Below are positions 1-64,000 of a DNA stretch of 64,000 nucleotides, one piece after another. Every line of letters starts with the position of its first letter. Positions within the stretch are counted from its first letter, which is position 1. Under the pieces are notes generated by a model. It had not been told where the DNA came from and did not search any database. It saw only the letters and a list, made by a program, of their open reading frames with translations. The stretch is from sequence record OQ718158.1; one strand, given 5' to 3'. The translations under genes and the position numbers were made by a program. This stretch comes from Escherichia phage vB_Ec-M-J.

Positions 1-70
1 AGTAGGCAGAGGAAGTCTGCCGTACTTTGTAGTTTCCAAGCTCCTTTTCCATTTTGCAAATTACATCAAA

Positions 71-98
71 TGTAATCAAAAGTAATCAAAAGTAATCA
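71..98. repeat. tandem ~10-bp direct repeat (A)AGTAATCA(A) x3
   Basis: tgtaatcaaa/agtaatcaaa/agtaatcacg read directly. Confidence 0.6.
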
Positions 99-375
99 CG
101 CAATGATTAGTACTGAATTATTACTTTCACCTTAATTTCAATTACCCCTTTACCCTTCGGGGTAAAATTCCATTACCCCTTGAGGCTCCAGCAAAAAGTT
201 GGTTAGTACTCCATCCTAAATCTCGATCCTAAAAATTTTGGAGTACCTATGAAATAAAAGTTGGATCTTCGAAATTTGAAATTTACGTTGGGACGTTTAT
301 GATTTGTGGGATATAATGATGTTTGTAGTCGGGTAGTTTTCAAGAATATCAGCACTGAATAATGAAAGAAAGCTA

Positions 376-403
376 TTGACATTATGATTCAGTACTGTAT
401 AAT
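376..403 (+). promoter_or_regulatory. sigma70-like promoter in left non-coding region
   Basis: TTGACA-16-TATAAT followed by GTTCTACATAGGG (same downstream box as early promoters). Confidence 0.5.
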
Positions 404-731
404 GTTCTACATAGGGTGATGAGTTGCTGCGAACAATTCATTTACTCTACCTCCTGTCGTGAGACAGTACAGAAAAGATAGTTCCTCCTGTGGTGGTACA
501 TCTTTTTGAACCTCATATGAAAATCGTAATAACAGTACTGATATTAACAGAATGGTGTCAGTACTGATTTTAATCTAAAGCATTATGCCACCAGCACAAG
601 CTGGTGGATTCCCTCTAACAGTATTCAGTACTACATGATGGTCTTCATCCTCCTAGGGTAACATAGTGAGGGCTATGATGGCAGTACTGAATACTCCCTT
701 TCAAAAGATAGATCTATGGTATAGTACTGAC

Positions 732-920
732 GGATTTTGGGCGTAGTTACCCTGGATGGATTTTGGACGTAGATATGTCTAGCCCTCCAGAAGTCTGGAA
801 GTAAAGATGGCTATCCATCTAGACGGCTAAACGGCTAGATTTCTGGATGGCTAGATGGCTAGACGTTTGGACGGCTAAACGGCTAGATGGTTACACGTCT
901 GGAAGTATAGACGGCTAAAT
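732..920. repeat. iteron-like cluster of short direct repeats
   Basis: GGATTTTGG(G/A)CGTAG x2; GTCTGGAAGTA x2; ACGGCTAAACGGCTAGAT x2; GGCTAGATGGCTAGACG. Confidence 0.6.
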
Positions 921-1355
921 CAAAATTTTATTTTGTTTTTCCAATAGTTCCCCTACCGCGTGGGGATAGTTTCCCCGCAGTATCTGGAGTTAGATTTTTC
1001 TGAATCTGGAATCATTATCTTATAAACTGGGGGCAATGTCAACGACCTGGACGGATATTTTTAAAAATTTTTTCAGTACTGAATTTTGGGCGTAACTATG
1101 CACCCGGTGGGCTTGAGTCTTTCTCGACTTGATGGAACTATTATACAGTACTGAAAAAATAAAGCAATACCCTGGAAGCAAAAAAGTTTTAATTAATTTG
1201 CTTGCTATCCTGGGCCGGACTATGGTACTATATTTCAGTACTGAGAAAGTGCGTTTACCTGCTAGGGTGCGGGAGTGTATCCTTTTTTTATATCTTGAAT
1301 TTTGGGCGTAATTCCGCACCCTCTGGGGTTTCCGCTTTCTCGCGTCTATGTAGTA

Positions 1356-1383
1356 ATTATACGCTTTTTCAGGATCAAGTCAA
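1356..1383 (-). promoter_or_regulatory. candidate leftward promoter
   Basis: minus strand TTGACT-16-TATAAT; transcribes toward a GCACCC..GGG box. Confidence 0.35.
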
Positions 1384-1676
1384 TACCTAAAAACAAAATA
1401 ATTGAAAATAATTTAACGCGTTTAAACGGCCCGTAAAGCCCTGGAATGATTGGAATGGTGCAAATGTATAGCTTAGGTGTATTAATGCGTTAGAATGCGT
1501 CTGAGGCCGTTTTACGGGGTATAGGGATGATTTGGTGGATTGATTCAGTACTGAATGATAGTACTACTATATAGAAAGATAGTTCCCCTGGATGGTTGCA
1601 GTACTGAATGATAGTACTGAATAATAGTTCCCCTATATAGAAAGAAAACTATTTTAAAAGTATTTGTAGAAAGTAC

Positions 1677-1734
1677 TTGCAAACTAAGTTTAACGGCGTA
1701 TAATGTTTTACATCGAGAGCGGGAACACTTCCCG
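1677..1734 (+). promoter_or_regulatory. early promoter + 5' stem-loop
   Basis: AAAGTACTTGCAA-16-TATAAT-GTTTTACATC then hairpin GCGGGAAcacTTCCCGC. Confidence 0.65.
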
Positions 1735-1759
1735 CTACATATTACGAGAGATTAAAACG

Positions 1760-2122
1760 ATGGCGACTCAAATCACTAAAATTATTGCTAACCTGGTTAA
1801 CTTTCGCGACGAGATGAAAGATCTTCCGGCAGAAACGGTAAAAATTCACATTTCAGCTTATCGGGAACTTATTGCAATGTTACCGCTTAAGCGTGAACAA
1901 TACGCCGCGACCGTGATGCTTGATGCGATGATCCATAAGATGATCGCCAGTGATTTAACGATGGTTTATCAGTATATGGGCGAAAATTTCGCGGTGTATA
2001 GTAAACCAGTACCAGGAATGGAAAGTACAGAAGTATTACACGGTTTAAATTTAAAACAAGATGCATGGGATAATATGCCTCGTTTCCTGGTATGGGCTGA
2101 CAGTGGCAAGATTTACGAATAA
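1760..2122 (+). CDS. hypothetical early protein (120 aa)
   Basis: ORF in track frame; start moved to ATG after RBS GAGAG; track start 1703 lies in promoter -10. Confidence 0.65.
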   Translation: MATQITKIIANLVNFRDEMKDLPAETVKIHISAYRELIAMLPLKREQYAATVMLDAMIHKMIASDLTMVYQYMGENFAVYSKPVPGMESTEVLHGLNLKQDAWDNMPRFLVWADSGKIYE

Positions 2123-2136
2123 GTTTTAAAAAGTAC

Positions 2137-2196
2137 TTGCAAACTAAGTTTAAAAGCGTATAATGTTTTACATCAGGTGGGGAATAGTTCCCCACT
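2137..2196 (+). promoter_or_regulatory. early promoter + 5' stem-loop
   Basis: TTGCAA-16-TATAAT-GTTTTACATC; hairpin GTGGGGAAtagTTCCCCAC. Confidence 0.65.
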
Positions 2197-2216
2197 ATAA
2201 TTAAGAGATTAATTTC

Positions 2217-2450
2217 ATGAGTACTATTTTAACTGTTTCTCAATCCGTTGCACTGACTGACCTATTAAACGCTTTAAGCCGTTGCACTGAGGTTGGCTTG
2301 TTTGATGTGGTAGACGTTGCACCGGACGTTATTAATCATTTTTGTGATGCGATGGAAGAATGTAAGGAAGATGATAGCCGTATGATGGCGGTCGCCTTTG
2401 AGGAAGTACAACCAGGTGAGATCAAAGGTTTACCAGTACTGAAAAAATAG
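2217..2450 (+). CDS. hypothetical early protein (77 aa)
   Basis: track ORF; own promoter and RBS. Confidence 0.65.
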   Translation: MSTILTVSQSVALTDLLNALSRCTEVGLFDVVDVAPDVINHFCDAMEECKEDDSRMMAVAFEEVQPGEIKGLPVLKK

Positions 2451-2453
2451 TAC

Positions 2454-2512
2454 TTGCAAACTAAGTTTAAAAGCGTATAATACTTTCTATCAGGTGGGGA
2501 ATAGTTCCCCAC
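2454..2512 (+). promoter_or_regulatory. early promoter + 5' stem-loop
   Basis: TTGCAA-16-TATAAT; hairpin GGTGGGGAAtagTTCCCCACT. Confidence 0.65.
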
Positions 2513-2532
2513 TATATAAGAGGATTTAAAAA

Positions 2533-2772
2533 ATGGCTAAATCAAAAATGTTCTTAGGTCACAAAAACAAAACTCATTGGAATGTAAGCCTTTGGATTAA
2601 TAACGATGAGTCATTGTACCGGTTGGCCCAGGACTTTATTAACGATAGCACTAATCGCAATGATGCGGCCCGTCATATGATGTTATTTTTAGAACAGACT
2701 GGACAAGATAAAACACCGGACGGATTCAAATATAGCACTACTGCGATCCGTGCGGCGATGGTTGGAATGTAA
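2533..2772 (+). CDS. hypothetical early protein; paralog of 4636..4875
   Basis: track ORF; shares HKNKTHWNVSLWINN...TPDGFKYSTTAIRAAMVGM with 4636 gene. Confidence 0.7.
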   Translation: MAKSKMFLGHKNKTHWNVSLWINNDESLYRLAQDFINDSTNRNDAARHMMLFLEQTGQDKTPDGFKYSTTAIRAAMVGM

Positions 2773-2798
2773 TAGAATAGAATTTATTTAAAGTACTA

Positions 2799-2823
2799 TT
2801 GCACGGGGATAGTACTTTATAAT
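2799..2823 (+). promoter_or_regulatory. degenerate promoter (short spacer)
   Basis: TTGCAC-13-TATAAT; the homologous element at 15302 has an intact 17-bp spacer. Confidence 0.3.
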
Positions 2824-2860
2824 AGTGTTTTATTCATACACCAACGATAAGGGCAACAGC

Positions 2861-3127
2861 ATGAATATTAAGTATTTTGCGACGCGTGAACAAGCTCGGA
2901 TCGCCGCACGGCAGGACGGGGCAACGTTTAAAGATATGGGCGTACAATCGGAACGTGGTAAACGTTGGGCCATTGTAAAGCGTAGTACCGCCAGATCATT
3001 ACAGTACTGGTTAGCGGCCTTAAAAAGTCCCGATAGTGTATCGCGTCGAGTGGTAGAAATAAAGCTCGACCGAAAGGGCAACCGCGTGACTGTGTACCGT
3101 ACTAAAAAGATTGCAGTACTTGAATAA
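2861..3127 (+). CDS. hypothetical early protein; paralog of 15375..15770
   Basis: start moved to ATG after RBS AAGGG; shares KYFATREQARIAAR...RKGNRVTVY with 15375 gene. Confidence 0.6.
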   Translation: MNIKYFATREQARIAARQDGATFKDMGVQSERGKRWAIVKRSTARSLQYWLAALKSPDSVSRRVVEIKLDRKGNRVTVYRTKKIAVLE

Positions 3128-3134
3128 AAAGTAC

Positions 3135-3193
3135 TTGCAAACTATGTTTAATGGCGTATAATGTTTTACATCGAGAGCGGGAACACTTCCCGC
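3135..3193 (+). promoter_or_regulatory. early promoter + 5' stem-loop
   Basis: TTGCAA-16-TATAAT-GTTTTACATC; hairpin GCGGGAAcacTTCCCGC. Confidence 0.65.
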
Positions 3194-3214
3194 CTATAAC
3201 CTGGAGTAATAAAA

Positions 3215-3445
3215 ATGACTAATATGTATATGACTGAAGTTAAAACCGTAAAAGATACTACCACGAATAAAACTACTTACTTACAGCGGATCTGCGGTGT
3301 ATGGCAACGTATCAGCAAATCAAAGTACTTTAAATTAACATCATATGCAAACCGTTCGGATTCATTCAGTACTGAAATAAAAGGTAATAAAGTACACCAA
3401 TACGGCACTTATTATTATTATAGCCTGGACGCGATTGCAGTCTAA
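3215..3445 (+). CDS. hypothetical early protein (76 aa)
   Basis: track ORF; promoter + RBS GGAG. Confidence 0.6.
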   Translation: MTNMYMTEVKTVKDTTTNKTTYLQRICGVWQRISKSKYFKLTSYANRSDSFSTEIKGNKVHQYGTYYYYSLDAIAV

Positions 3446-3475
3446 GCAGTTTACAAATCTTTACAATTGCCGGTA

Positions 3476-3504
3476 TTGACTTATTTTGTCAGTACTGGCA
3501 TAAT
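3476..3504 (+). promoter_or_regulatory. sigma70-like promoter upstream of conserved box
   Basis: TTGACT-17-CATAAT. Confidence 0.5.
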
Positions 3505-3536
3505 GTATTCATTGGCAGATAAGCCGTAGCCCATAG

Positions 3537-3565
3537 GGTGCGGGAGTGTATCTATAGAAAAATTA
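3537..3565 (+). promoter_or_regulatory. conserved ~29-bp box (TAGCCCAyAGGGTGC..GTGTATCTAT)
   Basis: one of about 10 copies in the window, always 25-50 bp downstream of a promoter. Confidence 0.5.
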
Positions 3566-3567
3566 GT

Positions 3568-3600
3568 TTAGTACAGTTACAATTGTGCACCCGGTGGGTT
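3568..3600 (-). promoter_or_regulatory. inverted copy of conserved box
   Basis: reverse complement of GTGCACCCGGTGGGTTAGC matches the box. Confidence 0.45.
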
Positions 3601-3619
3601 AGCTGTTGTCATGGGGTAT

Positions 3620-3648
3620 ATTATGCCAGTACTTGATAATGCTGTCAA
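3620..3648 (-). promoter_or_regulatory. leftward promoter convergent with 3476 promoter
   Basis: minus strand TTGACA-17-CATAAT. Confidence 0.45.
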
Positions 3649-3693
3649 TACTTTTTTAATATTCAGTACTGAAAACTATTTTTAAAAAGTACT

Positions 3694-3720
3694 TGCAAAC
3701 TATGTTTAAAGGCGTATAAT
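3694..3720 (+). promoter_or_regulatory. early promoter (no immediate hairpin; long leader)
   Basis: TTGCAA-15-TATAAT-GTTTTACATC. Confidence 0.6.
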
Positions 3721-3810
3721 GTTTTACATCAGGACGGGGAACGAAATAAGTAACTTCCCGTTAAGTAGCCCAGGAGTAAGGCACACGAAAAACTCCCCTG
3801 ATAAAATAGT
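3721..3810 (+). promoter_or_regulatory. structured ~90-nt leader, duplicated at 14175..14262
   Basis: CAGGACGGGGAACGAAA.AAGTAAC..CCCGTTAAGTAG.CCAGGAGTAAG...AAAAACTCCCCTGATAAAATAG nearly identical in both copies. Confidence 0.5.
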
Positions 3811-3838
3811 TTGACAATTGTTTTTAAAAGCGTATAAT
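3811..3838 (+). promoter_or_regulatory. second (tandem) promoter before 3871 gene
   Basis: TTGACA-16-TATAAT. Confidence 0.5.
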
Positions 3839-3870
3839 ACTTACATCAACTACTGAATGAGGGTTACAAA

Positions 3871-4545
3871 ATGAAAACTATCACTACTACTACTTTCGTT
3901 ATGGATTTTTCTGAATTGAATGAGGGTTGCAAAGCGAAAACTGTCACTAATACTACTTTCGTTATGGATTTTTCTGAATTGAACGCAGAACAAAAAACGT
4001 CAGCTATCGAACTGGTTCGGGAACGTGAAAAAAACTTAAACGATGATTATTTTTCTGAAAGTGAAATTGAATACTATAAAGAAACAGTACTACCGGAATA
4101 TGGCATTAATGACGCTGAAATACAATTCAGTGGTTTTTGGTCCCAGGGTGACGGTGCATCAATCAGTACTGACCACGTTGACGCAGTGAAGTTTTTACGC
4201 AAGGTAAGAGCATTAACTAAATATCGCTCAATCCGTCACTTGCTGAATGAAGATGATTTGGCGATGAGTGTAAAGCGTTCTCACTCCCACTACTCGCATG
4301 AGAATACTGTAAGCGGGTACATTGAATCGGCTTACACTGATTTAACCGCAAAACAAGAAACGTTAGTTAATGAGCTTGAGGAACTACTCACTGAAACTAT
4401 TCGTGAATTATCCCGCAAGTTGTACCGTGATTTAGAGAATGCATATGAGGATCAATTCACTACTGAAAACATTACGGCACTGATTGAGGGTAACGAATAT
4501 CAATTCAATGTTATTAATGGCGTAGTAGAATCAATCGAATATTAA
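3871..4545 (+). CDS. hypothetical protein (224 aa) with N-terminal tandem duplication
   Basis: track ORF; TTTFVMDFSELN(E/A) repeated twice near N-terminus. Confidence 0.7.
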   Translation: MKTITTTTFVMDFSELNEGCKAKTVTNTTFVMDFSELNAEQKTSAIELVREREKNLNDDYFSESEIEYYKETVLPEYGINDAEIQFSGFWSQGDGASISTDHVDAVKFLRKVRALTKYRSIRHLLNEDDLAMSVKRSHSHYSHENTVSGYIESAYTDLTAKQETLVNELEELLTETIRELSRKLYRDLENAYEDQFTTENITALIEGNEYQFNVINGVVESIEY

Positions 4546-4557
4546 TTTAAAAAGTAC

Positions 4558-4619
4558 TTGCAAACTAAGTTTAAAGGCGTATAATACTTTATATCGAGGC
4601 GGGGAGTGGTTCCCCGCTC
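4558..4619 (+). promoter_or_regulatory. early promoter + 5' stem-loop
   Basis: TTGCAA-16-TATAAT; hairpin GAGGCGGGGAgtggTTCCCCGCTC. Confidence 0.65.
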
Positions 4620-4635
4620 AAACGAGGATTAAAAA

Positions 4636-4875
4636 ATGGCTAGTACTAAAACTTACAACGGGCACAAAAACAAAACTCATTGGAATGTTTCCTTATGGAT
4701 TAATAACGGTGAGTCATTGTATCGGCTTGCTCAAAGTTGCATCGCACAAAGTAGAACTAAAGATATTGCTGCGGAATGTATGTACCGCAGATTAAAAGCC
4801 AACGGTACTACTACAACGCCGGACGGATTCAAGTATAGCACTACGGCGATCCGTGCTGCAATGGTTGGAATGTAA
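4636..4875 (+). CDS. hypothetical early protein; paralog of 2533..2772
   Basis: track ORF; conserved N- and C-terminal blocks with 2533 gene. Confidence 0.7.
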   Translation: MASTKTYNGHKNKTHWNVSLWINNGESLYRLAQSCIAQSRTKDIAAECMYRRLKANGTTTTPDGFKYSTTAIRAAMVGM

Positions 4876-4895
4876 TATTCAGTACTGTAACAATG

Positions 4896-4920
4896 GCGGG
4901 GAATGGTTCCCGCCTTTATT
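4896..4920 (+). terminator. hairpin + T-rich tail (terminator or 5' stabiliser)
   Basis: GGCGGGGAAtggTTCCCGCC then TTTATT. Confidence 0.45.
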
Positions 4921-4933
4921 GAGGGTTTATCTA

Positions 4934-5194
4934 ATGAGTAAAGTAATTAGCTATACAGTACTAAGCAAGTCATTATCTATTAGCCAGTGCACCGATGGTT
5001 ATTGGCTATTTGATGAAACGCGTGGAATGAATTTAGCTATGCGTGCAAAAACTGCTGAGGCGGCGTATCTTGAGGCACTGGAATACTACCAGGAACGTTT
5101 AACGGAAGTAGAAGAAGATTATAAAAGCCTCAAAGCGAAAGTAGATCATTTCGTCGGTCAATTCATCGAGGAAGACGACGACAAACAATATTGA
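4934..5194 (+). CDS. hypothetical early protein (86 aa)
   Basis: start moved to ATG after RBS GAGGG; track start 4853 runs through the hairpin. Confidence 0.55.
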   Translation: MSKVISYTVLSKSLSISQCTDGYWLFDETRGMNLAMRAKTAEAAYLEALEYYQERLTEVEEDYKSLKAKVDHFVGQFIEEDDDKQY

Positions 5195-5203
5195 AAAAGT
5201 ACT

Positions 5204-5261
5204 TGCAATTAGTTTTAAGTACTGTATAATGGTTTACATCAAAGGGAGAAATGGTTCTCCC
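5204..5261 (+). promoter_or_regulatory. early promoter + 5' stem-loop
   Basis: TTGCAA-15-TATAAT; hairpin GGGAGAAatggTTCTCCC. Confidence 0.65.
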
Positions 5262-5280
5262 TGGTAATGAGGAAAATAAA

Positions 5281-5502
5281 ATGGCTAATATCACTACTCT
5301 TTCCCAACTGGAAGCACTGGTTAAATCTATGCGGGAACATGCCGACAAAATCGGCGTACAAGATCCAGCCGTTTGCTTCTGCGACGAATTGAATGATGAT
5401 ACCCTGGTAATAGCAGAAGTCCAGGACGTTTCTAACTATTCCTCGCGTTACACTGGCGGCGTAGCAAATAAAGGTGACTTCTGTTTATACCTTACAAAAT
5501 AA
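5281..5502 (+). CDS. hypothetical early protein (73 aa)
   Basis: start moved to ATG after RBS GAGG; track start 5251 lies in hairpin. Confidence 0.6.
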   Translation: MANITTLSQLEALVKSMREHADKIGVQDPAVCFCDELNDDTLVIAEVQDVSNYSSRYTGGVANKGDFCLYLTK

Positions 5503-5505
5503 CAA

Positions 5506-5537
5506 CGCGGGGAGATAATAACTCCCCGTTACTTTTT
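5506..5537 (+). terminator. rho-independent terminator candidate
   Basis: CGGGGAGataataaCTCCCCG then TTACTTTTT. Confidence 0.5.
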
Positions 5538-5608
5538 CAGTACTGAATCATTTAATAGACGGATCTCGGCACCCGGTGGGTTAGTGACTGTTTCGTCTTG
5601 ATGTAGTA

Positions 5609-5637
5609 ATTATGCCAGTACTGGATGCACTTGTCAA
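5609..5637 (-). promoter_or_regulatory. leftward promoter reading into inverted box copy
   Basis: minus strand TTGACA-17-CATAAT; GCACCCGGTGGGTTAG downstream. Confidence 0.4.
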
Positions 5638-5670
5638 CAATTATTTTTCAAATACTTTTTATTAAAATAC

Positions 5671-5725
5671 TTGCAATTAGTTTTTAAACGCGTATAATGT
5701 TTTGCATAGGGGGAGCGGTTCCCCT
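5671..5725 (+). promoter_or_regulatory. early promoter + 5' stem-loop
   Basis: TTGCAA-16-TATAAT; hairpin GGGGGAGcggTTCCCC. Confidence 0.6.
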
Positions 5726-5745
5726 GGTAACTAAGGAATAAGAAA

Positions 5746-5982
5746 ATGGTCGAACAAATCAAATCAACGTCTTCGAATGTAACGGGAACGGTAGCACACT
5801 TTACTAGTGATGAATCGCGGGGCGTTCCCTATTGTGCTGTACATGTAAACACTGAGGGTAACTACTGGTTTACGGTTTACGGATCATATTCATTTGGACG
5901 GCCAGGGCATCAAAAAATTCTGGATAAAGTACAACCAACGGGTAAAAATATCACTGCCGAAATGTTTTATAAAAAATCATAA
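5746..5982 (+). CDS. hypothetical early protein (78 aa)
   Basis: track ORF; RBS AAGGAA. Confidence 0.6.
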   Translation: MVEQIKSTSSNVTGTVAHFTSDESRGVPYCAVHVNTEGNYWFTVYGSYSFGRPGHQKILDKVQPTGKNITAEMFYKKS

Positions 5983-5987
5983 AGTAC

Positions 5988-6046
5988 TTGCAATTAGTTT
6001 TTAGTACTGTATAATATTTTACATCGCAAGGGGGAGCGGTTCCCCC
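5988..6046 (+). promoter_or_regulatory. early promoter + 5' stem-loop
   Basis: TTGCAA-16-TATAAT; hairpin GGGGGAGcggTTCCCCC. Confidence 0.6.
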
Positions 6047-6066
6047 TGGTAACTAAGGATAATCAA

Positions 6067-6366
6067 ATGAAAATTGCAATCATCGCCCTGGCTTTATCTG
6101 TTTCCTCTTTCGCTGTTAATGCGTCATTAGATGTAAGTAGTGAAAAATTCATTCAGTGCACTGTTGCAATGACCGATGAAAGAACTGGCGAGATTGTATT
6201 AAAGGATTTAGAGATCCAGCCGGAAGCATTTAAAAACGGGCCGTTCCATGAAGAAGACGAAAAAGGTAGCACGACAATTTATTACGATGCCAGTACTAAA
6301 CGCGGTTCGGTCACTGTAATGGATACTGAGAAAGTAACTCATACTGGCGTTATTAATTGCCGTTGA
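6067..6366 (+). CDS. secreted/periplasmic small protein (signal peptide)
   Basis: N-terminus MKIAIIALALSVSSFAVNA-S looks like a Sec signal peptide. Confidence 0.65.
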   Translation: MKIAIIALALSVSSFAVNASLDVSSEKFIQCTVAMTDERTGEIVLKDLEIQPEAFKNGPFHEEDEKGSTTIYYDASTKRGSVTVMDTEKVTHTGVINCR

Positions 6367-6387
6367 TAGATACTACGGGGTAACATC

Positions 6388-6618
6388 ATGACTAAGCGAA
6401 TTGTTTTACTTAACGAAAGCAGTACTACACAACTACTTAACGCCGTGCATTATGATATTGAAACGAGCGTTAATCTTATCAGTACTGTCGTACTGTTGGA
6501 CACTGGAAAGGTCGCCAATGATAAAGCGATTGCAGGTATATTAACGGATCTTGAGCCTGGTAGCAGTGCACCCATAACGTTAAATGGTAAAGTGTTTAAT
6601 ATTTTACTCACTGATTAA
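6388..6618 (+). CDS. hypothetical protein (76 aa)
   Basis: track ORF directly after 6067 gene; RBS GGGG. Confidence 0.55.
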   Translation: MTKRIVLLNESSTTQLLNAVHYDIETSVNLISTVVLLDTGKVANDKAIAGILTDLEPGSSAPITLNGKVFNILLTD

Positions 6619-6624
6619 GTACAT

Positions 6625-6650
6625 AGCCCACCTGGTGGGCTTTTTTTGTT
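6625..6650 (+). terminator. rho-independent terminator
   Basis: AGCCCACctgGTGGGCT then TTTTTTTG. Confidence 0.7.
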
Positions 6651-6701
6651 TTTGTAGTATCGTAGTACTGAGATACTTTGAAAATAGTTTTAAAAAAGTA
6701 G

Positions 6702-6729
6702 TTGACATTACCGCAGAAAAGCGTAGAAT
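6702..6729 (+). promoter_or_regulatory. sigma70-like promoter with long leader
   Basis: TTGACA-16-TAGAAT. Confidence 0.5.
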
Positions 6730-6852
6730 GTATTACATCAAGACGGGGAGCACTAAGTAGACCGCCAGTAAGTCGAACGAAAAACTGGACACGTCGAGAA
6801 AACTTTGATACACTAATAAACGTAAACTAAACTTTAATTGAGGATTTATAAA

Positions 6853-7335
6853 ATGGCTAATGTAAAATCATTCATCAAAGCACTGGTAGCAAATGAAACT
6901 AACGTCGCGGCTGAGATCCTGGCTGAACTGGATAACGATACCATGAAAGCGGTACGCAATAATTTTAACATCGCGTACAGTACTGCGAAAGAACTACAAG
7001 CAAATAAAGCGGCAGAAATTGAAGCGGCAAAGGCTGCCCGTGAAGCAGAACTACAAGCAACAATCGAAAGTATTCAGGCGGCAGTAGTTGGATTGGATCT
7101 GGAAGTAGTTACAGAGATGGCACAAAAAGCCCTGGCGGTTAAGTATGGGGAAGACAAGCCAGAAGTAAAAGCCAAAAAATGGATTCAGGAACGCGTAGCG
7201 GTAGTACTGGATAATGGGGAAGAATATCTGATTCCGGTGCGTGGTAACTGTATTGCGGTAGTACTGGACGCGATTAACGCCAGCGGTATGACTCGCGAGG
7301 AATGGATCGAATCTCATCGCAAAGTTGAAGCATAA
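6853..7335 (+). CDS. hypothetical protein, Ala/Glu/Lys-rich helical N-terminus (160 aa)
   Basis: track ORF; start moved from TTG to ATG after RBS GAGG. Confidence 0.65.
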   Translation: MANVKSFIKALVANETNVAAEILAELDNDTMKAVRNNFNIAYSTAKELQANKAAEIEAAKAAREAELQATIESIQAAVVGLDLEVVTEMAQKALAVKYGEDKPEVKAKKWIQERVAVVLDNGEEYLIPVRGNCIAVVLDAINASGMTREEWIESHRKVEA

Positions 7336-7356
7336 CAATTAAAGTACTGAATCACT

Positions 7357-7386
7357 AGCCCACTGTATAAGTGGGCTTTTTTGTGT
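7357..7386 (+). terminator. rho-independent terminator
   Basis: AGCCCACtgtataaGTGGGCT then TTTTTTG. Confidence 0.7.
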
Positions 7387-7393
7387 TTATCGT

Positions 7394-7500
7394 TTACCAG
7401 GCCACCAGCACCGCCTAGAAACGATTCTAACGTATTAAACTGTTTATCTGATGCATTGCCCTAGCTGGTGGCGTGAAGGTCGTTAGAATGCGATTGAGAG
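7394..7500. repeat. long imperfect inverted repeat
   Basis: CCACCAGC..GCTGGTGG and CGATTCTAACG..CGTTAGAATGCG arms; CGTTAGAATGCG also at ~1486 and ~11794. Confidence 0.45.
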
Positions 7501-7536
7501 CGTTTAAAGTATTTTGCAAAAAGTAATAAAAAGTAC

Positions 7537-7597
7537 TTGCACGATTAAGAGATTAGCGTATAATGTTTTACATCGAGAGGGGGAAACGGTTCTCCTT
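7537..7597 (+). promoter_or_regulatory. early promoter + 5' stem-loop
   Basis: TTGCAC-16-TATAAT-GTTTTACATC; hairpin GGGGGAAacggTTCTCC. Confidence 0.6.
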
Positions 7598-7619
7598 CCA
7601 AATCAAAGGAATCAAAACA

Positions 7620-7847
7620 ATGGCTATCGTAATCACTCGCGTAACTGGTACTACTGGCAATTCTTCTACTGTTGCTGTAATTACTAATAAGAAAGGTGCG
7701 GAATTGCATTTTGCAATGGATAAATGGGCCGTTAATGAGTTCGGTCAGTGGGCAAGTGTAGCATACATTGAAACCTATCAAGTGCCGTCGATTAGTTTAA
7801 CTGATTTGGGCGTTGAGCGTATCCTTTGCCTTGATGAATTAAATTAA
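7620..7847 (+). CDS. hypothetical early protein (75 aa)
   Basis: start moved to ATG after RBS AAGGA; track start 7563 lies in promoter. Confidence 0.65.
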   Translation: MAIVITRVTGTTGNSSTVAVITNKKGAELHFAMDKWAVNEFGQWASVAYIETYQVPSISLTDLGVERILCLDELN

Positions 7848-7853
7848 AAAAGT

Positions 7854-7914
7854 ACTTGCAAAGTAAATCGAATAAAGTATAATACATTACATCAAGGGGA
7901 GAAATGGTTCTCCC
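7854..7914 (+). promoter_or_regulatory. early promoter + 5' stem-loop
   Basis: TTGCAA-18-TATAAT; hairpin GGGGAGAAatggTTCTCCCC. Confidence 0.6.
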
Positions 7915-7932
7915 CACTACAAGGAAACTAAA

Positions 7933-8076
7933 ATGAAAACTTGTCAATGTGGTCAGAAATCTATTACGGGTTTAAAGCGGGGCGTTGCTCTTTGCCAGTA
8001 CCATTATAATTTACAAGTATGGGGTAAAGAATGGGCCGACCAGGTGGAAGCAGCAAAGAAAGCAAAAAGTAAGTAA
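7933..8076 (+). CDS. small Cys/His-containing protein (47 aa), not in ORF track
   Basis: ATG after RBS AAGGAA; CQCG...LCQYH could bind metal. Confidence 0.5.
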   Translation: MKTCQCGQKSITGLKRGVALCQYHYNLQVWGKEWADQVEAAKKAKSK

Positions 8077-8094
8077 AATATTATCACAGTACTA

Positions 8095-8123
8095 TTGACA
8101 TAGTTTGATAGTACTGGCATAAT
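8095..8123 (+). promoter_or_regulatory. class-B early promoter
   Basis: ATTATCACAGTACTATTGACA-17-CATAAT; same cassette at 8389, 11231, 11502, 19423. Confidence 0.6.
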
Positions 8124-8156
8124 AGATTTTATCAAGACAACTAAGAGGAAACAATA

Positions 8157-8369
8157 ATGGCTATCATCACAAAAATCAAAGTTAACAAATCACTGGTTAA
8201 ACTTGAACAAGTGAAAGCAGGTTATAAAGTATCGTGGTGCGGTATGTATCGGATGTTCACCGATATAGACAATGCAATCAAGTACTACACTGACACCGTT
8301 GCCTCATTCGTTCGTGCTGATGTGGTTATGGCAGTGGCAACGCACAAAGCAGCGAAAGAAAGTAAGTAA
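8157..8369 (+). CDS. hypothetical early protein (70 aa)
   Basis: track ORF; RBS AAGAGGAAA. Confidence 0.65.
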   Translation: MAIITKIKVNKSLVKLEQVKAGYKVSWCGMYRMFTDIDNAIKYYTDTVASFVRADVVMAVATHKAAKESK

Positions 8370-8388
8370 AAATATTATCACAGTACTA

Positions 8389-8417
8389 TTGACATAGTTT
8401 GATAGTACTGGCATAAT
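8389..8417 (+). promoter_or_regulatory. class-B early promoter
   Basis: TTGACA-17-CATAAT, near-identical to 8095 copy. Confidence 0.6.
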
Positions 8418-8458
8418 AGATTTTATCAAGACAACATATTAATTTAAGGAATACAAAA

Positions 8459-8782
8459 ATGGCTAAAACTATCATTAACACCGTTTCCCTGGCTGCAATC
8501 CGTGCAATCAATGTTGACGGTAAACGTTGGACTGATTCATATGGCAATACTTATCATTCTTGTCATGTAAGCGTTGAACTGGATAACGGTTTGAATGATC
8601 TGGCGGTTGAATCATTTACTTATGGCTATGAAGATGCATATCAACAAACGGCGTTATCTCTCTTAAAGGAATCAGTAGACGGGCTTAATACTGATGAAAC
8701 CTCCCTTACTCGTGTGTGCAATGATCTTAATATCCCGTTGCATTGTACTGTACAGAATGTTAAACGCAAAAAAGATCTTTAA
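8459..8782 (+). CDS. hypothetical early protein; paralog of 14956..15279
   Basis: track ORF; shares RWTDS(Y/H)GNTYHSC.VS...FTYGY...KRKKD with 14956 gene. Confidence 0.7.
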   Translation: MAKTIINTVSLAAIRAINVDGKRWTDSYGNTYHSCHVSVELDNGLNDLAVESFTYGYEDAYQQTALSLLKESVDGLNTDETSLTRVCNDLNIPLHCTVQNVKRKKDL

Positions 8783-8861
8783 TTAGCTTTACTTTATGCA
8801 GATACTTTGATATAGTGTCTGCATAGGGGAAAGAAATTAAACTACTTAAGAGGATCGTATA

Positions 8862-9131
8862 ATGAAAAATATCAGTACTTTAATCGATGCAGGTACTCAT
8901 GTTCGTCGGTCTATGGTTGCAACCAGTACTACAAAACAAGTAGCGAGCGGTTATCTTGTATTTGTGCACGATGGTAAACTCCTGGAACGTTCAATCAATT
9001 TTGATGTTAAAAACAATTGCCGTTTTATTATCTTTAAGCGTGAGCAATATAAAATTGATTTACCAGCAAAGCCCATTAGTGGGGCGTACAACGTGCAATC
9101 ATTGTTTGAACGTCAACCATACACCTATTAA
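8862..9131 (+). CDS. hypothetical protein (89 aa)
   Basis: track ORF; RBS AAGAGGA. Confidence 0.55.
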   Translation: MKNISTLIDAGTHVRRSMVATSTTKQVASGYLVFVHDGKLLERSINFDVKNNCRFIIFKREQYKIDLPAKPISGAYNVQSLFERQPYTY

Positions 9132-9182
9132 TCAAAACATCGTTAGCGGTCGATTCAGGCCGCTTATATTGGGGATTATACC

Positions 9183-9455
9183 ATGAACGTTAATCAAGTA
9201 CTGAATGAGATCGAAAGCATCATTAAACCGATGAAGCGTACTGATGCTATGTTAACACCGGAAGAATGCCGCCTTTATGAGCGTTACAGCGTCGAACAAG
9301 TCCAGGCAATGGCTATGGCTACCCCAGCCGTTAAACCGCCTGAGAATGCGTTACAGGACGTTACAGGGGATTATATCATCAATCCAGTACTAGGGAAGAT
9401 GGCTGCAATCACCGAAGATCAACAAGACTACTTAAGCCAGTACTTAAAAGGTTAA
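9183..9455 (+). CDS. hypothetical protein (90 aa)
   Basis: track ORF; RBS GGGGA. Confidence 0.55.
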   Translation: MNVNQVLNEIESIIKPMKRTDAMLTPEECRLYERYSVEQVQAMAMATPAVKPPENALQDVTGDYIINPVLGKMAAITEDQQDYLSQYLKG

Positions 9456-9460
9456 TTAAT

Positions 9461-9670
9461 ATGCTTACTGTACAGGATAAGATCGACATCTTAAAGGTTA
9501 ATATGTATGTGATTGATGCAGTACCTGGTAAAGTATTTGCCTACGATGACACCACTGTAAGCGATTTCTACTATAGCCAGGCCGTGGGGGATCTTTCTGT
9601 ACAGTCGGTTATTGAAAACGTAGTTAATGCAGCGTATGAGCATTTACTTTCAAATAGTACTTGCAATTAG
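9461..9670 (+). CDS. hypothetical protein (69 aa)
   Basis: track ORF; 3' end runs into next promoter -35. Confidence 0.5.
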   Translation: MLTVQDKIDILKVNMYVIDAVPGKVFAYDDTTVSDFYYSQAVGDLSVQSVIENVVNAAYEHLLSNSTCN

Positions 9671-9720
9671 TTTTTAAACGCGTATAATGTTTTACATGAA
9701 GGGGAGAAATGATTCTCCCC
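9661..9720 (+). promoter_or_regulatory. early promoter + 5' stem-loop
   Basis: TTGCAA-16-TATAAT; hairpin GGGGAGAAatgaTTCTCCCC. Confidence 0.6.
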
Positions 9721-9739
9721 ACTAATTAAGGAATATGAA

Positions 9740-9886
9740 ATGAAAGCATCAAAAAAGAGTACTAACAAGAAAGCACGTTCAACCTTAGATGGGGTATTCC
9801 CTTTACGTTTCGTTGATGAAGTGGTTTCCTACCCGCCTGGCCTTACTCCTGAGATGGTAGAAAGTTTGCGTAAATCTAAAAAATAG
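9740..9886 (+). CDS. small basic protein (48 aa), not in ORF track
   Basis: ATG after RBS AAGGAA following promoter-hairpin. Confidence 0.5.
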   Translation: MKASKKSTNKKARSTLDGVFPLRFVDEVVSYPPGLTPEMVESLRKSKK

Positions 9887-9889
9887 TAC

Positions 9890-9949
9890 TTGCAATTAGT
9901 TTTTAGTACTGTATAATGTTTTACATGAAGGGGAGAAATGATTCTCCCC
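9890..9949 (+). promoter_or_regulatory. early promoter + 5' stem-loop
   Basis: TTGCAA-16-TATAAT; hairpin GGGGAGAAatgaTTCTCCCC. Confidence 0.6.
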
Positions 9950-9967
9950 AATAACAGGAGAAACAAA

Positions 9968-10120
9968 ATGAAACAATACAACGCTCGGTTTGATGTTACT
10001 ATCGGTAACGGCAAAGGTCAATTCTCTTTCAGTACTCGCAAAAGTTATACAGAAAACTTCCTGCGTAATTGTGCACTGACCGCCGCACAAATTAAACATT
10101 ACTTTCAGGCTAAAAAATGA
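9968..10120 (+). CDS. hypothetical small protein (50 aa)
   Basis: start moved to ATG after RBS AGGAG. Confidence 0.55.
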   Translation: MKQYNARFDVTIGNGKGQFSFSTRKSYTENFLRNCALTAAQIKHYFQAKK

Positions 10121-10206
10121 AATCATTAGCTTACTATAGTTCTGCGGTGATCGGTGCATTGATCGCGGCGTTGTTAGTAACCTATCTATTCTTTATGGTG
10201 ATTTAA
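10117..10206 (+). CDS. small hydrophobic peptide (29 aa, one predicted TM helix)
   Basis: ATGA overlap with upstream stop; MKSLAYYSSAVIGALIAALLVTYLFFMVI. Confidence 0.4.
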   Translation: MKSLAYYSSAVIGALIAALLVTYLFFMVI

Positions 10207-10350
10207 ATGAATCCAACAGGTTTAAACTATAAAAGTTGTTCGGCGTTTACGAAAGCAAATAAAGCGAATGCACGTAAAGCGAAAGTACAGGAATACATCA
10301 AGCAAGGCATGACGCGAAAAGCGGCGATTATAAAAGCTAAAAATAAATGA
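10207..10350 (+). CDS. small Lys/Ala-rich basic protein (47 aa)
   Basis: ATG immediately after upstream TAA. Confidence 0.4.
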   Translation: MNPTGLNYKSCSAFTKANKANARKAKVQEYIKQGMTRKAAIIKAKNK

Positions 10351-10440
10351 AAAAAGTGGTTGACTCCGGTCAGCCATTTTGCTATTATATATTCATTGAG
10401 AGATAGCTCACTAGCCCACAGGGTGCATAAGTGTATCTAT
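10351..10440 (+). promoter_or_regulatory. composite element: terminator-like hairpin overlapping promoter, then conserved box
   Basis: AAAAAGTGGTTGACtccgGTCAGCC; TTGACT-17-TATTAT; TAGCCCACAGGGTGCATAAGTGTATCTAT. Confidence 0.55.
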
Positions 10441-10481
10441 TATATGAGTATTGAGTACTGAAAACTATTTTTAAAAAGTAC

Positions 10482-10541
10482 TTGCAAACTATCTCAATAA
10501 GCGTATAATGTTTTACATCGAGAGGGGGAAACGGTTTCCCC
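10482..10541 (+). promoter_or_regulatory. early promoter + 5' stem-loop
   Basis: TTGCAA-16-TATAAT-GTTTTACATC; hairpin GGGGGAAacggTTTCCCC. Confidence 0.65.
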
Positions 10542-10561
10542 TGGTAATAAGGAAACAAATC

Positions 10562-10903
10562 ATGACTATCTCAATTGCTCAATCTAACTTTGAAAATGAA
10601 ATCATCGCCCAGGCACTGCGTTTAAATGATGGTCGGGCCGAAATTAATTACGGTTTCAATTCAGGCGGTTGCGAAAACTATCAGTACTTTGTAACGGCTG
10701 ATGGCGGTGTCCTGGGTATCAATACAGTTATTGTAAACATCCAAAAAATTAATTTCAATGATCCAGACGATAGCCAGTTTTACATCACTGGCGTAGACGT
10801 GAACTATGAGGATGACTCACTAACTGATGATCACACTGGCGAGCGGTTAGAAAGTGCATACGGTGAAGATGATTATCAGTCCGGTCCAGAAGATTTCGAA
10901 TAA
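10562..10903 (+). CDS. hypothetical acidic protein (113 aa)
   Basis: start moved to ATG after RBS AAGGAA. Confidence 0.65.
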   Translation: MTISIAQSNFENEIIAQALRLNDGRAEINYGFNSGGCENYQYFVTADGGVLGINTVIVNIQKINFNDPDDSQFYITGVDVNYEDDSLTDDHTGERLESAYGEDDYQSGPEDFE

Positions 10904-10916
10904 TATAAAAAATAGT

Positions 10917-10976
10917 TTGACAATAGATTATAGTACTGTATAATTAATTACATCAAGGGGAGAAAAACTTCTCCCC
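10917..10976 (+). promoter_or_regulatory. early promoter + 5' stem-loop
   Basis: TTGACA-16-TATAAT; hairpin GGGGAGAAaaacTTCTCCCC. Confidence 0.65.
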
Positions 10977-10998
10977 ACTAACAGAGAGAGAAAACAAA

Positions 10999-11211
10999 AT
11001 GGCTAATATCCGGTCGAAATTAAAAAATGCAAAACAAGTTTTATTTTCAGATCATGAATACTTTAATAAAGATATTACAGGAGTTACAAGTATCAAGGAA
11101 GTAAAAGAAAAAACCGGCGTTTTGTGTGATGTGCGATTAGTTGGGACATTTGGGAATAACGTGCTATATCGCTGCGGTGATTACAATTTTACACTGACTA
11201 TCATTAACTAA
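10999..11211 (+). CDS. hypothetical early protein (70 aa)
   Basis: track ORF; RBS GAGAGAGA. Confidence 0.6.
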   Translation: MANIRSKLKNAKQVLFSDHEYFNKDITGVTSIKEVKEKTGVLCDVRLVGTFGNNVLYRCGDYNFTLTIIN

Positions 11212-11230
11212 AAATATTATCACAGTACTA

Positions 11231-11259
11231 TTGACATAGTTTGATAGTACTGACATAAT
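11231..11259 (+). promoter_or_regulatory. class-B early promoter
   Basis: TTGACA-17-CATAAT. Confidence 0.55.
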
Positions 11260-11294
11260 AACTTTTATCAACTACACTACTAAGGAATTAAAAA

Positions 11295-11474
11295 ATGGCT
11301 ATCATCGCAAAAACTGAAATCGTTGGTCTGGATTCTATCATCATGACGTTTGAAGATCAAAAAGGTATGTATGTAGTTTCCTATGGTGATTATGTTCGGG
11401 AGTATGAAACGGTAGACGAAGCCTTTGAAAGTTATATTCGCCAGGTGAATAAAGCATACGACGACTACCGCTAA
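11295..11474 (+). CDS. small protein (59 aa), not in ORF track
   Basis: ATG after RBS AAGGAA downstream of class-B promoter. Confidence 0.5.
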   Translation: MAIIAKTEIVGLDSIIMTFEDQKGMYVVSYGDYVREYETVDEAFESYIRQVNKAYDDYR

Positions 11475-11501
11475 AATATATTACCAGTACTATTAAATCT
11501 A

Positions 11502-11529
11502 TTGACAACGTTTGATAGTACTGTATAAT
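11502..11529 (+). promoter_or_regulatory. class-B early promoter
   Basis: TTGACA-16-TATAAT. Confidence 0.55.
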
Positions 11530-11573
11530 AAGTTTTATAAACAGTAGTTAACTTAACCTAAGAGAGAAACAAA

Positions 11574-11717
11574 ATGATCGCACTGGATTCATTCATCGAC
11601 GCAGTACTGGCAAAAACTGGCGAGGATCTGACCGCAGAACAATACGCGATGATCGAGCAATGTCAGCAAAACGGTAAATCGGTGAAAGATACTGTTAAGA
11701 TTATCCGCAAGATGTAA
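11574..11717 (+). CDS. small protein (47 aa), not in ORF track
   Basis: ATG after RBS AAGAGAGAAA. Confidence 0.5.
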   Translation: MIALDSFIDAVLAKTGEDLTAEQYAMIEQCQQNGKSVKDTVKIIRKM

Positions 11718-11723
11718 TATTAT

Positions 11724-11752
11724 AGCCCACTGGTTAACGCTGGTGGGCTTTA
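11724..11752 (+). terminator. terminator-like hairpin
   Basis: AGCCCACtggttaacgctgGTGGGCT then TTTAAT. Confidence 0.45.
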
Positions 11753-11816
11753 ATCATTTACCCTATACAATGCCAGTACTAAACCGTTTATCTCGTTAGA
11801 ATGCGTTACAGGACGT

Positions 11817-12020
11817 TTGACAATGATTAGCATGAAATCAGTACAAAAACAAATAGAAACATTATCAAAAATTAAACGTAAACAATACTCGTTAGAATAT
11901 ACAATCAATGGTAACTATCATCTAATGAAAGAAAATAATTTTATAGTCATTGATGAATCATTGCAAGTTATTAGTATAGTACTGAAAGCATTAATTAATG
12001 ATAGAAAAAAATTAAAATAA
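11817..12020 (+). CDS. hypothetical protein (67 aa), AT-rich
   Basis: track ORF; no clear RBS or promoter. Confidence 0.4.
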   Translation: MTMISMKSVQKQIETLSKIKRKQYSLEYTINGNYHLMKENNFIVIDESLQVISIVLKALINDRKKLK

Positions 12021-12023
12021 TTG

Positions 12024-12052
12024 TTGACATACAATGCCAGTACTGGCATAAT
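12024..12052 (+). promoter_or_regulatory. sigma70-like promoter upstream of box and GATC cluster
   Basis: TTGACA-17-CATAAT. Confidence 0.5.
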
Positions 12053-12077
12053 ACTTACATCAAGACGAGAACGTCAC

Positions 12078-12106
12078 TAACCCATAGGGTGCACAAATGT
12101 AACTAT
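12078..12106 (+). promoter_or_regulatory. conserved box copy
   Basis: TAACCCATAGGGTGCACAAATGTAACTAT. Confidence 0.45.
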
Positions 12107-12110
12107 ATAA

Positions 12111-12190
12111 TATCGATCAATAAATGATCAAAAAAGTACTGGATCAATTTAGCATAAGGAGTATAATTCTGATCAATTCTTGATCAAAGG
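12111..12190. repeat. cluster of five GATCAA repeats
   Basis: cGATCAAtaaatGATCAAaaaagtactgGATCAAttt..ctGATCAAttcttGATCAAagg. Confidence 0.6.
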
Positions 12191-12348
12191 CAATATACGC
12201 AGTTGAATTTATATAGACAGTACAAAGGCGTTACTATCCGTGGTAATGCTGATGGATATGTAGTATCATACGGTTTGAATAAGATAAGCACTAGTAGTAT
12301 TATTGTAGCATTACAGTACTATAGTATTTTTATAATGAGGTTAAAATA

Positions 12349-12606
12349 ATGGCTGTTGGATTCGCGAAGGACGGGGCCGAGCAAGACGAGATTAACGCAG
12401 TTATTCAGGCCGCTGTAAACCACGCTAGAACGCAAATTAACGCACAAATAGAATCACTGATACATTGCCTCGACTGTGGCGATAAAATCCCTGAGAATCG
12501 CCGCCAGGTCGTTAAGGGGTGTAAGTACTGTATCACTTGCCAGGAGGATCATGATAGTACTTTTAAACGTCAACCGCGTAATTGTTGGCATAGATCTATG
12601 AGATAA
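12349..12606 (+). CDS. TraR/DksA-family C4 zinc-finger protein
   Basis: C-x2-C-x15-C-x2-C-x2-C (HCLDCGDKIPENRRQVVKGCKYCITCQ), typical of TraR/DksA zinc fingers. Confidence 0.7.
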   Translation: MAVGFAKDGAEQDEINAVIQAAVNHARTQINAQIESLIHCLDCGDKIPENRRQVVKGCKYCITCQEDHDSTFKRQPRNCWHRSMR

Positions 12607-12612
12607 AAAGTA

Positions 12613-12640
12613 TTGACAGTACTATCCAGTAGTGTATAAT
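12613..12640 (+). promoter_or_regulatory. early promoter
   Basis: TTGACA-16-TATAAT-GTTTTATATC. Confidence 0.55.
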
Positions 12641-12669
12641 GTTTTATATCTTAACTGAGGATAGAAATC

Positions 12670-13026
12670 ATGGGAATACAACATATCACGCGTACTACTG
12701 ACAATGGCGAGATCACTGGCTATCAAGTACAGGGCAAAGTAGCACAATTGCAGTACTGGTTTGTTAAACGTGGAATCATTGCACCGGATCTTGATTATGA
12801 CCGTGTAGCGTTTATTGATTCTCTTTATGTTGATCCTGATAGTCGGGGGAATGGTGAAGGTAACGAATTAATGAATGCCTTTATTGATGCCGCCGATGAT
12901 TCAGATTGTATCATCTTAGAATGCGATACGGGAGAAGATAACGCCTTTAATCTTAAAGAATGGTATGAAGGTTTCGGATTCGAGGTACTGATCGATAGTG
13001 AATATCCTATCATGATTTTATCATAG
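12670..13026 (+). CDS. GNAT-like acetyltransferase (putative)
   Basis: acetyl-CoA motif A-like VDPDSRGNGEGNELMNAF (R-x-x-G-x-G) and C-terminal Y..GFGFE. Confidence 0.5.
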   Translation: MGIQHITRTTDNGEITGYQVQGKVAQLQYWFVKRGIIAPDLDYDRVAFIDSLYVDPDSRGNGEGNELMNAFIDAADDSDCIILECDTGEDNAFNLKEWYEGFGFEVLIDSEYPIMILS

Positions 13027-13028
13027 TA

Positions 13029-13089
13029 CTTGCATTTAGTTTTCAGTACTGTATAATAGTTTACATGAAGGGGAGAATAGTTCTCCCCA
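13029..13089 (+). promoter_or_regulatory. early promoter + 5' stem-loop
   Basis: TTGCAT-17-TATAAT; hairpin GGGGAGAAtagTTCTCCCC. Confidence 0.6.
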
Positions 13090-13105
13090 CTACAAGGAAA
13101 GACAA

Positions 13106-13294
13106 ATGGAAAACTTATCAAGTATTTTAGTACAAGATGATTTCGGTAATCCTGGAAGTGCTATCATTGTTCGGGGTAATAAAGCAACGTTTGTTATTGC
13201 TGGTGGACCCGTACAGCGTAGCATTAAAAATAATGCTGTTACCATTAATAATGTACGCTATCGCTTAGATAAAGAATTAATTCATAAACTGTAA
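13106..13294 (+). CDS. hypothetical early protein (62 aa)
   Basis: track ORF; RBS AAGGAAAGA. Confidence 0.6.
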   Translation: MENLSSILVQDDFGNPGSAIIVRGNKATFVIAGGPVQRSIKNNAVTINNVRYRLDKELIHKL

Positions 13295-13302
13295 AAAAGT
13301 AC

Positions 13303-13363
13303 TGGACAATAGATTATAGTACTGTATAATAAGTTACATGAAGGGGAGAAAATGATTCTCCCC
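13303..13363 (+). promoter_or_regulatory. early promoter + 5' stem-loop
   Basis: TGGACA-16-TATAAT; hairpin GGGGAGAAaatgaTTCTCCCC. Confidence 0.55.
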
Positions 13364-13380
13364 ACTAAGAGGAAAGAAAA

Positions 13381-13593
13381 ATGCAAGGTCAACTAATCGT
13401 TCGTAAATGGTCTGATACTAACGCTAAACCGTGGGATGTACAATACATCGCCCCCAATGGTGAATCCAGATATCAACCAGGTGTAACGCATAGTACTGAG
13501 CAATTCGCCGCCGCTCATCGTGAACGTCTGTTACAATCAATGCAGCAAGGTTTCGGTGAAAAATTCATTCAGGATCATTGGCTGAAAGATTAA
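13381..13593 (+). CDS. hypothetical early protein (70 aa)
   Basis: track ORF; RBS AAGAGGAAAG. Confidence 0.6.
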   Translation: MQGQLIVRKWSDTNAKPWDVQYIAPNGESRYQPGVTHSTEQFAAAHRERLLQSMQQGFGEKFIQDHWLKD

Positions 13594-13600
13594 AAAGTTC

Positions 13601-13660
13601 TTGCACAGTACTGAATAAAGTGTATAATGTTTTATATCGAGAGGGGAATAGTTCCCCTCC
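13601..13660 (+). promoter_or_regulatory. early promoter + 5' stem-loop
   Basis: TTGCAC-16-TATAAT; hairpin GAGGGGAAtagTTCCCCTC. Confidence 0.6.
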
Positions 13661-13679
13661 TAACAAAAAGGAAAGTATA

Positions 13680-13853
13680 ATGATCCAAGTAGAATTATCA
13701 GTACTGAAAGATCTATTTTATCGGTTAGGTACTAATGGCGAGTATCCTAAAAGTGATACCGCAAAACTTTTTGTATCACTCGACTTATGGCAACGCGAAC
13801 AATTAGTAATGTCGTGGCGTAAAGGTAAAGCAGATCGCGAGGTGAAAGCATGA
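13680..13853 (+). CDS. hypothetical early protein (57 aa)
   Basis: start moved to ATG after RBS AAGGAAAG; track start 13578 is a TTG in the promoter. Confidence 0.55.
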   Translation: MIQVELSVLKDLFYRLGTNGEYPKSDTAKLFVSLDLWQREQLVMSWRKGKADREVKA

Positions 13854-13999
13854 AAGAATTCTTATTTGAAGTAGTGTTTCAAGGTGTCGGTAGTAACCAA
13901 CTGATTCGCTCAAGTGGTTACAATGTTAACCAGGCATGGAATAACATTAAACAAATGTACCCGAACGCTATCACATATCGCAACCCGAAAGAAGTTTAA
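13850..13999 (+). CDS. small protein (49 aa), not in ORF track
   Basis: ATGA overlap with upstream stop; coordinates +/-1. Confidence 0.4.
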   Translation: MKEFLFEVVFQGVGSNQLIRSSGYNVNQAWNNIKQMYPNAITYRNPKEV

Positions 14000-14005
14000 A
14001 AATAA

Positions 14006-14092
14006 TTGAAAAAGGGATTGACTCCGGTCAGTCCCTTTGCTATTATATACGCATAGAAACAAATTAGCCCACCGGGTGCATAAATGTATCTA
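14006..14092 (+). promoter_or_regulatory. composite element: hairpin/promoter + conserved box
   Basis: AAAAAGGGATTGACtccgGTCAGTCCC; TTGACT-17-TATTAT; TAGCCCACCGGGTGCATAAATGTATCTAT. Confidence 0.55.
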
Positions 14093-14146
14093 TTGTTTGC
14101 TGGTGGCTAGTACTATCAAGTACTGAAAACTATTTTTAAAAAGTAC

Positions 14147-14174
14147 TTGCAAAGTATCACGATAAGCGTATAAT
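14147..14174 (+). promoter_or_regulatory. early promoter (long leader)
   Basis: TTGCAA-16-TATAAT-GTTTTACATC. Confidence 0.6.
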
Positions 14175-14262
14175 GTTTTACATCAGGACGGGGAACGAAA
14201 CAAGTAACCCCGTTAAGTAGTCCAGGAGTAAGACATACGAAAAACTCCCCTGATAAAATAGT
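14175..14262 (+). promoter_or_regulatory. structured leader, second copy of 3721..3810
   Basis: near-identical sequence to 3721..3810. Confidence 0.5.
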
Positions 14263-14290
14263 TTGACAATAGAAAGTAAACGAGTATAAT
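14263..14290 (+). promoter_or_regulatory. second (tandem) promoter before 14324 gene
   Basis: TTGACA-16-TATAAT. Confidence 0.5.
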
Positions 14291-14323
14291 ACTTACATCA
14301 ACCACTGATAAGGAAACATTAAA

Positions 14324-14599
14324 ATGCGGATTCTACTGACAGCTAACGAAATCGAACAAGTACTGACTACTAACCTGGAAGACTGGAAACGTGAAGCAGA
14401 TATCCAGGCGGTTCAATGGCTTAATGATAAGTTAACGCCGGATGATTTAAGTAAGATTGTAGATCCTCAATTCTACGAAGATATTCACGACACCGCGTTA
14501 AGCGTCGAGGATGTACTTGATAAGCACTACATTGATACTGATTTACATGTTTACGGTCGTAAAAACTTTATCACTATTCACGACATTTACAATACTTAA
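14324..14599 (+). CDS. hypothetical early protein (91 aa)
   Basis: track ORF; RBS AAGGAAA. Confidence 0.65.
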   Translation: MRILLTANEIEQVLTTNLEDWKREADIQAVQWLNDKLTPDDLSKIVDPQFYEDIHDTALSVEDVLDKHYIDTDLHVYGRKNFITIHDIYNT

Positions 14600-14602
14600 G
14601 TA

Positions 14603-14662
14603 TTGACAAAGTATCTTAGTACTGTATAATAGTTTACATCGAGAGGGGAAACGGTTCCCCTC
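14603..14662 (+). promoter_or_regulatory. early promoter + 5' stem-loop
   Basis: TTGACA-16-TATAAT; hairpin GAGGGGAAacggTTCCCCTC. Confidence 0.65.
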
Positions 14663-14685
14663 CTAACAAAGAGAGAGAAATAAAA

Positions 14686-14868
14686 ATGGCTAAGTGCACT
14701 ATCTGCAAGAAAGAAATAGTATTAGTTCCAAGTGCCCGTGAACGTGCCGCTCGGTTTGGTGGCAAAGCGTCAGACTATACAAAAATGTTTACTGCCCATA
14801 CAGCTTGCCAGGTAGCAAAACGTTCACAAGAAAGCGTAGAATTAATGCGTAAACTTTCCAAAAAATAA
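14686..14868 (+). CDS. small basic protein with CxxC..C (60 aa)
   Basis: track ORF; MAKCTICKK...HTACQ. Confidence 0.6.
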   Translation: MAKCTICKKEIVLVPSARERAARFGGKASDYTKMFTAHTACQVAKRSQESVELMRKLSKK

Positions 14869-14871
14869 GTA

Positions 14872-14931
14872 TTGACAAAGTATCTTAGTACTGTATAATA
14901 GTTTACATCAAGCGAGGGGAATGGTTCCCCT
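14872..14931 (+). promoter_or_regulatory. early promoter + 5' stem-loop
   Basis: TTGACA-16-TATAAT; hairpin GAGGGGAAtggTTCCCCTC. Confidence 0.65.
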
Positions 14932-14955
14932 CCTAACAAAGAGAGAGAAATAAAA

Positions 14956-15279
14956 ATGGCTATGATCCTTACCCAGAAAGTAGAACTGAAAATTGTAACC
15001 TCCTTTGACATTAACGTTAATCGGTGGACTGATTCACACGGCAATACTTACCACTCTTGCTACGTGTCTGCGTTAATTGGCGACCGCTGGGAAGACCTGG
15101 GACACGAAACCTTTACATACGGTTACGGTACACAAGGCGAATACACGGGCTTGGAGATCATTAAAGAAACCGTTATAGGTTTCAACCCGAAAGAAAAAGT
15201 TATTCACCGCATCGAGGAAGAGATCAACAAAGAAATAACAGTTCGATACAACGATGTAAAACGTAAGAAAGACATGTAA
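14956..15279 (+). CDS. hypothetical early protein; paralog of 8459..8782
   Basis: track ORF; conserved RWTDSHGNTYHSC block. Confidence 0.7.
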   Translation: MAMILTQKVELKIVTSFDINVNRWTDSHGNTYHSCYVSALIGDRWEDLGHETFTYGYGTQGEYTGLEIIKETVIGFNPKEKVIHRIEEEINKEITVRYNDVKRKKDM

Positions 15280-15301
15280 TAGAATCCATTTAAAGTACTA
15301 T

Positions 15302-15330
15302 TTGACATTGCCCAGATAGTACTTTATAAT
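15302..15330 (+). promoter_or_regulatory. sigma70-like promoter
   Basis: TTGACA-17-TATAAT. Confidence 0.55.
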
Positions 15331-15374
15331 AGACTCTAACTTGTAGTACTAACTCAACTAATAGGATGTATACC

Positions 15375-15770
15375 ATGATTACTAAATTCTACGCTACCCG
15401 TGAAGCTGCCCGTATTGTTGCACGCGAGGAAGGAGCAGCATTTAAAGACATGGGCAAAGATGCACCGAAAGGTCAACGCTGGGCCGTACAGTTCAAAGAA
15501 ATCTCTGATATTGTGAATTCACCTGAGCCAGTACTGACAGCAGCAGAACTAAAACGAGCGGATATGCTGGCGGCAATACTTGACGCACAAGATGAGTTTA
15601 TCGCTGATTCTGATATCAAAGTACAGGTAAACCACACCGCATGGACTCACGCGGATCACCTGGCAAACCTTAAGCGTCCAAGTGAACTGATTCGCAACCA
15701 GAAAGAGATCCGACACGACCGTAAGGGTAATCGTGTAACAGTATACAGTAAACGCCGCCAGGTTATCTAA
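15375..15770 (+). CDS. hypothetical early protein; paralog of 2861..3127
   Basis: start moved to ATG aligning with paralog (MITKFYATRE); track start 15366 is also possible. Confidence 0.6.
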   Translation: MITKFYATREAARIVAREEGAAFKDMGKDAPKGQRWAVQFKEISDIVNSPEPVLTAAELKRADMLAAILDAQDEFIADSDIKVQVNHTAWTHADHLANLKRPSELIRNQKEIRHDRKGNRVTVYSKRRQVI

Positions 15771-15800
15771 TAACTTGCAGTACTAACAACACGGCGGGAT

Positions 15801-15826
15801 CAGTTCCCGCCTTTTTTATAGGACAA
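15801..15826 (+). terminator. rho-independent terminator
   Basis: GGCGGGAtcagtTCCCGCC then TTTTTTAT. Confidence 0.7.
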
Positions 15827-15831
15827 ACAAC

Positions 15832-16086
15832 ATGATTAAGGTTCAACTATCAAACGATAATGTATTACGGGTACACTATAAAGCACCTCAGAGAATCATC
15901 ACAAAGGCCGTACAGCTTGCTAATGAGTTTATTAATGGTAACCTATTACCTAGGAAGTTAAGCAACGGGAAACTGCGTGTAATCGACGTGGACACTAACA
16001 ACAGGATAGTAATCGAGAACACAGGAAAGATAAACCTTTATGAGCATCAACAATACAATAAGAAAATAAAACTAATATCACGTTGA
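15832..16086 (+). CDS. hypothetical protein (84 aa)
   Basis: track ORF; RBS AGGA. Confidence 0.55.
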   Translation: MIKVQLSNDNVLRVHYKAPQRIITKAVQLANEFINGNLLPRKLSNGKLRVIDVDTNNRIVIENTGKINLYEHQQYNKKIKLISR

Positions 16087-16112
16087 CAGTACTCAATTGT
16101 TTTAGTACTATG
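16084..16112 (+). promoter_or_regulatory. promoter (leader duplicated at 16359)
   Basis: TTGACA-17-TACTAT; GTACTCAA.TGTTTTAGTACTAT conserved in both copies. Confidence 0.45.
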
Positions 16113-16139
16113 TACACATACCAACACGGGAGAAACAAA

Positions 16140-16358
16140 ATGAAATTATCTAAAATCGAAAAGAAAACTATTGATGAAGCAGTTAAGCACGGTTATACCT
16201 TTCGTAATGATTCACATTTTACCAATTTTCAACAAGGGTATCGTACTATTAAAAAACTAATTGACAAAGGTTTATTAGTTGAAGTCAATAACGGTAACGG
16301 TATCGAGTATCAACCAACACAGGACGCATTTTATTTTAAGAAATATAATATTATCTAA
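16140..16358 (+). CDS. hypothetical protein (72 aa)
   Basis: start moved to ATG after RBS GGGAGAAA; track start 16083 is the TTG of the -35. Confidence 0.6.
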   Translation: MKLSKIEKKTIDEAVKHGYTFRNDSHFTNFQQGYRTIKKLIDKGLLVEVNNGNGIEYQPTQDAFYFKKYNII

Positions 16359-16387
16359 TTGACAGTACTCAAATGTTTTAGTACTAT
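16359..16387 (+). promoter_or_regulatory. promoter, duplicate of 16084
   Basis: TTGACA-17-TACTAT. Confidence 0.45.
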
Positions 16388-16415
16388 ATGTACATACCAA
16401 CACGGGGGAAACAAA

Positions 16416-16658
16416 ATGATTACTTTAGAAAAACGTATCAAAGAAACTACATCGCTGGTGGAACTGTTAACAGTACTCAAATGTAAAACAACACCATTCA
16501 GCACGCCGGACTTTATTAATATGGTTGATGTTAATGGTCGCTATCGTATCACGGTCGAACAAGGAGCGGCGAAAGTATTCAGTACTAAAAACACTAAGGA
16601 AGTGATCCACGCCGTTAATGTTAAAAAAGTAGTTGCCATTGATAGTAAAGTACTGTAA
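16416..16658 (+). CDS. hypothetical protein (80 aa)
   Basis: start moved to ATG after RBS GGGGGAAA. Confidence 0.6.
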   Translation: MITLEKRIKETTSLVELLTVLKCKTTPFSTPDFINMVDVNGRYRITVEQGAAKVFSTKNTKEVIHAVNVKKVVAIDSKVL

Positions 16659-16689
16659 TATAGTTTCATTAACTCAAGGAGAACATGCA

Positions 16690-17274
16690 ATGCGTAATTA
16701 TACTAAATTCATCCGTACACTGTCAGAAATGGAAACCAACAAAGAGATCCTTTCAGCTTGTCGGTTAGCTGGACTGGAGATCATCGGTGCTGGTTCTTCC
16801 CGTATAGTATTCGCTTTAAATGATCGGTTAGTGATTAAGGTCGCGAATTGTGATGCGGGTGTAGAACAAAATGAAACTGAATGTAAGGTATGGAATTTTT
16901 TAGACTATGACCGCCCTCAGTTGAAACAGTACTTTGCAAAGGTGCATATGCATTTATGCGATCCTGATAATATGTTTATCGTTATGGATCGGTTGAGTAC
17001 TGCAAGTAAAGGCAGTGTGAAGCACGTTAACGCGTGCAATGAATTAAAGTACAATATTAAACGTAATGCAATTGAACGCCAGCACCGCTTTGCTGATGCA
17101 CTACAACACGTCGATGATACATTATCAACACTAACGATAAGAGATATCAGAAAACAGAATATCGGCCAGGATCGTAATGGCCTTATTAAAGTACTTGATT
17201 ACGGTTTAACCTGCAATATCTGGAATCAGTACTATAAAAAGCGTGATGTGGCAGCAAGTAAGGTAACACGATAA
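16690..17274 (+). CDS. putative protein kinase-like protein (Hanks-type motifs)
   Basis: IIGAGSSRIV (G-x-G loop), VIKVA (Lys), IRDIRKQN (catalytic loop), VLDYGL (DFG-like) in canonical order and spacing; RBS AAGGAG. Confidence 0.5.
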   Translation: MRNYTKFIRTLSEMETNKEILSACRLAGLEIIGAGSSRIVFALNDRLVIKVANCDAGVEQNETECKVWNFLDYDRPQLKQYFAKVHMHLCDPDNMFIVMDRLSTASKGSVKHVNACNELKYNIKRNAIERQHRFADALQHVDDTLSTLTIRDIRKQNIGQDRNGLIKVLDYGLTCNIWNQYYKKRDVAASKVTR

Positions 17275-17280
17275 AAAAGA

Positions 17281-17370
17281 TTAAAAAAGGGATTGACTCC
17301 GGTCAGTCCCTTTGCTATTATATATTCATTGAGAGATAACTCACTGACCCATAGGGTGCGGAAGTGTATC
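17281..17370 (+). promoter_or_regulatory. composite element: hairpin/promoter + conserved box
   Basis: AAAAAAGGGATTGACtccgGTCAGTCCC; TTGACT-17-TATTAT; TGACCCATAGGGTGCGGAAGTGTATCTAT. Confidence 0.55.
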
Positions 17371-17416
17371 TATTATATAAGTATTCAGTACTGAAAACTA
17401 TTTTAAAAAAAAGTAC

Positions 17417-17476
17417 TTGCATTGTACTTAGAATCAAGTATAATGTTTTATATCGAGAGGGGGAAATGGTTCTCCC
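17417..17476 (+). promoter_or_regulatory. early promoter + 5' stem-loop
   Basis: TTGCAT-16-TATAAT; hairpin GGGGGAAatggTTCTCCC. Confidence 0.6.
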
Positions 17477-17498
17477 TGGTATATTAAGGAATAAAATC

Positions 17499-17720
17499 AT
17501 GACTACAATGACTTGCATTTACGCTTCCAATCTTCTGAATGATGCGGCCTTTAATGTTGATTCAGAATATCAATGTTATCGGGATGAAAATAAAAAAGTT
17601 TTTGTAGTTGATAATAATGGTTTCCATATTGAATTACAATCCGGCTTCACTGGCGTTGATGGTAAATCAGTATGGGGCGTACAGGATGATAAAGGTACAT
17701 ATCATTTTAAACGTAATTAA
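17499..17720 (+). CDS. hypothetical early protein (73 aa)
   Basis: start moved to ATG after RBS AAGGAATAA. Confidence 0.6.
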   Translation: MTTMTCIYASNLLNDAAFNVDSEYQCYRDENKKVFVVDNNGFHIELQSGFTGVDGKSVWGVQDDKGTYHFKRN

Positions 17721-17723
17721 GTA

Positions 17724-17782
17724 TTGACAAAGTATCTTAGTACTGTATAATAGTTTACATCAAGGGGAGAATAGTTCTCCCC
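17724..17782 (+). promoter_or_regulatory. early promoter + 5' stem-loop
   Basis: TTGACA-16-TATAAT; hairpin GGGGAGAAtagTTCTCCCC. Confidence 0.65.
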
Positions 17783-17803
17783 GATACTAAAAGGAATAAA
17801 ATC

Positions 17804-18211
17804 ATGACTACTACTAATCAAGCTCGGTCCATCGCCAACGATAAAAATCATGCTGAAATGGTCGCTGGTTACATTGAAGCTATGCAATTCAGTACTGTAC
17901 ACAATGAGAACGGCGAATACCTGGAAGATTATGAATTATCAGAGCAAGCCCATCAAGCGGCAGTGATTGCATGTTCACGTTTCCTTGCTGTACATGGTGA
18001 AGATATGGAAACAGTACAAAAACACCATAATCCTGATTATACTTATAGTCATGCGGGTCATGATCTCTTTCTTACTCGCGAAGGTCACGGCACTGGTTTT
18101 TGGGATCGTGATATCGGTCACTATGATGATATATTCACTAAGTACTGCGAAGAAATCAACGTTTGCGATCCCTATGTAGGCGATGATAATCTAATCTATA
18201 TGGGCGAATAA
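17804..18211 (+). CDS. hypothetical early protein, His-rich (135 aa)
   Basis: track ORF; RBS AAGGAATAA. Confidence 0.65.
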   Translation: MTTTNQARSIANDKNHAEMVAGYIEAMQFSTVHNENGEYLEDYELSEQAHQAAVIACSRFLAVHGEDMETVQKHHNPDYTYSHAGHDLFLTREGHGTGFWDRDIGHYDDIFTKYCEEINVCDPYVGDDNLIYMGE

Positions 18212-18217
18212 AAGTAT

Positions 18218-18276
18218 TTGACAAAGTATATCAGTACTGTATAATAGTTTACATCAAGGGGAGAATAGTTCTCCCC
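18218..18276 (+). promoter_or_regulatory. early promoter + 5' stem-loop
   Basis: TTGACA-16-TATAAT; hairpin GGGGAGAAtagTTCTCCCC. Confidence 0.65.
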
Positions 18277-18298
18277 ACCAATAAAAGGAAACAAAATT

Positions 18299-18571
18299 AT
18301 GTCCAGCTACTCCGCTACTATGATCATTAAAGATATGAACGGTAATCCTACTTCTGCTGGTGGATCATTTGGAAACATTAATTTAGATGGTCGGTTATCC
18401 ATGCAATCAGCCATCGATGCAGCGAAAGAAGTTTTTAAGAATGAATGTACTGTAAGTAAGCTGGATTATATGGGATTCGCTATCGAAAAAACTAATCGTT
18501 TTGTGAACTACAAAAATCCACTGATGATCGATACTAACCTGAAAGCAAACGAAGTGGGGTACTTATTATGA
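18299..18571 (+). CDS. hypothetical early protein (90 aa)
   Basis: track ORF; RBS AAGGAAAC. Confidence 0.65.
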   Translation: MSSYSATMIIKDMNGNPTSAGGSFGNINLDGRLSMQSAIDAAKEVFKNECTVSKLDYMGFAIEKTNRFVNYKNPLMIDTNLKANEVGYLL

Positions 18572-18759
18572 CAGTAGAAGAAGTTAAAAAAGTACTGGCA
18601 GTACTACGCTATCATAATCATTGCAAGGTGAAGAATGATCCTGATTATCTCGATTCATCCCTGGAAGAGGATACACTACAAGCAATAAGCCATATGCAAA
18701 AAATGCTTAAGCGTATGACCGAAAAGAATAGGCCGGACTATATCGGAAATAAAATTTAA
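18568..18759 (+). CDS. hypothetical protein (63 aa)
   Basis: track ORF; ATGA overlap with upstream gene. Confidence 0.55.
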   Translation: MTVEEVKKVLAVLRYHNHCKVKNDPDYLDSSLEEDTLQAISHMQKMLKRMTEKNRPDYIGNKI

Positions 18760-18766
18760 AAAGTAC

Positions 18767-18826
18767 TTGCATTGTAGTTAGATTAACGTATAATGTTTTA
18801 TATCGAGAGGGGGAAATGGTTTCCCC
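18767..18826 (+). promoter_or_regulatory. early promoter + 5' stem-loop
   Basis: TTGCAT-16-TATAAT; hairpin GAGGGGGAAatggTTTCCCCTC. Confidence 0.6.
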
Positions 18827-18846
18827 TCAAGTCCAGGAGATACACC

Positions 18847-19110
18847 ATGAACACTATCGAAATCACTATCAATGCACACGTATACGACAACGTAGTACTG
18901 CAAACTACTATGACCGCTAATGATACCAGTACTTTGCGGAATACTGTTATTAGTGCCGTATGTGCTGCAATCGGTGATGTCGCCCTGGAAAATGCAGAAC
19001 ACATCAACAACGGTTTCACTATGTGCAAACGTGATAACGCAAAACATATCATCGTAGAAGGTTACGGCGGTGTAGAATTTAATGTTTATATGAAAAAAGT
19101 ACTTGCATAA
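18847..19110 (+). CDS. hypothetical early protein (87 aa)
   Basis: start moved to ATG after RBS CAGGAGA. Confidence 0.6.
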   Translation: MNTIEITINAHVYDNVVLQTTMTANDTSTLRNTVISAVCAAIGDVALENAEHINNGFTMCKRDNAKHIIVEGYGGVEFNVYMKKVLA

Positions 19111-19159
19111 TAACTAAAACAAAGTATAATGTTTTGCATAGGGGGAGATATCCTCCCCC
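19104..19159 (+). promoter_or_regulatory. early promoter + 5' stem-loop
   Basis: TTGCAT-15-TATAAT; hairpin GGGGGAGAtatcCTCCCCC. Confidence 0.6.
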
Positions 19160-19177
19160 ACTAAAAGGAGTAATAAA

Positions 19178-19402
19178 ATGGCTAACTTTGATGAACTGAT
19201 GCGGGAAGTAGCTAACCTGGCAGAAGAGAAGAAATCATTCGATTCTATCTATAACACCGCTCACCGTGATTCAGTACTGGCATGTAACCAGGATCAAAAA
19301 GATGAACTAATCGCCACCTATCATGAAGCATGGAAGTACTACCGACAATGGGAGAAAGAAGAAAGTGAGTCTACCATCGAAGGTATCAATAATCTAATCT
19401 AA
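19178..19402 (+). CDS. hypothetical early protein (74 aa)
   Basis: track ORF; RBS AAGGAG. Confidence 0.65.
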   Translation: MANFDELMREVANLAEEKKSFDSIYNTAHRDSVLACNQDQKDELIATYHEAWKYYRQWEKEESESTIEGINNLI

Positions 19403-19422
19403 AAGTTTTATTTCAGTACTAT

Positions 19423-19450
19423 TGACATAGCTTGATAGTACTGATGTAAT
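19423..19450 (+). promoter_or_regulatory. class-B early promoter
   Basis: TTGACA-16-TGTAAT. Confidence 0.5.
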
Positions 19451-19478
19451 AACTTTACTAACTACAAGGGGAAACATA

Positions 19479-19736
19479 ATGGATCAATTCACACAATATC
19501 GGGTAAATCCTCAATCTATGGCCTACGTAGAAGACCATAAAACGTTACCAGTACTGCAACCAGTTAAAGGCCGTATCTATCGTGGCCTTGCCTGGGATAC
19601 GGCCCAGGATGGATATAAAACCGTCGCCGTGGGGATGTATTGCGGGAATGGTGAATGGTTTGATCCTAACAATCCGATTGCACTTGACAGTACTGAAAAA
19701 ATGAAATGGGCCGACTACATCGAAGATATTTCATAA
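19479..19736 (+). CDS. hypothetical early protein (85 aa)
   Basis: track ORF; RBS AAGGGGAAA. Confidence 0.6.
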   Translation: MDQFTQYRVNPQSMAYVEDHKTLPVLQPVKGRIYRGLAWDTAQDGYKTVAVGMYCGNGEWFDPNNPIALDSTEKMKWADYIEDIS

Positions 19737-19743
19737 AAACTAT

Positions 19744-19806
19744 TTGACAGTACTAACCAGTAATGTATAATGTTTTACATAGAGCGGGGGAATAGTTCTC
19801 CCGCCA
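19744..19806 (+). promoter_or_regulatory. early promoter + 5' stem-loop
   Basis: TTGACA-16-TATAAT-GTTTTACAT; hairpin GAGCGGGGGAAtagTTCTCCCGCC. Confidence 0.6.
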
Positions 19807-19826
19807 ATAGTTTGGAGTTAAACATT

Positions 19827-20027
19827 ATGTCTATCGCTATCGCCCTGGTTGAAGTACTGAAAGAAGCTAAAGCCAACCTTATCGATGTACAGATTAAGGA
19901 ATTGCAAAACGGCTTAATCGGCTGTACTTGTACCGCTGGTGGAGCGGCAGACTATCGAGAACACGAATCACTCGAATCACTGGTTCGGTATCTTACCATG
20001 ATCGTTGATGATTGGAGAATCATCTAA
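19827..20027 (+). CDS. hypothetical early protein (66 aa)
   Basis: start moved to ATG after RBS GGAG. Confidence 0.6.
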   Translation: MSIAIALVEVLKEAKANLIDVQIKELQNGLIGCTCTAGGAADYREHESLESLVRYLTMIVDDWRII

Positions 20028-20036
20028 CAAAAAAGA

Positions 20037-20126
20037 ATAAAAAAGGGATTGACTCCGGTCAGTCCCTTTGCTATTATATACGCATAGACAAAAACTAGCC
20101 CACAGGGTGCATAAGTGTATCCAAAA
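20037..20126 (+). promoter_or_regulatory. composite element: hairpin/promoter + conserved box
   Basis: AAAAAAGGGATTGACtccgGTCAGTCCC; TTGACT-17-TATTAT; TAGCCCACAGGGTGCATAAGTGTATCC. Confidence 0.55.
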
Positions 20127-20189
20127 TATATAGTTAATAACGGTGAGTAACTATCTGCTGGTGGAGTGAAAACTATTAATAAAAAAGTA

Positions 20190-20218
20190 TTGACAAAGTA
20201 TATCAGTACTGCAATAAT
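20190..20218 (+). promoter_or_regulatory. sigma70-like promoter
   Basis: TTGACA-16-CAATAAT. Confidence 0.45.
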
Positions 20219-20271
20219 GTATCTCGTAGGGCGGCAATGGTGCGACGGCCCACAAAGTTAGGAGCTTCAAA

Positions 20272-20604
20272 ATGACTACTTCAATCGCTATCGTTAAAGC
20301 TTTCATCCGTACTAATGTTTCCTCTGTATTCATCGACGGCCTCGACCGTAACGTAGAATACTCAATCATTATCGCACAAACGGCAAACGGTTCTCGGTAC
20401 ATCCTGAATGATAGTGAAGCAAATCACTACTACTTCACTAAAGCCACTGGCTTTAAACGCATCGATGCTGATGTAGTATACGCTAAGATGAATAAGCTGG
20501 TAGATAAGATTAACGCTAAAGGTACTATAGATTTACAGTACTGGACCGAAACCGATCCAGAATATGGATCTCACCGCTACCTGAATCCAGGTATTAAAAT
20601 GTAA
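20272..20604 (+). CDS. hypothetical protein (110 aa)
   Basis: track ORF; RBS TTAGGAG. Confidence 0.65.
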   Translation: MTTSIAIVKAFIRTNVSSVFIDGLDRNVEYSIIIAQTANGSRYILNDSEANHYYFTKATGFKRIDADVVYAKMNKLVDKINAKGTIDLQYWTETDPEYGSHRYLNPGIKM

Positions 20605-20611
20605 AAAGTAC

Positions 20612-20672
20612 TTGCATAGTACTTAGATTCATGTATAATGTTTTACATAGAGAGGGGGAAATGGTTCTCCCT
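20612..20672 (+). promoter_or_regulatory. early promoter + 5' stem-loop
   Basis: TTGCAT-16-TATAAT-GTTTTACAT; hairpin GAGGGGGAAatggTTCTCCCTC. Confidence 0.6.
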
Positions 20673-20693
20673 CCTAAATTAAGGAGTTTTATC

Positions 20694-21095
20694 ATGACCT
20701 TCTCAATCACTTCCTTCGCTGACGTTTTAGTACTGGCTCGGACTTTTGGTAAAGATGCACTGGAGTACGCTGTAAGTAATGGCACTATCCAACCGGAACA
20801 GTGCCGCATCATTGGAAACTGCAAACGTTGGGCGGTATCCAATACTATTGCACTGGAAAACTTCAACGATGGCAACAATGAATATTCTGTTGATGCAGTA
20901 TTCGAAGCCGTAGACCTGGGCGGTATCTATAACACTAACCTGAATGATGTGCGTATCGTTCGCACGGGGTTCGGTGCTTATGATGTATCTATCCGTGAAG
21001 CTATGGACAATGGATACATTAGCAAGGACTTACTTGCTCACATCATGCAGCTATGGACGGAACGTAACGAAGCACGCACTATCTTAGGGCTGTAA
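20694..21095 (+). CDS. hypothetical protein (133 aa)
   Basis: start moved to ATG after RBS AAGGAG. Confidence 0.65.
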   Translation: MTFSITSFADVLVLARTFGKDALEYAVSNGTIQPEQCRIIGNCKRWAVSNTIALENFNDGNNEYSVDAVFEAVDLGGIYNTNLNDVRIVRTGFGAYDVSIREAMDNGYISKDLLAHIMQLWTERNEARTILGL

Positions 21096-21120
21096 GCGTT
21101 ACACATCACTAAACATCATA

Positions 21121-21140
21121 GGCCGCTCTCTAGCGGCCTT
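21121..21140 (+). terminator. GC hairpin (weak terminator candidate)
   Basis: GGCCGCTctctAGCGGCC, no clean T-run. Confidence 0.3.
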
Positions 21141-21163
21141 AACTATATCAGGAGGGCATACAT

Positions 21164-21373
21164 ATGTTCTATACAGTATATAGCGTTATAGGCACTATTG
21201 CAGGCGTACATGATAACGTCGATAGTGCTATGCGTACAGTACTGCAACAGGTTCCACTTAAGCCTAAGACCATTAAGCAGATGACAGCACGACTAACCAG
21301 GGCGACGGCTGGCGTGGAAGTATGGCAGGACTATGGGGATACACAGATAATCGTAAGCGTAACGAAGGATTAA
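21164..21373 (+). CDS. hypothetical protein (69 aa); last gene before composition shift
   Basis: track ORF; strong RBS AGGAGG. Confidence 0.6.
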   Translation: MFYTVYSVIGTIAGVHDNVDSAMRTVLQQVPLKPKTIKQMTARLTRATAGVEVWQDYGDTQIIVSVTKD

Positions 21374-21565
21374 TGCGTAAAAGGATTTAGTACTGAATCA
21401 TAAAAAAGTCAAGGTATTTTTAAACTTCAGCGTTAAAAAAATGCATAGGTAATCCCTTGACTTTTATGAATAAAAAGGGATTGGACTATGGCAAAATGCG
21501 TAGGGGGCTAAAGGGCGGGTAACCTTTAGCGACTTCGATAAAGGGGTATTACTAATAAAATGTTA

Positions 21566-21594
21566 TTGACTTTTTATATGAATTGTATATTATA
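21566..21594 (+). promoter_or_regulatory. promoter at head of F1 array
   Basis: TTGACT-17-ATTATA. Confidence 0.5.
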
Positions 21595-21623
21595 TGATTG
21601 ATATTATTTTTAATGGAGTCCCT

Positions 21624-21821
21624 ATGCGTATTTTAACTCAAGAAGAGCACAACGACACACTCATATCCAACATGGCATATATCCTACATATGTCACATAT
21701 CCGTGGTATTGCATATAAGCGTGAATTGGTTATGAAACTTTTCATAGGAACTAACTATCAAGAAAAGTATATCGAACTATACTTACAAGAATTACGAAGG
21801 GACATAAAAGGAAGACGATGA
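21624..21821 (+). CDS. F1 paralog (small GTNYQ-motif protein)
   Basis: start moved to ATG after RBS GGAG; C-terminal FIGTNYQEKYIELYL. Confidence 0.55.
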   Translation: MRILTQEEHNDTLISNMAYILHMSHIRGIAYKRELVMKLFIGTNYQEKYIELYLQELRRDIKGRR

Positions 21822-22018
21822 AAATGCGTATTTTAAATAAAGAAGATTATCAAGAACTGTTACGTAAAAACATGGTAAAGATTTATAACACAGACACAAA
21901 CTTAGAACGAATTGAGTTATACCTTTTGATTACATTGGGAACAAGCTATCAGGGAAGATGGGTGATTCAATATATTGATGCATTGAAAAATGAAATATTG
22001 TCCACGAGGAAACAATGA
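21818..22018 (+). CDS. F1 paralog
   Basis: ATGA overlap; LGTSYQGRWVIQYI. Confidence 0.55.
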   Translation: MKMRILNKEDYQELLRKNMVKIYNTDTNLERIELYLLITLGTSYQGRWVIQYIDALKNEILSTRKQ

Positions 22019-22224
22019 AAACTATAACACGAACCCAATCATTCGGTCTTATCTTGAAATACATGGACTTAATGTTTGATATCAGCAAAGACCTTTCTAA
22101 AACTGAAATCCAAGTTGCAAGAGCAGAGATCCGCATGTTGGCTGTACTGAACACAAACCATCAGGAAGAGTATGTTGACGATTGGATTCATTTTTTAATA
22201 GAAGATATTAAGAGTAAACTATGA
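22015..22224 (+). CDS. F1 paralog
   Basis: ATGA overlap; LNTNHQEEYVDDWI. Confidence 0.55.
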   Translation: MKTITRTQSFGLILKYMDLMFDISKDLSKTEIQVARAEIRMLAVLNTNHQEEYVDDWIHFLIEDIKSKL

Positions 22225-22436
22225 TTTTTTTAACACCAGAAGAATATAAGATACGTTTTGTTTCTGTCCAGAATAAAATCTTACTGATATATGCTTCTTT
22301 AAATGTAGACCTTAACTTATCAAGGGCAATGGAGAAGGATTTACTCATGGGTGCATTTTTGGATACAGACTTTCAGGAGTATTATGTAGGGGAATACTTA
22401 ATTGCACTCAAGAATTATATTAAGAGTAAACTATGA
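22221..22436 (+). CDS. F1 paralog
   Basis: ATGA overlap; FLDTDFQEYYVGEY. Confidence 0.55.
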   Translation: MIFLTPEEYKIRFVSVQNKILLIYASLNVDLNLSRAMEKDLLMGAFLDTDFQEYYVGEYLIALKNYIKSKL

Positions 22437-22648
22437 ATATCATTGCAAACTCAAATCAATATACCGAACGCGTCGCTGCCAGACAACTTGAAATTCTCAT
22501 AGTATATGAAGAGACTGATGATTTGAACTTAGCATTAGTATTGGAAAATGATATACTATTGGGTGCATTCCTCGGCACAGACTATCAGGAGCATTTCTTG
22601 AATGAGTATATAATTGCACTCCAGAAATACATTAAGAGCAAACTATGA
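22433..22648 (+). CDS. F1 paralog
   Basis: ATGA overlap; LGTDYQEHFLNEYI. Confidence 0.55.
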   Translation: MNIIANSNQYTERVAARQLEILIVYEETDDLNLALVLENDILLGAFLGTDYQEHFLNEYIIALQKYIKSKL

Positions 22649-22863
22649 AACATTTAAGTAATTCCGAGAAGAATAAAATTATCATTGCTGCAATAAACAA
22701 ATATTTTACACTTCCTCACACAGAAGGTTTATGTGTAAGAGAACACAGGATAAACACCACCGATATACGCATGATGGCTGTACTGGGGACTAACTTTCAG
22801 GAAGAGTATGTTGTTGCACACATAGTTGCCCTCACTGATCTAATAAGGGACAAATGTAAATGA
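22645..22863 (+). CDS. F1 paralog
   Basis: ATGA overlap; LGTNFQEEYVVAHI. Confidence 0.55.
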   Translation: MKHLSNSEKNKIIIAAINKYFTLPHTEGLCVREHRINTTDIRMMAVLGTNFQEEYVVAHIVALTDLIRDKCK

Positions 22864-23117
22864 AACACTTAACACTAGATGAATATGAAACTATAGTCCG
22901 TAAACTAACCCCTATAGCAAGGATAGTCTACGATGACCCCAGCCTTACATGGAACCAAATGCGAGCTAAAGTTAATGAGCTATGGTTGCTGTACTTTATG
23001 GGAACGCAATATCAAGATAAGTTTTGCACAGAATATGTCGAACAATTAATGAATGTTATACAGGATAAACTAGATGATTATTGGCTCACAAAACATGAAG
23101 ACTTTATCAGGAGTTGA
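22860..23117 (+). CDS. F1 paralog
   Basis: ATGA overlap; MGTQYQDKFCTEYV. Confidence 0.55.
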   Translation: MKHLTLDEYETIVRKLTPIARIVYDDPSLTWNQMRAKVNELWLLYFMGTQYQDKFCTEYVEQLMNVIQDKLDDYWLTKHEDFIRS

Positions 23118-23346
23118 GTATCAAACTGCCCTATTCTCTTTAATCCATACCCTTAGAAAAAACAATGCCTTACATGGTGCACCTGAAGTGGATGTTATCA
23201 ACGGTGAACTTTATCTTATGAAATTCATTGGAACAAACTATCAAGATCTGTTCATTCAACGATACCTATCAGCATTAAGAAACCAAATCCAATATAAAAC
23301 CATCAAGGCCAAAAAAGAATGGAATAAACAATGCGACACAGACTAA
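23095..23346 (+). CDS. F1 paralog
   Basis: in-frame ATG chosen (track 23074); FIGTNYQDLFIQRYL. Confidence 0.5.
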   Translation: MKTLSGVEYQTALFSLIHTLRKNNALHGAPEVDVINGELYLMKFIGTNYQDLFIQRYLSALRNQIQYKTIKAKKEWNKQCDTD

Positions 23347-23582
23347 ATCACAAAATGTATTGTAAACTATTACAGACACTGGCACAGAAACACTATGACA
23401 CGGTATCTGAAATATTACCCTATGATATCATGCGTTTACTTCACTGTGAGGCCGAGATGCTTGTACTGATGACAGGCACTGATAAAAAAGCAATTGCCAA
23501 ATCAATAGATATGTTCATCGAAGCACAATGTCAACACATTAGAACCGAGATATGGAGACGAGAGAATGATAACACTAAATGA
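23331..23582 (+). CDS. F1 paralog (divergent, MTGTD)
   Basis: track ORF; LMTGTDKKAIAKSI. Confidence 0.45.
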   Translation: MRHRLNHKMYCKLLQTLAQKHYDTVSEILPYDIMRLLHCEAEMLVLMTGTDKKAIAKSIDMFIEAQCQHIRTEIWRRENDNTK

Positions 23583-23781
23583 GTTTCAGTATCATTGGAG
23601 GTTACAAGCTATAAGAAGGAAAGTTGTTAGTATTTCTTTAGACAAGTCTATTGCACAAGAGGACAAATGTGTTATAATAGCTGAAATGAAGTTGGGTGTA
23701 TTCGTAGGAACAAACTATCAAAACATCTACACTGACGTATTGTTAAGTGCCTTACGTAACAAGGTGATATCAAAAGAATGA
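23566..23781 (+). CDS. F1 paralog
   Basis: track ORF; FVGTNYQNIYTDVLL. Confidence 0.55.
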   Translation: MITLNEFQYHWRLQAIRRKVVSISLDKSIAQEDKCVIIAEMKLGVFVGTNYQNIYTDVLLSALRNKVISKE

Positions 23782-23996
23782 GAAAATTAATAGGTTACGA
23801 ATATGTTAAGCTTCTGAAAACATGTGCCAACAGAAGAGTAAAGATTCAATCTGATAAGAGCATCCCTGCCAACCTAAAACATGCAATGGTAGCTGAACTC
23901 TATGCAGGGGCACTCATAGGGACAAACTATCAACAAATGTATATAGACATGTGGGTTGATGCATTAGTCAAGGAGATCCAAAGTAAATGCAAATGA
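23778..23996 (+). CDS. F1 paralog
   Basis: ATGA overlap; LIGTNYQQMYIDMWV. Confidence 0.55.
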   Translation: MRKLIGYEYVKLLKTCANRRVKIQSDKSIPANLKHAMVAELYAGALIGTNYQQMYIDMWVDALVKEIQSKCK

Positions 23997-24205
23997 TTAA
24001 TTTAAGTAAAGATGAATATTATGTTCGTCTTGCAAAAACTTATCCAGCACGTAACGCCGTTTATAATAGTAACATTATTGAACGCTCAAAGAAGTTGATT
24101 GTAGTAAATGAGATTAAGATGCTTTCAGTCTTAGGAACAAACTATCAAGAGAATGCTGTACTGTTGTTAATTGATGCCCTCAAGAGAGAGATACAAAGTA
24201 AATGA
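23987..24205 (+). CDS. F1 paralog
   Basis: track ORF; LGTNYQENAVLLLI. Confidence 0.55.
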   Translation: MQMINLSKDEYYVRLAKTYPARNAVYNSNIIERSKKLIVVNEIKMLSVLGTNYQENAVLLLIDALKREIQSK

Positions 24206-24441
24206 TTAATTTATCTTTCCATGAATATCAAAAACGTTTAAATGCATCAAGGGATATAAGGATTCAAATCTTCAATAACAAAAAATTGAAACCTGACACC
24301 AGAAGAATCAAAATAATAGAAGCAGAGTTATGCAACTTCCTGGGGACGAACCATCAGGAAGGTAAGATAAAAAACTATCTTAGAGAACTAATGATTTGTA
24401 TCGAAAATAAATGTGATGCTTTGGAGAATAAAAATGATTAA
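24202..24441 (+). CDS. F1 paralog
   Basis: ATGA overlap; LGTNHQEGKIKNYL. Confidence 0.55.
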   Translation: MINLSFHEYQKRLNASRDIRIQIFNNKKLKPDTRRIKIIEAELCNFLGTNHQEGKIKNYLRELMICIENKCDALENKND

Positions 24442-24691
24442 TTTAAGTAAAGATGAATATACCGAGCGTATGACAAAAATTACGCACAAACGTAATACAA
24501 TCTATCACAACCCAGAAATTCAACACAGTAAGAAAATGATTATGATGCGTGAGTTAAAGATGGGTGTATTCTTGGGAACAAACTATCAAGAGCCAGAAGT
24601 AAATCGATTAATTGATGAGTTACTATTGGAAATCAAAGGTAAGCTGTACTTTCATCAAATGACCCAACCACTGAGGTGTACTGATCGATGA
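24434..24691 (+). CDS. F1 paralog
   Basis: start moved to ATG after RBS GGAG (track 24413); LGTNYQEPEVNRLI. Confidence 0.55.
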   Translation: MINLSKDEYTERMTKITHKRNTIYHNPEIQHSKKMIMMRELKMGVFLGTNYQEPEVNRLIDELLLEIKGKLYFHQMTQPLRCTDR

Positions 24692-24939
24692 ATGCGATGA
24701 ATATTGTGAATAACATCAGATTAGCAGAAAGATTTGATAGAATTGGGGAAGCACTGAGAAGATACGATAAAGAATATGGTCATTTGAGCTTTTCTATAGA
24801 AAAGAGATATGAACTTGAAGCAGAGTTTAAAATGCAGAGTCTCTTAGGCACACAGTATCAAAACCAATATATTCAAACTTGGATTGATTGTTTAATCCAG
24901 ACAATTTACGTAAGAAACATTAAATGCAAAATGAAATGA
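24688..24939 (+). CDS. F1 paralog
   Basis: ATGA overlap; LGTQYQNQYIQTWI. Confidence 0.55.
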   Translation: MNAMNIVNNIRLAERFDRIGEALRRYDKEYGHLSFSIEKRYELEAEFKMQSLLGTQYQNQYIQTWIDCLIQTIYVRNIKCKMK

Positions 24940-25184
24940 TATACTTAACCTATAATGAATACGTCGAGAGATTAGTTCGTGCCAAGAGATATACCAATAA
25001 ACGTCCAATTGACCTAAACCAAACCCCAGCAGAAAGGAGTGCAGAAGTATTATTCCAATCACTACCATATCTTCTGGGAACTGATAGACAAGAGGAATAT
25101 GTTGCACGTATGATTAGATATCTTAAAATCACTATTAAGGAAAAAGTAAATGCAAATGCAAATGAAATACTTAACAGACGATGA
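24924..25184 (+). CDS. F1 paralog
   Basis: track ORF; LGTDRQEEYVARMI. Confidence 0.5.
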   Translation: MQNEMIYLTYNEYVERLVRAKRYTNKRPIDLNQTPAERSAEVLFQSLPYLLGTDRQEEYVARMIRYLKITIKEKVNANANEILNRR

Positions 25185-25407
25185 GTTAAAAGAACGATTA
25201 ATTAAATCCAGAAAACTTACAAATCAACTTCCAAACGACACAAACAAGTCACATGCCGAAAGGAGTGCAGAAGTTTTATACATTCAACTCCTGTACTTTC
25301 TTGGAACTGACAGACAAGAGTATTACATTGAAAGTATGCTTCGATATCTTAAATTCTCTATAAAGGAAAAGGTACATGCTCAAGAATTTAAAAATCCTAA
25401 CAGTTAA
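25150..25407 (+). CDS. F1 paralog
   Basis: track ORF; LGTDRQEYYIESML; close paralog of 24924 gene. Confidence 0.5.
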   Translation: MQMQMKYLTDDELKERLIKSRKLTNQLPNDTNKSHAERSAEVLYIQLLYFLGTDRQEYYIESMLRYLKFSIKEKVHAQEFKNPNS

Positions 25408-25618
25408 TGAATATCATAAGATTGTAATGAAAACTAATAGTGCAATTTCTAAAAAATCAAACCCAAAGTACATACTGGAACACACATTTGAAGAACGTCA
25501 ATTAGCTTTAGTTGAAGCAAAACTTCTTGCACTATTAGGAACAAACTATCAGGAAGAATACATCAGAAAACTAATATACCTTTTAACTAAACACATCAGG
25601 AAAAGAAAAAAAGCATGA
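25376..25618 (+). CDS. F1 paralog
   Basis: track ORF; LGTNYQEEYIRKLI. Confidence 0.5.
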   Translation: MLKNLKILTVNEYHKIVMKTNSAISKKSNPKYILEHTFEERQLALVEAKLLALLGTNYQEEYIRKLIYLLTKHIRKRKKA

Positions 25619-25845
25619 AGCACTTGACAGATGATGAACATGGGCTTATAGTAATGGATGTAATCAACATCGAATACAAAAAGTTGATACGCTACCGTTG
25701 TTATGAAGATAAGCAACTCGTTCTAGCAGAACAGAAGTTGTTTCGACTCTTAAACACAAACTTCCAAGCACAATACGAAGAATCGTATATGTACCTTTTG
25801 GCGAGGAAAGCAAAAAGAGATTATGAAAATTTTAAGCCACAGTGA
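25615..25845 (+). CDS. F1 paralog
   Basis: ATGA overlap; LNTNFQAQYEESYM. Confidence 0.5.
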   Translation: MKHLTDDEHGLIVMDVINIEYKKLIRYRCYEDKQLVLAEQKLFRLLNTNFQAQYEESYMYLLARKAKRDYENFKPQ

Positions 25846-26038
25846 ACAAACAGAATTGTTAATCTTTAATACAAGTAAATTCTTAAACATAACATTGTCT
25901 GATATAGATGATGATGAAAAAGAGTTACTTAGAGCAGATTTAAGAGTTCTTTTATATATTGGAACTAACTTCCAAGAGCAATTCGTTGAGGACTACATCG
26001 ATGAACTTAAAGAATCTGTACTGAGAACATGCAAATGA
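25823..26038 (+). CDS. F1 paralog
   Basis: track ORF; IGTNFQEQFVEDYI. Confidence 0.5.
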   Translation: MKILSHSEQTELLIFNTSKFLNITLSDIDDDEKELLRADLRVLLYIGTNFQEQFVEDYIDELKESVLRTCK

Positions 26039-26262
26039 AAATCCTTTCACCAAGTGAATACCACGAACTATTAAGTAGTTTAATTCTAAAATTGTATATA
26101 GCAAAGACCACAGATTTACCTGATGAAGAAAAAAATATTCTAATGAGTGAAATCTATGTTAATTCTACCCTAGGGACTAACTATCAAGAATGCAATATTA
26201 ATGATTACATCAATGAACTAAAAAGGTTTATCCAATGCAAATGCGAATCATTACCGAAGTAG
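26029..26262 (+). CDS. F1 paralog
   Basis: track ORF; LGTNYQECNINDYI. Confidence 0.5.
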   Translation: MQMKILSPSEYHELLSSLILKLYIAKTTDLPDEEKNILMSEIYVNSTLGTNYQECNINDYINELKRFIQCKCESLPK

Positions 26263-26477
26263 AATACCTAACAATCATAAATGGACTGTTTTCGAAGTTA
26301 TTTGCCATTAACACATCAAAACTTCCAGATACTGATAAAATTATTAAGTTAAATGAAATCTACGTTCAAGCTACTCTAGGAACAAACTATCAAGAAGCCA
26401 ATGTGTATAATTACATTAATACACTCAAAAGGGTAATACAATTAAAATGCACAGACAGCACACACACAAACCCCTAG
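26235..26477 (+). CDS. F1 paralog
   Basis: track ORF; LGTNYQEANVYNYI; close paralog of 26029 gene. Confidence 0.5.
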   Translation: MQMRIITEVEYLTIINGLFSKLFAINTSKLPDTDKIIKLNEIYVQATLGTNYQEANVYNYINTLKRVIQLKCTDSTHTNP

Positions 26478-26677
26478 GAACAGCAGAATACATTGAACTA
26501 ATGGCTGCAAACTTCTCATCCTTTAAGAAACTGATGCAAGAATCAAATAATGATTTAGAATATCATATCAAAAGTTCAGATTTAAGATTGCTACTCACTC
26601 TAGGAACAGACAGTCAGTACAAATTCGTACAGGAGCATATTAGAGCACTTTTAAATGGCATCAGGGATAAACTATGA
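26447..26677 (+). CDS. F1 paralog
   Basis: track ORF; LGTDSQYKFVQEHI. Confidence 0.5.
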   Translation: MHRQHTHKPLGTAEYIELMAANFSSFKKLMQESNNDLEYHIKSSDLRLLLTLGTDSQYKFVQEHIRALLNGIRDKL

Positions 26678-26889
26678 AGGAAATATCAAATCAAGAGTAC
26701 TTGGCACTGTTCAGAAAAAATAGTCAAGAATTTCTGAATATTGATACAAGGACTGATATAAGTGAACTTCAGAAAAATCTTTTGCGTTCAGAGATGATAG
26801 TACTGACACTCTTAGGAACACAGCATCAAGAGAGAACTGTTAATTCACACATAGGTATTCTTATACAGATAGTACAGGAAAAGATATGA
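26674..26889 (+). CDS. F1 paralog
   Basis: ATGA overlap; LGTQHQERTVNSHI. Confidence 0.5.
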   Translation: MKEISNQEYLALFRKNSQEFLNIDTRTDISELQKNLLRSEMIVLTLLGTQHQERTVNSHIGILIQIVQEKI

Positions 26890-27107
26890 GAATCATAACA
26901 CAAAAAGATATTTTTAAGTACGCAAGGGTTCATGCATCTGAAATGAATGCTATATTATCAAAAAGTTACAATGACCCTTATACACAAGATGTACTGTATC
27001 AGGAATTATGGTTGAATATACTTATAGGTACTAACTACCAAGATGAGTGCGTTCAGAGGTATTTGACAGCTTTACGTGATGCTACAGCTAATGGAGTACG
27101 TGTTTAA
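26886..27107 (+). CDS. F1 paralog
   Basis: ATGA overlap; IGTNYQDECVQRYL. Confidence 0.5.
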   Translation: MRIITQKDIFKYARVHASEMNAILSKSYNDPYTQDVLYQELWLNILIGTNYQDECVQRYLTALRDATANGVRV

Positions 27108-27108
27108 T

Positions 27109-27360
27109 ATGAAAGTACTGAGTGAATTAGAAATGCATAATAGATTATACAAGTACTACCATTTACTTAAACCTATACAGAGGATTAAGTGTCCCTTTGA
27201 AGTGAAACAGGTTTTGATTTATGAGCATAAGTTCTTTGTATCATTAGGTACTAATCATCAAGAGTACTTTTTGAAGTTGTACTTGATTACATTAATAGAT
27301 TTAATTCACTATAAAACCACACAATCTAAACAAGCTAATAAAGAGAAATATGAAAACTAA
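27109..27360 (+). CDS. F1 paralog
   Basis: ATG 1 nt after upstream stop (track 27076); LGTNHQEYFLKLYL. Confidence 0.5.
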   Translation: MKVLSELEMHNRLYKYYHLLKPIQRIKCPFEVKQVLIYEHKFFVSLGTNHQEYFLKLYLITLIDLIHYKTTQSKQANKEKYEN

Positions 27361-27688
27361 TATAAAACTCAAGGTATATAAATCATTTGCAAGTACATAC
27401 ATCAAATGCCATACATGTAACTCTGTAATGGACTACAAAGGTAAGCCATTTGCACTTACTTACGATAATACAAGAGGTTTTTATATATCTTTTGCTGATT
27501 ACAAATATAACATATACGAACACATTGACATTGAAGATTTAAGTACTTTATCTGAAGAGGAATACTTTCAAGAATCATTAGTATGGGATTTGGAGTTTCC
27601 TATGTCATTGGTACATAAGATGATAGTACTAATAAAAGAAACTAAGCCTGTACCTAATGGTTATGAAGATCACATTATTGAGTATTAA
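27350..27688 (+). CDS. F2 paralog (EExxFQ-S motif protein)
   Basis: track ORF; SEEEYFQESL; N-terminal C-x-x-C. Confidence 0.6.
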   Translation: MKTNIKLKVYKSFASTYIKCHTCNSVMDYKGKPFALTYDNTRGFYISFADYKYNIYEHIDIEDLSTLSEEEYFQESLVWDLEFPMSLVHKMIVLIKETKPVPNGYEDHIIEY

Positions 27689-27702
27689 TATATAAGGTAA
27701 CT

Positions 27703-28044
27703 ATGAAAACTAATATACAACTCAATGTATACAGTTCAGAAGAACATACATATATCAAATGCAGTCTATGTAAAGATGTAATGGACTACAAAGGTAAGCC
27801 ATTCACAATTACCTATGATTCTGATGTTAATGATTTATATATATCATTTCTTAATTACGAAAATAAAATATACAAGCACGTTGATATTAAAGATTTAAGT
27901 ACTTTATCAGCAGAGGAATACTTTCAGGAATCATTAGTATGGGATTTAGAGTTTCCTATGCCATTAGTACATAAGATGGTAGTACTAATGAAAGAAGCTA
28001 AACCAGAGTTTAACGGTTATGAAGAACACACAATTGAGTATTAA
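27703..28044 (+). CDS. F2 paralog
   Basis: track ORF; SAEEYFQESL; close paralog of 27350 gene. Confidence 0.6.
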   Translation: MKTNIQLNVYSSEEHTYIKCSLCKDVMDYKGKPFTITYDSDVNDLYISFLNYENKIYKHVDIKDLSTLSAEEYFQESLVWDLEFPMPLVHKMVVLMKEAKPEFNGYEEHTIEY

Positions 28045-28260
28045 ATGAAAAGATTATCATACAAAGATTACACCAATCTTATCAGGACTTTACAACCAGA
28101 AATTAAAAGAATTAATTCTCTTCCTATATCTCCTACAGATTGTGCAGTACTGAAAGATGAGTTAATCTTAAAACACACAGTAGGAACAAACTATCAAGCT
28201 GATAGTGTTCGATATTTAATTTGGGGGTTGATGTGTCAAATAAAGTCCAAATGCAAATGA
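28045..28260 (+). CDS. F1 paralog
   Basis: ATG adjacent to upstream stop; VGTNYQADSVRYLI. Confidence 0.55.
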   Translation: MKRLSYKDYTNLIRTLQPEIKRINSLPISPTDCAVLKDELILKHTVGTNYQADSVRYLIWGLMCQIKSKCK

Positions 28261-28266
28261 CAGTAC

Positions 28267-28295
28267 TTGACAGTACTTTTCATTACTGATATAGT
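28267..28295 (+). promoter_or_regulatory. internal array promoter
   Basis: TTGACA-17-TATAGT. Confidence 0.45.
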
Positions 28296-28326
28296 ACCTG
28301 TACGTTAATCATTAGGGTAGAAAATT

Positions 28327-28572
28327 ATGTTGAATTTTTTAAATTTCCTTATCGTCTTGTGTATTGTTCTTGGGATTGCACCATTTGTATTGTATTTCAT
28401 GGAGTCCGATGAAATGCAAAAGATGAATTGCACAAGGACAGGACAGAGTAGAGAAGAGACGATTCTTATGCCTGTTACGGTTATTGTTAATAATATGCCC
28501 ATTACAAACATGGTCCCTACCCTAACGACAACGTACCAGTACTCTTGTACAGACGGAGAGAGGTGGAGATGA
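28327..28572 (+). CDS. small membrane protein (N-terminal TM helix)
   Basis: track ORF; MLNFLNFLIVLCIVLGIAPFVLYF hydrophobic. Confidence 0.5.
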   Translation: MLNFLNFLIVLCIVLGIAPFVLYFMESDEMQKMNCTRTGQSREETILMPVTVIVNNMPITNMVPTLTTTYQYSCTDGERWR

Positions 28573-28895
28573 CACGTAAATTCAATTGTATTGTACGTAA
28601 GAATTCATGTTACATTGTAGTAGCTGATTTTAATACAGGTGCTGGGTTGAAGATATTTGAGTACAGAAAATGCAATAATTCTTTTCATTGGAAATTGGGT
28701 GCAAGAAAAGCAAAAACAATTTCAGTACCGAATTTATGTTCTATCTCTGAAGAAGAAGAGTTTCAGTACTTGTTAGTACATGATGATTCTTTAGGATTTA
28801 CATTCGAAGACATGAAGGAAGTACAAAAGCAGATGATTGCACATTGTCATCTTCCAAAGAATTTTGTTCAACGCGTATGTGAATTCTACATATAA
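28569..28895 (+). CDS. F2 paralog
   Basis: ATGA overlap after RBS GGAGGTGGAG (track 28545); SEEEEFQYLL. Confidence 0.55.
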   Translation: MTRKFNCIVRKNSCYIVVADFNTGAGLKIFEYRKCNNSFHWKLGARKAKTISVPNLCSISEEEEFQYLLVHDDSLGFTFEDMKEVQKQMIAHCHLPKNFVQRVCEFYI

Positions 28896-28904
28896 GAGAA
28901 GAAT

Positions 28905-29216
28905 ATGAAATTTAATATAGCAAAAACATCGAGTATATGTATTTTTGGTTATGCCGAAGAGTTGGGTGATATTGACATTCTTTTGTACAAAAAGGATGGT
29001 GTTATGCATTTCAAGTACCAGGATGAAGAGGCAGACAATTATCTTTTACCTAATTTAGTACAAATGCAGGAAGAGGAATTATTCCAGTACAGCTTAATAT
29101 ACGACATTGATATTTGCACGATGCCAGTATTAATTAATATACAAAAAGTTATGCTCGATATGTATGATAAGCTAATACAAGGTATGTCAGGGAGGATCAT
29201 TGAAATCGATATATAA
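28905..29216 (+). CDS. F2 paralog
   Basis: track ORF; QEEELFQYSL. Confidence 0.55.
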   Translation: MKFNIAKTSSICIFGYAEELGDIDILLYKKDGVMHFKYQDEEADNYLLPNLVQMQEEELFQYSLIYDIDICTMPVLINIQKVMLDMYDKLIQGMSGRIIEIDI

Positions 29217-29412
29217 GAATTTACCTAATGAATATATGTTGAAGTACAAAGAGTTTATTAAAGATGTATATGTAGATCCTTTCAATATCAAATTTGCAGA
29301 GTTCGAAGTATCATTTTATCTAGGGACAATAGTACAGGACCAATACGTTGATAATCTAATAAGGTGTTTGAAAAAGGAGATACAATGCAGACCCAAAGGT
29401 ATAAAAAGGTAG
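29200..29412 (+). CDS. F1-like paralog
   Basis: track ORF; FYLGTIVQDQYVDNLI. Confidence 0.45.
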   Translation: MKSIYKNLPNEYMLKYKEFIKDVYVDPFNIKFAEFEVSFYLGTIVQDQYVDNLIRCLKKEIQCRPKGIKR

Positions 29413-29657
29413 ATTCTTTATTGTACGCTTCAAAGTACAGGGATTTTTGTTTACGCGGTTCTGGAGGGGGAGAGGAAGATTTCGCTCTGAGATTATCAGA
29501 ATTCAATATGTTATTTTATCTTGGTACAAAAGAACAAGAAGATACAGTACAGAAATTTATCAATCACCTTGTACAAAAAATTAATATGCAAATTTTGATG
29601 CTTGAGTTACAGAATGAGATAAATGAATATGAATCCAGAAATAGTTCAGGATCTTAA
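29385..29657 (+). CDS. F1-like paralog
   Basis: start moved to ATG after RBS AAGGAG (track 29364); FYLGTKEQEDTVQKFI. Confidence 0.45.
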   Translation: MQTQRYKKVDSLLYASKYRDFCLRGSGGGEEDFALRLSEFNMLFYLGTKEQEDTVQKFINHLVQKINMQILMLELQNEINEYESRNSSGS

Positions 29658-30033
29658 AAAAGTAATATTTCTTTTGAATACAAGAAGTTCTTTATATAAG
29701 GAGTTCAAGGATATTAAAACATCGTGTAATATAGATTTTTTTGAAACCATACATGCGGAGTTTCGTGATTTAATTATAGATGTATTGTTTGAATTTTCCG
29801 AGAAATATCAAGGTACAGTCTTCGGTGTTAAGAATGTTCTTCGTCCAAGTACAGGTACAAGGAAGATTGAGTTATCACATTTTACAATTGGTAACAACGA
29901 TTTATTCAGTTATAACCCCAGTACATCTTTATATTTTATTCCTAAAGGAGAAAAGAATAGTCCTATTCATTACGGATGGATTATATCTTATACAATAAAT
30001 GGAACGGAGTATCCTATCAAATGGCACGATTAG
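29623..30033 (+). CDS. hypothetical protein (136 aa)
   Basis: track ORF; no family motif. Confidence 0.5.
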   Translation: MNMNPEIVQDLKKVIFLLNTRSSLYKEFKDIKTSCNIDFFETIHAEFRDLIIDVLFEFSEKYQGTVFGVKNVLRPSTGTRKIELSHFTIGNNDLFSYNPSTSLYFIPKGEKNSPIHYGWIISYTINGTEYPIKWHD

Positions 30034-30173
30034 GGTGTGAAGATTATAATATGAATATATTATTAAGAAATATTAATGCAGATTATTGTGTATGGGTTAA
30101 GAATAGAGATATGATGTATTATGATTTTTATTTAGATTGTGCCATTAAGCGTTTTTTAAGAGAAGAACATTAA
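29976..30173 (+). CDS. hypothetical small protein (start uncertain)
   Basis: track ORF overlapping upstream gene end. Confidence 0.3.
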   Translation: MDYILYNKWNGVSYQMARLGCEDYNMNILLRNINADYCVWVKNRDMMYYDFYLDCAIKRFLREEH

Positions 30174-30355
30174 TGAAAACCGTTAATACAAAAGCAATAA
30201 ATGATTTAAATGATTCTTTATTAGTAAGTATCAAGATGTATTACAATATACATTTAAAGGGTGGTATAGATAATTACAATTATTATCTTTCATTAGTTAC
30301 AATAGAACATTTAAATTATATAGATCAGTTATTACATCCAAATCCACCAAATTAA
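30173..30355 (+). CDS. hypothetical small protein (60 aa)
   Basis: track ORF; start overlaps upstream stop. Confidence 0.35.
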   Translation: MKTVNTKAINDLNDSLLVSIKMYYNIHLKGGIDNYNYYLSLVTIEHLNYIDQLLHPNPPN

Positions 30356-30366
30356 GGAATACCAAT

Positions 30367-30927
30367 ATGAATGATATTGAGTTATTGGTACATAAGATTT
30401 GCACAATATCGTTAGTGCTGAACAATGCGAATACAGTACAGAGTTCCCTTTTAAGAATTAATAAAGTTGGGAGTAGTTTATATTTGGAAGTAAAAGCTGG
30501 TTTTGCAGGACAGTACAATGATAAAATCAAAGAAGAAGTTAAGGGAAATGAAGATGCTTTCATTGAGGTTTGTGCAACAGTTGGTTCAAATCCAATTTCA
30601 GTATCACCTTTAATGCGAAATGAAAATTCAGAATTTGATTCCAGTTTTGAAGGTTATTTGTGGTACAATGCTGGTGATGATTATTTTATATATCAGAATT
30701 CCAAAACGGATTATAGTGAAGAAGGTATAAAATTCATTGATCCTTACAATGAAGCAGAAGTATTTCAGACATCCCTAATATACAATGCAAATCAAATGAA
30801 GTATCTTATGTTGTTTAGTACAATGCATTTGAATCCATTGAAAGATAATTTAAAATTTTTCATTCGTTTAGAATTAGTTGATATTGCTTATGATCTTTTA
30901 ATGCAAGGATACAGTTATGAAGTATAA
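30367..30927 (+). CDS. F2 paralog (LLMQGYSYEV C-terminus)
   Basis: track ORF; EAEVFQTSL; C-terminal 60 aa near-identical to 31004 gene. Confidence 0.6.
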   Translation: MNDIELLVHKICTISLVLNNANTVQSSLLRINKVGSSLYLEVKAGFAGQYNDKIKEEVKGNEDAFIEVCATVGSNPISVSPLMRNENSEFDSSFEGYLWYNAGDDYFIYQNSKTDYSEEGIKFIDPYNEAEVFQTSLIYNANQMKYLMLFSTMHLNPLKDNLKFFIRLELVDIAYDLLMQGYSYEV

Positions 30928-30928
30928 A

Positions 30929-30997
30929 ATGCTGTATACAAAAGATATGATTTATGTTGAATTAGAAGTCAATGACGATGTATCCATCAATAGGTAA
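30929..30997 (+). pseudogene. 22-codon remnant of an MLYT-type F2 gene
   Basis: MLYTKDMIYVELEVNDD matches N-termini of 31512 and 31844 genes, then stops. Confidence 0.5.
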
Positions 30998-31003
30998 TAA
31001 TAT

Positions 31004-31510
31004 ATGAATGAGATAGAATTATTAGCACACAAGATTAGTACAGTAATGCTTATGCTCAAGAATAATCATTCTATGCATAAGTACATTTTTATAGGTGATT
31101 TACGCATAGAAGATAGATATGATAAATTATCGTTTATGTTTAAAGATGAAAGTAATGCAAAAGTTTGTTTTGCAGCATTTGCCCAAGGCAATCCAGAACA
31201 AGCATCTCCTGTTATATACGAAAATAGTGAAGGGTATTTGTGGGTCAACACAAACGATTATTTCTTTTATGTTTTGAAACAAGATGATGAAGTAGAAGCA
31301 CGAATTGATTTAATTGATATTAGTTCAGATTGTAGTGCTGAATTATTTCAGAAATCGTTATTATACAGTCCTCGTCAAATACATTATCTAAAGTTATTCA
31401 GTTCATTGTACGCGAATCCTTTAATTAAGGGTTTTAAATTTTATATCAAAATTCCGCACCTTTCAAACGTTTATGATTTATTAATGCAAGGATATAGTTA
31501 TGAAGTATAA
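31004..31510 (+). CDS. F2 paralog (LLMQGYSYEV C-terminus)
   Basis: track ORF; SAELFQKSL. Confidence 0.6.
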   Translation: MNEIELLAHKISTVMLMLKNNHSMHKYIFIGDLRIEDRYDKLSFMFKDESNAKVCFAAFAQGNPEQASPVIYENSEGYLWVNTNDYFFYVLKQDDEVEARIDLIDISSDCSAELFQKSLLYSPRQIHYLKLFSSLYANPLIKGFKFYIKIPHLSNVYDLLMQGYSYEV

Positions 31511-31511
31511 A

Positions 31512-31811
31512 ATGCTGTATACATTAACATTAATATATGTAGAATTAGAATCCGATTCAGATGCATGGAATTTGGTTAAAGAGGTCGATACCAATCAATG
31601 GTACATGGCAAATTTAGACGCACAGGTTGTTACGGATTATTTTATAGATTTTAATACATTATCTGAAGAAGAATTTTTCCAAATGCAATTGGTGGTTGAC
31701 ATGTACGGACATGACATGGTAACATTAAGAAATATACAGAAAGCCGTTAATGAATTCCAAAGCAAGAAAGATTATGAGGTAGGAGCGTATTATGACATCG
31801 ACGTACAGTGA
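31512..31811 (+). CDS. F2 paralog (MLYT type)
   Basis: ATG 1 nt after upstream stop (track 31500 in frame); SEEEFFQMQL. Confidence 0.55.
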   Translation: MLYTLTLIYVELESDSDAWNLVKEVDTNQWYMANLDAQVVTDYFIDFNTLSEEEFFQMQLVVDMYGHDMVTLRNIQKAVNEFQSKKDYEVGAYYDIDVQ

Positions 31812-31843
31812 AAGCAATGAGTACAATAGTTATGAAGTATAAA

Positions 31844-32149
31844 ATGCTTTATACATTATCAGGGATATATGTAGAATTAGAACCCGATTATCCAGATGGA
31901 TGGAATTTTATCAAACGCTCCGAAAGAAATACATGGTACATGGCACATTTGGATAATGACGTAATATTAGACAATTTTGTGGATTTTAATACATTATCAG
32001 AAGAAGAATTCTTCCAAATGCAATGTGTGCTTGACACAAAAGGATTTGATGTGCTATTATTAAAGAATATACAGAAAGCTGTTAACGAATTAATATCCAA
32101 TGACGAGTTAGGCAAAGTGAGGCTGTTCCATGATCTCGAAGTACAATGA
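31844..32149 (+). CDS. F2 paralog (MLYT type)
   Basis: start at MLYT ATG (track 31808 is GTG); preceded by fossil ...agttatgaagtataaa; SEEEFFQMQC. Confidence 0.5.
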   Translation: MLYTLSGIYVELEPDYPDGWNFIKRSERNTWYMAHLDNDVILDNFVDFNTLSEEEFFQMQCVLDTKGFDVLLLKNIQKAVNELISNDELGKVRLFHDLEVQ

Positions 32150-32705
32150 AAGCAATGAGTACAATGAAATTCAGTACACCTACGCTAATGCAATCCTTAT
32201 GGGACAAAAGTTAGCTTGTATTGTTGCAGCCTTATATAATGCACAGAAAGATTACAAGCGTCACATCCACAAATGTATTGGTATTATTCCATCGAAGTAC
32301 AATACATATATTGCGTGCACGAGACATTTTGATAAACGATTCAATACACCTGATACCCCAAATGCCCATAGTGTTATTGGTCTTTTGGATTTTGCCCCTG
32401 GTGCTGTTATTGGAAAGAATGATTTAGAGTACGCATGGTATAATAAAAATGCCCCGTTAGTAATGGTAAAATATGATACAGAAACGAACAAAGCAATAGA
32501 GTACAATACATATAAATCAGAGGAAGAATTTTTCCAAGGTTCATTGCTTGTGCCAGTGCGTTTGTTATTTTATAATGTCATAATGAGTACAGTACACGAT
32601 AGTCCATTACACAAGAATCACAAAATTAATTTCAATTTTTGTGCTTATGCGATTGATGGTGTTTATGAGTGCTTAATGGAGGTATTGAGTTATGAAGCTG
32701 AATAA
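32130..32705 (+). CDS. F2 paralog
   Basis: track ORF (start uncertain); SEEEFFQGSL. Confidence 0.5.
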   Translation: MISKYNESNEYNEIQYTYANAILMGQKLACIVAALYNAQKDYKRHIHKCIGIIPSKYNTYIACTRHFDKRFNTPDTPNAHSVIGLLDFAPGAVIGKNDLEYAWYNKNAPLVMVKYDTETNKAIEYNTYKSEEEFFQGSLLVPVRLLFYNVIMSTVHDSPLHKNHKINFNFCAYAIDGVYECLMEVLSYEAE

Positions 32706-33033
32706 TACATTTGATATTAAGAAGTTAAGAGAATGGTTTAATAGTATTGAAATTGACGCCATTCCTTATCATACATATGAACAAAGTGATTTACAAAGTA
32801 TTGATATCAGTGAGTTGTACAAATATTATCAGAGTGCATTAGAGATGCATAAGTTATTTTTGAGTACAAATTTCATTCTAAATTACAATTTTGAGGAATT
32901 TAATAATTATAATTTAGTACAGAAATATGTAGTAGCAAAGTACATGTACAATCAAGGAATTAAAGATTGCCTCGAATTCAATACCGTTCTTATTTTAGTT
33001 GAGGTAATTTTATGCACCGCATGTCTGATTTAG
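32692..33033 (+). CDS. hypothetical protein (113 aa)
   Basis: track ORF; no clear family motif. Confidence 0.4.
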   Translation: MKLNNTFDIKKLREWFNSIEIDAIPYHTYEQSDLQSIDISELYKYYQSALEMHKLFLSTNFILNYNFEEFNNYNLVQKYVVAKYMYNQGIKDCLEFNTVLILVEVILCTACLI

Positions 33034-33509
33034 AGTTCAGTTTAGATGCAGCCTTTAAATTTGTTCACAAAATAGAAACAATATATCGTACATTATGTGC
33101 AATAACATCAGTATCAAAAGAGTTTGATGTTGGTGAAAGGTATCAGGTGTGGAATAATTCATTTTATAATAAAGAACATTCTGCGACGGCATTTTATATT
33201 TTAGCATTTAATCCCAGCAATTGTTACCCAGAGAAGCATGAACGTTATCCAAATGACGACATGTGGTTTGAGTACAAAGAAGATGCTGATATGTCGTCAA
33301 TTGTAGTTCCTGATGATTTTAATGCACAAGATTTAACAGAAGAGTGGTGGTTCCAGCAGAATTTAGTACATGATGATATTGATTTATTTTTCTATATTGC
33401 ATTTAAAATGCTTTATCACAACAATATAGTTAAAGAAAGTTTATCGTTTTCATGTCTATATATTGATGATTTGTACAATGAAATTCAAATAAACATGCCT
33501 GTATCGTAA
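33012..33509 (+). CDS. F2 paralog
   Basis: track ORF; TEEWWFQQNL. Confidence 0.55.
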   Translation: MHRMSDLEFSLDAAFKFVHKIETIYRTLCAITSVSKEFDVGERYQVWNNSFYNKEHSATAFYILAFNPSNCYPEKHERYPNDDMWFEYKEDADMSSIVVPDDFNAQDLTEEWWFQQNLVHDDIDLFFYIAFKMLYHNNIVKESLSFSCLYIDDLYNEIQINMPVS

Positions 33510-33527
33510 GATATGGGCTTTTTTTGT

Positions 33528-33556
33528 TTGACACGAGTACAAATGCATGGTACAAT
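33528..33556 (+). promoter_or_regulatory. internal array promoter
   Basis: TTGACA-17-TACAAT, preceded by T-run. Confidence 0.5.
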
Positions 33557-33581
33557 GTGTAATCATTTTAAGGAGATACCT

Positions 33582-34157
33582 ATGGAAAATTTTAAAATAC
33601 CAGATGATTTCAATTCAGTACAAGAGATTGTACACAAGGTTCATTATATTTTTAATGAATTAATTATTGCCAATTCATCCGGTATGCAAATTGAGTTAAA
33701 GGATATTGATAGAGAAGAAGTTTTTTTGGGTTCCCCAAATTCAATCATTCCTTTTTATGGTCAGGACCGTTTATGGTTCATGAGAGATACCCCAATTGAC
33801 AAATACAAAATACAAACAAAATCAGAGTTTTATTCTATTTTTGAATATCTTAATATTACATTACAAACACAAGATATAAATGCAATAAGTGCCATGAGTG
33901 CTGAGGAATATTTTCAGTACAGTACATTGCATAGTCCAGAAGAAATCTTTGTTGTTATGCTCGTTGCAAAATTGAGTACAGTTGATTTTGGGACGTACCC
34001 AAATAAATCATTCAAGATTATTATTCCTGCATTCGTTGATCTTTATGATTTCATTGTGCACAAGAAAGAAAGTACAGTGTACGATATGTATCGTTCAAAT
34101 ATCAGTTTATTTGCATCAAGTGCAGTAAATGCAGTGATTACAGGGGAATTAAAATGA
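33582..34157 (+). CDS. F2 paralog
   Basis: start moved to ATG after RBS AAGGAG (track 33513 overlaps promoter); SAEEYFQYST. Confidence 0.6.
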   Translation: MENFKIPDDFNSVQEIVHKVHYIFNELIIANSSGMQIELKDIDREEVFLGSPNSIIPFYGQDRLWFMRDTPIDKYKIQTKSEFYSIFEYLNITLQTQDINAISAMSAEEYFQYSTLHSPEEIFVVMLVAKLSTVDFGTYPNKSFKIIIPAFVDLYDFIVHKKESTVYDMYRSNISLFASSAVNAVITGELK

Positions 34158-34762
34158 ACATAGATCAATTAATGAAGTACAGTACAAATACAATTCCAGT
34201 GCTAAGTAAAGCATTAGATGCATTCAATGCTAAGTACCCTGAAGGTTCAGAGTTAAATATTCCTTTTACCACAGAAGGGATTGTTGATACGTACATTGTA
34301 AACATCAGTAGTACAGGTATTGTTTTGAAGCAAAAGTACGGCGAAAGTGAATATTATGGATTGAAGCTGGATAATATTTCAGGAGAGAAGACACCTTATG
34401 AGTTTTGGGTTCCGAATAACATTGAGTCATGGAAAACAAATATTAATAAGAGAGACGAAAGAAATTTACCTCTTGTACAAAATAATGAAAAAAGAATTGA
34501 TGTATTTTATTATTACAGTACAGCCCAGTTTCCAGAAGAGATTTATTTAAATTCAGAGGTGCATGAAGATATTGAATCATTTTTCTTTCAGTTATCATTG
34601 GTACAGGATATCATGCCTGTGCAAATGTTCAGGGATGAAATAAATTTAGCGAAAGAGATTTCGGATATGTTACCTGAATTTAGTGTTCTTTATGGTAGTA
34701 GAGCTTTACCTGAAAATGTTTACAAAGAATTTATTTCCATTGTTAAAGGGTTGAATATATAA
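34154..34762 (+). CDS. F2 paralog
   Basis: ATGA overlap; ESFFFQLSL. Confidence 0.55.
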   Translation: MNIDQLMKYSTNTIPVLSKALDAFNAKYPEGSELNIPFTTEGIVDTYIVNISSTGIVLKQKYGESEYYGLKLDNISGEKTPYEFWVPNNIESWKTNINKRDERNLPLVQNNEKRIDVFYYYSTAQFPEEIYLNSEVHEDIESFFFQLSLVQDIMPVQMFRDEINLAKEISDMLPEFSVLYGSRALPENVYKEFISIVKGLNI

Positions 34763-34763
34763 T

Positions 34764-34958
34764 ATGACCGCCTATGATATCAAACAAAGGCATACGAAGT
34801 TTGATTTGTTCACATACCAATTCCACAATGATATAGTGAATTTTAACATCAATGCGTCCTTGCATCCTACATCACAAGATGATTTTGACAACAGAGTGCT
34901 TAACATCGTGGTGCTTTTGTGTTATAATCATTTCAGTGAATATTTTAACGCCAAATGA
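34764..34958 (+). CDS. hypothetical small protein (64 aa)
   Basis: track ORF; no family motif. Confidence 0.35.
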   Translation: MTAYDIKQRHTKFDLFTYQFHNDIVNFNINASLHPTSQDDFDNRVLNIVVLLCYNHFSEYFNAK

Positions 34959-34965
34959 GGCACAC

Positions 34966-35484
34966 ATGTATCAGGCCAAGTACAATACATCATATGCATT
35001 TGCACACAACATTTTGAAGATCATCAAAGCGTTAGAGGGTGGATTGCTTAGTCATAAGTACACCAAAGTAGGTGACAATTGGTTCAGAAATGATGATGAG
35101 TTCAGAAGTCATAAGATTGTTTACAGCAATAATTACAGTGCCAATTACCTTCAGGATGTTGCTATGTGCTTCGAATACGTGTTACAGTTCAGGGGTTCCA
35201 TCAGTCCTGATCTAAGAGAACACATGTACATTCGATACCTACCAATGCTTAAGGATGAGAAATCAATATTCAATTCAGTACACCACAGAGTACGAGAGAG
35301 AACATTCAGGGATATTTTAGAAGATGAAGCTGCATATTTCCAGCAATCATTGATTGATGCTCCTGATGTGTTACAGATGCAGAATTTGTATAATGTATTA
35401 GATGCGAACATCGATACGGATATCTTTTTTTCCTTAAGTGATTATGAAACATTTTTGGAAGATTTAAAGGAAATAGGATTATGA
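34966..35484 (+). CDS. F2 paralog
   Basis: start moved to ATG after RBS TGAGG (track 34852); DEAAYFQQSL. Confidence 0.55.
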   Translation: MYQAKYNTSYAFAHNILKIIKALEGGLLSHKYTKVGDNWFRNDDEFRSHKIVYSNNYSANYLQDVAMCFEYVLQFRGSISPDLREHMYIRYLPMLKDEKSIFNSVHHRVRERTFRDILEDEAAYFQQSLIDAPDVLQMQNLYNVLDANIDTDIFFSLSDYETFLEDLKEIGL

Positions 35485-35825
35485 GTAGATTTTCAGTTTA
35501 TATAGTAAACGTCAGTAAAGATGGTAGTTTAATTGAATTTGATGTAGTTGATAACAATGATAATTCATATGGTATTAAGGTACAGGACAATGATGTACAG
35601 TTCAGTACAAGGACAAATTTTGAGAATCCAGTCCAAGTTCCGAATTTCATAGAAGATGAAGCTGCACGATTCCAACACGAAACGGCCTTTGATAATTTAG
35701 CGATGCATATTATTATGCAACAGAGTTTAGTTCAATTGCTTCAGGTATTCAGACAAAATATATATGTACATGAAGTGTCGATTAATGGCATTCAAAGTTC
35801 CGTTTTGTTCGGTACAAATATGTAA
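35481..35825 (+). CDS. F2 paralog
   Basis: ATGA overlap; DEAARFQHET. Confidence 0.5.
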   Translation: MSRFSVYIVNVSKDGSLIEFDVVDNNDNSYGIKVQDNDVQFSTRTNFENPVQVPNFIEDEAARFQHETAFDNLAMHIIMQQSLVQLLQVFRQNIYVHEVSINGIQSSVLFGTNM

Positions 35826-35835
35826 GGAAAGTACA

Positions 35836-36390
35836 ATGAGTTCAATGAGTTTATTAGATACATTAGAAAAAGACAGAAGTGCCATTAAGAGATTAAAAAA
35901 TCTTGTCCAGAGCATTGCGAACAACGCTGAGAAGTTCAGTGACAATCTTAGTATAGGTGATATAACCAGTACAGGAATAAAAACCCTGAAGTCAGATTTA
36001 TTAATTCATAAGGAAGATAAATTATTATTTGTATTGAGTTCAGATTTAATGGTTGCAAGTAATGGTTTCAATTCGATATCAACACAAGATGGTAGCACAG
36101 GATTATATCTATCACAGGGTGTCCAGACGAACGAACAAAAGTGTTTTAGTTCAGGAGTACAGAATCCCTTTAAGTTCAGTACAGAACAAGCTACAGAGCT
36201 TTTAGATGCTTCAGAAGAGATGTTATTTCAGTACAAAACGGTTCATACAGATTTTGAATTACGATGCATGTACGCTGTTAAGCATTATGTTCAGGAGTTC
36301 GAGAATTTAAGTTATCTTTTAGTTCGAACGAATACAAAGAACATTGGTGCATTAGAAGATTACATTTCAAAAGTTGTTAAAGGGTGCTAA
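35836..36390 (+). CDS. F2 paralog
   Basis: start moved to ATG after RBS AAGGA (track 35764); EEMLFQYKT. Confidence 0.55.
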   Translation: MSSMSLLDTLEKDRSAIKRLKNLVQSIANNAEKFSDNLSIGDITSTGIKTLKSDLLIHKEDKLLFVLSSDLMVASNGFNSISTQDGSTGLYLSQGVQTNEQKCFSSGVQNPFKFSTEQATELLDASEEMLFQYKTVHTDFELRCMYAVKHYVQEFENLSYLLVRTNTKNIGALEDYISKVVKGC

Positions 36391-36553
36391 AGGGTGCTGA
36401 TGAAAGAGTTATTTGAAGAACAGTTCGATACATATGTGGATAATATTCTTTATTCTAGTCGTGCTAGTCAACGAGGAAATCGTGCTTACAACATAGATTA
36501 CCTATTAACGGTGCTGAGTTCACAGTACACCTACGCTGTGCAGAGGACATATT

Positions 36554-36757
36554 ATGGATAATTTTAGAGATGTTGCAAAGGAGAAGTTCAAGTGCAGTTT
36601 AGATTACGGTTTAAATGATTTTCTTACATGCACAATGTACAGGAATGATGATTATGAGCAATCCGTAATTTCGTTGCACAGATATTTCGAAATAATTTAC
36701 GCAAGATATCTTAGAAGGTTAGATGGGACAGGGGATTGGAATTATGATTACGTTTGA
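36554..36757 (+). CDS. hypothetical small protein (67 aa)
   Basis: track ORF. Confidence 0.35.
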   Translation: MDNFRDVAKEKFKCSLDYGLNDFLTCTMYRNDDYEQSVISLHRYFEIIYARYLRRLDGTGDWNYDYV

Positions 36758-36968
36758 AGAGCCGGAAGTGGTATATTGCTTTAGTGTGAAAGGTTTTGAA
36801 TACATGATGGATTCGATTTTGAAGGATACATATTTGGTTCAGATTGAAGTTACAGATAATACAGATAATGCATTACAGCGAGTATTGAATATATACGAGA
36901 GGACGAGTCGAAGGCTTTGTGCGATGAAAAGGATTGAAGAAATCAAGCTTTCTAGGCTGAATAAATAG
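36744..36968 (+). CDS. hypothetical small protein
   Basis: in-frame ATG after RBS GGGGA (track 36723). Confidence 0.35.
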   Translation: MITFEEPEVVYCFSVKGFEYMMDSILKDTYLVQIEVTDNTDNALQRVLNIYERTSRRLCAMKRIEEIKLSRLNK

Positions 36969-37174
36969 AGACGTTTCATTTTCACAGGCCGCAGGAGGGG
37001 GGGTCAAAAAAATTTTCGCTGAAAAACATGTTAAGGTATATGTTTAATATAAAGTTTTAAAATGTGTTCACAGAGTACAGTTCATGTTTCCTTAAACAAA
37101 AAAATACCCAGCCGCCGAACGTGCTCCTTATATTGGAGTTTACCTTATTAATTACAGTAGAGATTACAATTGAA

Positions 37175-37558
37175 ATGAAGATGCAAATAAAATATAATGA
37201 ATTTTGTGCAAGGACATTCATGTACACTGGTGAATTAGTTACGCACTGTAACTTATACAAGGGTGATTTAAACTACACAAGGGACAAGCTTATAAAATAC
37301 GAAAATGCTGACTTTTATTTGATGGATTTTAGTACTGGGTTTCATGGGATATCTATCGAGATGCCGGACTATACCGTACTTGATGATGCTGCACTGTTTC
37401 AGGAGGCATTAGTATTTGATAAGAAGTACATCTGTACATTAGAAGAGATAGTTGAAATCCAGCGTAGAATTAAATGTATTCACAGGGAATGTATAGATAT
37501 CTGGTGCAGGACTGGTGAGGCTGATTTCTGGAAATTTTTTAATCTAGGGGAAGAGTGA
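37175..37558 (+). CDS. F2 paralog (CNL.KGD subfamily)
   Basis: start chosen by alignment with 37555 and 37911 paralogs (track 37064); DAALFQEAL. Confidence 0.5.
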   Translation: MKMQIKYNEFCARTFMYTGELVTHCNLYKGDLNYTRDKLIKYENADFYLMDFSTGFHGISIEMPDYTVLDDAALFQEALVFDKKYICTLEEIVEIQRRIKCIHRECIDIWCRTGEADFWKFFNLGEE

Positions 37559-37914
37559 TGGAATTTGATTTTGTAATATCAGTACATTCTTTTAAGAACA
37601 GTTTTCAGTACTTTTGTAATTTAAACAAAGGTGATTTAATGCACAGTGCAAATGAGTATATTCATTACACTCAGGGTAAATTTACATTCATTGATTACAA
37701 TTCATTACAGTATCCACATCAAGATATGCCGGACTATACAGTAATGGATGCCGCTGAACTATTTCAGGAGTCATTAGTATTTGATAAGAAGTACTTGTGT
37801 ACATTTGAAGAAGTAATTGCAATACAAAATGAAATGAAAGAGTATGACTCTTTGAATAAAGGCAATGTCAGTATTAATCAAGAATACAAATTCAATATAG
37901 GAATTCCAGAATGA
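37555..37914 (+). CDS. F2 paralog (CNL.KGD subfamily)
   Basis: ATGA overlap; AAELFQESLVFDKKYLCT. Confidence 0.6.
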   Translation: MMEFDFVISVHSFKNSFQYFCNLNKGDLMHSANEYIHYTQGKFTFIDYNSLQYPHQDMPDYTVMDAAELFQESLVFDKKYLCTFEEVIAIQNEMKEYDSLNKGNVSINQEYKFNIGIPE

Positions 37915-38255
37915 CATTTGATTTTTCTATGTTTATACCTAAGATTAGTACTTCACTGGAAGTGTATTGCAATCTTAACAAAGGTGATTATGAACACAAA
38001 ATGGATCAGTACATTAAATTTAATGGTTCTTACTTTAGCTTCATTGATTATCAGGCCAAAGGAACAGTTGTAGAAAATATGAAAGACTATGCAACTGTAC
38101 ATGGTGAGGCTGAAATATTTCAAGAGTCATTAATATTTGACAAGAAGTACTTGTGTACACTAGAGGAAGTTATTGAACTCCAACAGAAGATGAAAGAATA
38201 TAGAAGAATCTGCATAGAGACTGATTCCAAAGATAGGTATTGTTTTAAGCTATGA
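37911..38255 (+). CDS. F2 paralog (CNL.KGD subfamily)
   Basis: ATGA overlap; EAEIFQESLIFDKKYLCT. Confidence 0.6.
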   Translation: MTFDFSMFIPKISTSLEVYCNLNKGDYEHKMDQYIKFNGSYFSFIDYQAKGTVVENMKDYATVHGEAEIFQESLIFDKKYLCTLEEVIELQQKMKEYRRICIETDSKDRYCFKL

Positions 38256-38437
38256 ATAAAAAAGAACAAATGGAATCATTCATGAATACAATACTTCGAC
38301 GATTCGTAATTGATATTAGACATAACAACAGCATTAGGAATGATATGTACTTCGGTACATATGATATTAGTGAATTGTATATAGCTAATATTCACATGGT
38401 GTACCGAGATTATATCAAGACACAACACAGGAGTTGA
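38252..38437 (+). CDS. F1-like divergent paralog
   Basis: ATGA overlap; YFGTYDISELYIANI. Confidence 0.4.
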   Translation: MNKKEQMESFMNTILRRFVIDIRHNNSIRNDMYFGTYDISELYIANIHMVYRDYIKTQHRS

Positions 38438-38438
38438 T

Positions 38439-38909
38439 ATGAGTTTTTCAAGAGCATTAGAAATTGCTAAGTTAATTGATTTATGTAAAAAGGAAATAGT
38501 ACTCAATCGTCTCAATGGGTATCTATTCAAGGAAGGTAAAGCTTATTGTCGAATGATATACGATGACAGTAGTGAGTACATTCACATGTACGAAGAAAAC
38601 TTAGATTCTTCTGAAACAACACTCACTGGGTGTGATGTTAATCTGGAAGATAATTACATGTACTTCTGTCGTGATGCTGATATTTTAATACAATATACTG
38701 ACATTATAACTGGTGCAGCAGAAAAACATCTTCCGTATTCAGTACTGGATAATGACTGGGGAAGTGAAGAGTTCTACTTCCAGCAGAATACTATCTACGA
38801 GGAATATGTGCTTGACAAGCTTGTCATTCTGTGGTACTTTAATAATACCGATTGTCCTAGCTTCTATCTGGACTTGGATCTACTACGAGTTATTAAAGAG
38901 GATATATGA
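38439..38909 (+). CDS. F2 paralog (WG.EE.YFQ / WYF subfamily)
   Basis: track ORF; DNDWGSEEFYFQQNT...VILWYF. Confidence 0.6.
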   Translation: MSFSRALEIAKLIDLCKKEIVLNRLNGYLFKEGKAYCRMIYDDSSEYIHMYEENLDSSETTLTGCDVNLEDNYMYFCRDADILIQYTDIITGAAEKHLPYSVLDNDWGSEEFYFQQNTIYEEYVLDKLVILWYFNNTDCPSFYLDLDLLRVIKEDI

Positions 38910-39346
38910 GTTTAGCAAGTGCACTTAAACTGGCACACAAAATACATCACTTCCACGATAACATAAAAAGTGGTTTCTATGGTGATAAAGTAAGTGCATT
39001 TGGTAATGAGTATTATCTATCAGGTATAAAGACATACTCTGATGATATTTTACTTATGGGCCATGATAAAGACAATACTATACAGTACTCTTCATGTAGT
39101 CAATATACTAGTTTTTTTGTATATATTCCAGGTACTAAGATTACTTTTGACACATCAAATACACCTGTTGACTTCGGGATACTTGATGGGCCGTGGGGTA
39201 CTGAAGAGTATTACTTCCAACAGAGTCTTATTTTTAACCAAGAAATGCTTGATTCCTTGGTTGTTTTGTGGTACTTTAAGGAATTGAATTTTGAACCCTT
39301 CTTCCTTGACTGGGGAGCATGTGAATATTTAAGTACAGGGGATTAG
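38906..39346 (+). CDS. F2 paralog (WYF subfamily)
   Basis: ATGA overlap; GPWGTEEYYFQQSL. Confidence 0.6.
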   Translation: MSLASALKLAHKIHHFHDNIKSGFYGDKVSAFGNEYYLSGIKTYSDDILLMGHDKDNTIQYSSCSQYTSFFVYIPGTKITFDTSNTPVDFGILDGPWGTEEYYFQQSLIFNQEMLDSLVVLWYFKELNFEPFFLDWGACEYLSTGD

Positions 39347-39348
39347 TA

Positions 39349-39837
39349 ATGTCATTACAAAGTGCATTGAAAGAAGCAAAGAAGATTCATGAGTACATGA
39401 TTATGGTACAAGAAGGTTCAGTGCCTGGTGTGTATAAAACATCTGATACTGAATTTTTTGTAAAAGACCGCGACGATTATGATGAGTCAGAGATACATGC
39501 AGAAACGTTAGTACTACACACTGATACGGGTGATACTGATGACTGTGAATATCATATGTACAATCAATACATTAGTTATTGTAGAGATGAAGATATTATA
39601 ATTTACAGCCCTGATTACGATGATTATGACACAATCATTCCGTATTCAGTACTGGAAGGTCCGTGGGACAGTGAGGAATATTACTTCCAGAACAGTACTG
39701 TGTACAATGAAGAAGAATTAGATGTTATTGTAATTATGTGGTACTTTAAAAGTATTGGTTCTGGTAGTTTCTATTTCGATTATGAATACGTAGAGAATAC
39801 TGTAGGGGAAGATAATGTCATTACGAAGTGCTCTTGA
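39349..39837 (+). CDS. F2 paralog (WYF subfamily)
   Basis: track ORF; GPWDSEEYYFQNST. Confidence 0.6.
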   Translation: MSLQSALKEAKKIHEYMIMVQEGSVPGVYKTSDTEFFVKDRDDYDESEIHAETLVLHTDTGDTDDCEYHMYNQYISYCRDEDIIIYSPDYDDYDTIIPYSVLEGPWDSEEYYFQNSTVYNEEELDVIVIMWYFKSIGSGSFYFDYEYVENTVGEDNVITKCS

Positions 39838-40258
39838 TAAAGCAAAAGAACTACAGGCATATATTGAAGATATTAAGGCTGGGAAGTTCGAAGAAGTATA
39901 CAAAGCCGAGAATGGTAACTACTACAAGGATTGTGATTTTGCTACAACTACAGTTATTCTTGGGTTGAATTCCAAAAGTCCCGCAGATTTTTCACAATAC
40001 AATCCAGATGCAGAATTTATCAGTTATGCTTATGGTGGTGAAATCCGTTTTTATAATCGCAGCAGACCTTTAAAATTGAACTTTGAAGTACTGAAAGGTC
40101 CGTGGGATAGTGAAGAGTATTACTTTCAGAATAGTACTTTGTATGATGATGAAGTACTAGATACTTTAGTTATTATGTGGTACTTTAAAAGTATTGATAG
40201 CACAAGATTTTATTTGGATTATGAATATGTACGTGCAGCACATAAGGGTAAACGATGA
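39815..40258 (+). CDS. F2 paralog (WYF subfamily)
   Basis: track ORF; GPWDSEEYYFQNST. Confidence 0.6.
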   Translation: MSLRSALDKAKELQAYIEDIKAGKFEEVYKAENGNYYKDCDFATTTVILGLNSKSPADFSQYNPDAEFISYAYGGEIRFYNRSRPLKLNFEVLKGPWDSEEYYFQNSTLYDDEVLDTLVIMWYFKSIDSTRFYLDYEYVRAAHKGKR

Positions 40259-40569
40259 AATTCTTATACAGTATTCAGTACATTCCAGGTACAATTAGTT
40301 TAATGTATTTCTTCGATCATGATAATTTCCAGCACCTTGCCGTTAGAAGATGTAATGAATCTTTAATGATTGAATATCTTCACGATTGTGATTATATTCC
40401 CGACTTTCTTGAATGTGATTACAGAGATGATCATGAAACATTTCTTTTTCAGGAATCACTTATATGGGATAAGAGAATTAATTTTCATGCCTTAATTGAG
40501 ATACAAAAACAAGTGAAGTACTACTGGGATTACTTAATTACCCAAGAATATATAGAGATTGAAATATAA
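40255..40569 (+). CDS. F2 paralog
   Basis: ATGA overlap; HETFLFQESL. Confidence 0.55.
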   Translation: MKFLYSIQYIPGTISLMYFFDHDNFQHLAVRRCNESLMIEYLHDCDYIPDFLECDYRDDHETFLFQESLIWDKRINFHALIEIQKQVKYYWDYLITQEYIEIEI

Positions 40570-41012
40570 TGTACGAAAGTGATCTTAAGCACGCTGAAGA
40601 ATTAGTTAATATAGTAAAGTTCTTTCAAAATAATATAAAGTACTTAGACTATAAAGGGGCATATATTAGTACTATAAGTGTTGGTACTGATATTCTAGGA
40701 TTAGGTAATGAATATAAGTACGAGTCACATGATTATGATTTGGAATTCAAGTACTTCGTATGGGATTCTGGAACTTTCTATTATATAGAGGAAGGTGGAA
40801 AATATTTTGAATTCACAGAAGAAGAAGTACTATTTTTAAATTCAGAAGATGCTTACTTCCAGTACAGTACTATATACCCAAATGGGGCGTTAAGAGCTTT
40901 AGTAGTTTTTAATGCATTCCTGAAAGAGAACTTTAATAATTCTATATTCATTGATTTAGATTATGTATATGAACTAAATCAGGTGATATATATGGAGTCC
41001 AGAGAAAAATGA
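40569..41012 (+). CDS. F2 paralog
   Basis: track ORF; EDAYFQYST. Confidence 0.55.
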   Translation: MYESDLKHAEELVNIVKFFQNNIKYLDYKGAYISTISVGTDILGLGNEYKYESHDYDLEFKYFVWDSGTFYYIEEGGKYFEFTEEEVLFLNSEDAYFQYSTIYPNGALRALVVFNAFLKENFNNSIFIDLDYVYELNQVIYMESREK

Positions 41013-41455
41013 GTTATGAAAGTGCACTAAAAAAGGCTAATGATATTCTACGCGTTGTTCAGTTCTTAAAGGACTATCCTGATTATGTAGATGATGAACG
41101 AAGAGAAGTTTCTAATGGCACGAAGATTACAATTGATTCTTTATTTGACACTAGCAACGACAACTGTAGTACTATTGAATTAGCATACGATTATATTTCA
41201 TTGAACAGAAAATATGATGAAGTTACGATAGAGCGTCATGAGAATGAAGAATCTTTTAAAATTTCTGATATTTTATCTCTGAGTACAGAAGAAGGGTACT
41301 TCCAGGGAAGTACTGTTTATAATGAAGGAACACTTGACAATCTATGTACATTTAGTGTACTATATCAGAAGTCAGTACTGGATATATTTTATCTAGACAC
41401 TGAAAAACTTGATAGGTTAGTTGATTTCGTTACTATAGAAGAGGCATCCTTTTGA
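41009..41455 (+). CDS. F2 paralog
   Basis: ATGA overlap; TEEGYFQGST. Confidence 0.55.
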   Translation: MSYESALKKANDILRVVQFLKDYPDYVDDERREVSNGTKITIDSLFDTSNDNCSTIELAYDYISLNRKYDEVTIERHENEESFKISDILSLSTEEGYFQGSTVYNEGTLDNLCTFSVLYQKSVLDIFYLDTEKLDRLVDFVTIEEASF

Positions 41456-41985
41456 GAAAAATTAACATTAATGATTATGATGCATTACAAGATTTATCAA
41501 AAAAGATTCGCACTATCGTACCAGTACTGAAAAAATGCAGTACTGGATTAATTGATCCTAGTACAGTTATTAGTGAGAAGTACGATTTCCATAAACTGTT
41601 ACAAGGGAATGGTGCATTCCAGAAGTGTGAGATACGTGAGAAACACGTCATTGATACATCATTGCTTTCAATTGGTTCAGCCGTTCATAAGAATGTTGTA
41701 TACCTTGAATCCAGATCTGAAACTATTCGACAGATGACTTTTAAGAAAAAGTGTACTGAAATTGACGTGTACACTATGATATGGGGTTATCCAGAGTTAT
41801 ATCGTACTATTAATATTCCTAAGTACAATTACAATTCATTTGAAGAACAGTGCTTTCAACTATCTTGTACTGATCCTGACTATGCTATTATTCAGTTCTA
41901 TATGGAATTACAGATGGCATTTAACAGTAATTTAAATATCAATTTATTAAAGGTTGATTTCGATGAAGTATTCAAAAACATTTAA
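41452..41985 (+). CDS. F2 paralog
   Basis: ATGA overlap; FEEQCFQLSC. Confidence 0.5.
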   Translation: MRKININDYDALQDLSKKIRTIVPVLKKCSTGLIDPSTVISEKYDFHKLLQGNGAFQKCEIREKHVIDTSLLSIGSAVHKNVVYLESRSETIRQMTFKKKCTEIDVYTMIWGYPELYRTINIPKYNYNSFEEQCFQLSCTDPDYAIIQFYMELQMAFNSNLNINLLKVDFDEVFKNI

Positions 41986-42181
41986 TCGAATTGAATACAT
42001 GAGAACTGTGAGTGCAGTGTGGGACATATGGTTCACTACTAAACCAAAAATGGATTACCATGACTTTAAGCTATTGTTCTTCGTTGGCTCTAACAAACAG
42101 GATGTTGCAATGAAGGGTTATATTCAGCACTTACAGGAACTAATCCAGAAGAGAATATATGAAAATAATAGACCAAGATGA
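41954..42181 (+). CDS. F1 paralog (embedded in F2 array)
   Basis: track ORF; FVGSNKQDVAMKGYI. Confidence 0.45.
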   Translation: MISMKYSKTFNRIEYMRTVSAVWDIWFTTKPKMDYHDFKLLFFVGSNKQDVAMKGYIQHLQELIQKRIYENNRPR

Positions 42182-42350
42182 TATTGCTAAACTATTCAAT
42201 ATATATTCTTCTAAAATGATGCAAACCGACTCATATAGTACTGAATTCAAAGAATTAAAAGTACTGATGTATTTGGGCACACAGTATCAGGAACAAGTTG
42301 TTAAAGAATATATTGATTCTTTACAGAAGGATATCCGTTATGTACAATGA
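42159..42350 (+). CDS. F1 paralog (embedded in F2 array)
   Basis: track ORF; LGTQYQEQVVKEYI. Confidence 0.5.
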   Translation: MKIIDQDDIAKLFNIYSSKMMQTDSYSTEFKELKVLMYLGTQYQEQVVKEYIDSLQKDIRYVQ

Positions 42351-42894
42351 ACTTGACTTAGCATTTGAGCGTGTAAAAATCTTCATTGAAACTTATCTTA
42401 TGCATGAAACTATACTGAAAACAAAAGGAATATGGTTCACTGATAAATTTCTTACTATGGCTATGAGAGGTGGAATGAAACATCTGTACTGCACAGATAA
42501 TGCAAGAATTTCAGTACTGAATTATGATGAAAGTGTAGCATCCAGTACCAGTTTAATTTCTACATACAATGATAATGTTATTAGTATTATGTGCAATATG
42601 AATGTCCCATCTATTTCTGTATATAAAAACTGTGATAGTTCATTGGAGTACAAGATTGAGCAGTACTTATATCCTAACACAGAAGAAAACATCTTTCAAA
42701 ATAGTCTTATGTGGGATGATACATCTACTAAGTGCATATATCTTTATAATAAATTAAAAGAGTACATTGTTGATAGTTCAATTAGTACTGCTGTATTCAG
42801 TGTTACTGTTTTTAATGATAATCGTGAAGATATGAGTTATTACAGAGACATTGTAAGAATACATGCAATGTATAAGGATCTACTATGTTATTAA
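42340..42894 (+). CDS. F2 paralog
   Basis: start moved to ATG after RBS GAAGG (track 42298); EENIFQNSL. Confidence 0.5.
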   Translation: MYNELDLAFERVKIFIETYLMHETILKTKGIWFTDKFLTMAMRGGMKHLYCTDNARISVLNYDESVASSTSLISTYNDNVISIMCNMNVPSISVYKNCDSSLEYKIEQYLYPNTEENIFQNSLMWDDTSTKCIYLYNKLKEYIVDSSISTAVFSVTVFNDNREDMSYYRDIVRIHAMYKDLLCY

Positions 42895-43487
42895 ATGCAA
42901 ATAAATGTTGTAGTACTGAGGTTCATTTGTATTTTAAGAAATTAGTAAATGATATTATCTATATGCAAGAAATCATTTATCACAAAAGAATGGACTTAGA
43001 AAAAGCATTAGTTCAGTTCTCTTTTAATCTCGATGGTGATATATCGTTAGATGGTGATGGATTGCGTATAGCATTTGACGGTAATACAAATAGGGTTTTC
43101 TTTTGGATAGATAATAAATTATGTTCATCAATATGTCGTACTTTTTATAACCCTATTTCGGACTTATATCAATTGGTGTATTCTAAAGGTGCAGTTGAAG
43201 CATCATACGGTGATAGCTTTGCACTAGGGAAGAGTATCCCATATATGCAATCATTTGATATTGAATTAGTCAGTACTGATGAAGATGCAATGTTCACAAA
43301 TGATATAACAATGCAGCGTGAATCTGCAATGAGATATATTACAAATTCTATGCATACATTCTTCGAAAGAGCAGAATTTGATAATGTGTACATAGCAAAT
43401 GTAAATATTTTTACTGACCTTTGTCAGTTCTTGAGAAGTATTTTTGATTTCGATGAAAGCTATTGTAAGCTTTATACTGAGGTTTAA
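42885..43487 (+). CDS. hypothetical protein (200 aa), weak F2-like
   Basis: track ORF; motif degenerate (DEDAMFTND). Confidence 0.45.
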   Translation: MLLNANKCCSTEVHLYFKKLVNDIIYMQEIIYHKRMDLEKALVQFSFNLDGDISLDGDGLRIAFDGNTNRVFFWIDNKLCSSICRTFYNPISDLYQLVYSKGAVEASYGDSFALGKSIPYMQSFDIELVSTDEDAMFTNDITMQRESAMRYITNSMHTFFERAEFDNVYIANVNIFTDLCQFLRSIFDFDESYCKLYTEV

Positions 43488-43492
43488 ATGCC

Positions 43493-43852
43493 ATGAATAC
43501 CATTAGTATTACGTACTACACAACGAAAAAATACGTTTGTTGTTTACTTTCATTAAAGACAAATGATGATATGTTTGAAATGGCGGCATATACATTAGGA
43601 TTATCCGAGGATGGTTTTCAATGTCATGAAGCGTACTCAAATACACGTGAAGATACAATTGATACTACTTTAATGCAAGAAGATGAGTTGTTTCAAGAAA
43701 GTTTAGTATGGGATAAAAAATACTATTGTGATTTTGATTTTCTTTGTTTAATCCAGAAAGAAATGAAAAGGATCTTCGACAATTATCCGGTGAAGAGATT
43801 GAGTACTAAGCCGGAGCAGTACAGGAGAATTTTATTCCGTTATGAAGACTGA
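43493..43852 (+). CDS. F2 paralog
   Basis: track ORF; EDELFQESLVWDKKYYC. Confidence 0.55.
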   Translation: MNTISITYYTTKKYVCCLLSLKTNDDMFEMAAYTLGLSEDGFQCHEAYSNTREDTIDTTLMQEDELFQESLVWDKKYYCDFDFLCLIQKEMKRIFDNYPVKRLSTKPEQYRRILFRYED

Positions 43853-44180
43853 ATTAGTAAAAATAATGTACGCAACTCACACCAAGTTATTATTGGTTAA
43901 AATGGATTACAACAGAAAACATAATGAATTCTGTACATTAATCCGAAATGAGGAATCATTTACATTGCGTACAAATGATAAGCCAATGCTAACTATAAAT
44001 GATTTTTCAGGTTTAGATACAGGTGAATTGTTTCAGGAGTCATTAGTACTGGATAGTAGTATACATTTGGAAATTGAAGTACTACAACAGTACCAGATAC
44101 TTTTGAATCGTATTATGGAAAATTATCCATGTGAAGTTGGTGGACCAATGCAATTCAAATCAAAGATGTATGAACTATGA
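43842..44180 (+). CDS. F2 paralog
   Basis: track ORF; TGELFQESL. Confidence 0.55.
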   Translation: MKTELVKIMYATHTKLLLVKMDYNRKHNEFCTLIRNEESFTLRTNDKPMLTINDFSGLDTGELFQESLVLDSSIHLEIEVLQQYQILLNRIMENYPCEVGGPMQFKSKMYEL

Positions 44181-44187
44181 GGTTAGT

Positions 44188-44721
44188 ATGTTAGATAAAA
44201 TAAAGAACGAGGGAACTCTATACAATCATCTTAAGTTGGATACGTTCGAGGCAGCAATCAGTACTGCACAAGATATAATTGATATTATCAAGTACATTAA
44301 AGAAAATAAGTTAAAATGTGTGAAAACGCCAGAACGTACAATGTACAAAGATGACGACCTTCACGTATCAGTTGTTAAGCCAAAAGATAAGGATGGTAAT
44401 AGAGATTTCTATAATAACAGTGCACAGTATGAATGTGAATATGATCCCGAATTTAGAGGTGGATTCATGTGCTTCAGTAAAACAGATACTTCACATGTTG
44501 AGATACGTACATTAAAAGGTCTAGGTAGATTTGAGTTCATGGATATAGAACTAAATGAAGAAAACTACTTCCAACAATCATTACTTAATACTGAATACAA
44601 TTTAGGTGTACTATTCATGTACAAGTACTTATATGAGCACTTAAATGAAGACTTCTATCTGGACTTAGAAGATTACCATTTAGTATGGAAAGAAATGGTA
44701 GAACTTCGTGAGAACTCTTGA
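44188..44721 (+). CDS. F2 paralog
   Basis: start moved to ATG after RBS GAGG (track 44131); EENYFQQSL. Confidence 0.55.
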   Translation: MLDKIKNEGTLYNHLKLDTFEAAISTAQDIIDIIKYIKENKLKCVKTPERTMYKDDDLHVSVVKPKDKDGNRDFYNNSAQYECEYDPEFRGGFMCFSKTDTSHVEIRTLKGLGRFEFMDIELNEENYFQQSLLNTEYNLGVLFMYKYLYEHLNEDFYLDLEDYHLVWKEMVELRENS

Positions 44722-44747
44722 CACCCTCCAAATCTTTGTGATATAAT
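44718..44747 (+). promoter_or_regulatory. internal array promoter
   Basis: TTGACA-18-TATAAT with TG extended -10. Confidence 0.5.
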
Positions 44748-44780
44748 CTCTTTATATTAATTGTAAAGGGTTATATCACA

Positions 44781-45263
44781 ATGTCCAAAGACCTATCATT
44801 TAGCAATGCACAAAAAATCGCACAAAATATCATTAAACTTCATAAGTTCCTTTTAACAGTTAAAGAGAATATAATTCTCCCACGATGCACACTTTATGCG
44901 TACAAAAATTATTTGTCAATGAATAGCAATTTGTTGCATACTACAGATGAGAATTTCTGTGGTATTCGTGTACTTGACGATGCACCAACAGGGGATTTTA
45001 TCTCATATTGTTTCCATACATCTGATAGTTTTAAGTACTATCATCCTAGATTTAATGATGATGAATATGAATATGACACATTTAATGTTAGATCAGAAGA
45101 AGAATTCTTCCAGTACAGTACTTTGTACAATGAGAGAATCGTGTTTAGTTCTACAATTTTTACAGTACTTAAAGATGAACTCAATGACGCAGATGATAGA
45201 TTCTATATGGATTTAAACTTCGTAGATGAAATCATTGAGTACATGGAGAAAAATGGTCTATGA
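44781..45263 (+). CDS. F2 paralog
   Basis: track ORF; SEEEFFQYST. Confidence 0.6.
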   Translation: MSKDLSFSNAQKIAQNIIKLHKFLLTVKENIILPRCTLYAYKNYLSMNSNLLHTTDENFCGIRVLDDAPTGDFISYCFHTSDSFKYYHPRFNDDEYEYDTFNVRSEEEFFQYSTLYNERIVFSSTIFTVLKDELNDADDRFYMDLNFVDEIIEYMEKNGL

Positions 45264-45742
45264 TTACAACAGAATATGATTACGATGGTGTTTTAGAATT
45301 TGCATCTAACATTCATCGCATTGCAAAGGAGTTCAGAAGTCCCCAACCTTTCGGTGGAATGCCTTTTGGTGGAATGTTCCAATATGACCAATTCAGTTCA
45401 ACCAAAGGAAGACTTGCCTTTAAAAATAATAAGGGCAATCAAGTATATGCTGAGTTCTTTGACGATAATGACTTTCACTACAGAGCTGAATATATTTCAT
45501 ATTGCCAAGGGTCTGATTTGAAGATTAACATTGATACATTTAGAGATTCAGTGTTTATCCCTTATAGTGAGTTAGTTTTCATGACAGAAGAAATGTACTT
45601 CCAAGGGTCTTGTATTCATGATGCAAAAGTACTTAATGCTATATTACTTTATGGTGCACTACTTCATCATTACAAATACAAACAACGATTCTTTATAGAT
45701 TTAGTTGTATACCATCAATGCGTGGATTATTTGAATGCATAA
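45260..45742 (+). CDS. F2 paralog
   Basis: ATGA overlap; TEEMYFQGSC. Confidence 0.6.
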   Translation: MITTEYDYDGVLEFASNIHRIAKEFRSPQPFGGMPFGGMFQYDQFSSTKGRLAFKNNKGNQVYAEFFDDNDFHYRAEYISYCQGSDLKINIDTFRDSVFIPYSELVFMTEEMYFQGSCIHDAKVLNAILLYGALLHHYKYKQRFFIDLVVYHQCVDYLNA

Positions 45743-46097
45743 TACAACAACAATTCAGTACATGACGGATGGCAATGATTGCTTTGCTTCAAGATATGAA
45801 TTCATCAAGAACCATTTTGTAACCTATATCCCTGAATATAATCAGTTTTATCTACAGATTTACCAAAATGATTCATATATGAATGAGATATATTCTGAAA
45901 TAAAAATCCCTGATTATAGTACTTTATCAGAAGAGGAATTGTTTCAGGAGAGCACTGTCAATACTGAAGATGTGTACGAACTAATGGAATACCAGAAGGT
46001 ACTTAAATATTTCCATGAAGTTCAGGATATACAAATGGATAGTGTTAAAACGTGGAATTATAACACATACGAGGTAAATTATGTTCGAAATGATTAA
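45735..46097 (+). CDS. F2 paralog
   Basis: track ORF; SEEELFQEST. Confidence 0.55.
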   Translation: MHNTTTIQYMTDGNDCFASRYEFIKNHFVTYIPEYNQFYLQIYQNDSYMNEIYSEIKIPDYSTLSEEELFQESTVNTEDVYELMEYQKVLKYFHEVQDIQMDSVKTWNYNTYEVNYVRND

Positions 46098-46494
46098 AAT
46101 TATGCAACGATGCATTGTTGACCAACATGGAATATATGGATATAGTTTAAGTGCAGCTATTGACAAAAACAAAACAACCTATGTAAGCTATAATTCAGTA
46201 CTTGGATTTGATATATTCATTGATGCCAACAATAAAATCAAACAAGCCAAGGATGTATCTATAATGACCCCTGATGAGCTATTTCAGTACAGCTTAGTTC
46301 TGCCCACCTGTATTGATTTACAACGCCTAGGAGCTATACAGAAGGTTTTACGCGAACATAAAGTACAACCAAATAAAATTACACACATTCCAGAAACATT
46401 CTACAAACCCATAGAAGTAGAAACACCTGATTATATGTTAAGTGATGATGAGTTCTACAAGAAACACTTCCCTGGTAAAGTTTGGAGAGATTAA
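46081..46494 (+). CDS. F2 paralog
   Basis: track ORF; PDELFQYSL. Confidence 0.55.
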   Translation: MFEMIKIMQRCIVDQHGIYGYSLSAAIDKNKTTYVSYNSVLGFDIFIDANNKIKQAKDVSIMTPDELFQYSLVLPTCIDLQRLGAIQKVLREHKVQPNKITHIPETFYKPIEVETPDYMLSDDEFYKKHFPGKVWRD

Positions 46495-46976
46495 TGAACC
46501 GAAAGTACAGAGAAACTATGAAGTTCGCTAAGGAGTGTTTAGAGACAGTTGATTTCATTTTCGATAACAAAGACTCATTGGGTCGCCACTTCGTAATTAC
46601 AAAGAAAGAAGATAAGAGATACAAATGTCAACGATTAGGATACAGTATTGAGTTCTCCTTAATGATTGATGGCATGATAAACTCCTTATATGAATGTGGT
46701 AAGACTGATTACATTTCATTTAGATCTTGGAGTGAACGTGTCATGTTCTTGACTCCAAATGGAGTTGTATATCCTTTTCTTGATGATTTATCAGAAGAAA
46801 GTTACTTTCAAAATAGTTTAATTTACACAGAAAAAGAACTCAAAATGCTATTCATTATGTCGTACTTTAAAAAGTACTGCAATTTTAAATCATTATCTTT
46901 TGAGATCTCTGCAATGAAAGTATTCATTAAAAATGTAAAAGAATTAAAGAGGATTTACGATGTACATAGAAAATGA
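46482..46976 (+). CDS. F2 paralog
   Basis: track ORF; SEESYFQNSL. Confidence 0.55.
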   Translation: MERLMNRKYRETMKFAKECLETVDFIFDNKDSLGRHFVITKKEDKRYKCQRLGYSIEFSLMIDGMINSLYECGKTDYISFRSWSERVMFLTPNGVVYPFLDDLSEESYFQNSLIYTEKELKMLFIMSYFKKYCNFKSLSFEISAMKVFIKNVKELKRIYDVHRK

Positions 46977-47502
46977 TAATGTAAAATGCATTGCCGACAT
47001 TTGTATAAAATTAATGAAAATTTTCATTAACCCAAAATACAAGACTCGTTCTTTACGTCATAATATTGATGATCATTGTGTAATTACTATTCTAGGTAGT
47101 ATGCTTGATGTAAAGTACGATGGTAAATTGTTATTCGGTGTCCGAGAAGAGAAGATAGATGATGTCTTCTTTTCTCCTAAAGATAAGTTTGAACCTTCTG
47201 ATTATAAAGTAATTATTCGTGATGATAGTATCTACATTAGTAGTGACTATTCAAATTACGTCGAACAGATATACACTGAAAATGTTGACTACAACCATGA
47301 ACTACTAGATTTACCAACATCAGACATAGATATGGAGAGAATCAAATTTTCATTATCAAATAATGAGTACTTAGGTATACAAACATATTATGCACTTCAG
47401 GGAAAGATTCCACCTGCGATGTATATAAGAATTGAGATTGGTAATGTATTCAGTGATACGGTTATATCAATTGCTGATAAAATATTGAAGGTACAATTAT
47501 GA
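46960..47502 (+). CDS. hypothetical protein (180 aa)
   Basis: track ORF; no clear family motif. Confidence 0.45.
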   Translation: MYIENDNVKCIADICIKLMKIFINPKYKTRSLRHNIDDHCVITILGSMLDVKYDGKLLFGVREEKIDDVFFSPKDKFEPSDYKVIIRDDSIYISSDYSNYVEQIYTENVDYNHELLDLPTSDIDMERIKFSLSNNEYLGIQTYYALQGKIPPAMYIRIEIGNVFSDTVISIADKILKVQL

Positions 47503-48056
47503 ATTTTACTAATTATAATTTACATAGACTTGAATTACGTCATTGTATTGCATTTGCAAAAACATTAATGTGCATCATTGATACACTATCATCTAAAACT
47601 TTTCGAAAGGATAATGATTTATGCCTTAAAAAAGGTAAAGTACAAAAATACGATTATACAGATGAAACGTATTTTGATATCTTTTTGGGAACAAATGATA
47701 GTACAAGAGTAGGATGTTTGGGAACAGTTGGAACACATTGCTTTACATGGAATCCAAATTCAAGTAAAGTACGAATTGACACCAACGATACATGTTATGC
47801 TGACCTTAGTACTGAATCTGATTTAGAATCAGTTATGTTCCAACACATGTTAATTCATAAACCAAATGAAATTCTTTATCTTGTTGCTTTTAGTTATCTC
47901 TTACAAAATTATAAATCAGGTTTTACTATTGAAACTGATATCGATGAGATTATGGATGAGATTCCTAGTTTAAAAGATATTCTTGAAGAAAAAGATTTCT
48001 ATCAGGACTTTAGAGATTTATACAACATGCACAGGGAGTTATCTGATAATGAATAA
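47499..48056 (+). CDS. F2 paralog
   Basis: ATGA overlap; ESVMFQHML. Confidence 0.5.
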   Translation: MNFTNYNLHRLELRHCIAFAKTLMCIIDTLSSKTFRKDNDLCLKKGKVQKYDYTDETYFDIFLGTNDSTRVGCLGTVGTHCFTWNPNSSKVRIDTNDTCYADLSTESDLESVMFQHMLIHKPNEILYLVAFSYLLQNYKSGFTIETDIDEIMDEIPSLKDILEEKDFYQDFRDLYNMHRELSDNE

Positions 48057-48567
48057 AGATGATATTCTAATCAGACTAATCAACAGTCTGTTAAAATTCG
48101 TGAATAGTGATAGTGATACACACAATGTAGGTGACATTGAATTCAAATCATTTGGAATGTACGGTGAGGACAAAACATATTATGCATCAATGAAATTCCA
48201 AGATTATTATGAAATGTTAATTGCGTTAACATACGAAGATGTGGACCCAAGATGGAGTTCCAGTATTTCTCTGTCGAGAATGGTAATTCGTAGTAAACAT
48301 CGTTACATTTCGTCAAAGAATACTCCTAATTTGTTTGATATTGTTTTGAATGAAAATACCAACCCCCCATCTAAACATGATATCGTACCTTTAACTGATG
48401 AAGTACAGTTTCAATTGAGTACCATTTGTGATGAAGATGTGATATCATGTATGAAAATTTACGAGAAGATTGGTAGTGATATCCCTAAGAACTATTACAT
48501 AACAATAGATGGAACGTACCTCCGAGATGAGGCTCTAGCGTACATTGACAGCGTTTTACCAAAATAA
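48049..48567 (+). CDS. F2 paralog
   Basis: start moved to ATG after RBS AGGGAG (track 47983); DEVQFQLST. Confidence 0.5.
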   Translation: MNKDDILIRLINSLLKFVNSDSDTHNVGDIEFKSFGMYGEDKTYYASMKFQDYYEMLIALTYEDVDPRWSSSISLSRMVIRSKHRYISSKNTPNLFDIVLNENTNPPSKHDIVPLTDEVQFQLSTICDEDVISCMKIYEKIGSDIPKNYYITIDGTYLRDEALAYIDSVLPK

Positions 48568-48590
48568 AGACCCTTATGGGTCTTTTTGTG
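48568..48590 (+). terminator. rho-independent terminator
   Basis: AGACCCttatGGGTCT then TTTTTG. Confidence 0.7.
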
Positions 48591-48598
48591 TTTAGTGC

Positions 48599-48627
48599 TT
48601 TACATGAGCATTCAGGTGTGTTATAAT
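48599..48627 (+). promoter_or_regulatory. internal array promoter
   Basis: TTTACA-17-TATAAT. Confidence 0.5.
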
Positions 48628-48654
48628 CGCTTTTAACAGAGTACAGGAGAAGAT

Positions 48655-49218
48655 ATGAGTACTGAATTAATTAAAGAAATCACATTGTTGGTAAAGCATT
48701 GTTTTAAGTTCATTGATGATAATGGTTCACGCCAGTACATTAAAGTTAATGAGAAATATAACATTAACGTCCTAAAGAATGAAACCGTTAACAGTTATGC
48801 AAACATTGAGTTAGATGTTGAGGACAAATACACAGCATTACACATCATTTCGTCCGGCGATAGAAAACAAGATTATCGTTCTACATTTTATGATGATAGT
48901 GTTACTGTTGGTTATAAATTTCATAAAAATAAAATTGCCTATAAGAATACATACACACATGAAGTAATTGAAGAGTACAATTATAAAATTAAAAAAGACG
49001 AGTACGATGTACTTTTATTCAATGCGAACCTCATACACAACGCTGGTACTGTTCGCAATCTTATGTTAGCATATGAAATTCCAAAGATTATAGAAAGAAA
49101 TGAATTGATAATCTTTAAAACTATATTAAAATTCAGTACAGAAGAATTAGAAGATCTAGTACTGGCTCTTAAGACGTTCATCAATGAACATGTACCTGTT
49201 AAATTAGAGGACTTATAA
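48655..49218 (+). CDS. hypothetical protein (187 aa)
   Basis: track ORF; RBS CAGGAGAAG; motif absent. Confidence 0.5.
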   Translation: MSTELIKEITLLVKHCFKFIDDNGSRQYIKVNEKYNINVLKNETVNSYANIELDVEDKYTALHIISSGDRKQDYRSTFYDDSVTVGYKFHKNKIAYKNTYTHEVIEEYNYKIKKDEYDVLLFNANLIHNAGTVRNLMLAYEIPKIIERNELIIFKTILKFSTEELEDLVLALKTFINEHVPVKLEDL

Positions 49219-49802
49219 TGCAAGCTGAACACATTCAAATTATGAAATTGATGCATGACATTGCAGAACTATCTGAAAAGCACAACATTACTGAACATGA
49301 GCCTATTGGAAATTATCGTCTTAAAGTTGAATGCAAATCACCATATCGTTTTGGTTCAGTAGTACTGGAGTCTTATAAAGTTTACGATTATGGAACGACG
49401 AAAAAAGGTTCATGGGATACTATGGCAATGTATATCCGAACATCAAGGCATAGTGAGCAAATCGGTTCCATTACTCCAAACATGATATTTGTCAATGCTT
49501 TACACGAAGATATTAATCGAATTGTTGAATCTAATTTTGATGACGTAGAGAATGATACATATTTGGAAATTCCACCAGAACTAGATCAAAGTGAAGACAT
49601 TCGTGAAGCATACATTTTCCAGAGATCAGTACTTGACAACTTCAAGGAGTTTGAGTACATGATGCTTTGCTATGAAACTGCAAAAGCTATTGACACTGGT
49701 GAATTGGTAATGTATAGTAAGTTCATTAACTGTGAATCCGATACATTAAAAGAGCTACACACGGCAATCAAAAACATCAAGGATACATATGAACGCTTAT
49801 AG
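49218..49802 (+). CDS. F2 paralog
   Basis: track ORF; REAYIFQRSV. Confidence 0.5.
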   Translation: MQAEHIQIMKLMHDIAELSEKHNITEHEPIGNYRLKVECKSPYRFGSVVLESYKVYDYGTTKKGSWDTMAMYIRTSRHSEQIGSITPNMIFVNALHEDINRIVESNFDDVENDTYLEIPPELDQSEDIREAYIFQRSVLDNFKEFEYMMLCYETAKAIDTGELVMYSKFINCESDTLKELHTAIKNIKDTYERL

Positions 49803-50367
49803 TTATATGACAGCCCGACACCAACAGCTATATGATATCAGTACAAAGATGCTACACATTGTTGGTAGTGCCAAAGAAATTAACAAACATTACCTCATTC
49901 GTGATGTGTCATTTTCATCTAAATGTATGTCCAAAGAATATTACGATCACGGTATTCTTACTATTTCTGGTGCCAGGAATATTTGTATTGTAAAAAATAA
50001 TAGTAAAAGTAATGAAGAGTGCGAGATTAGATCCGATATCCAAATTAATGATGATGGAAGTTTTTCACACCATCCATTTCATATTAGTACTGTTGGTGTT
50101 TTATATAATATTAAAGTACTATTCGGTGATAAAGAGTATGAGTTAAAAGCTATCAATCCAGAATCAAGTACAGTTGATGAAGAACTGTTTCAGATGAGCA
50201 CCGTTATACCTGAAGAGGTTCTTAGTACTGTTATTTTTTGTAGTTTAATTTATCACACATACAAAAAGTTCCAGTTCGATTTCCACATTTTAGGAACGTA
50301 CATCTTCAATACTTTGAATGTTGATCGTTTAAAAGCATTAAATGCAGCAATGGATAAGGTGCTATAA
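49789..50367 (+). CDS. F2 paralog
   Basis: track ORF (start could be 49807); DEELFQMST. Confidence 0.5.
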   Translation: MNAYSYMTARHQQLYDISTKMLHIVGSAKEINKHYLIRDVSFSSKCMSKEYYDHGILTISGARNICIVKNNSKSNEECEIRSDIQINDDGSFSHHPFHISTVGVLYNIKVLFGDKEYELKAINPESSTVDEELFQMSTVIPEEVLSTVIFCSLIYHTYKKFQFDFHILGTYIFNTLNVDRLKALNAAMDKVL

Positions 50368-50795
50368 TGACAAGAGATGAATGCTTATACATATGGGATA
50401 TAATTGAAACTACACTTTCAAATCCAGAAAATTATAAAACAAAAAAAAGACAACGACACAAAATATGGATAGATTTGTTCGTTGAGGGCATACACGCAGT
50501 GACTATTTGGGATTCACCGAGGGCATCATCATCTACTCTGTTGGACAATGAATGCATTGATTGCATTAATTCCAATTTTCATCTCCACGGTACTACATAT
50601 TTCGGCACATTTCTGGATATTGAAAGTAAAGATGATATTGATTCACTTGCGTTACAATACCAAGTACTGTATGATACTAAATTAATTTACGATTTAGTAC
50701 TAGCTTCTTATGTGTATAAATTAATGATGAAATATAATCATATTTCAGTTTCAGTTTATACTAAGGATATTCTTTCATTAAGAGACAAAACATGA
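50367..50795 (+). CDS. hypothetical protein (142 aa)
   Basis: track ORF; motif degenerate. Confidence 0.45.
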   Translation: MTRDECLYIWDIIETTLSNPENYKTKKRQRHKIWIDLFVEGIHAVTIWDSPRASSSTLLDNECIDCINSNFHLHGTTYFGTFLDIESKDDIDSLALQYQVLYDTKLIYDLVLASYVYKLMMKYNHISVSVYTKDILSLRDKT

Positions 50796-51298
50796 GTTTA
50801 TTAAATGCACGAGAATTAGTTGAGATGTATGAGATCTTATCTTCATATAAAAATTCCCCAAAAGATGTAATTCTCAACAAAAAGTTCCATGTCAATGTTG
50901 ATCATATGAAAAATATAGATATGATTTCTTTAGTGGAAAGTCGTAAATCGGGTCTTGAGCGTGATATCATGCGTTTGATTTATATTAACAAACCATCATA
51001 TACTAATGATAGTTCAATTAGTAATGAGACGTTTTTGTACACTCCTTATACTGATTGTACTTTAGTTTCAATGTCTAATCAGAAACAAGATACTATCCAA
51101 TTCATCAATACCAGTACTGATAACATTGAAGAAAATGAATTCCAAAACAATACATTAAGTTCATGTAGTAGTGTTATAACCTTTATGTCATATCTGTGGT
51201 CAATCAAATCAAATGCAATTGTATATAGTTCTAATTACACACAAGATAGTATTGTTGAATCATTTAAAGTTCTAAAGGAATACTATGAAAATAACTAA
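50792..51298 (+). CDS. F2 paralog
   Basis: ATGA overlap; EENEFQNNT. Confidence 0.5.
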   Translation: MSLLNARELVEMYEILSSYKNSPKDVILNKKFHVNVDHMKNIDMISLVESRKSGLERDIMRLIYINKPSYTNDSSISNETFLYTPYTDCTLVSMSNQKQDTIQFINTSTDNIEENEFQNNTLSSCSSVITFMSYLWSIKSNAIVYSSNYTQDSIVESFKVLKEYYENN

Positions 51299-51866
51299 TG
51301 ATTTTATTAGAAGCTTAGTGCACCCTATGCTTGGTGTTATGAAAAAACTACAGACTCTACCTGAAGACAACGATTACAAGTTTAATCGTTTTGATTCGGA
51401 TGTGTTTTGTATTGAAATGGAAATTAATAACAATCGTTATTTTCATTTAAAATTCAAAGAATCGTCGAGTTCGCACTACAACTTTGACATGAATTTTAAA
51501 ATAAGCAATGATATTGAAGAAAACGCAATATCAAATCATATTAGCAGAAATGGTTTCATGCATAGAACTAATATGTTCAATAATAAAAACAGTATTATAT
51601 CTAAATGGAATCATCAATTCACTAAAATTTGTGATATTGATTGCAGTACATTTGGTGAAGAACAATACTTTCAGTTAAGTACAATACATGAACTTCCACC
51701 ATATGATTGTGTAAAAACATGGTTTGATATTCATAATATAATTGATGATGCAATCGTACTTCCATTTGGGTTGTCAATATCATATACTGCACCTAAAACG
51801 TTTGTTTTTACTGAAGATATGATTATGAAAAAGATATGGGCGATGATGCCACTTATGCTTGATTAA
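51285..51866 (+). CDS. F2 paralog
   Basis: track ORF; GEEQYFQLSTIHEL. Confidence 0.55.
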   Translation: MKITNDFIRSLVHPMLGVMKKLQTLPEDNDYKFNRFDSDVFCIEMEINNNRYFHLKFKESSSSHYNFDMNFKISNDIEENAISNHISRNGFMHRTNMFNNKNSIISKWNHQFTKICDIDCSTFGEEQYFQLSTIHELPPYDCVKTWFDIHNIIDDAIVLPFGLSISYTAPKTFVFTEDMIMKKIWAMMPLMLD

Positions 51867-51877
51867 CGGAGAACTAC

Positions 51878-52429
51878 ATGAATCAAAGTCATGATCTTTT
51901 TAAATTATGTGCATCCAAAGATGTGGAAGGATGGGCAGATAAAATCAATACAATTATTAACCGTTATCTTGGCTTCTGTGCACGATCACGAAGTGAAGGT
52001 TCAATGCGTTTCCAAATAACCATGACAATCGATGGTGTTACGATTTATGTCAACGAAGAACGTCTTGGTATTAATCTCTATGATAGTTGTGTCTTTGCTA
52101 TTCACCAGAAAATGGGGGCAGGTTGGGGTTGTAATAATATGAACACCAATGCATTTTTCTGGGTAGGTCATAGCAACACAGTACTTGATCCTTCAAAGAA
52201 ATCAAACCTTTTAGATGATAATTTGGTATATGATTTAGCTTACTCTGAAGAACAACATTTCCAGTTAAGTACAATACATAGCTTAGTTCAATATGACGAT
52301 TGTATCAAAGCATTAGAATTATGCCATTCACTTGAACTTAAAGAAAAATTGATACAAATTTACCCATTGTTCTTCCATGAAGAAGTACAATGCACACTAG
52401 ATCATATTTTATATGGGTACGACAAATGA
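51878..52429 (+). CDS. F2 paralog
   Basis: track ORF; SEEQHFQLSTIHSL; paralog of 51285 gene. Confidence 0.55.
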   Translation: MNQSHDLFKLCASKDVEGWADKINTIINRYLGFCARSRSEGSMRFQITMTIDGVTIYVNEERLGINLYDSCVFAIHQKMGAGWGCNNMNTNAFFWVGHSNTVLDPSKKSNLLDDNLVYDLAYSEEQHFQLSTIHSLVQYDDCIKALELCHSLELKEKLIQIYPLFFHEEVQCTLDHILYGYDK

Positions 52430-53028
52430 GAAAAAGTTATCAAGAAGCTATTGACCTAATTCGAGAAGTTATTAAGGCGGCTCCAGGTGCGATAGCATTC
52501 AAGAAGTCCCTATATAAAAAGTATGGTCCCATGTCAAGTATGTGCTGTCAAAAGAAACGTAGTAAATTTACTACGCAGTACTGGCATGATTCTATTATCC
52601 TGAGTAATGAACATCAGCGTATTTTAACAATCGAATCAGTAGATAATCAATATGGTGAAGGAATGATTTGTGTTCCTGACTATGATGAAATTAATTTCAA
52701 TTGTGGAGATTATGAGACAACATTATTATTACACGAGGGTTACCCTGAAGGTGATGTAATGGCAGAGTATAATCCAAAAACCAAAATACTGAAACGTGGT
52801 ATGCAGTTCAAAATCAATAACAAAGATGATGTGGAAGCAGCACTAATGCAACTTAGTACTAGTGAACCTATCACTATTGATGTAGAAGAGTTATGGGGCA
52901 TCATTTCAGTACTTAATGAGTGTTATAAAATTAAATCATTACATAAGTACTCTATCATTTTACATACTAATTGTGCAATGATAAAATGCAAGAACATACA
53001 AGAGATGGTGGTTCCAGATGAACTTTAA
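52426..53028 (+). CDS. F2-like paralog
   Basis: ATGA overlap (track 52390); variant motif EAALMQLST. Confidence 0.45.
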   Translation: MRKSYQEAIDLIREVIKAAPGAIAFKKSLYKKYGPMSSMCCQKKRSKFTTQYWHDSIILSNEHQRILTIESVDNQYGEGMICVPDYDEINFNCGDYETTLLLHEGYPEGDVMAEYNPKTKILKRGMQFKINNKDDVEAALMQLSTSEPITIDVEELWGIISVLNECYKIKSLHKYSIILHTNCAMIKCKNIQEMVVPDEL

Positions 53029-53602
53029 AGAAATAGAAAGTAAAATTAAGTACTTCAAAGATATTAAAAAACTTTGGGAAAAGTATAAAATTGATTATCA
53101 GTTCCAAGATGATGATACTGTTCAAAACATTGATATTAATATTCGTGTGAAGTTCAAGAATGGTAGTTATGGTGAAGTTAAATTGAATGCTATTGGTGTA
53201 TTCCTTAAAGATTATGATGGTTCTTCACTTGCTCAATTCGATTTCACACCTGATCCTGATGATATGTTACTGAGTGAAATCAATGCATATGACCTTGAGA
53301 TGTTTAGTGGGAAGCCTTTACTATTCCGCTTATCAGATGAATGGGATGAGGTTTACTACACATACAAAGATGGAGTGATTCGAGACGTGAATGATGAAGT
53401 AGTAAATGATATGGAAGAACGTCTATTTCAAGAATCATGTGTGTCATCGGAGTCATATACATATCAATATCTTCTTGACATGTTCGATTTGTATAGTAAA
53501 ATAGATTCAGAAATGAGTACTTTAAGTATTCAATACCTTACAATCAACGACTATGCACAACTTGAAACAGTAGTGAAAGCTCTGGTCAAAGTACTGAAAT
53601 AG
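53018..53602 (+). CDS. F2 paralog
   Basis: track ORF; EERLFQESC. Confidence 0.5.
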   Translation: MNFKEIESKIKYFKDIKKLWEKYKIDYQFQDDDTVQNIDINIRVKFKNGSYGEVKLNAIGVFLKDYDGSSLAQFDFTPDPDDMLLSEINAYDLEMFSGKPLLFRLSDEWDEVYYTYKDGVIRDVNDEVVNDMEERLFQESCVSSESYTYQYLLDMFDLYSKIDSEMSTLSIQYLTINDYAQLETVVKALVKVLK

Positions 53603-53611
53603 GAATGAATT

Positions 53612-54025
53612 ATGAAACTGTATCATGCGAGTACTGTAAAAATTGATAACTTTTATATCCCGTATGGTGGCCTTCATATGGGAGGCAAACACAGTGCTCT
53701 AGAAGCTGCATTACGCAAGCTGAGAAGCCCACTAAACGTCGTTGACGCTGATACAGTATACTTGCATACCTTAGAAGTTGATGTTGATAACGTGCTTCTA
53801 TGGGAAGATTTAGGTAGTGATGATGAGTGGCGTGGGCTGATTGAACATTGTAATTCTAAAGGTTACGATGCTGTTCAGTACACAAATGAATACGAGCCGG
53901 ATAATGTTCCTAGTTATATGATTTGGGATACATCTAAAATTCGTATTATTGAAGTTGATGCGATGCATATGGATGATGCAGAAATGATCATCGAAGATTT
54001 CCTTGATGAATATGAAGGTGTATAA
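53612..54025 (+). CDS. hypothetical acidic protein (137 aa)
   Basis: track ORF; RBS AGGAATGAA; no family motif. Confidence 0.5.
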   Translation: MKLYHASTVKIDNFYIPYGGLHMGGKHSALEAALRKLRSPLNVVDADTVYLHTLEVDVDNVLLWEDLGSDDEWRGLIEHCNSKGYDAVQYTNEYEPDNVPSYMIWDTSKIRIIEVDAMHMDDAEMIIEDFLDEYEGV

Positions 54026-54543
54026 TGATTGAACCTATGACAGTACTAGCACGTACTAAACTATTATTGAAGATTGCTGAGATATTCACTGTTCTTATGT
54101 ACAAAAATAAAGACATAACTGACTTAGGTATTAAGCAACCTTGGTCTGTGTCAAGGTTCTCTGCATTCTACAGATTATCATATAATGGTGAAACTGTTCT
54201 TGATTTTAATCCAAAAGCCAAGTTTATGAATTACGCTGCATTATATGAATGTAATGGTGGATTAACAAATGACTTCACTGAAATAAAAGTACAATCAGAA
54301 TCATTAGAATTTAATGACTTACTATATCCAGAATTTAAGTTAACTGAAGAAATACTTTTCCAGTACTCTCTGATTCTCAAAGATACCAAAAGTCTTGAGT
54401 ACTACAAAGAGTTAGTAGATATTTTTAAGAATACTCGATTTACAAAAGATATTGTGATATTCTGGTATGCAGAGCATGTTACTGAGGAATTGCTTGAAGA
54501 ATTTCTTCTAAATATGACAGCAATCAAGGAGAAGTTATGTTAG
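54025..54543 (+). CDS. F2 paralog
   Basis: track ORF; TEEILFQYSL. Confidence 0.55.
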   Translation: MIEPMTVLARTKLLLKIAEIFTVLMYKNKDITDLGIKQPWSVSRFSAFYRLSYNGETVLDFNPKAKFMNYAALYECNGGLTNDFTEIKVQSESLEFNDLLYPEFKLTEEILFQYSLILKDTKSLEYYKELVDIFKNTRFTKDIVIFWYAEHVTEELLEEFLLNMTAIKEKLC

Positions 54544-55010
54544 ACATTTTAGGAAACATCGATACAGCAAATTATTTTATTCAAGATGCACTGTTCAATA
54601 CAGTACAGAAAGGGTTGGATGTACGATGTAATATCCATCAGGGAGATGGGTATTTTGTTGATATCACTGAAACACGCAAGAACGTGTTCAATTTAAACAT
54701 TACCACATTGACACGTCAGAACATTGCACGTATTTTGGTCAATAAAGATGAAGTAGTTCTTCGTTATAATTCCAAATTCCTGTTCACATACAAGAAGAAG
54801 ACTGACATGTTCAGTACTAATTTGTTTGATGAACCCTTCAATCTGGAAGACTTAGAAGCAACATTCTTTACACAGAATACTATGCTGAAATTCAATGATG
54901 TTGAATTTTCATCAGAAGTAATGTCTGAAACACTACAAATGGTTAAGGTAGTATTCTATGCTTTTCAACAGTTTAACGAAGAACGAAACAAGGTTAACAA
55001 CAACAGATGA
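54537..55010 (+). CDS. F2-like paralog
   Basis: track ORF; variant EATFFTQNT. Confidence 0.45.
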   Translation: MLDILGNIDTANYFIQDALFNTVQKGLDVRCNIHQGDGYFVDITETRKNVFNLNITTLTRQNIARILVNKDEVVLRYNSKFLFTYKKKTDMFSTNLFDEPFNLEDLEATFFTQNTMLKFNDVEFSSEVMSETLQMVKVVFYAFQQFNEERNKVNNNR

Positions 55011-55023
55011 ACTAATCGCGGCG

Positions 55024-55371
55024 ATGGGAGCCAATGAGAAATACTTCAATGGGATTCATTTTTTTAAAACGTATCTTAGTGAAAGTAAAGTACTATATGT
55101 ATACGGTTCCCAGTACTGCATTGTCGCAAAGCACCCAGATTCGATTTCACTAAAATTTAACACTTATTCAAAAAACTTCTTGACGATTAATAAAAGCAAT
55201 GTTACTATGTCTGGTATAGGGAATCAGGTTGTTGAGATTCCTTTGGACTCAATTGATTCTATTGAGTTCTTTCAATACGAGTGCTTAGGTGTTGATTTTG
55301 GTACTGTCAGTACTGAATCTATGCGAACATTAATTAATTTACTTAAAGGTAAAGTTCATGCTTTTAACTAA
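55024..55371 (+). CDS. F2-like paralog
   Basis: first in-frame ATG after upstream stop (track 54958); IEFFQYEC. Confidence 0.45.
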   Translation: MGANEKYFNGIHFFKTYLSESKVLYVYGSQYCIVAKHPDSISLKFNTYSKNFLTINKSNVTMSGIGNQVVEIPLDSIDSIEFFQYECLGVDFGTVSTESMRTLINLLKGKVHAFN

Positions 55372-55858
55372 TTCGATGAAGAATTCATTTAAAATTATCA
55401 AAGAAATACTAAATGGGTCTAAAACTTCTAGTGGGTCTTCCTTTACTAGTGACCAGATCCAACACAGTACAAAGGATTGTACTGTAATCTTTGGGTTACA
55501 TAGTCTGCGTTTGACAATAGTAAATAATATTGATAACACAGCAATTGTAATCACCCCATGTCATATTCAGAATGAAACAGGTGCATACTTACACCACATG
55601 GGGACTGTATTCTACATCTTCAATACTGAAGAAAACATTGTTAAAGAATACAACACACTCAATGTTGATGCAGGTGAGTTATTCCAATTGAGTACTGTCA
55701 ATGATTGTAACTTCAGTGACAATGCAGAAGTACTTCCATTGTTTCTAAGTCTTCTCAATAACATGGAAAAACTAACCACTGCATACAACAAAAGTGACGT
55801 ACCGCAAGCAGTATTGAATATCACCGAAGCAATGGAGAAATACAAAGCTGTGACCTAA
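55358..55858 (+). CDS. F2 paralog
   Basis: track ORF; AGELFQLST. Confidence 0.5.
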   Translation: MLLTNSMKNSFKIIKEILNGSKTSSGSSFTSDQIQHSTKDCTVIFGLHSLRLTIVNNIDNTAIVITPCHIQNETGAYLHHMGTVFYIFNTEENIVKEYNTLNVDAGELFQLSTVNDCNFSDNAEVLPLFLSLLNNMEKLTTAYNKSDVPQAVLNITEAMEKYKAVT

Positions 55859-55900
55859 TATATGTGCACATGGAGTGCCTTTGAAGATCAAGGATAGATC

Positions 55901-56374
55901 ATGGAGATTAAAACTGTTGAGAATGGAAAGATAGATGACATTTTAGAGTTGGACGCATTCAAAGTTCATGATATAATGTTCAATGTAAAGGACATAATTC
56001 AGTGCTTGTTTTTATGCAGTAAAACTATGCACGACTTCTTTCACAATCCAAATACTAATGTTTTCATACTAACAATCAGTACTAGCAATTCGTTTATCAT
56101 GGGTATGCCTATGAGTACAAATGACGAGTACATTGATTGTGTTATTCGTAACAATGATAATATTACCCCACAATCTGAAGTACGTAAGAAAAAGAATACA
56201 TACACTATCAAAGATGATAAAATCATGATGTGTTGTAGTAAAGGGTTTATTTTGGATAATTTTAAAGTGAAAGATAGTTATCATGATTTTAAAGTATCAG
56301 AGACACAAACTAATGTAGTTCTTTACGCAAGTGATATTGAAAGCCTAACAGTTAAAGATCCCGATTTGGAGTAA
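55901..56374 (+). CDS. hypothetical protein (157 aa)
   Basis: track ORF. Confidence 0.5.
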   Translation: MEIKTVENGKIDDILELDAFKVHDIMFNVKDIIQCLFLCSKTMHDFFHNPNTNVFILTISTSNSFIMGMPMSTNDEYIDCVIRNNDNITPQSEVRKKKNTYTIKDDKIMMCCSKGFILDNFKVKDSYHDFKVSETQTNVVLYASDIESLTVKDPDLE

Positions 56375-56376
56375 GT

Positions 56377-56508
56377 ATGGCTAAAAATGTAAACAACTTT
56401 GTACAAAAGCATATGAATGAGTTTAATAAACCTCAAACACATGTGGACCGTAAAAAAGCAATGAAGAATGGTAAAGTAAAACACAAGTCGAGATTTATTC
56501 TCGACTAA
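56377..56508 (+). CDS. small Lys-rich basic protein (43 aa), not in ORF track
   Basis: ATG 2 nt after upstream stop; MAKNVNNFVQKHMNEFNKPQTHVDRKKAMKNGKVKHK. Confidence 0.35.
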   Translation: MAKNVNNFVQKHMNEFNKPQTHVDRKKAMKNGKVKHKSRFILD

Positions 56509-56541
56509 TTTTTTATCCGAAATTTAGGAGATTGTATTACT

Positions 56542-57390
56542 ATGGATACAACAGATTTTCGTAATTTCAAAAAGTATTCAGTACTTGAACATATCAACGA
56601 ATTTCTGAATTCCCCAACACCATTTGGTATCAGTACATCAGATACATACGATGGATATAGAATCTTCCCATGCAATGACTTTCAAATTTCTGTCAAAAAA
56701 GGTACTTCAAAAGAAGTTGCAATTCGTGATGTAGTACTGTATAGCGATTCTTCTATTTCTTACTGTCATGATGTGAACAATTTTGAATCTCTTTCAACAC
56801 CTAATTGTTCATACTACAAATCCAATGACACAATGATGTACAAAGAAGAACACATCAATGGGGTTTCGTTTTATAAAACCGCCAGCGATAAATCATATAC
56901 ATCTAGAGATGATTTTGGAAAATATACATGCACTATGTATACGGATGATGAAAAATCAAATCGTATTCATTCATTCGAATCCAAATTCAAAGAGAGTGAA
57001 GTTTCAAATATCACTATACAAGAAAAGGTTACCGAAGATGGTGTTGTGTATCGTAGTACTGCATTCTTCCGAATGAAAGATATTGCAACTGGTCGCCCAA
57101 TGATGTATAATATTGACATATTCATGAAAGGTGAATCATCGGAAGTGGTGATTAGTACTGGTTATCGTGCCAACTACACATTTACAATGGAATCACCTGA
57201 TGCATCGTTGGTACATCTATTCAACAATTTATATACTTTCCAATTCGAACTTGGTTTCGAAACAAATGAATATCAAATATTTGAGATATTAAAAAGTAAT
57301 ATTATTAATAAATTGGAATATTACTTCAAGTTAGGCGGGAAGATGAACATAGTTAATACTATGTTACGCAACATAAAAGAAACAATGTAA
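56542..57390 (+). CDS. hypothetical protein (282 aa)
   Basis: track ORF; RBS AGGAG. Confidence 0.65.
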   Translation: MDTTDFRNFKKYSVLEHINEFLNSPTPFGISTSDTYDGYRIFPCNDFQISVKKGTSKEVAIRDVVLYSDSSISYCHDVNNFESLSTPNCSYYKSNDTMMYKEEHINGVSFYKTASDKSYTSRDDFGKYTCTMYTDDEKSNRIHSFESKFKESEVSNITIQEKVTEDGVVYRSTAFFRMKDIATGRPMMYNIDIFMKGESSEVVISTGYRANYTFTMESPDASLVHLFNNLYTFQFELGFETNEYQIFEILKSNIINKLEYYFKLGGKMNIVNTMLRNIKETM

Positions 57391-57406
57391 TTATGGAGGA
57401 TTTGGT

Positions 57407-57700
57407 ATGGATACTAAATTCAAACTTATGTTCAAAACAGAGCCGTATATCCCTTATACTGGTGAACGTTTTATTCCACCTGGTGCAGTGGAGATTGAGC
57501 ATCCTGATGGAACAAAATTGTATCTCAGCCCATGTTCGTATGAACGTGCAGTTGAAATGCTAATTATGAATAGTAAACATTGTAGTAATAAGTACATTAG
57601 CTACTTATACAATGAACATATTCTAGAATTTAATGATGAGAATATGTTCATGCTGGCTATTAACGATTTCAATAACTGGCACGAAAGTTTGACTATTTGA
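57407..57700 (+). CDS. hypothetical protein (97 aa)
   Basis: track ORF; RBS GGAGGA. Confidence 0.6.
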   Translation: MDTKFKLMFKTEPYIPYTGERFIPPGAVEIEHPDGTKLYLSPCSYERAVEMLIMNSKHCSNKYISYLYNEHILEFNDENMFMLAINDFNNWHESLTI

Positions 57701-57707
57701 TAAAATA

Positions 57708-57738
57708 TTGTGGACATGACAATTCCTTGTGATATAAT
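57708..57738 (+). promoter_or_regulatory. extended -10 promoter
   Basis: TTGTGG ... TGTGATATAAT (TGn-TATAAT). Confidence 0.45.
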
Positions 57739-57771
57739 GTTCACATCTTTTTTTGATAAATGGAGATATAG

Positions 57772-58158
57772 ATGAATACAAGTTCTGTTCTAAAAGCTAT
57801 TGGTGGTGTACTTCTGATTGAAGTCCAGGGTGAACCTAAGCTATGTTGCTTAGAAGACATGAAGAATACTAAACACTTCAGTACTGGACAGATTTTCAAT
57901 GCTATTCGTGTTCTTAACGACAAATCAGTACAAGACTATGGAAAGGTATGGCCTTCGTATGTAAATCCTGAAGGTGAAATTAGTGCTGATTGGAAAACAA
58001 TTGAAGCAGTACGTGTGAGTTGTGAGAGCGATTGGGATTTCATCGTTGAAGTATGTGACCAACTGCAAGAAGATGTGCCAGAGATTGTCGAACGTAAAGA
58101 AGTTCTAGCACAACTTGATAAATTCCGTCACGGTACTCTACCGTATGACGTAATCTAA
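57772..58158 (+). CDS. hypothetical protein (128 aa)
   Basis: track ORF; RBS TGGAGA. Confidence 0.6.
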   Translation: MNTSSVLKAIGGVLLIEVQGEPKLCCLEDMKNTKHFSTGQIFNAIRVLNDKSVQDYGKVWPSYVNPEGEISADWKTIEAVRVSCESDWDFIVEVCDQLQEDVPEIVERKEVLAQLDKFRHGTLPYDVI

Positions 58159-58209
58159 TCTGATTTATTAAAAACTATCTAACTAACATTATATAAAAAG
58201 GAATTTAAA

Positions 58210-58515
58210 ATGGAAGACAACGGAATGAAATTTGATATGTTTGAAGGTGTACCAGAGTTCGATTTCAATAAACTTGAAAATGGTGAAGAATCAGAACTAG
58301 TAAGTGTTACACTAAAATCAGATACCAAAAAGAAATATTCCCCATCAGTTCGTGCTCGTTCTCAAGAAGAATATGAAACCTTCATTGAGAGTATTCATTA
58401 CGAAACGTTCCATCATGCAGATGGTACTCCGTATGAAGTTCGTGTTACAGTACTGAAGCCTGAAGTAAACCCAATGGAAAATCTACGTCCTGTTTACTGC
58501 TGGGCAAGCCACTAA
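58210..58515 (+). CDS. hypothetical protein (101 aa)
   Basis: track ORF; RBS AAAGGAA. Confidence 0.6.
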   Translation: MEDNGMKFDMFEGVPEFDFNKLENGEESELVSVTLKSDTKKKYSPSVRARSQEEYETFIESIHYETFHHADGTPYEVRVTVLKPEVNPMENLRPVYCWASH

Positions 58516-58524
58516 TAAACCAAA

Positions 58525-58555
58525 GGACGGGATATAATATCTCGTCCTTTTTTTG
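58525..58555 (+). terminator. rho-independent terminator
   Basis: GGACGGGATataatATCTCGTCC then TTTTTTTG. Confidence 0.7.
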
Positions 58556-58566
58556 TCGGGAGATAT

Positions 58567-59415
58567 ATGAAACTTTATCTAATCGTTGACTACAGTAAGG
58601 GTTATTATGACTACGCAGAAGAATCTGAAGGGTATTGCTCGTCTACTAATGTCAATGTACGCACAAGTAATACACATGAGCATGAATCTATTACAAGCCT
58701 AAAAGATTTCATCGCATATCGAGCATTTGAAAAGAATTTCTGTCGTAGTAGATATTCGAAGTTTGAGTACCCGTTAATTGATGTTCCTGATGAATTGATG
58801 TTCCAGTTAATGCTCACTGGAGTACAAGATTATGATTACATCGCGTACAATCACATTACTAAGAAAATTTATATCGGTACGTCAACACATGACATTTCTA
58901 TGTATGCATCATGCCCCGATGATCGAATGAATGATAGAAAATCATACTATAGTGGATCAGTTGGTTCAAATGATTCATTAAATGAAAATTTATTCTTTGA
59001 GTACGAGTTTGATAATCATCGAGGGAATAAAGACCGAGAAGATTATTGTACTGAAATTGATAGTACCAATGGATATGAAGAAGTGAAAGAAGCGTTAATG
59101 CCATATATCCTTGACAAGTACTACAAAGATTTTCAGTACTGTAGTAATTTTCTAATCAGAAATTCTATCATAATAGGTCGTCAAAGTACTGCATTCTCTA
59201 AGTACTACAATGATTCCCCTGTTGCTGAAAATGAAAACTGTAATGTTCTCTCAATCCCACGTGAAGATATGGTATTCATGTTCACATCTTTCATTGAAGA
59301 TGATGAGTTGTATGTAAAAAACAAGCACAGGTTCATGCCAAGTAAGATTGAGGTTATGAGAAGCTTAAGTGCAGATATCTTAACGAATTTCACTGAAAAA
59401 ACAGAATACAACTGA
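58567..59415 (+). CDS. hypothetical protein (282 aa)
   Basis: track ORF; RBS GGGAGA. Confidence 0.65.
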   Translation: MKLYLIVDYSKGYYDYAEESEGYCSSTNVNVRTSNTHEHESITSLKDFIAYRAFEKNFCRSRYSKFEYPLIDVPDELMFQLMLTGVQDYDYIAYNHITKKIYIGTSTHDISMYASCPDDRMNDRKSYYSGSVGSNDSLNENLFFEYEFDNHRGNKDREDYCTEIDSTNGYEEVKEALMPYILDKYYKDFQYCSNFLIRNSIIIGRQSTAFSKYYNDSPVAENENCNVLSIPREDMVFMFTSFIEDDELYVKNKHRFMPSKIEVMRSLSADILTNFTEKTEYN

Positions 59416-59445
59416 GACATACCATAAGTTTATGATATAATGTAA

Positions 59446-59477
59446 GGTGACAGCAGAATATGTTGTCACCTTTTTTT
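59446..59477 (+). terminator. rho-independent terminator
   Basis: GGTGACAgcagaatatgtTGTCACC then TTTTTTT. Confidence 0.7.
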
Positions 59478-59479
59478 AA

Positions 59480-60005
59480 TCCTGAAAGGTTCCATATGGA
59501 AATGATTGAAGCCTAATCCACTCGAAAAGTAGAGGGTAGATGAGTAGTCCTTTCAGTACGAACAGCAAATGAAACCCGTTAGATGATGGCATAGTTTGAA
59601 CCACTCACGGCAATGCGGCTGTATAAAGAACTCCAATAGGATAAAGAGAGTTCCTCGATAGACATATAAGGATCGCACCTTACCAATTATCTAAGGGAGA
59701 TTTCATGAGAAATTTGCGGTCGTAATTTATACAAAATAGTTGCGTCCAAAATTCGTGAAATCAAATACAAGTACTGGTCATATGGTATTTGTATTATGTG
59801 TCGGGATGTTTAAGACCGACGACCGTTGCTACAAGAACCGCGATAGAGAGAAACAGAGCAACCCGCTTTCGCCTCGTAAGAGAATTCGTGATATGAACTA
59901 TGTGAAGGCCACCAGCGTCAAACTTTTTTTGTTCTTTCCCCTGCGGGGGGATGAAATATGCTCAAGCAAACCCCGTCAATATTAATTAAAACAAATCATA
60001 GTACT
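59480..60005. other. ~520-bp GC-richer non-coding island (candidate structured RNA or degraded gene)
   Basis: no RBS-supported ORF; composition differs from flanks; ends with CCCCtgcGGGG hairpin. Confidence 0.3.
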
Positions 60006-60009
60006 TTCG

Positions 60010-60038
60010 TTGAATTAGACATGCGAAGCGTGTATAAT
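60010..60038 (+). promoter_or_regulatory. sigma70-like promoter
   Basis: TTGAAT-17-TATAAT. Confidence 0.5.
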
Positions 60039-60096
60039 TCGACTGGTGTTGATGAAGTCAACGCCATGTACAGTCATTGATGTTTCCATAGGAATA

Positions 60097-60642
60097 ATGA
60101 TGTCATTTATTAAAAAATCTAAAAGCGTCACTTATAAAACACTAGAATTTGTTGATTCAGACAATCAGAACCAAGACCAGGAGAATTTTACTGGTTTTGT
60201 TGTGATTAAAGAAAAGGGATGTATTTCGTACATCAAAGAGTTGCAGTGCGGTTTTGAATTAACTTCCATTAAGTTATTCCCAACCAAGAAGCCTACAATT
60301 CTTAAAGCTCGTTATGGGAACTACTACGAAGAGCGTTATAGTAATAATCTAATCAGTGCGAAAGCACATATCGTCAATGGTGAACTAGAAGGAGAATATA
60401 GAAAATTCAACCCACAAGGAAAATGTGTTTGGGTTAAATACTTCAATTCAGGAAATGATGTAACATCAGAAATTATTGAGTTTTTAGGTTTAACATGTAC
60501 CCTTGAAACTCTTCATGATTACAAATTTAATACTGAAGAAGAGTTTAATCTGATGATGCGTTATGGATCACATTTTAAATTTTTATATGAATACAACATT
60601 GACAGTAGTACTTTTGATGACATAGTACTTAACTGTCTATAA
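60097..60642 (+). CDS. hypothetical protein (start uncertain: 60049, 60097 or 60100)
   Basis: track ORF 60046 (GTG) begins at predicted TSS; RBS-like AGGA before ATGATG. Confidence 0.5.
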   Translation: MMSFIKKSKSVTYKTLEFVDSDNQNQDQENFTGFVVIKEKGCISYIKELQCGFELTSIKLFPTKKPTILKARYGNYYEERYSNNLISAKAHIVNGELEGEYRKFNPQGKCVWVKYFNSGNDVTSEIIEFLGLTCTLETLHDYKFNTEEEFNLMMRYGSHFKFLYEYNIDSSTFDDIVLNCL

Positions 60643-60658
60643 TCAAAGGAAATTATGT

Positions 60659-61183
60659 ATGTCGAAGAAGGATGCTTCGAAGAAAAAACAATCAGTACAT
60701 TTCAGTACTGGAAAAGATAACTGGACTACTCCAAAGGATTTCTTTGAAGATTTGGATGAACTCTGGGAATTTACACTAGATGCAGCGTGTGTCAAAGAAA
60801 CTGCATTGTGTGATAAGTTCTTTACACCAGAAGACAATTCACTTGAACAGGACTGGGGAAACAATATCGTGTGGCTCAACCCACCGTACAGTGATTTGAA
60901 AACGTGGTTATCTAAGGCAGTTGATGCATATAATAACGGGGCAACTGTAGTTATTCTTGTACCCTCAAGAACCGATACAATTGCTTTTCAGGATTATGCT
61001 GCTAAAATATGTGATTGTATTTGTTTTATAAAAGGTCGCTTAAAGTTCGGCATTCCTGAAGAACCAGATAAAAAGACGGACAGTGCACCATTCCCTAGTT
61101 GTTTAATAGTACTTGATAAGTATTTGACTCCAGCTAAAATCAACTATCTTAAATCTCTTGGTCAGGTGATGAAGAACATATGA
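60659..61183 (+). CDS. DNA N6-adenine methyltransferase (phage Dam-like family)
   Basis: WTTPKDFFEDLDELWEFTLDAAC ... IVWLNPPYS: NPPY catalytic motif in the arrangement of small phage Dam-type MTases. Confidence 0.7.
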   Translation: MSKKDASKKKQSVHFSTGKDNWTTPKDFFEDLDELWEFTLDAACVKETALCDKFFTPEDNSLEQDWGNNIVWLNPPYSDLKTWLSKAVDAYNNGATVVILVPSRTDTIAFQDYAAKICDCICFIKGRLKFGIPEEPDKKTDSAPFPSCLIVLDKYLTPAKINYLKSLGQVMKNI

Positions 61184-61713
61184 AAGAAACATGTATATTA
61201 TCATTTATGCGATGTAACCCAATACATCACGGACATGGTTTAGTGTTTGAAAAAGCTCAAGCACTACAAGAACAGTACAATGCGGATTTGAAAATATTCC
61301 TTAGTACCAGTACTGATGCCGTCAAAAACCCATTACCTCCTGAACTGAAAATGTACTATACAGAAGGATTTTACCCATCTGTACAAGAAAATATCTATAC
61401 AGAAGATAATCTGTTTGATATAATGAGAGAACTGGATGGAAAGTACTTAGATGTTCTTTTCATATGTGGTTCAGATAGACTTGAACCATTCCAAAAAACA
61501 CTTGACACGTACAATGGGAAGTTATATAATTTTTGTTCAATCAAGGCAGTTCAAGCTGGAATTGACCGAAATGTAAGTCGCTACAGTTCCACACAGATGC
61601 GTGAGTTTGCCAAGAATGAAGATTTTAATAGCTTCAGTACTTTTCTACCTGGTAATGATGATGCACTGAAAATTAAACTATTTGAAGATGTAATAAAATA
61701 CATGAGGAAATAA
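61180..61713 (+). CDS. HxGH-motif nucleotidyltransferase (NMN/NaMN adenylyltransferase-like)
   Basis: FMRCNPIHHGH near N-terminus and SSTQMR near C-terminus (ISSTxxR-like); ATGA overlap with MTase gene. Confidence 0.55.
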   Translation: MKETCILSFMRCNPIHHGHGLVFEKAQALQEQYNADLKIFLSTSTDAVKNPLPPELKMYYTEGFYPSVQENIYTEDNLFDIMRELDGKYLDVLFICGSDRLEPFQKTLDTYNGKLYNFCSIKAVQAGIDRNVSRYSSTQMREFAKNEDFNSFSTFLPGNDDALKIKLFEDVIKYMRK

Positions 61714-61715
61714 CT

Positions 61716-62009
61716 ATGTCAGTACTGTTTAAAACTAACCCAGTACTTTGGGATCAGAATGAGGATTCGGGTTTCCGTTCAATCCATGTTGAATTCAAAG
61801 GTAATACGGTGGTTGCAATCATTGCAAACAAAACTTTAGGAAACTGGACTGCACAAGTTGTTCCTATGGGATATTCTTATACATCTGATGAAGTTGCGTT
61901 TCTGGCTGAATTATATAGTCAAACACCATTCATCATCAATGTTCTAGAGCGTAGTGATAAGTTAACACATGACGAAGTAATTGACTTCCTGGCGAACTTA
62001 CATGTCTGA
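61716..62009 (+). CDS. hypothetical protein (97 aa)
   Basis: track ORF; start 2 nt after upstream stop. Confidence 0.55.
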   Translation: MSVLFKTNPVLWDQNEDSGFRSIHVEFKGNTVVAIIANKTLGNWTAQVVPMGYSYTSDEVAFLAELYSQTPFIINVLERSDKLTHDEVIDFLANLHV

Positions 62010-62289
62010 TGATTCGAATCTAACAGGTTATTTTTTGCAAGAATCAATGATCAAATTCAGTGAACATTTTCCAGTACTAGATGGTGTGGAGATGTGGCAT
62101 GTAAAACCACTCTTCCACACTTTCAGTAAAGAGCACAAAATGTTATTGACTGAGGCTTGTAAATCGAATAAAATATGCCAAATCAAGATTGGTGTAAATG
62201 TCTACAAAGGATTAGTCATCTTTTTTGACAACAACAGCAACTACTTTTATATTGTTAAGGAGCATTACGTTGACAAATACAAATACTAA
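61981..62289 (+). CDS. hypothetical protein (102 aa)
   Basis: track ORF. Confidence 0.5.
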   Translation: MTSWRTYMSDDSNLTGYFLQESMIKFSEHFPVLDGVEMWHVKPLFHTFSKEHKMLLTEACKSNKICQIKIGVNVYKGLVIFFDNNSNYFYIVKEHYVDKYKY

Positions 62290-62887
62290 TACATACTTTC
62301 GTTATCTTCGCCTAGGGCTTTCCCTACGCCCAATCCGTGGTAAGTGTGATTCACTTGCTGATTTGGATTATGCATATGCATTACATTGTGATGGTGTTCA
62401 ATATGTATTAGGTGACTATGGCACATTCGAAGAATCCAATGACAGTTCAGAAATTATTGCTGGTGTTGCTAACCTTAACAACATTGCCAATAGTTCTCGT
62501 CATGAAATCGTTCTTGAAATTCAGAACTTCATTGAGAAAAATACTGGCAAGCGTACATGGTCATATGTCGGTACTGATGCACAAATGTCAATCGCATTTG
62601 GTAACGAAGATGGTTATGTAGCACAACTTATTATGGATTTCGAATCAGAAGAGAAGTTCCTAGAATACAAGGAAAAAATCATCCAATCCTTGTTGCAAAT
62701 GGGTATTCCTGAAGATCGTATGCCTGAAATTCAAAGCATTGATGAGTTTGTTCTTATCCCATCTGATGAAAAATATGATGCGATGTTTACAGCACTGAAC
62801 ATTCCTGGTGTAGTTGTTGAGTACTTCGATGATGGTGATGCTGACATTTACCTAGATCTCGACGACGATGATGACGATGATGAATAA
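62270..62887 (+). CDS. hypothetical protein with poly-Asp C-terminal tail
   Basis: in-frame TTG after RBS AAGGAG (track 62225 is also TTG); ends DLDDDDDDDE. Confidence 0.5.
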   Translation: MTNTNTNTYFRYLRLGLSLRPIRGKCDSLADLDYAYALHCDGVQYVLGDYGTFEESNDSSEIIAGVANLNNIANSSRHEIVLEIQNFIEKNTGKRTWSYVGTDAQMSIAFGNEDGYVAQLIMDFESEEKFLEYKEKIIQSLLQMGIPEDRMPEIQSIDEFVLIPSDEKYDAMFTALNIPGVVVEYFDDGDADIYLDLDDDDDDDE

Positions 62888-62894
62888 TACATAT

Positions 62895-62923
62895 AGCCCG
62901 ACATAAGTTCGGGCTATTTTTTT
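62895..62923 (+). terminator. rho-independent terminator
   Basis: AGCCCGacataagttCGGGCT then ATTTTTTT. Confidence 0.7.
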
Positions 62924-62933
62924 AAGGGGAAAT

Positions 62934-63203
62934 ATGAATTACAAACATATACAATTCACTTATATGGAATTATTTAAATTACACCATAATCACAGAAGTA
63001 CTAACACAATTAATAAAAATGCGTTTACTCATAAATTATGGTCAAATTACCTAGAAGAATTACGTGAGTATTTTATTGATACTGAAATTTTCATTAATGG
63101 AAAAAAACGAAAGATACTTAGAGTCGATAGTTTTGGTGGTAGATTAGTACTTTCATATAAATTTGATAACGACTTATTCTCTGTTGATTTGGTGAATATA
63201 TGA
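62934..63203 (+). CDS. F3 paralog (MNYK..QFTY family)
   Basis: track ORF; N-terminus MNYKHIQFTYMELF. Confidence 0.55.
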   Translation: MNYKHIQFTYMELFKLHHNHRSTNTINKNAFTHKLWSNYLEELREYFIDTEIFINGKKRKILRVDSFGGRLVLSYKFDNDLFSVDLVNI

Positions 63204-63460
63204 ATTATAAAGATTTCCAATTAACATTCAAGTGCATTCGTGACCTAGCAAATAAAAATAATAGTATATTTTTAGAAGATACATGTATTGAAATGATTAA
63301 TATTGTGCGTGAGAGGATTAAAGAAAAATTCAGTACTGTAATTATCAACAACGATCATGCAGAATTTTCAGATATAATCATTAAGCTCGATGGTAAAGTA
63401 GAGGTACAGTTCTACACTGATTTTGGATTTACGAGTGTTCCTCTGGAGATATTCCCTTGA
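63200..63460 (+). CDS. F3 paralog
   Basis: ATGA overlap; MNYKDFQLTFKCI. Confidence 0.55.
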   Translation: MNYKDFQLTFKCIRDLANKNNSIFLEDTCIEMINIVRERIKEKFSTVIINNDHAEFSDIIIKLDGKVEVQFYTDFGFTSVPLEIFP

Positions 63461-63768
63461 AATTAAATTTGAATGATGTTCAATTCACGTATAAAAATAT
63501 ATATGGTTTGTATGACATGTATCTTTTTAGTGGGAAGATTGGTGAACATGTCGAATCAAAAGAATCACCATTTATTAATAATTACTATGATTACTTAGAT
63601 TCTATTGCTGAATATATAAAAAAGAATTACAGTACTTACACTGATGGAGATGACATATTTGAATATTCAGGTGTAAAATCTTATCAAGGTATTATCCATG
63701 TAGAATTTCTTGAAAAAACTGATAGGGAATTTATGGAGATTAAAGTTATGAAGTTAACGGACCTATAA
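63457..63768 (+). CDS. F3 paralog
   Basis: ATGA overlap; MKLNLNDVQFTYKNIYGLY. Confidence 0.55.
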   Translation: MKLNLNDVQFTYKNIYGLYDMYLFSGKIGEHVESKESPFINNYYDYLDSIAEYIKKNYSTYTDGDDIFEYSGVKSYQGIIHVEFLEKTDREFMEIKVMKLTDL

Positions 63769-63778
63769 GAGTTGACAT

Positions 63779-64000
63779 ATGAATATTAATGATATACAAT
63801 TCACATACAAATTTTTGTATATCCAATACGCTACGGTTGATGCTGGAGAATATCTCTACGGTGAAATCTATCGTTCGGTATGGATAAAGTTTTTGGATGA
63901 ATTACATGAATATTACCATGATTTGTGTATAGTTCGTGATAATAAAATATACAAATTCCGCGATATTGTTAGTCATAGCGGTAAGCTACGATTGGAATTA
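63779..64000 (+). CDS. F3 paralog (3'-truncated by window end)
   Basis: ATG after RBS AAGAG; MNINDIQFTYKFLYIQY; no stop before window end. Confidence 0.5.
   Translation, partial: MNINDIQFTYKFLYIQYATVDAGEYLYGEIYRSVWIKFLDELHEYYHDLCIVRDNKIYKFRDIVSHSGKLRLEL

Follow-up and report, generated by a model that had tools for sequence, protein, structure and literature searches.

The interval from 59448 to 59990 on the plus strand of the window (the whole 64-kb stretch of DNA analyzed, which derives from a jumbo coliphage of the 121Q/PBECO4 type, Asteriusvirus) is very probably a conserved structured RNA gene. Its predicted transcript, of ~540 nt, starts at ~59448 on the plus strand and extends to ~59990 or beyond; where it stops is ambiguous because most copies carry a terminator-like hairpin ahead of the conserved C4/G6 block. 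The explanation that was somewhat favored overall is an autonomous, early-transcribed non-coding RNA of ~540 nt with a complex fold, probably acting in trans and present as 4-5 diverged copies in the RaK2/121Q-type jumbo phages. Taken by itself, action in trans rather than in cis was considered an even proposition. A profile of 41 family sequences matched the window solely at 59475-59985 (nhmmer), and no second copy of the family was found elsewhere in the 64 kb by similarity or profile search. An earlier note on this DNA had presented the gap as a single local oddity; it instead belongs to a family with several copies per genome across the clade.

The earlier note had described a GC-richer island with no RBS-supported ORF, lying between a terminator and a promoter and ending in a C/G hairpin. 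Both flanking signals were recovered by the scans, along with a further promoter ahead of the terminator that had been overlooked:
59414..59419 (+), GAGACA, -35-like hexamer in the promoter of the RNA itself (promoter scan; family consensus TGRRAC[A/G])
59433..59441 (+), extended -10 box TGATATAAT (promoter scan), with transcription predicted to start at ~59448
59444..59479 (+), intrinsic terminator of the upstream gene, hairpin 59444-59472 and T-run to 59479, just downstream of the RNA's -10 box (signal scan)
60010..60038 (+), promoter-like site TTGAAT-17-TATAAT of the downstream gene (promoter scan), outside the RNA and part of the conserved layout
60020-60032 (+), small spacer hairpin CATGCGAAGCGTG within the TTGAAT-17-TATAAT site

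The GC content of the gap was indeed higher than the window mean (0.407 against 0.347, sd 0.038), but the difference amounts to +1.6 sd, and since 7.7% of windows of this size match or exceed that GC content, it is by itself unremarkable. The C/G hairpin (CCCCTGCGGGG, 59938-59948) is present as described, but it does not mark the end of the element, and conservation extends past it to about 59985-59990.

A sigma-70-type promoter (TGRRAC, ~17 nt, TGnTATAAT) was found upstream of all 33 non-redundant complete copies examined (33/33). The distance from TGnTATAAT to the core motif was 290-425 nt in essentially every complete copy, and in all copies the G-run lies ~500 nt beyond the promoter. Host RNA polymerase would be expected to transcribe the RNA early in infection. 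In the present copy the terminator hairpin lies just 3' of the -10 box, which would place the predicted start of the RNA within the 5' arm of the hairpin. The same arrangement of -10 box and hairpin recurs in L016, L018, L025, L028 and L080, which are 'c2-type' orthologues from other genera. In c2-type copies the promoter seems to fire directly into the terminator hairpin, an observation that counts against the favored reading. Analogous elements consisting of TTGACA plus a spacer hairpin were observed downstream of most other copies.

For the fold, 23 diverse copies were analyzed with RNAalifold and by counting pairs, over 88 proposed pairs with two pseudoknots included. The features along the RNA are as follows:
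59475..59985 (+), structured non-coding RNA body, as matched by the 41-sequence family profile (nhmmer, E = 2.6e-116)
59484..59554 (+), 5' domain, in which H1 encloses hairpins H2 and H3
59484-59489/59549-59554 (+), H1, compensatory changes in 5/6 pairs
59490-59494/59497-59501 (+), H2, compensatory changes in 5/5 pairs
59513-59523/59532-59539 (+), H3, compensatory changes in 7/8 pairs
59562..59622 (+), H4 and H5 region, on either side of a highly conserved internal loop, with a swappable distal module
59562-59566/59618-59622 (+), H4, 100% paired, 3 covarying pairs
59576-59579/59607-59610 (+), H5, within the H4/H5 region
59628-59633/59648-59653 (+), hairpin H6, 6/6 pairs compensatory, as many as 4 pair types at a position
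59661..59698 (+), near-invariant GAUAGACAUAUAAGG...ACC hairpin H7, then invariant UAAGGGAG (invariant alignment columns)
59667-59670/59679-59682 (+), H7, 2 covarying pairs
59699-59702/59759-59762 (+), H8, 4/4 pairs covarying, 100% paired
59770-59775/59784-59789 (+), hairpin H9, 5 covarying pairs, its loop forming PK1
59777-59783 (loop)/59891-59897 (+), pseudoknot PK1, 7 pairs, 99.4% paired, 5 compensatory
59825-59829 (GUUGC)/59858-59862 (GCAAC) (+), pseudoknot PK2, 5 pairs, 100% paired, 3 covarying
59839..59890 (+), core three-helix unit H13-H15 (pair counts)
59839-59843/59886-59890 (+), H13 of the core unit
59846-59850/59866-59870 (+), H14, carrying the most conserved block UAGAGAGAAACAGAGCAACCCGCUU
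59873-59876/59879-59882 (+), H15 of the core unit
59916..59921 (+), motif A, CGTCAA, first direct repeat, co-varying in parallel with motif B
59924..59930 (+), U-run; this copy lacks the weak terminator-like hairpin that most other copies have just before it
59937..59950 (+), C-run/G-run hairpin UCCCC-UGC-GGGGG (helix 17, 97% paired), then conserved GAUGAAA
59974..59979 (+), motif B, CGTCAA, second repeat; family-wide conservation stops about 10 nt beyond

The 88 proposed pairs were 96.0% paired, compared with 76.6% in shuffles (0/500 reached the observed value), and pairing dropped to 39-43% when the register was slid. Two-sided (compensatory) changes were found in 62 of the 88 pairs, against 42.8 expected and with none of the 500 shuffles reaching 62, and the covariation score over the 23 copies was 0.533 (0.186 shuffled and at most 0.10 slid). 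Thermodynamic stability was marginal (MFE z = -1.5 on the plus strand and -0.16 on the minus strand); the signal above chance is evolutionary, not thermodynamic. The plus strand was assigned as the folding strand because many G-U pairs would become A-C mismatches on the other strand. The pairing and compensatory counts strongly support a structured RNA, which the earlier note had offered as one of three options beside an intron-like element and a decayed acquired gene. As read from the aligned copies, the fold is conserved, with at least 17 helices including the two pseudoknots and with many invariant unpaired nucleotides.

The helices find further support in natural module swaps, such as a UUCG tetraloop standing in for a whole arm; the distal H4/H5 module is replaced by a UUCG-closed hairpin in L019, L027 and L041. 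H8 (59699..59762) encloses an optional 'UACAAUAUAGAUCCGUC..AAAAUU' module that elsewhere is missing or found at a second position, and the alignment shows internal modules shuffled between positions among copies. Paired variants of PK1 include UCAUAU/AUAUGA, UUGUAU/AUACAA, GUCGAAU/AUUCGAC and UUCAUGU/ACAUGAA. The 5' strand of PK2 lies within the invariant GACCGUUGC and its 3' strand in the 15-nt loop of H14, with paired variants GUUAC/GUAAC, GUCAU/AUGAC, GUUGU/ACAAC and GUUGA/UCAAC. With the core unit as the query motif, the family was retrieved from IMG/VR and from metagenome and genome collections.

The 3' module behaves differently from the paired regions. Motifs A and B carry the same variant within every RNA (40/41 members with both located, the assignment in L025 having been corrected), and their spacing ranges from 48 to 87 nt across the family; CGACAA and CGAAG are among the variants. 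No consistent complementary site was found for either motif, and in the near-identical islands L088 and L089 a double U-to-A change in A/B occurs with no compensating change elsewhere. Such parallel co-variation within each copy is not predicted by a simple scaffold model. The hairpin before the U-run (helix 16) covaries at 5/5 pairs in the 16 sequences that have it, and the changes in helix 17 are from G-C to G-U only.

Coding capacity was considered next to the fold. A decayed or very small protein gene would correspond either to the 81-codon ORF at 59740-59985 (+) or to a mini-ORF after GGGGGGATG. The longer ORF does exist, and many GenBank records place 'hypothetical proteins' over the RNA, several of them 2-6. 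However, the ORF has a TTG start, no Shine-Dalgarno sequence and no match to a PHROG family, and in the 121Q orthologue, which is 96.6% identical, a 1-nt indel shifts the frame of its C-terminal part, so that its reading as a gene is spurious. In other copies of the family this frame is not kept, and indel lengths are not divisible by three; the mini-ORF likewise loses its frame (ATG TAA in 121Q c3, no ATG in c1), and substitutions track base-pairing, not codons. A protein gene is thus hardly credible here, in line with the remark of the earlier note that the gap has no RBS-supported ORF, and its decayed-gene option is not supported.

The Rfam scan that the earlier note had proposed returned no match at the gathering threshold over the whole window (Rfam 15, 4227 covariance models). 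At E<=10, four chance-level matches were obtained within 59300-60200, the best with 17.9 bits against a gathering score of 56. The matches to Hatchet (14.6 bits against a gathering score of 51, E = 8.8), DapZ and snoRNA models were rejected as chance-level. No tRNA or tmRNA was found in the 64-kb window with ARAGORN, and tmRNA and RNase P RNA were set aside for lack of an ARAGORN or covariance model match. Likenesses seen by eye to the J18/2-P4 region of M1 RNA (one segment) and to the hammerhead had no model support. Group I and group II introns gave no match to RF00028, RF00029 or related models; group I introns interrupt genes and match RF00028, and the present element does neither. The flanking ORFs span their PHROG profiles (1-263/263 and 14-189/191), and because complete ORFs flank the element, with a terminator and promoters in between, it does not interrupt a gene. 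The intron-like option is not supported by these results, nor by the element's own promoter or by the paralogue that lies between two genes on the opposite strand. Across the family, each copy has its own sigma-70-type promoter, and the element appears to be neither coding nor an intron. No paper describing the family was found in the searchable literature; absent from there and from Rfam 15, the family appears to be a new RNA class of high interest.

A related alternative is a self-processing or mobile RNA, that is, a ribozyme, an ORF-less intron-like element or a copying template, with motifs A and B as points of processing, ligation or template switching. A large pseudoknotted RNA whose junction nucleotides are invariant is often a ribozyme, and here identical 6-7-nt motifs bound a defined segment and change in concert in each copy. 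The multi-copy occurrence in unrelated mobile contexts and the shuffled internal modules also fit. We nevertheless consider it improbable, since Rfam gave no ribozyme or intron match at E<=10 beyond the chance-level Hatchet score and no gene is interrupted. The copies are old, at least c2 and c4 are syntenic, and no target-site duplications or terminal repeats were seen at the copies. Templates of the UG27 and DRT2-type reverse transcriptases differ in unit size and architecture. The A-B units of 48-87 nt have lengths not divisible by 3, in most of them stops interrupt every frame, and none gives the stop-free concatemer that a DRT2-type template needs; no reverse transcriptase is found among the 121Q annotations.

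The family consists of non-coding elements of ~480-590 nt, each copy in its own unannotated gap. The element was found with blastn in 70 jumbo-phage records, at 4-5 places per record and with 66-99.9% identity for orthologues. Exactly four copies occur in 121Q (nhmmer; at 90, 193, 247 and 327 kb) and five in related genera, and paralogues are 56-73% identical to each other. At least two copies, c2 and c4, are syntenic across genera, and divergent metagenomic relatives keep both positions. The four 121Q copies have unrelated genes on their flanks, and copy c4 lies on the plus strand between two minus-strand genes. Judged from these neighborhoods, the element is independent of the identity or orientation of adjacent genes. 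A looser motif scan of IMG/VR yielded just more copies in the same jumbo contigs and random coding matches, and a search of 72,556 plasmids gave no match.

These arrangements bear on the possibility of a cis-regulatory leader, attenuator or 3' UTR of an adjacent protein gene. Such a role would suit the position between a terminator and the promoter of the next gene, as well as the terminator-like hairpin of most copies. It is, however, very improbable: a riboswitch or leader was rejected because the downstream genes differ for each copy, the flanking genes on islands are unrelated again, a separate promoter stands between the RNA and the downstream gene, and c4, antisense to both its neighbors, contradicts it.

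Full copies were also found outside the phages: chromosomes of E. coli, LR-29-1 among them, and of Serratia carry them on integrative islands, as does an Enterobacteriaceae metagenome-assembled genome (MAG). An E. coli island copy adjoins ffs (E = 4e-124). The E. coli islands that carry the RNA also carry defence-like genes. Around the RNA, the E. coli, Serratia and MAG islands have no protein in common with each other or with 121Q, and no RNA-linked protein partner common to the islands was found, all cross-matches being translated pieces of the RNA itself. The best reading is that the promoter and RNA form a self-contained cassette that occasionally moves onto Enterobacterales integrative islands.

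Under the favored explanation, the folded RNA itself would be the functional product and would act in trans as a scaffold, catalyst or decoy. Its invariant loops and 3' module (twin CGUCAR motifs around the U-run and the C4/G6 hairpin) would engage a host or phage partner; a host factor is more likely, or the RNA works alone, because the islands and phages share the RNA only. Trans-acting RNA genes retained for dosage are usually near-identical, and given the divergence of the paralogues and the synteny of c2 and c4, a position-dependent role in cis fits at least as well.

The main rival, which we regard as unlikely though deserving of weight, is a cis-acting replication origin with a structured primer RNA resembling ColE1 RNA II or the R-loops of T4. 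Host RNA polymerase would produce an RNA of ~500 nt whose G6 run hybridizes with the template C-run after a U-rich pause, and the hybrid, once processed, would prime synthesis of DNA into the AT-rich sequence that follows. The 4-5 copies would be the phage origins, and the one-copy islands could replicate with host enzymes or with those of a helper phage. The copies are dispersed in 121Q, and the conserved positions of c2 and c4 despite paralogue divergence suggest a position-dependent role. In ColE1 RNA II, the distance from the sigma-70 promoter is ~500 nt to a G-run/C-run element and ~500-555 nt to the transition point; AT-rich DNA lies beyond, and the antisense RNA I overlaps the 5' ~110 nt. 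Origins of this type also involve a lasting R-loop that RNase H processes. The present element is similar in length and layout, with a predicted sigma-70-driven structured transcript of ~500 nt, conserved hairpins and 3' G-run/C-run elements followed by AT-rich DNA. The twin direct repeats that change in parallel are iteron-like, and the cassette, which needs no linked protein gene, is portable to islands. T4-type phages use several R-loop origins, and those at oriF and oriG resemble the present loci as several dispersed non-coding sites with their own promoters, in a setting of T4-related replication and structural genes.

Other observations do not fit an origin. The upstream 430 nt, with two covarying pseudoknots and many invariant loop nucleotides, carry far more constraint than known primer RNAs need, and structural constraint is far stronger than in ColE1 RNA II; to our knowledge, T4 origins have no conserved RNA fold. 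There was no homology to ColE1 RNA II, neither RNAI nor any other ColE1 element was matched in Rfam, and the plasmids gave no match. No minus-strand promoter-like site was found within 59440-59700, so an antisense promoter of the RNA I type is lacking in the 5' region. The A-B spacing is variable, and for the islands an additional active origin inside a chromosome would be a difficulty.

Few RNAs of large size are known to have a complex conserved fold (rRNA, RNase P, group I/II introns, tmRNA, OLE, GOLLD, ROOL and raiA), and nearly all have proved catalytic or assembly-forming. GOLLD (RF01998), ROOL (RF03087), OLE and raiA, like the present RNA, are several hundred nucleotides long, with many covarying helices, pseudoknots and invariant unpaired nucleotides. 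They too occur as stand-alone genes on phages, prophages and mobile elements. GOLLD, ROOL and OLE are characterized by RNA-only assembly into homo-oligomers. The present RNA differs in having no Rfam 15 match to any of them at E<=10, in its hosts (Enterobacterales jumbo phages) and, uniquely, in being kept as 4-5 diverged copies in each genome, with two or more at syntenic positions. GOLLD and ROOL are often tRNA-adjacent, whereas the four 121Q copies all lie outside the tRNA cluster at 72-78 kb. GOLLD, ROOL, OLE and raiA are large ornate RNAs whose biochemical function is not known (PMC12286853, PMC5737381). In the distantly related jumbo phage PA5oct, four ORF-less regions of 236-619 nt, ncRNA001-004, were defined by RNA-seq, two of them very abundant, and this lineage thus makes long non-coding transcripts from host-type promoters (PMC7318152). 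They showed no significant similarity to the present RNA, the best being two collinear segments of ncRNA004 (nhmmer, E 0.3-0.5), and they are not paralogues of one another.

A bolder possibility, put forward tentatively, is that the family represents a previously undescribed class of functional RNA, large and multi-pseudoknotted, working as a ribozyme or as an RNA-only or RNP machine. Giant enterobacterial phages would maintain it in 4-5 specialized paralogues, and defence-type chromosomal islands would have captured it. If so, the RNA would belong to phage-host or phage-satellite conflict or to the start of replication of a 350-kb genome, and the concertedly evolving CGUCAR motifs would represent a processing or template-switching step without known precedent. 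The culturable jumbo coliphages 121Q, PBECO4, phAPEC6, G17 and others offer a tractable system, in which clear promoters, natural module-swap variants and four deletable paralogues make the RNA directly testable. Very little is known of replication and host takeover in RaK2-type jumbo phages, and the RNA may bear on both; its presence on E. coli islands with defence-like genes links it to phage-satellite and defence biology. The 'hypothetical proteins' annotated over the RNA in many GenBank records are spurious. A separate 2-kb unannotated stretch of 121Q (~1.9-3.8 kb in the window) holds merely small plus-strand ORFs.

Escherichia phage Turkey3 matches the window at 99.9% identity and phages 121Q and PBECO4 at 94-97%; the source is therefore an Asteriusvirus-type jumbo coliphage of about 350 kb. 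At 59480-60005 an earlier note had described a GC-richer non-coding island and offered a structured RNA, an intron-like element or a decayed gene. The terminator, the promoter site at 60010 and the C/G hairpin that it named are all present at the locus, and the gap holds no credible ORF, as it had claimed:

59444-59472, terminator hairpin of 12 bp followed by a T-run
59938-59948, CCCCTGCGGGG, the C4/G6 hairpin
60010-60038, TTGAAT-17-TATAAT promoter-like site

GC content is indeed raised, but modestly (0.407 against 0.347 +/- 0.038; 7.7% of same-size windows equal or exceed it), and the folding energy of the single sequence is unremarkable (z = -1.5 on the + strand, -0.16 on the - strand). GC content and folding energy alone would be a weak finding. 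The ORF at 59740-59985 starts with TTG, lacks a Shine-Dalgarno sequence and has no PHROG family, and a 1-nt indel shifts its C-terminal frame in the 96.6% identical 121Q orthologue; a protein-coding reading is scarcely credible. A short ORF after GGGGGGATG was also rejected, being truncated, out of frame or missing in other copies. The intron-like option fell because both flanking ORFs are complete. Rfam 15, a check proposed in the earlier note, gave no match at gathering thresholds across the whole window and, around the locus, only chance-level matches at E<=10, and ARAGORN found no tRNA or tmRNA in the window.

The element, a predicted non-coding RNA gene of about 540 nt (about 59448-59990, + strand), belongs to a family that spans the clade and has several copies per phage genome. 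A blastn search of 50,697 phage records placed its core of about 480 nt (about 59506-59990) in 70 jumbo-phage records, in which the named hosts are Escherichia, Salmonella, Klebsiella, Erwinia, Serratia, Yersinia, Cronobacter, Pectobacterium and 'Xanthomonas'. Core identity beyond Asteriusvirus is 66-76%, and each record has four to five matching places, largely without annotation. The complete 121Q sequence carries exactly four copies, at about 90.3, 192.8, 247.5 and 326.6 kb, all on the + strand and each inside an unannotated 610-840-bp gap. These were re-found by an nhmmer family profile (E 1e-97 to 1e-122), which detected only the second copy, c2, in the window (59475-59985, E = 2.6e-116). 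In IMG/VR, motif scans located the family only on contigs of about 350-380 kb. Among 43 family loci from metagenome motif scans, a subgroup of higher GC has the RNA reduced to its 3' half; some of its members occupy the syntenic positions of 121Q c4 and c2, the c4 position adjoining baseplate hub and portal genes, with a major capsid protein 77% identical to that of 121Q. Spurious-looking short 'hypothetical proteins' on either strand span the RNA gene in several GenBank records and are almost certainly false gene calls:

L007:446-1046, 7t3_0243-0245
L006:348-1006, Kaldavass CDS0607-0609
247799-247954 of 121Q, gp516

An extended -10 box, TGnTATAAT, was found in all 33 non-redundant complete copies, with a -35-like TGRRAC(A/G) about 17 nt 5' of it; this promoter lies 290-425 nt upstream of the most conserved block. 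The window copy has:

59414-59419, -35-like GAGACA
59433-59441, extended -10 TGATATAAT

The promoter is upstream of the terminator described in the earlier note, so the predicted start (~59448) falls within the 5' arm of that hairpin. The layout, with the -10 box directly 5' of the upstream gene's terminator hairpin (59433-59479), is kept in orthologous c2-type copies of other genera, and the hairpin may provide a protective 5' stem or reflect avoidance of self-termination. Neighbouring genes of the four 121Q copies are unrelated. Copy c4, on the + strand, lies between the minus-strand endonuclease VII and gp595 genes; it is antisense to both, and therefore the element cannot be their leader or UTR. 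A cis-leader is accordingly very improbable, and each copy is predicted from its promoter to be its own transcription unit. On the 3' side of most copies lies a further conserved long hairpin with a ACGAAGUGA-like loop, followed by TTGACA and a small spacer hairpin (CATTCGAAGAATG; window version CATGCGAAGCGTG, 60020-60032). This layout, seen at 60010-60038 in the window and within the downstream 120 nt of L015, L017, L020, L024, L033 and others, may represent a promoter under regulation, or the transcript may extend into it. Further on, the ORF at 61180-61713 has the 121Q orthologue gp418, annotated 'ribonucleotide reductase A / NrdB'; no Pfam family matches the 177-aa protein at E<=0.001, which makes this annotation look doubtful.

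For the fold, 23 copies were aligned with MAFFT (56-73% identity between clusters; the alignment is imperfect in variable arms). RNAalifold predicted 81 pairs, with compensatory double changes in 50. The model was extended by one nested helix and two pseudoknots from a covariation scan, and two invariant helices that lacked support were removed, as was one pair in conflict, leaving 88 pairs in 17 helices. Paired cells amounted to 96.0%, against 76.6 +/- 0.6% in column-preserving shuffles (0 of 500 reached the observed value) and 39-43% with the register slid by 1-3. Pairs altered on both sides numbered 62 (shuffles 42.8, slid 19-27), and the covariation score was 0.533 (shuffles 0.186, slid <=0.10). 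Phylogenetic signal cannot be wholly removed by these controls, but an artefact is strongly disfavoured by the result with the slid register and by the many independent types of pair. The pseudoknots are:

59777-59783 (hairpin loop) with 59891-59897, PK1, five covarying positions
59825-59829 (GUUGC) with 59858-59862 (GCAAC, part of the most conserved hairpin's 15-nt loop), PK2, three covarying positions

According to this model the element is a structured RNA, the first option of the earlier note, and the many G-U pairs identify the folded strand as +. A UUCG-closed hairpin substitutes for one arm in three copies, and a 'UACAAUAUAGAUCCGUC' module stands at either of two positions or at both, variants expected of a modular RNA. 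This module of about 45 nt, UACAAUAUAGAUCCGUC..AAAAUU, occupies one of two sites by paralogue (columns ~345-400 and ~525-560 of the family alignment A2; window 59705-59758), both in 121Q c3, or is absent, which indicates internal module shuffling within the family. Long invariant stretches that are unpaired (for example GAUAGACAUAUAAGG, UAAGGGAG, GACCGUUGC and UAGAGAGAAAC..ACCCGCUU) suggest tertiary structure or contacts with a ligand.

The 3' module carries twin motifs flanking a U-run and the C4/G6 hairpin:

59916-59921, motif A, CGTCAA
59974-59979, motif B, CGTCAA

Both were locatable in 40 of 41 family members, and within each of these 40 RNAs (L025 corrected) A and B are the same variant: CGUCAG/CGUCAG, CGUCAAG/CGUCAAG, CGUCAAA/CGUCAAU, CGACAA/CGACAA (Serratia sp. 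2723) or CGAAG/CGAAG (a divergent subgroup). Copies within one genome may carry differing variants. The co-variation is parallel, not complementary, which suggests that both sites are read in cis by the same partner or process; no complementary partner was found for either motif. A DRT2-style stop-free concatemer was excluded.

Full-length copies also occur in bacterial records, namely the Serratia fonticola GTA-SR07 chromosome, Serratia sp. 2723, an Enterobacteriaceae MAG and 2 of 5,426 complete E. coli genomes:

L117:14962-15549, E. coli LR-29-1 (NZ_AP027515.1), E = 4e-124
L089 ~3560-4330, - strand, S. fonticola
L088 ~5230-6010, island copy
L087 ~6370-7080, island copy

All are embedded in AT-rich integrated DNA, with a family-type promoter wherever upstream sequence was examined. 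The S. fonticola island has a large serine recombinase as well as two ParB/RepB-like genes, and the rof site there is duplicated; that of Serratia sp. 2723 has a large serine recombinase directly at the host junction, and that of the MAG a CI/S24-type repressor. The E. coli island (~10.5 kb) adjoins ffs, its tyrosine integrase is broken by IS3, and its DuOB/DUF488/mSLOG-DUF4326 set matches the candidate defence system PDC-M45. Its mSLOG-DUF4326 protein (L117:17999-18592, - strand) has a 121Q homologue at 231088-231405, adjoining nrdD/nrdG (41% identical over 109 aa, E = 1.5e-15); island and jumbo phage share this gene family, which has no relation to the RNA. Around the RNA, no protein is common to the islands, or to the islands and 121Q, all cross-matches being translated RNA pieces; promoter and RNA therefore travel together as a cassette complete in itself. 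That the RNA is a ribozyme or a mobile RNA has a slim chance.

The main rival, a replication-origin primer of the ColE1 RNA II or R-loop type, would account for such portability, for the dispersed, diverged copies at conserved positions, for the G-run/C-run followed by AT-rich DNA and for the iteron-like twin motifs. This origin primer fits poorly, however, with the extreme structural constraint and with the lack of both an antisense regulator and a plasmid relative, and is considered possible but unlikely. A trans-acting folded RNA is favoured because the cassette would function in contexts with nothing else in common and because invariant unpaired nucleotides are dense, as is usual for RNAs that have sophisticated biochemical roles. 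Host RNA polymerase would transcribe this RNA early, and the folded RNA itself would act, alone or together with a host factor and probably in trans. At the level of sequence, the comparisons establish the element as an autonomous gene for a predicted pseudoknotted non-coding RNA of about 0.5 kb, from a previously undescribed family.

Searches of open-access full text brought up no description of such an RNA; the only related report found concerns four RNA-seq-defined 'lncRNAs' of PA5oct, a distant relative (PMC7318152). These show no significant similarity to the RNA family or among themselves. The 619-nt ncRNA004 gave two weak, collinear, same-strand nhmmer matches (E 0.3-0.5, not significant), at L114:710-793 and 973-1017, to the 'AUAGAUCCGU' module and the 'UUCCC..GGGGAGGAAAU' block. 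Its 'ACCGAAAC' and 'CCCGAAUAU' form a pair similar to motifs A and B.

Follow-up and report, generated by a model that had tools for sequence, protein, structure and literature searches.

The overlapping gene pair at 60659-61713 of the analysed DNA (the window: 64,000 nt of Escherichia phage vB_Ec-M-J, OQ718158.1) probably consists of two neighbouring, functionally independent genes, part of a compact, roughly six-gene operon: an orphan Dam-family methyltransferase (ORF A) and an adenylyltransferase of a phage family (ORF B). An earlier note had proposed, as a speculation, that DNA modification and NAD+ salvage are functionally linked in this pair. We found no support for such a link: the adjacency belongs to one syntenic clade, overlaps of 4 bp are routine, and a partner gene for NAD salvage was not detected.

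The two genes, their NPPY, HxGH and SSTxxR motifs and the ATGA overlap were all borne out by the ORF coordinates and the translated motifs. The features of the pair are as follows.

60659-61183, + strand: ORF A, predicted orphan Dam-family N6-adenine DNA methyltransferase, 174 aa
60878-60889, + strand: NPPY catalytic motif (motif IV) of ORF A, aa 74-77, read from the translation
61164-61169, + strand: AGGTGA, Shine-Dalgarno-like, 10 nt 5' of the ORF B start, read from the sequence
61180-61183, + strand: ATGA start/stop overlap of ORF A and ORF B, read from the sequence
61180-61713, + strand: ORF B, predicted stand-alone HxGH-superfamily nucleotidyltransferase of the phage 'cytitidyltransferase' family, 177 aa

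At the junction (AACATATGAAAG) the ATG of ORF B (61180-61182) overlaps the TGA of ORF A (61181-61183). As predictions from profile matches, both genes are far beyond chance.

Over 2.3 kb including the pair, identity was 98.4% with Escherichia phage WPEC5, 97-98% with several other coliphages whose genomes measure 350-385 kb, and ~84% with PBECO4 and 121Q (genus Asteriusvirus); the window comes from an Asteriusvirus-type jumbo coliphage. For tests of absence we used the complete Asteriusvirus genome TH47 (352 kb), which is 97.6% identical over the ORF A/ORF B region. The gene pair is already known from annotation in dozens of deposited jumbo-phage genomes. For example, the WPEC5 records carry a "DNA methyltransferase (Dam superfamily)" followed by a "cytidyltransferase". 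With the pair annotated in public records, its finding is therefore ordinary.

The assignment of ORF A as a Dam-like N6-adenine methyltransferase was right. Besides carrying NPPY, ORF A matched the Pfam Dam profile PF05869 with E=1e-32 and 113.6 bits (gathering cut-off 28.1) over profile positions 7-154 of 169. It also matched phrog_111 "DNA methyltransferase" (E=6.9e-57) and the PADLOC orphan methyltransferase PDLC03726 (E=2.1e-36). The score of the NCBIfam model TIGR01712, "phage N-6-adenine-methyltransferase", was 92.3 bits, just below the equivalog cut-off of 97.05, and in this ORF A differs from the phage orphan Dam enzymes (PF05869, TIGR01712); it resembles them in NPPY, in typical size, in the profile positions covered and in having no restriction enzyme nearby, as no restriction partner is annotated near the gene in WPEC5. 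Judged by its sequence, ORF A is one of the ordinary orphan Dam-family enzymes that phages carry. As a member of this family, it would take S-adenosylmethionine, methylate the phage DNA and blunt host restriction. GATC was ~2-fold under-represented in the genome, a depletion that fits badly with simple GATC methylation as a protective strategy.

ORF B has the features of the HxGH (HIGH) superfamily, i.e. the (H/T)xGH motif, a C-terminal SxTxxR and a Rossmann-like fold. Its motifs were placed from a family alignment.

61225-61236, + strand: HHGH, the (H/T)xGH nucleotide-binding motif, aa 16-19
61324-61335, + strand: KNPL family motif, aa 49-52, followed by the conserved K57
61468-61479, + strand: GSDR family motif, aa 97-100, followed by the conserved Y111-N112-G113
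61585-61602, + strand: SSTQMR, the C-terminal SxTxxR motif, aa 136-141

Residue conservation was computed over 150 representatives of the family, whose core reads GRxNPx(T/H)xGH, S.S.D..KNPL....K, GSDR, YNG..Y.F, SAG.R and S.T..R. We observed that H19, S136 and R141 were invariant; conservation was 99% for K57, G97, D99, R100 and Y111, 97% for G18 and P51, 95% for L52 and 91% for N50. All the family residues (R11, P14, G18, H19, N50, K57, G97, D99, R100, Y111, N112, R130, S136 and R141) are present in ORF B. At the first position of (H/T)xGH, 79% of the wider family have T; members of the RaK2-like subgroup show HxGH, in contrast to the TxGH of most other members.

The profile phrog_3041 matched ORF B over its full length (E=3.7e-52) and phrog_395 matched with E=3.9e-21; both are named "cytidyltransferase". 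The Pfam profile CTP_transf_like (PF01467) stayed below its gathering cut-off on ORF B (14.2 bits vs 21, E=0.05) and matched 34 of 74 longer relatives at E<=1e-4. A word-indexed protein search with ORF B returned close relatives only, and an exhaustive profile search with the family collected 3266 cluster representatives with a cut-off of E<=1e-3, of which 2123 passed E<=1e-10. With tblastn, homologs were found in 537 phage records, among them 366 Synechococcus phages, 50 records named "Cyanophage" and 20 Prochlorococcus phages, the remainder being mostly enterobacterial RaK2-like jumbo phages and PA5oct-like Pseudomonas phages. Given this distribution, ORF B is a member of the "cytitidyltransferase" family that is widespread in T4-like cyanophages (PHROG 3041 and 395), which has, for example, the members T4-GC 534 and 1137 in cyanophage S-MbCM6. 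The orthologs of ORF B in PBECO4, 121Q, GAP32 and PHA46 bear the same annotation.

ORF B differs from the cyanophage members in length: it is a bare catalytic domain of 177 aa, whereas the cyanophage proteins have ~381 aa. Many relatives are 500-1200 aa long with the ORF B domain at the N-terminus. A Pfam scan of the 74 long relatives showed DUF5824 in 16 and a Zeta-toxin/AAA_33 P-loop kinase in 6, with single cases of ParB_N, a TmcAL-associated C-terminal region and an intein (Hint); no methyltransferase domain fused to the ORF B domain was found in this set. PADLOC gave no defence or anti-defence match for ORF B. Our literature searches turned up neither a tested function for any family member nor a paper using the spelling 'cytitidyltransferase'; on function, only speculation about NMNAT activity was found. 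It comes from a paper on cyanophages, where the homologs were often detected in virion proteomes (PMC10665884).

An AF2 model of ORF B built from 45 sequences had a pLDDT of 97.3; an earlier model from 12 close sequences had a pLDDT of 81.6 and gave weak Foldseek matches with TM about 0.5. The comparison of ORF B with characterised enzymes gave the following values.

NadM-Nudix NMNAT (2qjt): 14.3
Archaeal NMNAT (1f9a): 13.8
PPAT (4nah): 13.1
NadD enzymes: 12.4-10.3
Human NMNAT3: 11.3
NadR: 10.7 and 10.3
FAD synthetase: 10.6
TmcAL: 10.0
Glycerol-3-phosphate, choline-phosphate and Fom1 cytidylyltransferases: 9.6 or lower

A sequence search of ORF B against solved structures returned nothing at E<=10. 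The family profile searched against the PDB ranked PPAT first (E=3.7e-5) and Staphylococcus aureus NadD next (E=5.5e-5), with NMNATs at E=7.5e-4 to 1.8e-3. The family profile was also aligned with hhalign to single real sequences.

GAP32 NadM-Nudix: probability 85.5%, E 5.7e-6, 159 columns
E. coli NadR: probability 67.8%, E 4.9e-5, 32 columns
E. coli NadD: probability 26%, E 7.2e-4, 24 columns
E. coli CoaD: probability 16%, E 1.6e-3, 142 columns

The NCBIfam NadD models scored far below their cut-offs on ORF B (18.6 vs 150 for NF000840 and 16.5 vs 112 for TIGR00482), with the match limited to the HxGH stretch. At the level of motifs, KNPL of ORF B aligned with KNPF...ER of NadM and KNPM...ER of PPAT. 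HMMER, aligning the family to S. aureus NadD, put the G-x-D of GSDR on G-T-D and Y111 on a tryptophan. At the place of the family's GSDR, PPAT reads RGLR, a difference that stands beside the low hhalign probability for CoaD.

We see, then, that NadM-type NMNAT (1f9a, 2qjt, GAP32_112 and the NARP2 Nmnat) is the nearest characterised relative of ORF B, with small margins and with no curated NMNAT or NadD threshold reached. There are differences too. Sequence identity is low (13-14% to NadM-type NMNAT, 13-19% over the comparisons), and GAP32_112 has no BLAST similarity to ORF B at E<=1. ORF B also has neither a Nudix domain nor a NAMPT partner, and in GAP32 the NadM-Nudix protein and the ORF B ortholog are products of separate genes. 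The NadM stretch D-x3-N-x(2-3)-W, which we take, as a lead from archaeal NMNAT structures, to be the nicotinamide-binding motif after strand 3, reads DYVYNNSKW in the GAP32 enzyme; the region of the ORF B family that hhalign placed against it was of low confidence and not conserved, so that D-x3-N-x3-W lacks a confident counterpart.

On these comparisons ORF B looks like an HxGH-superfamily enzyme of the adenylyltransferase type, and "cytidyltransferase" is therefore probably a wrong name, taken over from that of the Pfam family. It is probably wrong for the cyanophage and RaK2-like proteins as well, as this family of thousands of members looks like an adenylyltransferase closest to NadM. The earlier reading of ORF B as an HxGH nucleotidyltransferase thus holds at the superfamily level, by motifs and fold. 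Its narrower part, an NMN/NaMN adenylyltransferase, is plausible but unproven.

The pair lies inside a transcription-unit-like block with the following further features.

59444-59472, + strand: terminator-like hairpin upstream of the unit, 12-bp stem followed by a T-run
60010-60038: promoter-like site of the unit
60046-60642, + strand: upstream gene of the same unit, phrog_16210 (E=1.8e-81); the WPEC5 start is the equivalent of 60100
61716-62009, + strand: downstream gene of the same unit, phrog_14956 (E=2.4e-43)
62893-62917, + strand: terminator-like hairpin closing the unit, 9-bp stem followed by a T-run

In a 42-kb stretch of WPEC5, 50 of 91 same-strand junctions had an overlap of some kind, and 13 of the 91 had an overlap of exactly 4 bp. 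The ATGA overlap was therefore rejected as a sign of a functional link; it would reflect the dense gene packing of the genome and not a special coupling of the two genes.

A PF05869 gene was found directly 5' of the ORF B ortholog in four further phages.

Salmonella phage PHA46: 8-bp overlap
Klebsiella phage RCIP0023: 4-bp overlap
Cronobacter phage GAP32: 3-nt gap between Dam (GAP32_068) and the ortholog (GAP32_069)
Erwinia phage pEa_SNUABM_19: Dam immediately upstream

In all four, the same genes of unknown function flank the pair on either side, and the phrog_16210 gene is kept directly 5' of Dam. Since these genomes are broadly syntenic and the pair sits inside a wider conserved block, the adjacency is explained by common descent. 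Outside the clade, homologs of ORF B have other neighbours: Kelch and lectin-like genes in a PA5oct-like Pseudomonas phage, and a DUF6267 protein beside two 381-aa paralogs in cyanophage S-MbCM6. In Melnitz the domain is part of a 650-aa fusion with DUF5824. None of the three has a Dam neighbour; only one syntenic clade shows the adjacency. On the other hand, it persists down to about 33-39% ORF B identity (GAP32 and pEa_SNUABM_19), which may count against functional independence.

With respect to NAD salvage, GAP32 has a NadM-Nudix gene (GAP32_112) and a nicotinamide phosphoribosyltransferase gene (GAP32_114) ~22 kb downstream of GAP32_068/069, followed by Sir2 and Nudix genes. At the syntenic site of WPEC5, Sir2 and Nudix are present, and NadM-Nudix and NAMPT are both absent. 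We found NAMPT homologs in GAP32, CBB, Eneladusvirus, Salmonella phages 7t3 and PHA46, EJP2, RaK2 and K64-1, with no Asteriusvirus among the best 40 records of that search. The NMNATs, NAMPT and PnuC of CBB are listed as genes distinct from the Dam neighbour (PMC5259590).

The search for a salvage partner elsewhere in the genome, which the earlier note had called for, gave none in TH47. The tblastn search with GAP32 NAMPT and NadM-Nudix against the TH47 genome and the window returned nothing at E<=1, although Sir2 and Nudix were detected in the same search; E. coli NadR and PnuC reached a best E of 2.2 against TH47. An HMM of the ORF B family found in TH47 the ORF B ortholog only. NARP2 consists of Nampt plus Nmnat, with Nmnat also present in 94% of Nampt-bearing phages (bioRxiv 10.1101/2024.02.11.579819), and NARP3 of PnuC plus a NadR-like enzyme (PMC13464706). 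Among NARP1, NARP2 and NARP3, the sole overlap with the present pair is the HxGH-type NMNAT of NARP2 and NARP3. The difference is that Nampt, NadR and PnuC were all not found in TH47; with these searches empty, no NARP2 or NARP3 partner gene was found. ORF B as a NARP2-type Nmnat was ruled out, NAMPT and NadM-Nudix being separate genes in GAP32 and absent from Asteriusvirus.

These observations bear on several explanations of the pair. Could ORF B be a genuine NMN/NaMN adenylyltransferase, a one-gene aid to NAD salvage by which NAD+ is raised or restored in infection, possibly against NAD+-depleting defences? We regard this explanation as doubtful on balance. The curated NadD cut-offs were missed by a wide margin, PPAT and NadD are almost as close as NadM, the D-x3-N-x3-W stretch has no confident match, and NAMPT, NadM, NadR and PnuC are all absent from the Asteriusvirus genome. 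Furthermore, by established NAD biochemistry, an NMNAT on its own has no route back to NAD+ from nicotinamide and ADP-ribose, the remnants of NADase action in host defence. It also counts against this explanation that cyanophages, to which most members of the ORF B family belong, are not known to carry NAMPT. Finally, the activity would be redundant in GAP32 and CBB, which hold one or two dedicated NMNATs plus NAMPT (PMC5259590). Transfer of an adenylyl or cytidylyl group to something else, with 4'-phosphopantetheine (as in PPAT), FMN, glycerol phosphate and sugar phosphates among the conceivable acceptors, is unlikely as well; the enzyme might then be carried in the virion and act early, a role suggested for the cyanophage homologs.

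A smaller chance is left for the ORF B family being a phage-specific offshoot of NadM, an adenylyltransferase that has taken on a new role, either in making NAD+, an NAD-like or an ADP-linked metabolite without a phage NAMPT, or in supplying an activated adenylate for use with the Dam-like neighbour; if true, this would give a function to a widespread conserved gene of cyanophages. Very improbable is a two-enzyme module of Dam and nucleotidyltransferase that would make, for example, an adenylylated donor or intermediate for a non-methyl adenine modification of phage DNA. Against the module we observed the wider conserved syntenic block with its adjacency by common descent, the homologs in cyanophages, PA5oct-like phages and Melnitz without a Dam neighbour, the lack of methyltransferase fusions among the 74 long relatives, and the typical, full-length PF05869 character of ORF A with its NPPY. 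We return to two independent neighbours as the probable explanation. In it, ORF B would bind ATP through HxGH and SxTxxR, with ATP presumably the preferred nucleotide, and would transfer AMP to the phosphate of what may be a small phosphorylated metabolite, releasing pyrophosphate; NMN/NaMN is the likeliest single candidate for this acceptor, NadM-type NMNAT being the nearest characterised relative. The Dam-NAD pairing as such matters little; a structured RNA and a clade-wide absence of GCGC, both described below, deserve more attention.

Just 5' of the operon, an "intergenic" stretch of ~570 nt (about 59433-59985) holds a structured RNA of ~450 nt. The stretch was 96% identical to PBECO4, compared to 84% for the flanking genes, and the RNA could be aligned across genera whose ORF B identity to the window is 33-57%. 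It occurs in 4-5 copies per genome (four in TH47) and was located at 271 places in 61 phage records, all of RaK2-like jumbo phages. In an exact-pattern scan its matches were confined to RaK2-like contigs of IMG/VR, metagenomes and two "bacterial" assemblies. When 25 distinct copies were aligned, a TATAAT box was seen to precede 24 and TTAAT one, most with an extended -10 TG; at the end of many copies lies a hairpin, its stem varying by compensatory changes, with a T-run after it.

RNAalifold predicted 50 pairs, including long-range helices, with compensatory double changes at 26 of them. We found that 97.7% of cells were paired, compared to 41-47% when partners were slid by 1-3 columns, and that there were 217 double-change cells, compared to 4-22 in the slid controls. 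The covariation score was reached by none of 500 shuffles. Rfam 15 had no match in the window at E<=1 and, at E<=5, none within the element when five divergent copies were scanned; neither a tRNA nor a tmRNA was found on the element, and no paper describing it was found in the literature. The element appears to represent a class of large structured phage RNA not described before.

The tetranucleotide GCGC was absent from the window (0 observed vs 51 expected). The same was seen in the whole TH47 genome (0 vs 172 expected), in the GAP32 sequence sampled (0 vs 29) and in 174 kb of IMG/VR loci (0 vs 87). GCGC was missing from every RaK2-like sequence sampled; the loci of the PA5oct-like phage, the cyanophage and Melnitz did contain it.

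We observed a structured RNA of about 450–500 nt at 59433–59985 on the plus strand, directly 5' of the operon that carries ORF A (the Dam-family methyltransferase gene) and ORF B (the HxGH nucleotidyltransferase gene). The features in and around this copy (RNA copy 1) were as follows.

59436–59441, plus strand: -10 box TATAAT of the RNA element
59444–59472: terminator-like hairpin and T-run of the upstream gene, just 3' of the -10 box of RNA copy 1
59521–59919, plus strand: covarying helices
59924–59930, plus strand: U-run
59937–59950, plus strand: conserved tail hairpin, with the tail running to about 59979

The identity of the element to its counterpart in the Asteriusvirus phage PBECO4 was 96%, compared to 84% for the flanking genes. 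RaK2-like jumbo phages had four to five copies per genome, and altogether the element was found at 271 places in 61 records, all of them RaK2-like. Compensatory changes were present at 26 of the 50 predicted pairs; the share of paired cells was 97.7% compared to 41–47% in slid controls, and none of the 500 shuffles matched the observed score. The TATAAT box preceding each copy was exact in 24 of the 25 aligned copies, with an extended TG in most of them, while many copies also had a terminator of their own. No family in Rfam 15 matched the element, a search for tRNA and tmRNA at this place found none, and no description of it was found in the literature. The RNA upstream of the operon is apparently an undescribed structured RNA.

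Since the hairpin at 59444–59472 immediately follows the -10 box of copy 1, it would be located at the transcript's 5' end. The same layout, with compensatory changes in the stem, was kept in PHA46, in the Cronobacter phage GAP32, in pEa_SNUABM_19 and in several metagenomic copies. The reverse layout, with the hairpin 5' of the -10 box, was seen in RaK2-type phages.

With respect to the question of which site the Dam-like product of ORF A methylates, it is relevant that GATC was under-represented about 2-fold, with 141 sites compared to 246 expected in the window and 581 compared to 1,243 expected in the complete Asteriusvirus genome TH47. GTAC was over-represented 1.4–1.6-fold in the window and the TH47 genome. 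The tetranucleotide GCGC was absent from the whole window (1–64000; 51 expected), from the 352-kb TH47 genome (172 expected), from 40 kb of GAP32 (29 expected) and from 174 kb of RaK2-like IMG/VR loci (87 expected); the loci of the PA5oct-like phage, the cyanophage and Melnitz did contain it. This absence, of which a literature search turned up no mention, suggests selection across the clade against a GCGC-specific nuclease; the nuclease may belong to a restriction system of the host or be encoded by the phage and leave phage DNA uncut.

In GAP32 and its relatives, genes for NadM-Nudix and NAMPT were followed by Sir2 and Nudix genes.

GAP32 locus (L009), 13570–16776: GAP32_112 (NadM-Nudix) and GAP32_114 (NAMPT)

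The NadM-Nudix and NAMPT pair resembles NARP2, the NAD+ reconstitution pathway made of Nampt and Nmnat. Comparison of GAP32 with WPEC5 and TH47 showed that Asteriusvirus retains Sir2 and Nudix; NadM-Nudix and NAMPT are missing from the syntenic site and from the rest of the genome.

Most relatives of ORF B were N-terminal domains of proteins of 380–1,200 aa, whose long extensions had no Pfam matches. The recurrent partner domains were DUF5824 (16/74) and a Zeta-toxin/AAA_33 P-loop kinase (6/74), while an intein and a ParB_N domain were each found in one relative. Cyanophages had two paralogues of the family separated by a few hundred bp.

Locus L007, 2767–3912 and 4301–5446: ORF B relatives
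Locus L008, 2965–4917: ORF B relative

Within ORF B itself, at 61502–61530 on the plus strand, we observed a perfect 12/12 match to the sigma-70 consensus (TTGACA, 17 nt, TATAAT). The site points toward the genes downstream of ORF B and could be an internal promoter or a chance match in AT-rich DNA.

Follow-up and report, generated by a model that had tools for sequence, protein, structure and literature searches.

Five protein families of the PHROG catalogue, each listed there as of unknown function, are joined here as one fold family, which we call F3 and whose genes stand in a short tandem array in Asteriusvirus jumbo phages. The catalogue keeps apart phrog_21004 (F3-3 and F3-4), phrog_32291 (F3-1), phrog_35943 (F3-2), phrog_28826 (F3-6) and phrog_33961 (g428), and every genome record labels the genes 'hypothetical protein'. 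What unites them is a set of cross-matches to phrog_21004, a joint HMM, profile–profile alignment with hhalign, a common N-terminal motif and matching AlphaFold models. As judged from these comparisons, the F3 genes are true paralogues, and old ones. The family comes into view at the 3′ end of the window, that is, the whole 64,000-nt stretch of DNA that was analysed.

Window genes and genomic setting

The window covers the left arm of a jumbo coliphage of the genus Asteriusvirus (121Q/PBECO4 type). Its positions 60000–64000 match 35 phage genomes, all from jumbo myoviruses of E. coli or Salmonella in the Asteriusvirus (121Q/PBECO4) group; eight (EC.P1, Turkey3, TH47 and others) are 95–99% identical there and 26 are 80–90% identical. 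The window corresponds to about the first 66 kb of the Turkey3 genome and holds almost wholly small plus-strand genes annotated as hypothetical. Sequence past the window end was read from Turkey3, which is identical over the last 1,067 nt (L001 14929–15995, equal to window 62934–64000 with 0 mismatches). Positions on other genomes carry the locus labels L001 (Turkey3), L002 (121Q), L004 (Klebsiella phage KP13-7) and L008 (Salmonella phage SD-1_S14).

Four plus-strand open reading frames close the window, as an earlier note on this DNA had described, and the fourth runs past its last nucleotide. F3-1 (62934..63203; 89 aa; pI 9.3) starts with ATG behind an AGGGG Shine–Dalgarno sequence, and the ATG of F3-2 (63200..63460; 86 aa; pI 4.8) lies inside an ATGA overlap with the F3-1 stop codon. 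F3-3 (63457..63768; 103 aa; pI 4.7) begins at a TTG that overlaps the F3-2 stop codon (TTGA) and has a GGAG Shine–Dalgarno sequence 9 nt upstream, and both the TTG and the GGAG are kept in 121Q. F3-4 (63779..>64000) starts with ATG after a 10-nt spacer; its first 74 codons are in the window and the complete protein in Turkey3 has 103 aa. The ATGA coupling that the earlier note had given to the whole run thus belongs to one of the three junctions, F3-1/F3-2. A second possible start for F3-3, the TTG at 63469 (M-N-D-V-Q-F-T-Y-K), was rejected; it has no Shine–Dalgarno sequence, and orthologues retain the upstream TTG with its GGAG. The N-termini read MNYKHIQFTYM in F3-1, MNYKDFQLTFK in F3-2, MKLNLNDVQFTYK in F3-3 and MNINDIQFTYK in F3-4, so that all four carry the shared motif, F3-2 in the relaxed form F-Q-L-T-F-K.

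The F3 block sits in the accessory left arm, with genes for a Dam methyltransferase and a cytidylyltransferase-like protein on one side and genes for RnlA, polynucleotide kinase (PNK) and Ser/Thr phosphatases on the other; within the block every neighbouring gene is a PHROG of unknown function. The block is a tightly packed run of mostly overlapping genes bracketed by terminator-like hairpins. The 5′ one (62893..62917, plus strand), which marks the 5′ border of the block, has a 9-bp stem with five G–C pairs followed by TTTTTTT, lies 16 nt 5′ of the F3-1 start and is kept in 121Q and A4. The next strong one is past the window end, at L001 18600–18619.

Scanning the F3 region for sigma-70 promoters gave no enrichment over shuffled sequence. 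The scan did list a sigma-70-like site with 11 of 12 matches (TTGACA, 17 nt, TACAAT) at 63772–63800, spanning the F3-4 start codon; its −10 hexamer coincides with the conserved I-Q-F codons, and TACAAT occurs also within F3-1. Directly 5′ of the array lies the gene of a 203-aa protein (phrog_15575; 62276–62887, L001 14271–14882) with a C-terminal poly-Asp/Glu tail of variable length. This gene carries a 6-nt insertion at 62870–62875 relative to Turkey3 and is conserved in the Klebsiella phage KP13-7.

Paralogy and extent of the array

The F3 paralogues share just 12–30% pairwise identity. BLAST detects the relationship for some pairs (E 4e-6 to 6e-3) and gives no match for F3-2, the most divergent of the tandem members. 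Profile searches connect the whole tandem run: the phrog_21004 profile matches five of five members (E 3e-44 to 1.6e-4), namely F3-4 (3.2e-44), F3-3 (4.8e-35), F3-1 (4.7e-6), F3-2 (1.2e-4) and F3-5 (1.6e-4), the gene that follows F3-4. F3-1 and F3-2 match their own catalogue families at E 3.5e-29 (phrog_32291) and 1.3e-44 (phrog_35943), and F3-6, farther downstream, matches an HMM of the five tandem members at E 4.6e-4. When all open reading frames of the window and of three further loci were searched iteratively by HMM, the set closed at exactly six members in each genome, and none of the reversed sequences used as decoys came in below 1e-3.

The motif, defined as [IVF]-Q-x-T-Y-K within the first 13 residues, is similarly specific. 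QFTY occurs three times in six-frame translations of 76 kb, each time at an F3 N-terminus, and a degenerate form of the pattern has 11 matches, six of which are the six F3 N-termini. Between copies of the motif the third-codon positions vary (ACT/ACA/ACG, TAT/TAC), which indicates that the constraint acts on the protein. Across 21 F3 sequences, G69 is the sole invariant residue, and N2, Q7, T9 and Y10 are near-invariant.

The proposal that these genes form a tandem paralogue family of their own, distinct from the other families of the window, is supported, and the homology among the members is real if remote. The F3 profile has no other match at E < 0.01 in the rest of the window; kinship with the window's other paralogue families was rejected on that result.

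The array continues past 64000, as the earlier note had expected. In Turkey3 the order is F3-1 to F3-5, a 66-aa zinc-ribbon-like gene (hereafter the Zn gene), g428 and F3-6. F3-5 (94 aa) adjoins the window genes, its ATG lying 38 nt inside F3-4 behind a GGAGTTGGAG Shine–Dalgarno sequence. The Zn gene (L001 16325–16525, about 330 nt past the window end; phrog_22354) encodes a CxxC...CxxC protein that is unrelated to F3 and has no Pfam match. Beyond F3-6 (96 aa) come a 57-aa hydrophobic open reading frame, a 94-aa gene, a 242-aa gene, a second 94-aa gene and the terminator-like hairpin that closes the block. The continuation is short, bringing the family to seven members per genome, and the array is not a long one.

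The seventh of these members is g428 (87 aa), which we count, on the basis of profile similarity, as a strongly diverged member. After its profile had been deepened with eight orthologues, hhalign aligned it to the F3 profile with a probability of 84.7% (P 6.6e-6, score 33.6), whereas 100 column-shuffled profiles scored 10.2 ± 1.9, with a maximum of 17. The alignment spans helix 2 and the sheet of the predicted fold described below, and the N-terminus of g428 retains I-V-H-T-Y-K. The same alignment and shuffle test was run on 26 other neighbouring small genes, none of which gave a comparable result; g431, g433, g448 and g450 reached z values of 3–5 against the F3 profile, compared with at most 1.7 for clearly unrelated controls. 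Extending the family to the whole downstream run of 80–110-aa genes as one superfamily was rejected, since the HMM closes at six members per genome and hhalign supports g428 only. Weak in-register matches to the F3 profile (z 3–5, P 4e-4 to 3e-2) were recorded for 90–110-aa genes at L001 17228–17512, 18309–18593, 23822–24118 and 24482–24811, and similarly weak ones for syntenic Klebsiella-phage genes at L004 8080–8397, 8863–9132 and 17183–17482.

One further peculiarity concerns the end of F3-4. In the window-type and 121Q lineages the protein ends in a tail of about 13 residues (ENEKQLKGNTSIL; L001 16048–16085, about 50 nt past the window end), which is encoded in a different frame over the Shine–Dalgarno sequence and the first 12 codons of F3-5. 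In A4, the protein of this slot has no such tail and ends in an ATGA-type overlap.

Predicted fold and distribution

An AlphaFold2 model of F3-1, built on the 21-sequence family alignment, reached a pLDDT of 92.6 and a pTM of 0.81. It places helices at residues 3–23 and 26–47 and strands at 51–54, 57–67, 70–77 and 80–85. The F3 fold is thus confidently predicted as a hairpin of two N-terminal helices that packs against a four-stranded antiparallel sheet (alpha2-beta4), with the invariant G69 in the turn between strands 2 and 3. F3-2, modelled from its own orthologues only (pLDDT 85.4), shows its elements in the same order (H-H-E-E-E), except that the first strand does not form, and the best match of this model in BFVD is an F3-1 orthologue (E 1.7e-3, TM 0.47).

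Over the whole F3 domain, neither sequence-profile nor fold comparison with the PDB gave a significant match, and a sequence-profile match to a PDB entry at E 0.09 was rejected. The weak matches that Foldseek retrieved from BFVD with the C-terminal half include a KOW-domain protein (E 0.019, TM 0.48), DUF4222 and an SH3-C-like protein. Small SH3-like and KOW-like beta domains resemble the four-stranded meander of F3 in this respect, but the matches span only 40–55 residues at E 0.02–0.2 with no sequence signal, and those domains are five-stranded barrels whereas the F3 strands pack on a helical hairpin. Scanned against Pfam, NCBIfam and PADLOC, the F3 members and their neighbours all returned nothing significant. 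Two sub-threshold hits, Cdc13_OB2 for F3-2 (E 0.0056) and Phage_Gene33 for F3-6 (E 0.0078), were set aside, as both fall far under the gathering scores and are inconsistent among the paralogues.

The same arrangement, with five tandem genes followed by the Zn gene, g428 and F3-6, is found in 121Q (where the members are genes 422–426, 428 and 429), A4, UE-S1, phAPEC6 and two metagenome assemblies. Among 5.8 billion proteins, a word-indexed profile search picked out 32 clusters, every one of them from phages of this kind or from an E. coli assembly that carries one. An exhaustive HMMER search of 1.84 billion representatives returned 16 true members and one spurious repeat protein, and a search of IMG/VR returned 121Q itself and nothing else. 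By these searches, the F3 family appears to be restricted to the genus Asteriusvirus. A search of the literature on Asteriusvirus paralogues and transcriptomes found nothing on the F3 family and no transcriptome or interaction data for the genus.

The neighbourhood of the array reaches farther. The Klebsiella Alcyoneusvirus KP13-7 keeps an acidic-tailed 201-aa protein, the Zn gene and a 242-aa protein; the Zn gene is clearly conserved there (L004 8397–8597), and both genes flanking it have diverged beyond recognition. Beside this gene, the Alcyoneusviruses RaK2 and KP13-7 encode proteins of 89–105 aa that are like F3 in position, size and C-terminal sequence pattern. Alignment of these slot proteins with F3 by hhalign is weak (P 4e-4 to 4e-3) and fails multiple-testing correction, and the 89-aa RaK2 protein gives a marginal Foldseek match (TM 0.66, E 7.8e-3); neither HMMER over the 1.84 billion representatives nor the PHROG profiles picked the slot proteins up. 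Homology between them and F3 is plausible, and the alpha2-beta4 fold may be wider in RaK2-like phages than sequence searches reveal.

Slot turnover and candidate functions

The F3 slots evolve at very different rates. Across six genomes, protein identity is 27–77% for F3-1, F3-2, F3-3, g428 and F3-6, compared with 84–98% for the neighbours, whereas F3-5 and the Zn gene are both 96–100% identical in most lineages; for the 66-aa protein of the Zn gene, identity across Asteriusvirus is 95–97%. F3-1 is a hypervariable slot, with 45–56% amino-acid identity to other Asteriusvirus lineages. Relative to 121Q, dN is 0.15–0.35 in the F3 genes and 0.04–0.10 in the flanking enzymes, that is, 2–5 times higher in F3. 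The corresponding omega values are 0.17–0.33 at dS about 1 (F3-1 0.30, F3-2 0.17, F3-3 0.19). Being well under 1, they indicate that the F3 genes are real, expressed genes under purifying selection, and as omega stays below 1 wherever it is informative, there is no direct sign of positive selection.

Slots are also replaced and lost. In A4, slots 1–3 are all closest to F3-1 and no gene of F3-2 or F3-3 type is found there, a pattern that points to birth-and-death turnover. The Salmonella phage SD-1_S14 (310 kb; L008 14001–15601) keeps F3-1, F3-4, F3-5 and the Zn gene; it has a 53-aa fragment of F3-2, a 49-aa fragment of g428, a fragment or gap at F3-3 and no F3-6. Protein P0030 of SD-6_S16 is a remnant of an F3-2/F3-3 fusion. 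These fragments and gaps show that F3-2, F3-3, g428 and F3-6 are dispensable. The genome-reduced Salmonella Asteriusviruses measure 310–326 kb, and the upstream Dam and cytidylyltransferase genes are only partly matched in them.

Other slots bear traces of transfer. Between the window-type lineage and 121Q, 525 nt are free of mismatches (L001 15783–16307) while the flanking DNA is about 80% identical. The block begins at codon 4 of F3-4 (window 63788) and runs through F3-5; near-identity then extends through the Zn gene to about L001 16535 and ends at codons 6–10 of g428, so that F3-5 and the Zn gene lie together in it. From this pattern of identity, the block is the product of a recent exchange between the lineages. 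Both ends fall in the motif-coding 5′ regions of family members (F3-4 and g428), and recombination may use the conserved 5′ motif as its joint.

More than 80% of the genes in these 350-kb phages are uncharacterised, and the left arm consists largely of paralogue arrays like F3. Such arrays of small accessory genes are familiar in jumbo phages and F3 reveals no new type of genetic system; it adds the unification of a fold family, the exact extent of an array, a confident structural model without a solved counterpart and a slot-by-slot pattern of conservation, turnover and exchange. It also supplies a small set of seven candidate host-takeover or anti-defence factors, comprising the conserved F3-5 and Zn gene and the five hypervariable genes. 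On the practical side, Asteriusvirus phages are in development for therapy against APEC, UPEC and O157.

The F3 proteins are small (86–105 aa), single-domain and non-virion: the phAPEC6 orthologues gp384 and gp386–389 are absent among 62 virion proteins detected by ESI-MS/MS (PMC7247149, Table 1), a method that can miss small proteins. One invariant turn glycine together with the N2/Q7/T9/Y10 patch at the start of helix 1 suggests a scaffold with a small conserved patch and not an active site. Our preferred reading, held tentatively and at somewhat less than an even chance, is that the F3 proteins act as binding modules without enzymatic activity, belong to the host-takeover/counter-defence class and differ in target from one paralogue to the next. 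We infer the counter-defence part by guilt by association and from the evolutionary pattern, through genomic context, dispensability and the hypervariability of slots. The proteins would be made early in infection, by analogy with the early small genes of PA5oct. Each paralogue would present the same scaffold, the shared patch and a surface of its own (pI 4.7 to 9.3 across the family), and would bind and neutralize or redirect a different host factor, most plausibly a component of host defence or of the host macromolecular machinery. The array would then be a diversified host-takeover/counter-defence toolkit, dispensable in permissive hosts. The high conservation of F3-5 speaks against this reading, as it fits a housekeeping role in the phage better than an arms race. 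Further points against it are the omega values below 1, the lack of promoter enrichment in the F3 region and the uncharacterized nature of every other gene in the block.

In T4-like phages, early host-takeover and anti-defence genes include the small open reading frames around T4 rnlA/pnk, Dmd and Arn. Host-takeover gene clusters of T4-like and other large lytic phages are, like F3, made of small, non-structural, dispensable genes that vary among close relatives, and both adjoin RnlA/PNK and DNA-modification genes. However, F3 has no sequence or structural kinship with any characterized T4-like member, and the T4 examples are a mix of unrelated ORFans whereas F3 is one fold duplicated seven times. 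The authors of the phAPEC6 study regard methylation and the countering of Prr as host-invasion functions.

Immunity-gene arrays in polymorphic toxin systems consist of tandem, diversifying paralogues, and the F3 genes, which are tandem, small, fast-diversifying, individually dispensable, replaced by other alleles among close relatives and non-virion, could be read in the same way. Each paralogue would then neutralize a specific toxin, be it a host abortive-infection effector or the toxin of a competing phage, or exclude superinfecting relatives. No toxin-like gene adjoins the array, its neighbours all being uncharacterized PHROGs, and PADLOC gave no match at E ≤ 0.1 for any F3 member or for the Zn gene; we consider such an immunity or antitoxin-like role unlikely, while noting that it overlaps the takeover reading and differs from it solely in the class of target. 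A role in nucleic-acid binding, in which the C-terminal sheet offers an SH3/KOW-like surface for RNA or DNA and the paralogues tune phage transcription, translation or mRNA fate, draws on the KOW, DUF4222 and SH3-C-like echoes described above, on the nearby RNA-repair enzymes RnlA and PNK and on the basic character of F3-1 and F3-6 (pI 9.3 and 9.0). We rate this role as a shade less likely still.

The two remaining alternatives fare worse. Many virion proteins of this jumbo-phage group are uncharacterized, some as small as 4.7–16 kDa, so the F3 proteins might be sought among assembly chaperones, scaffolds or minor virion or internal proteins; their absence from the phAPEC6 virion list, the distance of the genes from the structural modules and the loss of members in viable Salmonella phages make this very improbable. 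That the genes are decaying, non-functional duplicates, or the family an effect of AT-rich composition, might be suspected from the very low identity among the paralogues and from the fragments in some relatives. Against it stand the omega values, the conservation of gene order and length in at least six genomes and the metagenome assemblies, the conserved Shine–Dalgarno sites and start codons, the confident predicted folds and the empty decoy set at the inclusion threshold, and we give it almost no credence.

A more elaborate form of the host-takeover reading sees in the array a cassette system whose diversified inhibitors are built on an alpha2-beta4 fold not solved before. All paralogues would dock through the N-terminal polar patch (N2, Q7, T9, Y10) to a single shared partner, which might be the co-conserved zinc-ribbon-like protein, and their variable surfaces would bind different proteins of host defence. 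In the coding sequence, the conserved 5′ motif would also act as a homologous joint for exchange between co-infecting phages, and the same fold may cover many 80–110-aa genes of RaK2-like jumbo phages, beyond sequence recognition. That the docking, exchange-joint and spread parts should all be right together is a long shot.

Two minor observations concern the window upstream of the array. Scanning the window for Rfam families and tRNAs returned nothing, also for an ORF-poor gap of about 630 nt (59416–60045) that follows a strong terminator-like hairpin (59444–59472), is common to all relatives, between g415 and g416, and holds just an 18-nt imperfect direct repeat at 59750 and 59883. Finally, a 177-aa gene at 61180–61713 is labelled variously 'ribonucleotide reductase A', 'cytidyltransferase' and 'phosphopantetheine adenylyltransferase' in GenBank, and the first of these labels looks like a propagated misannotation.
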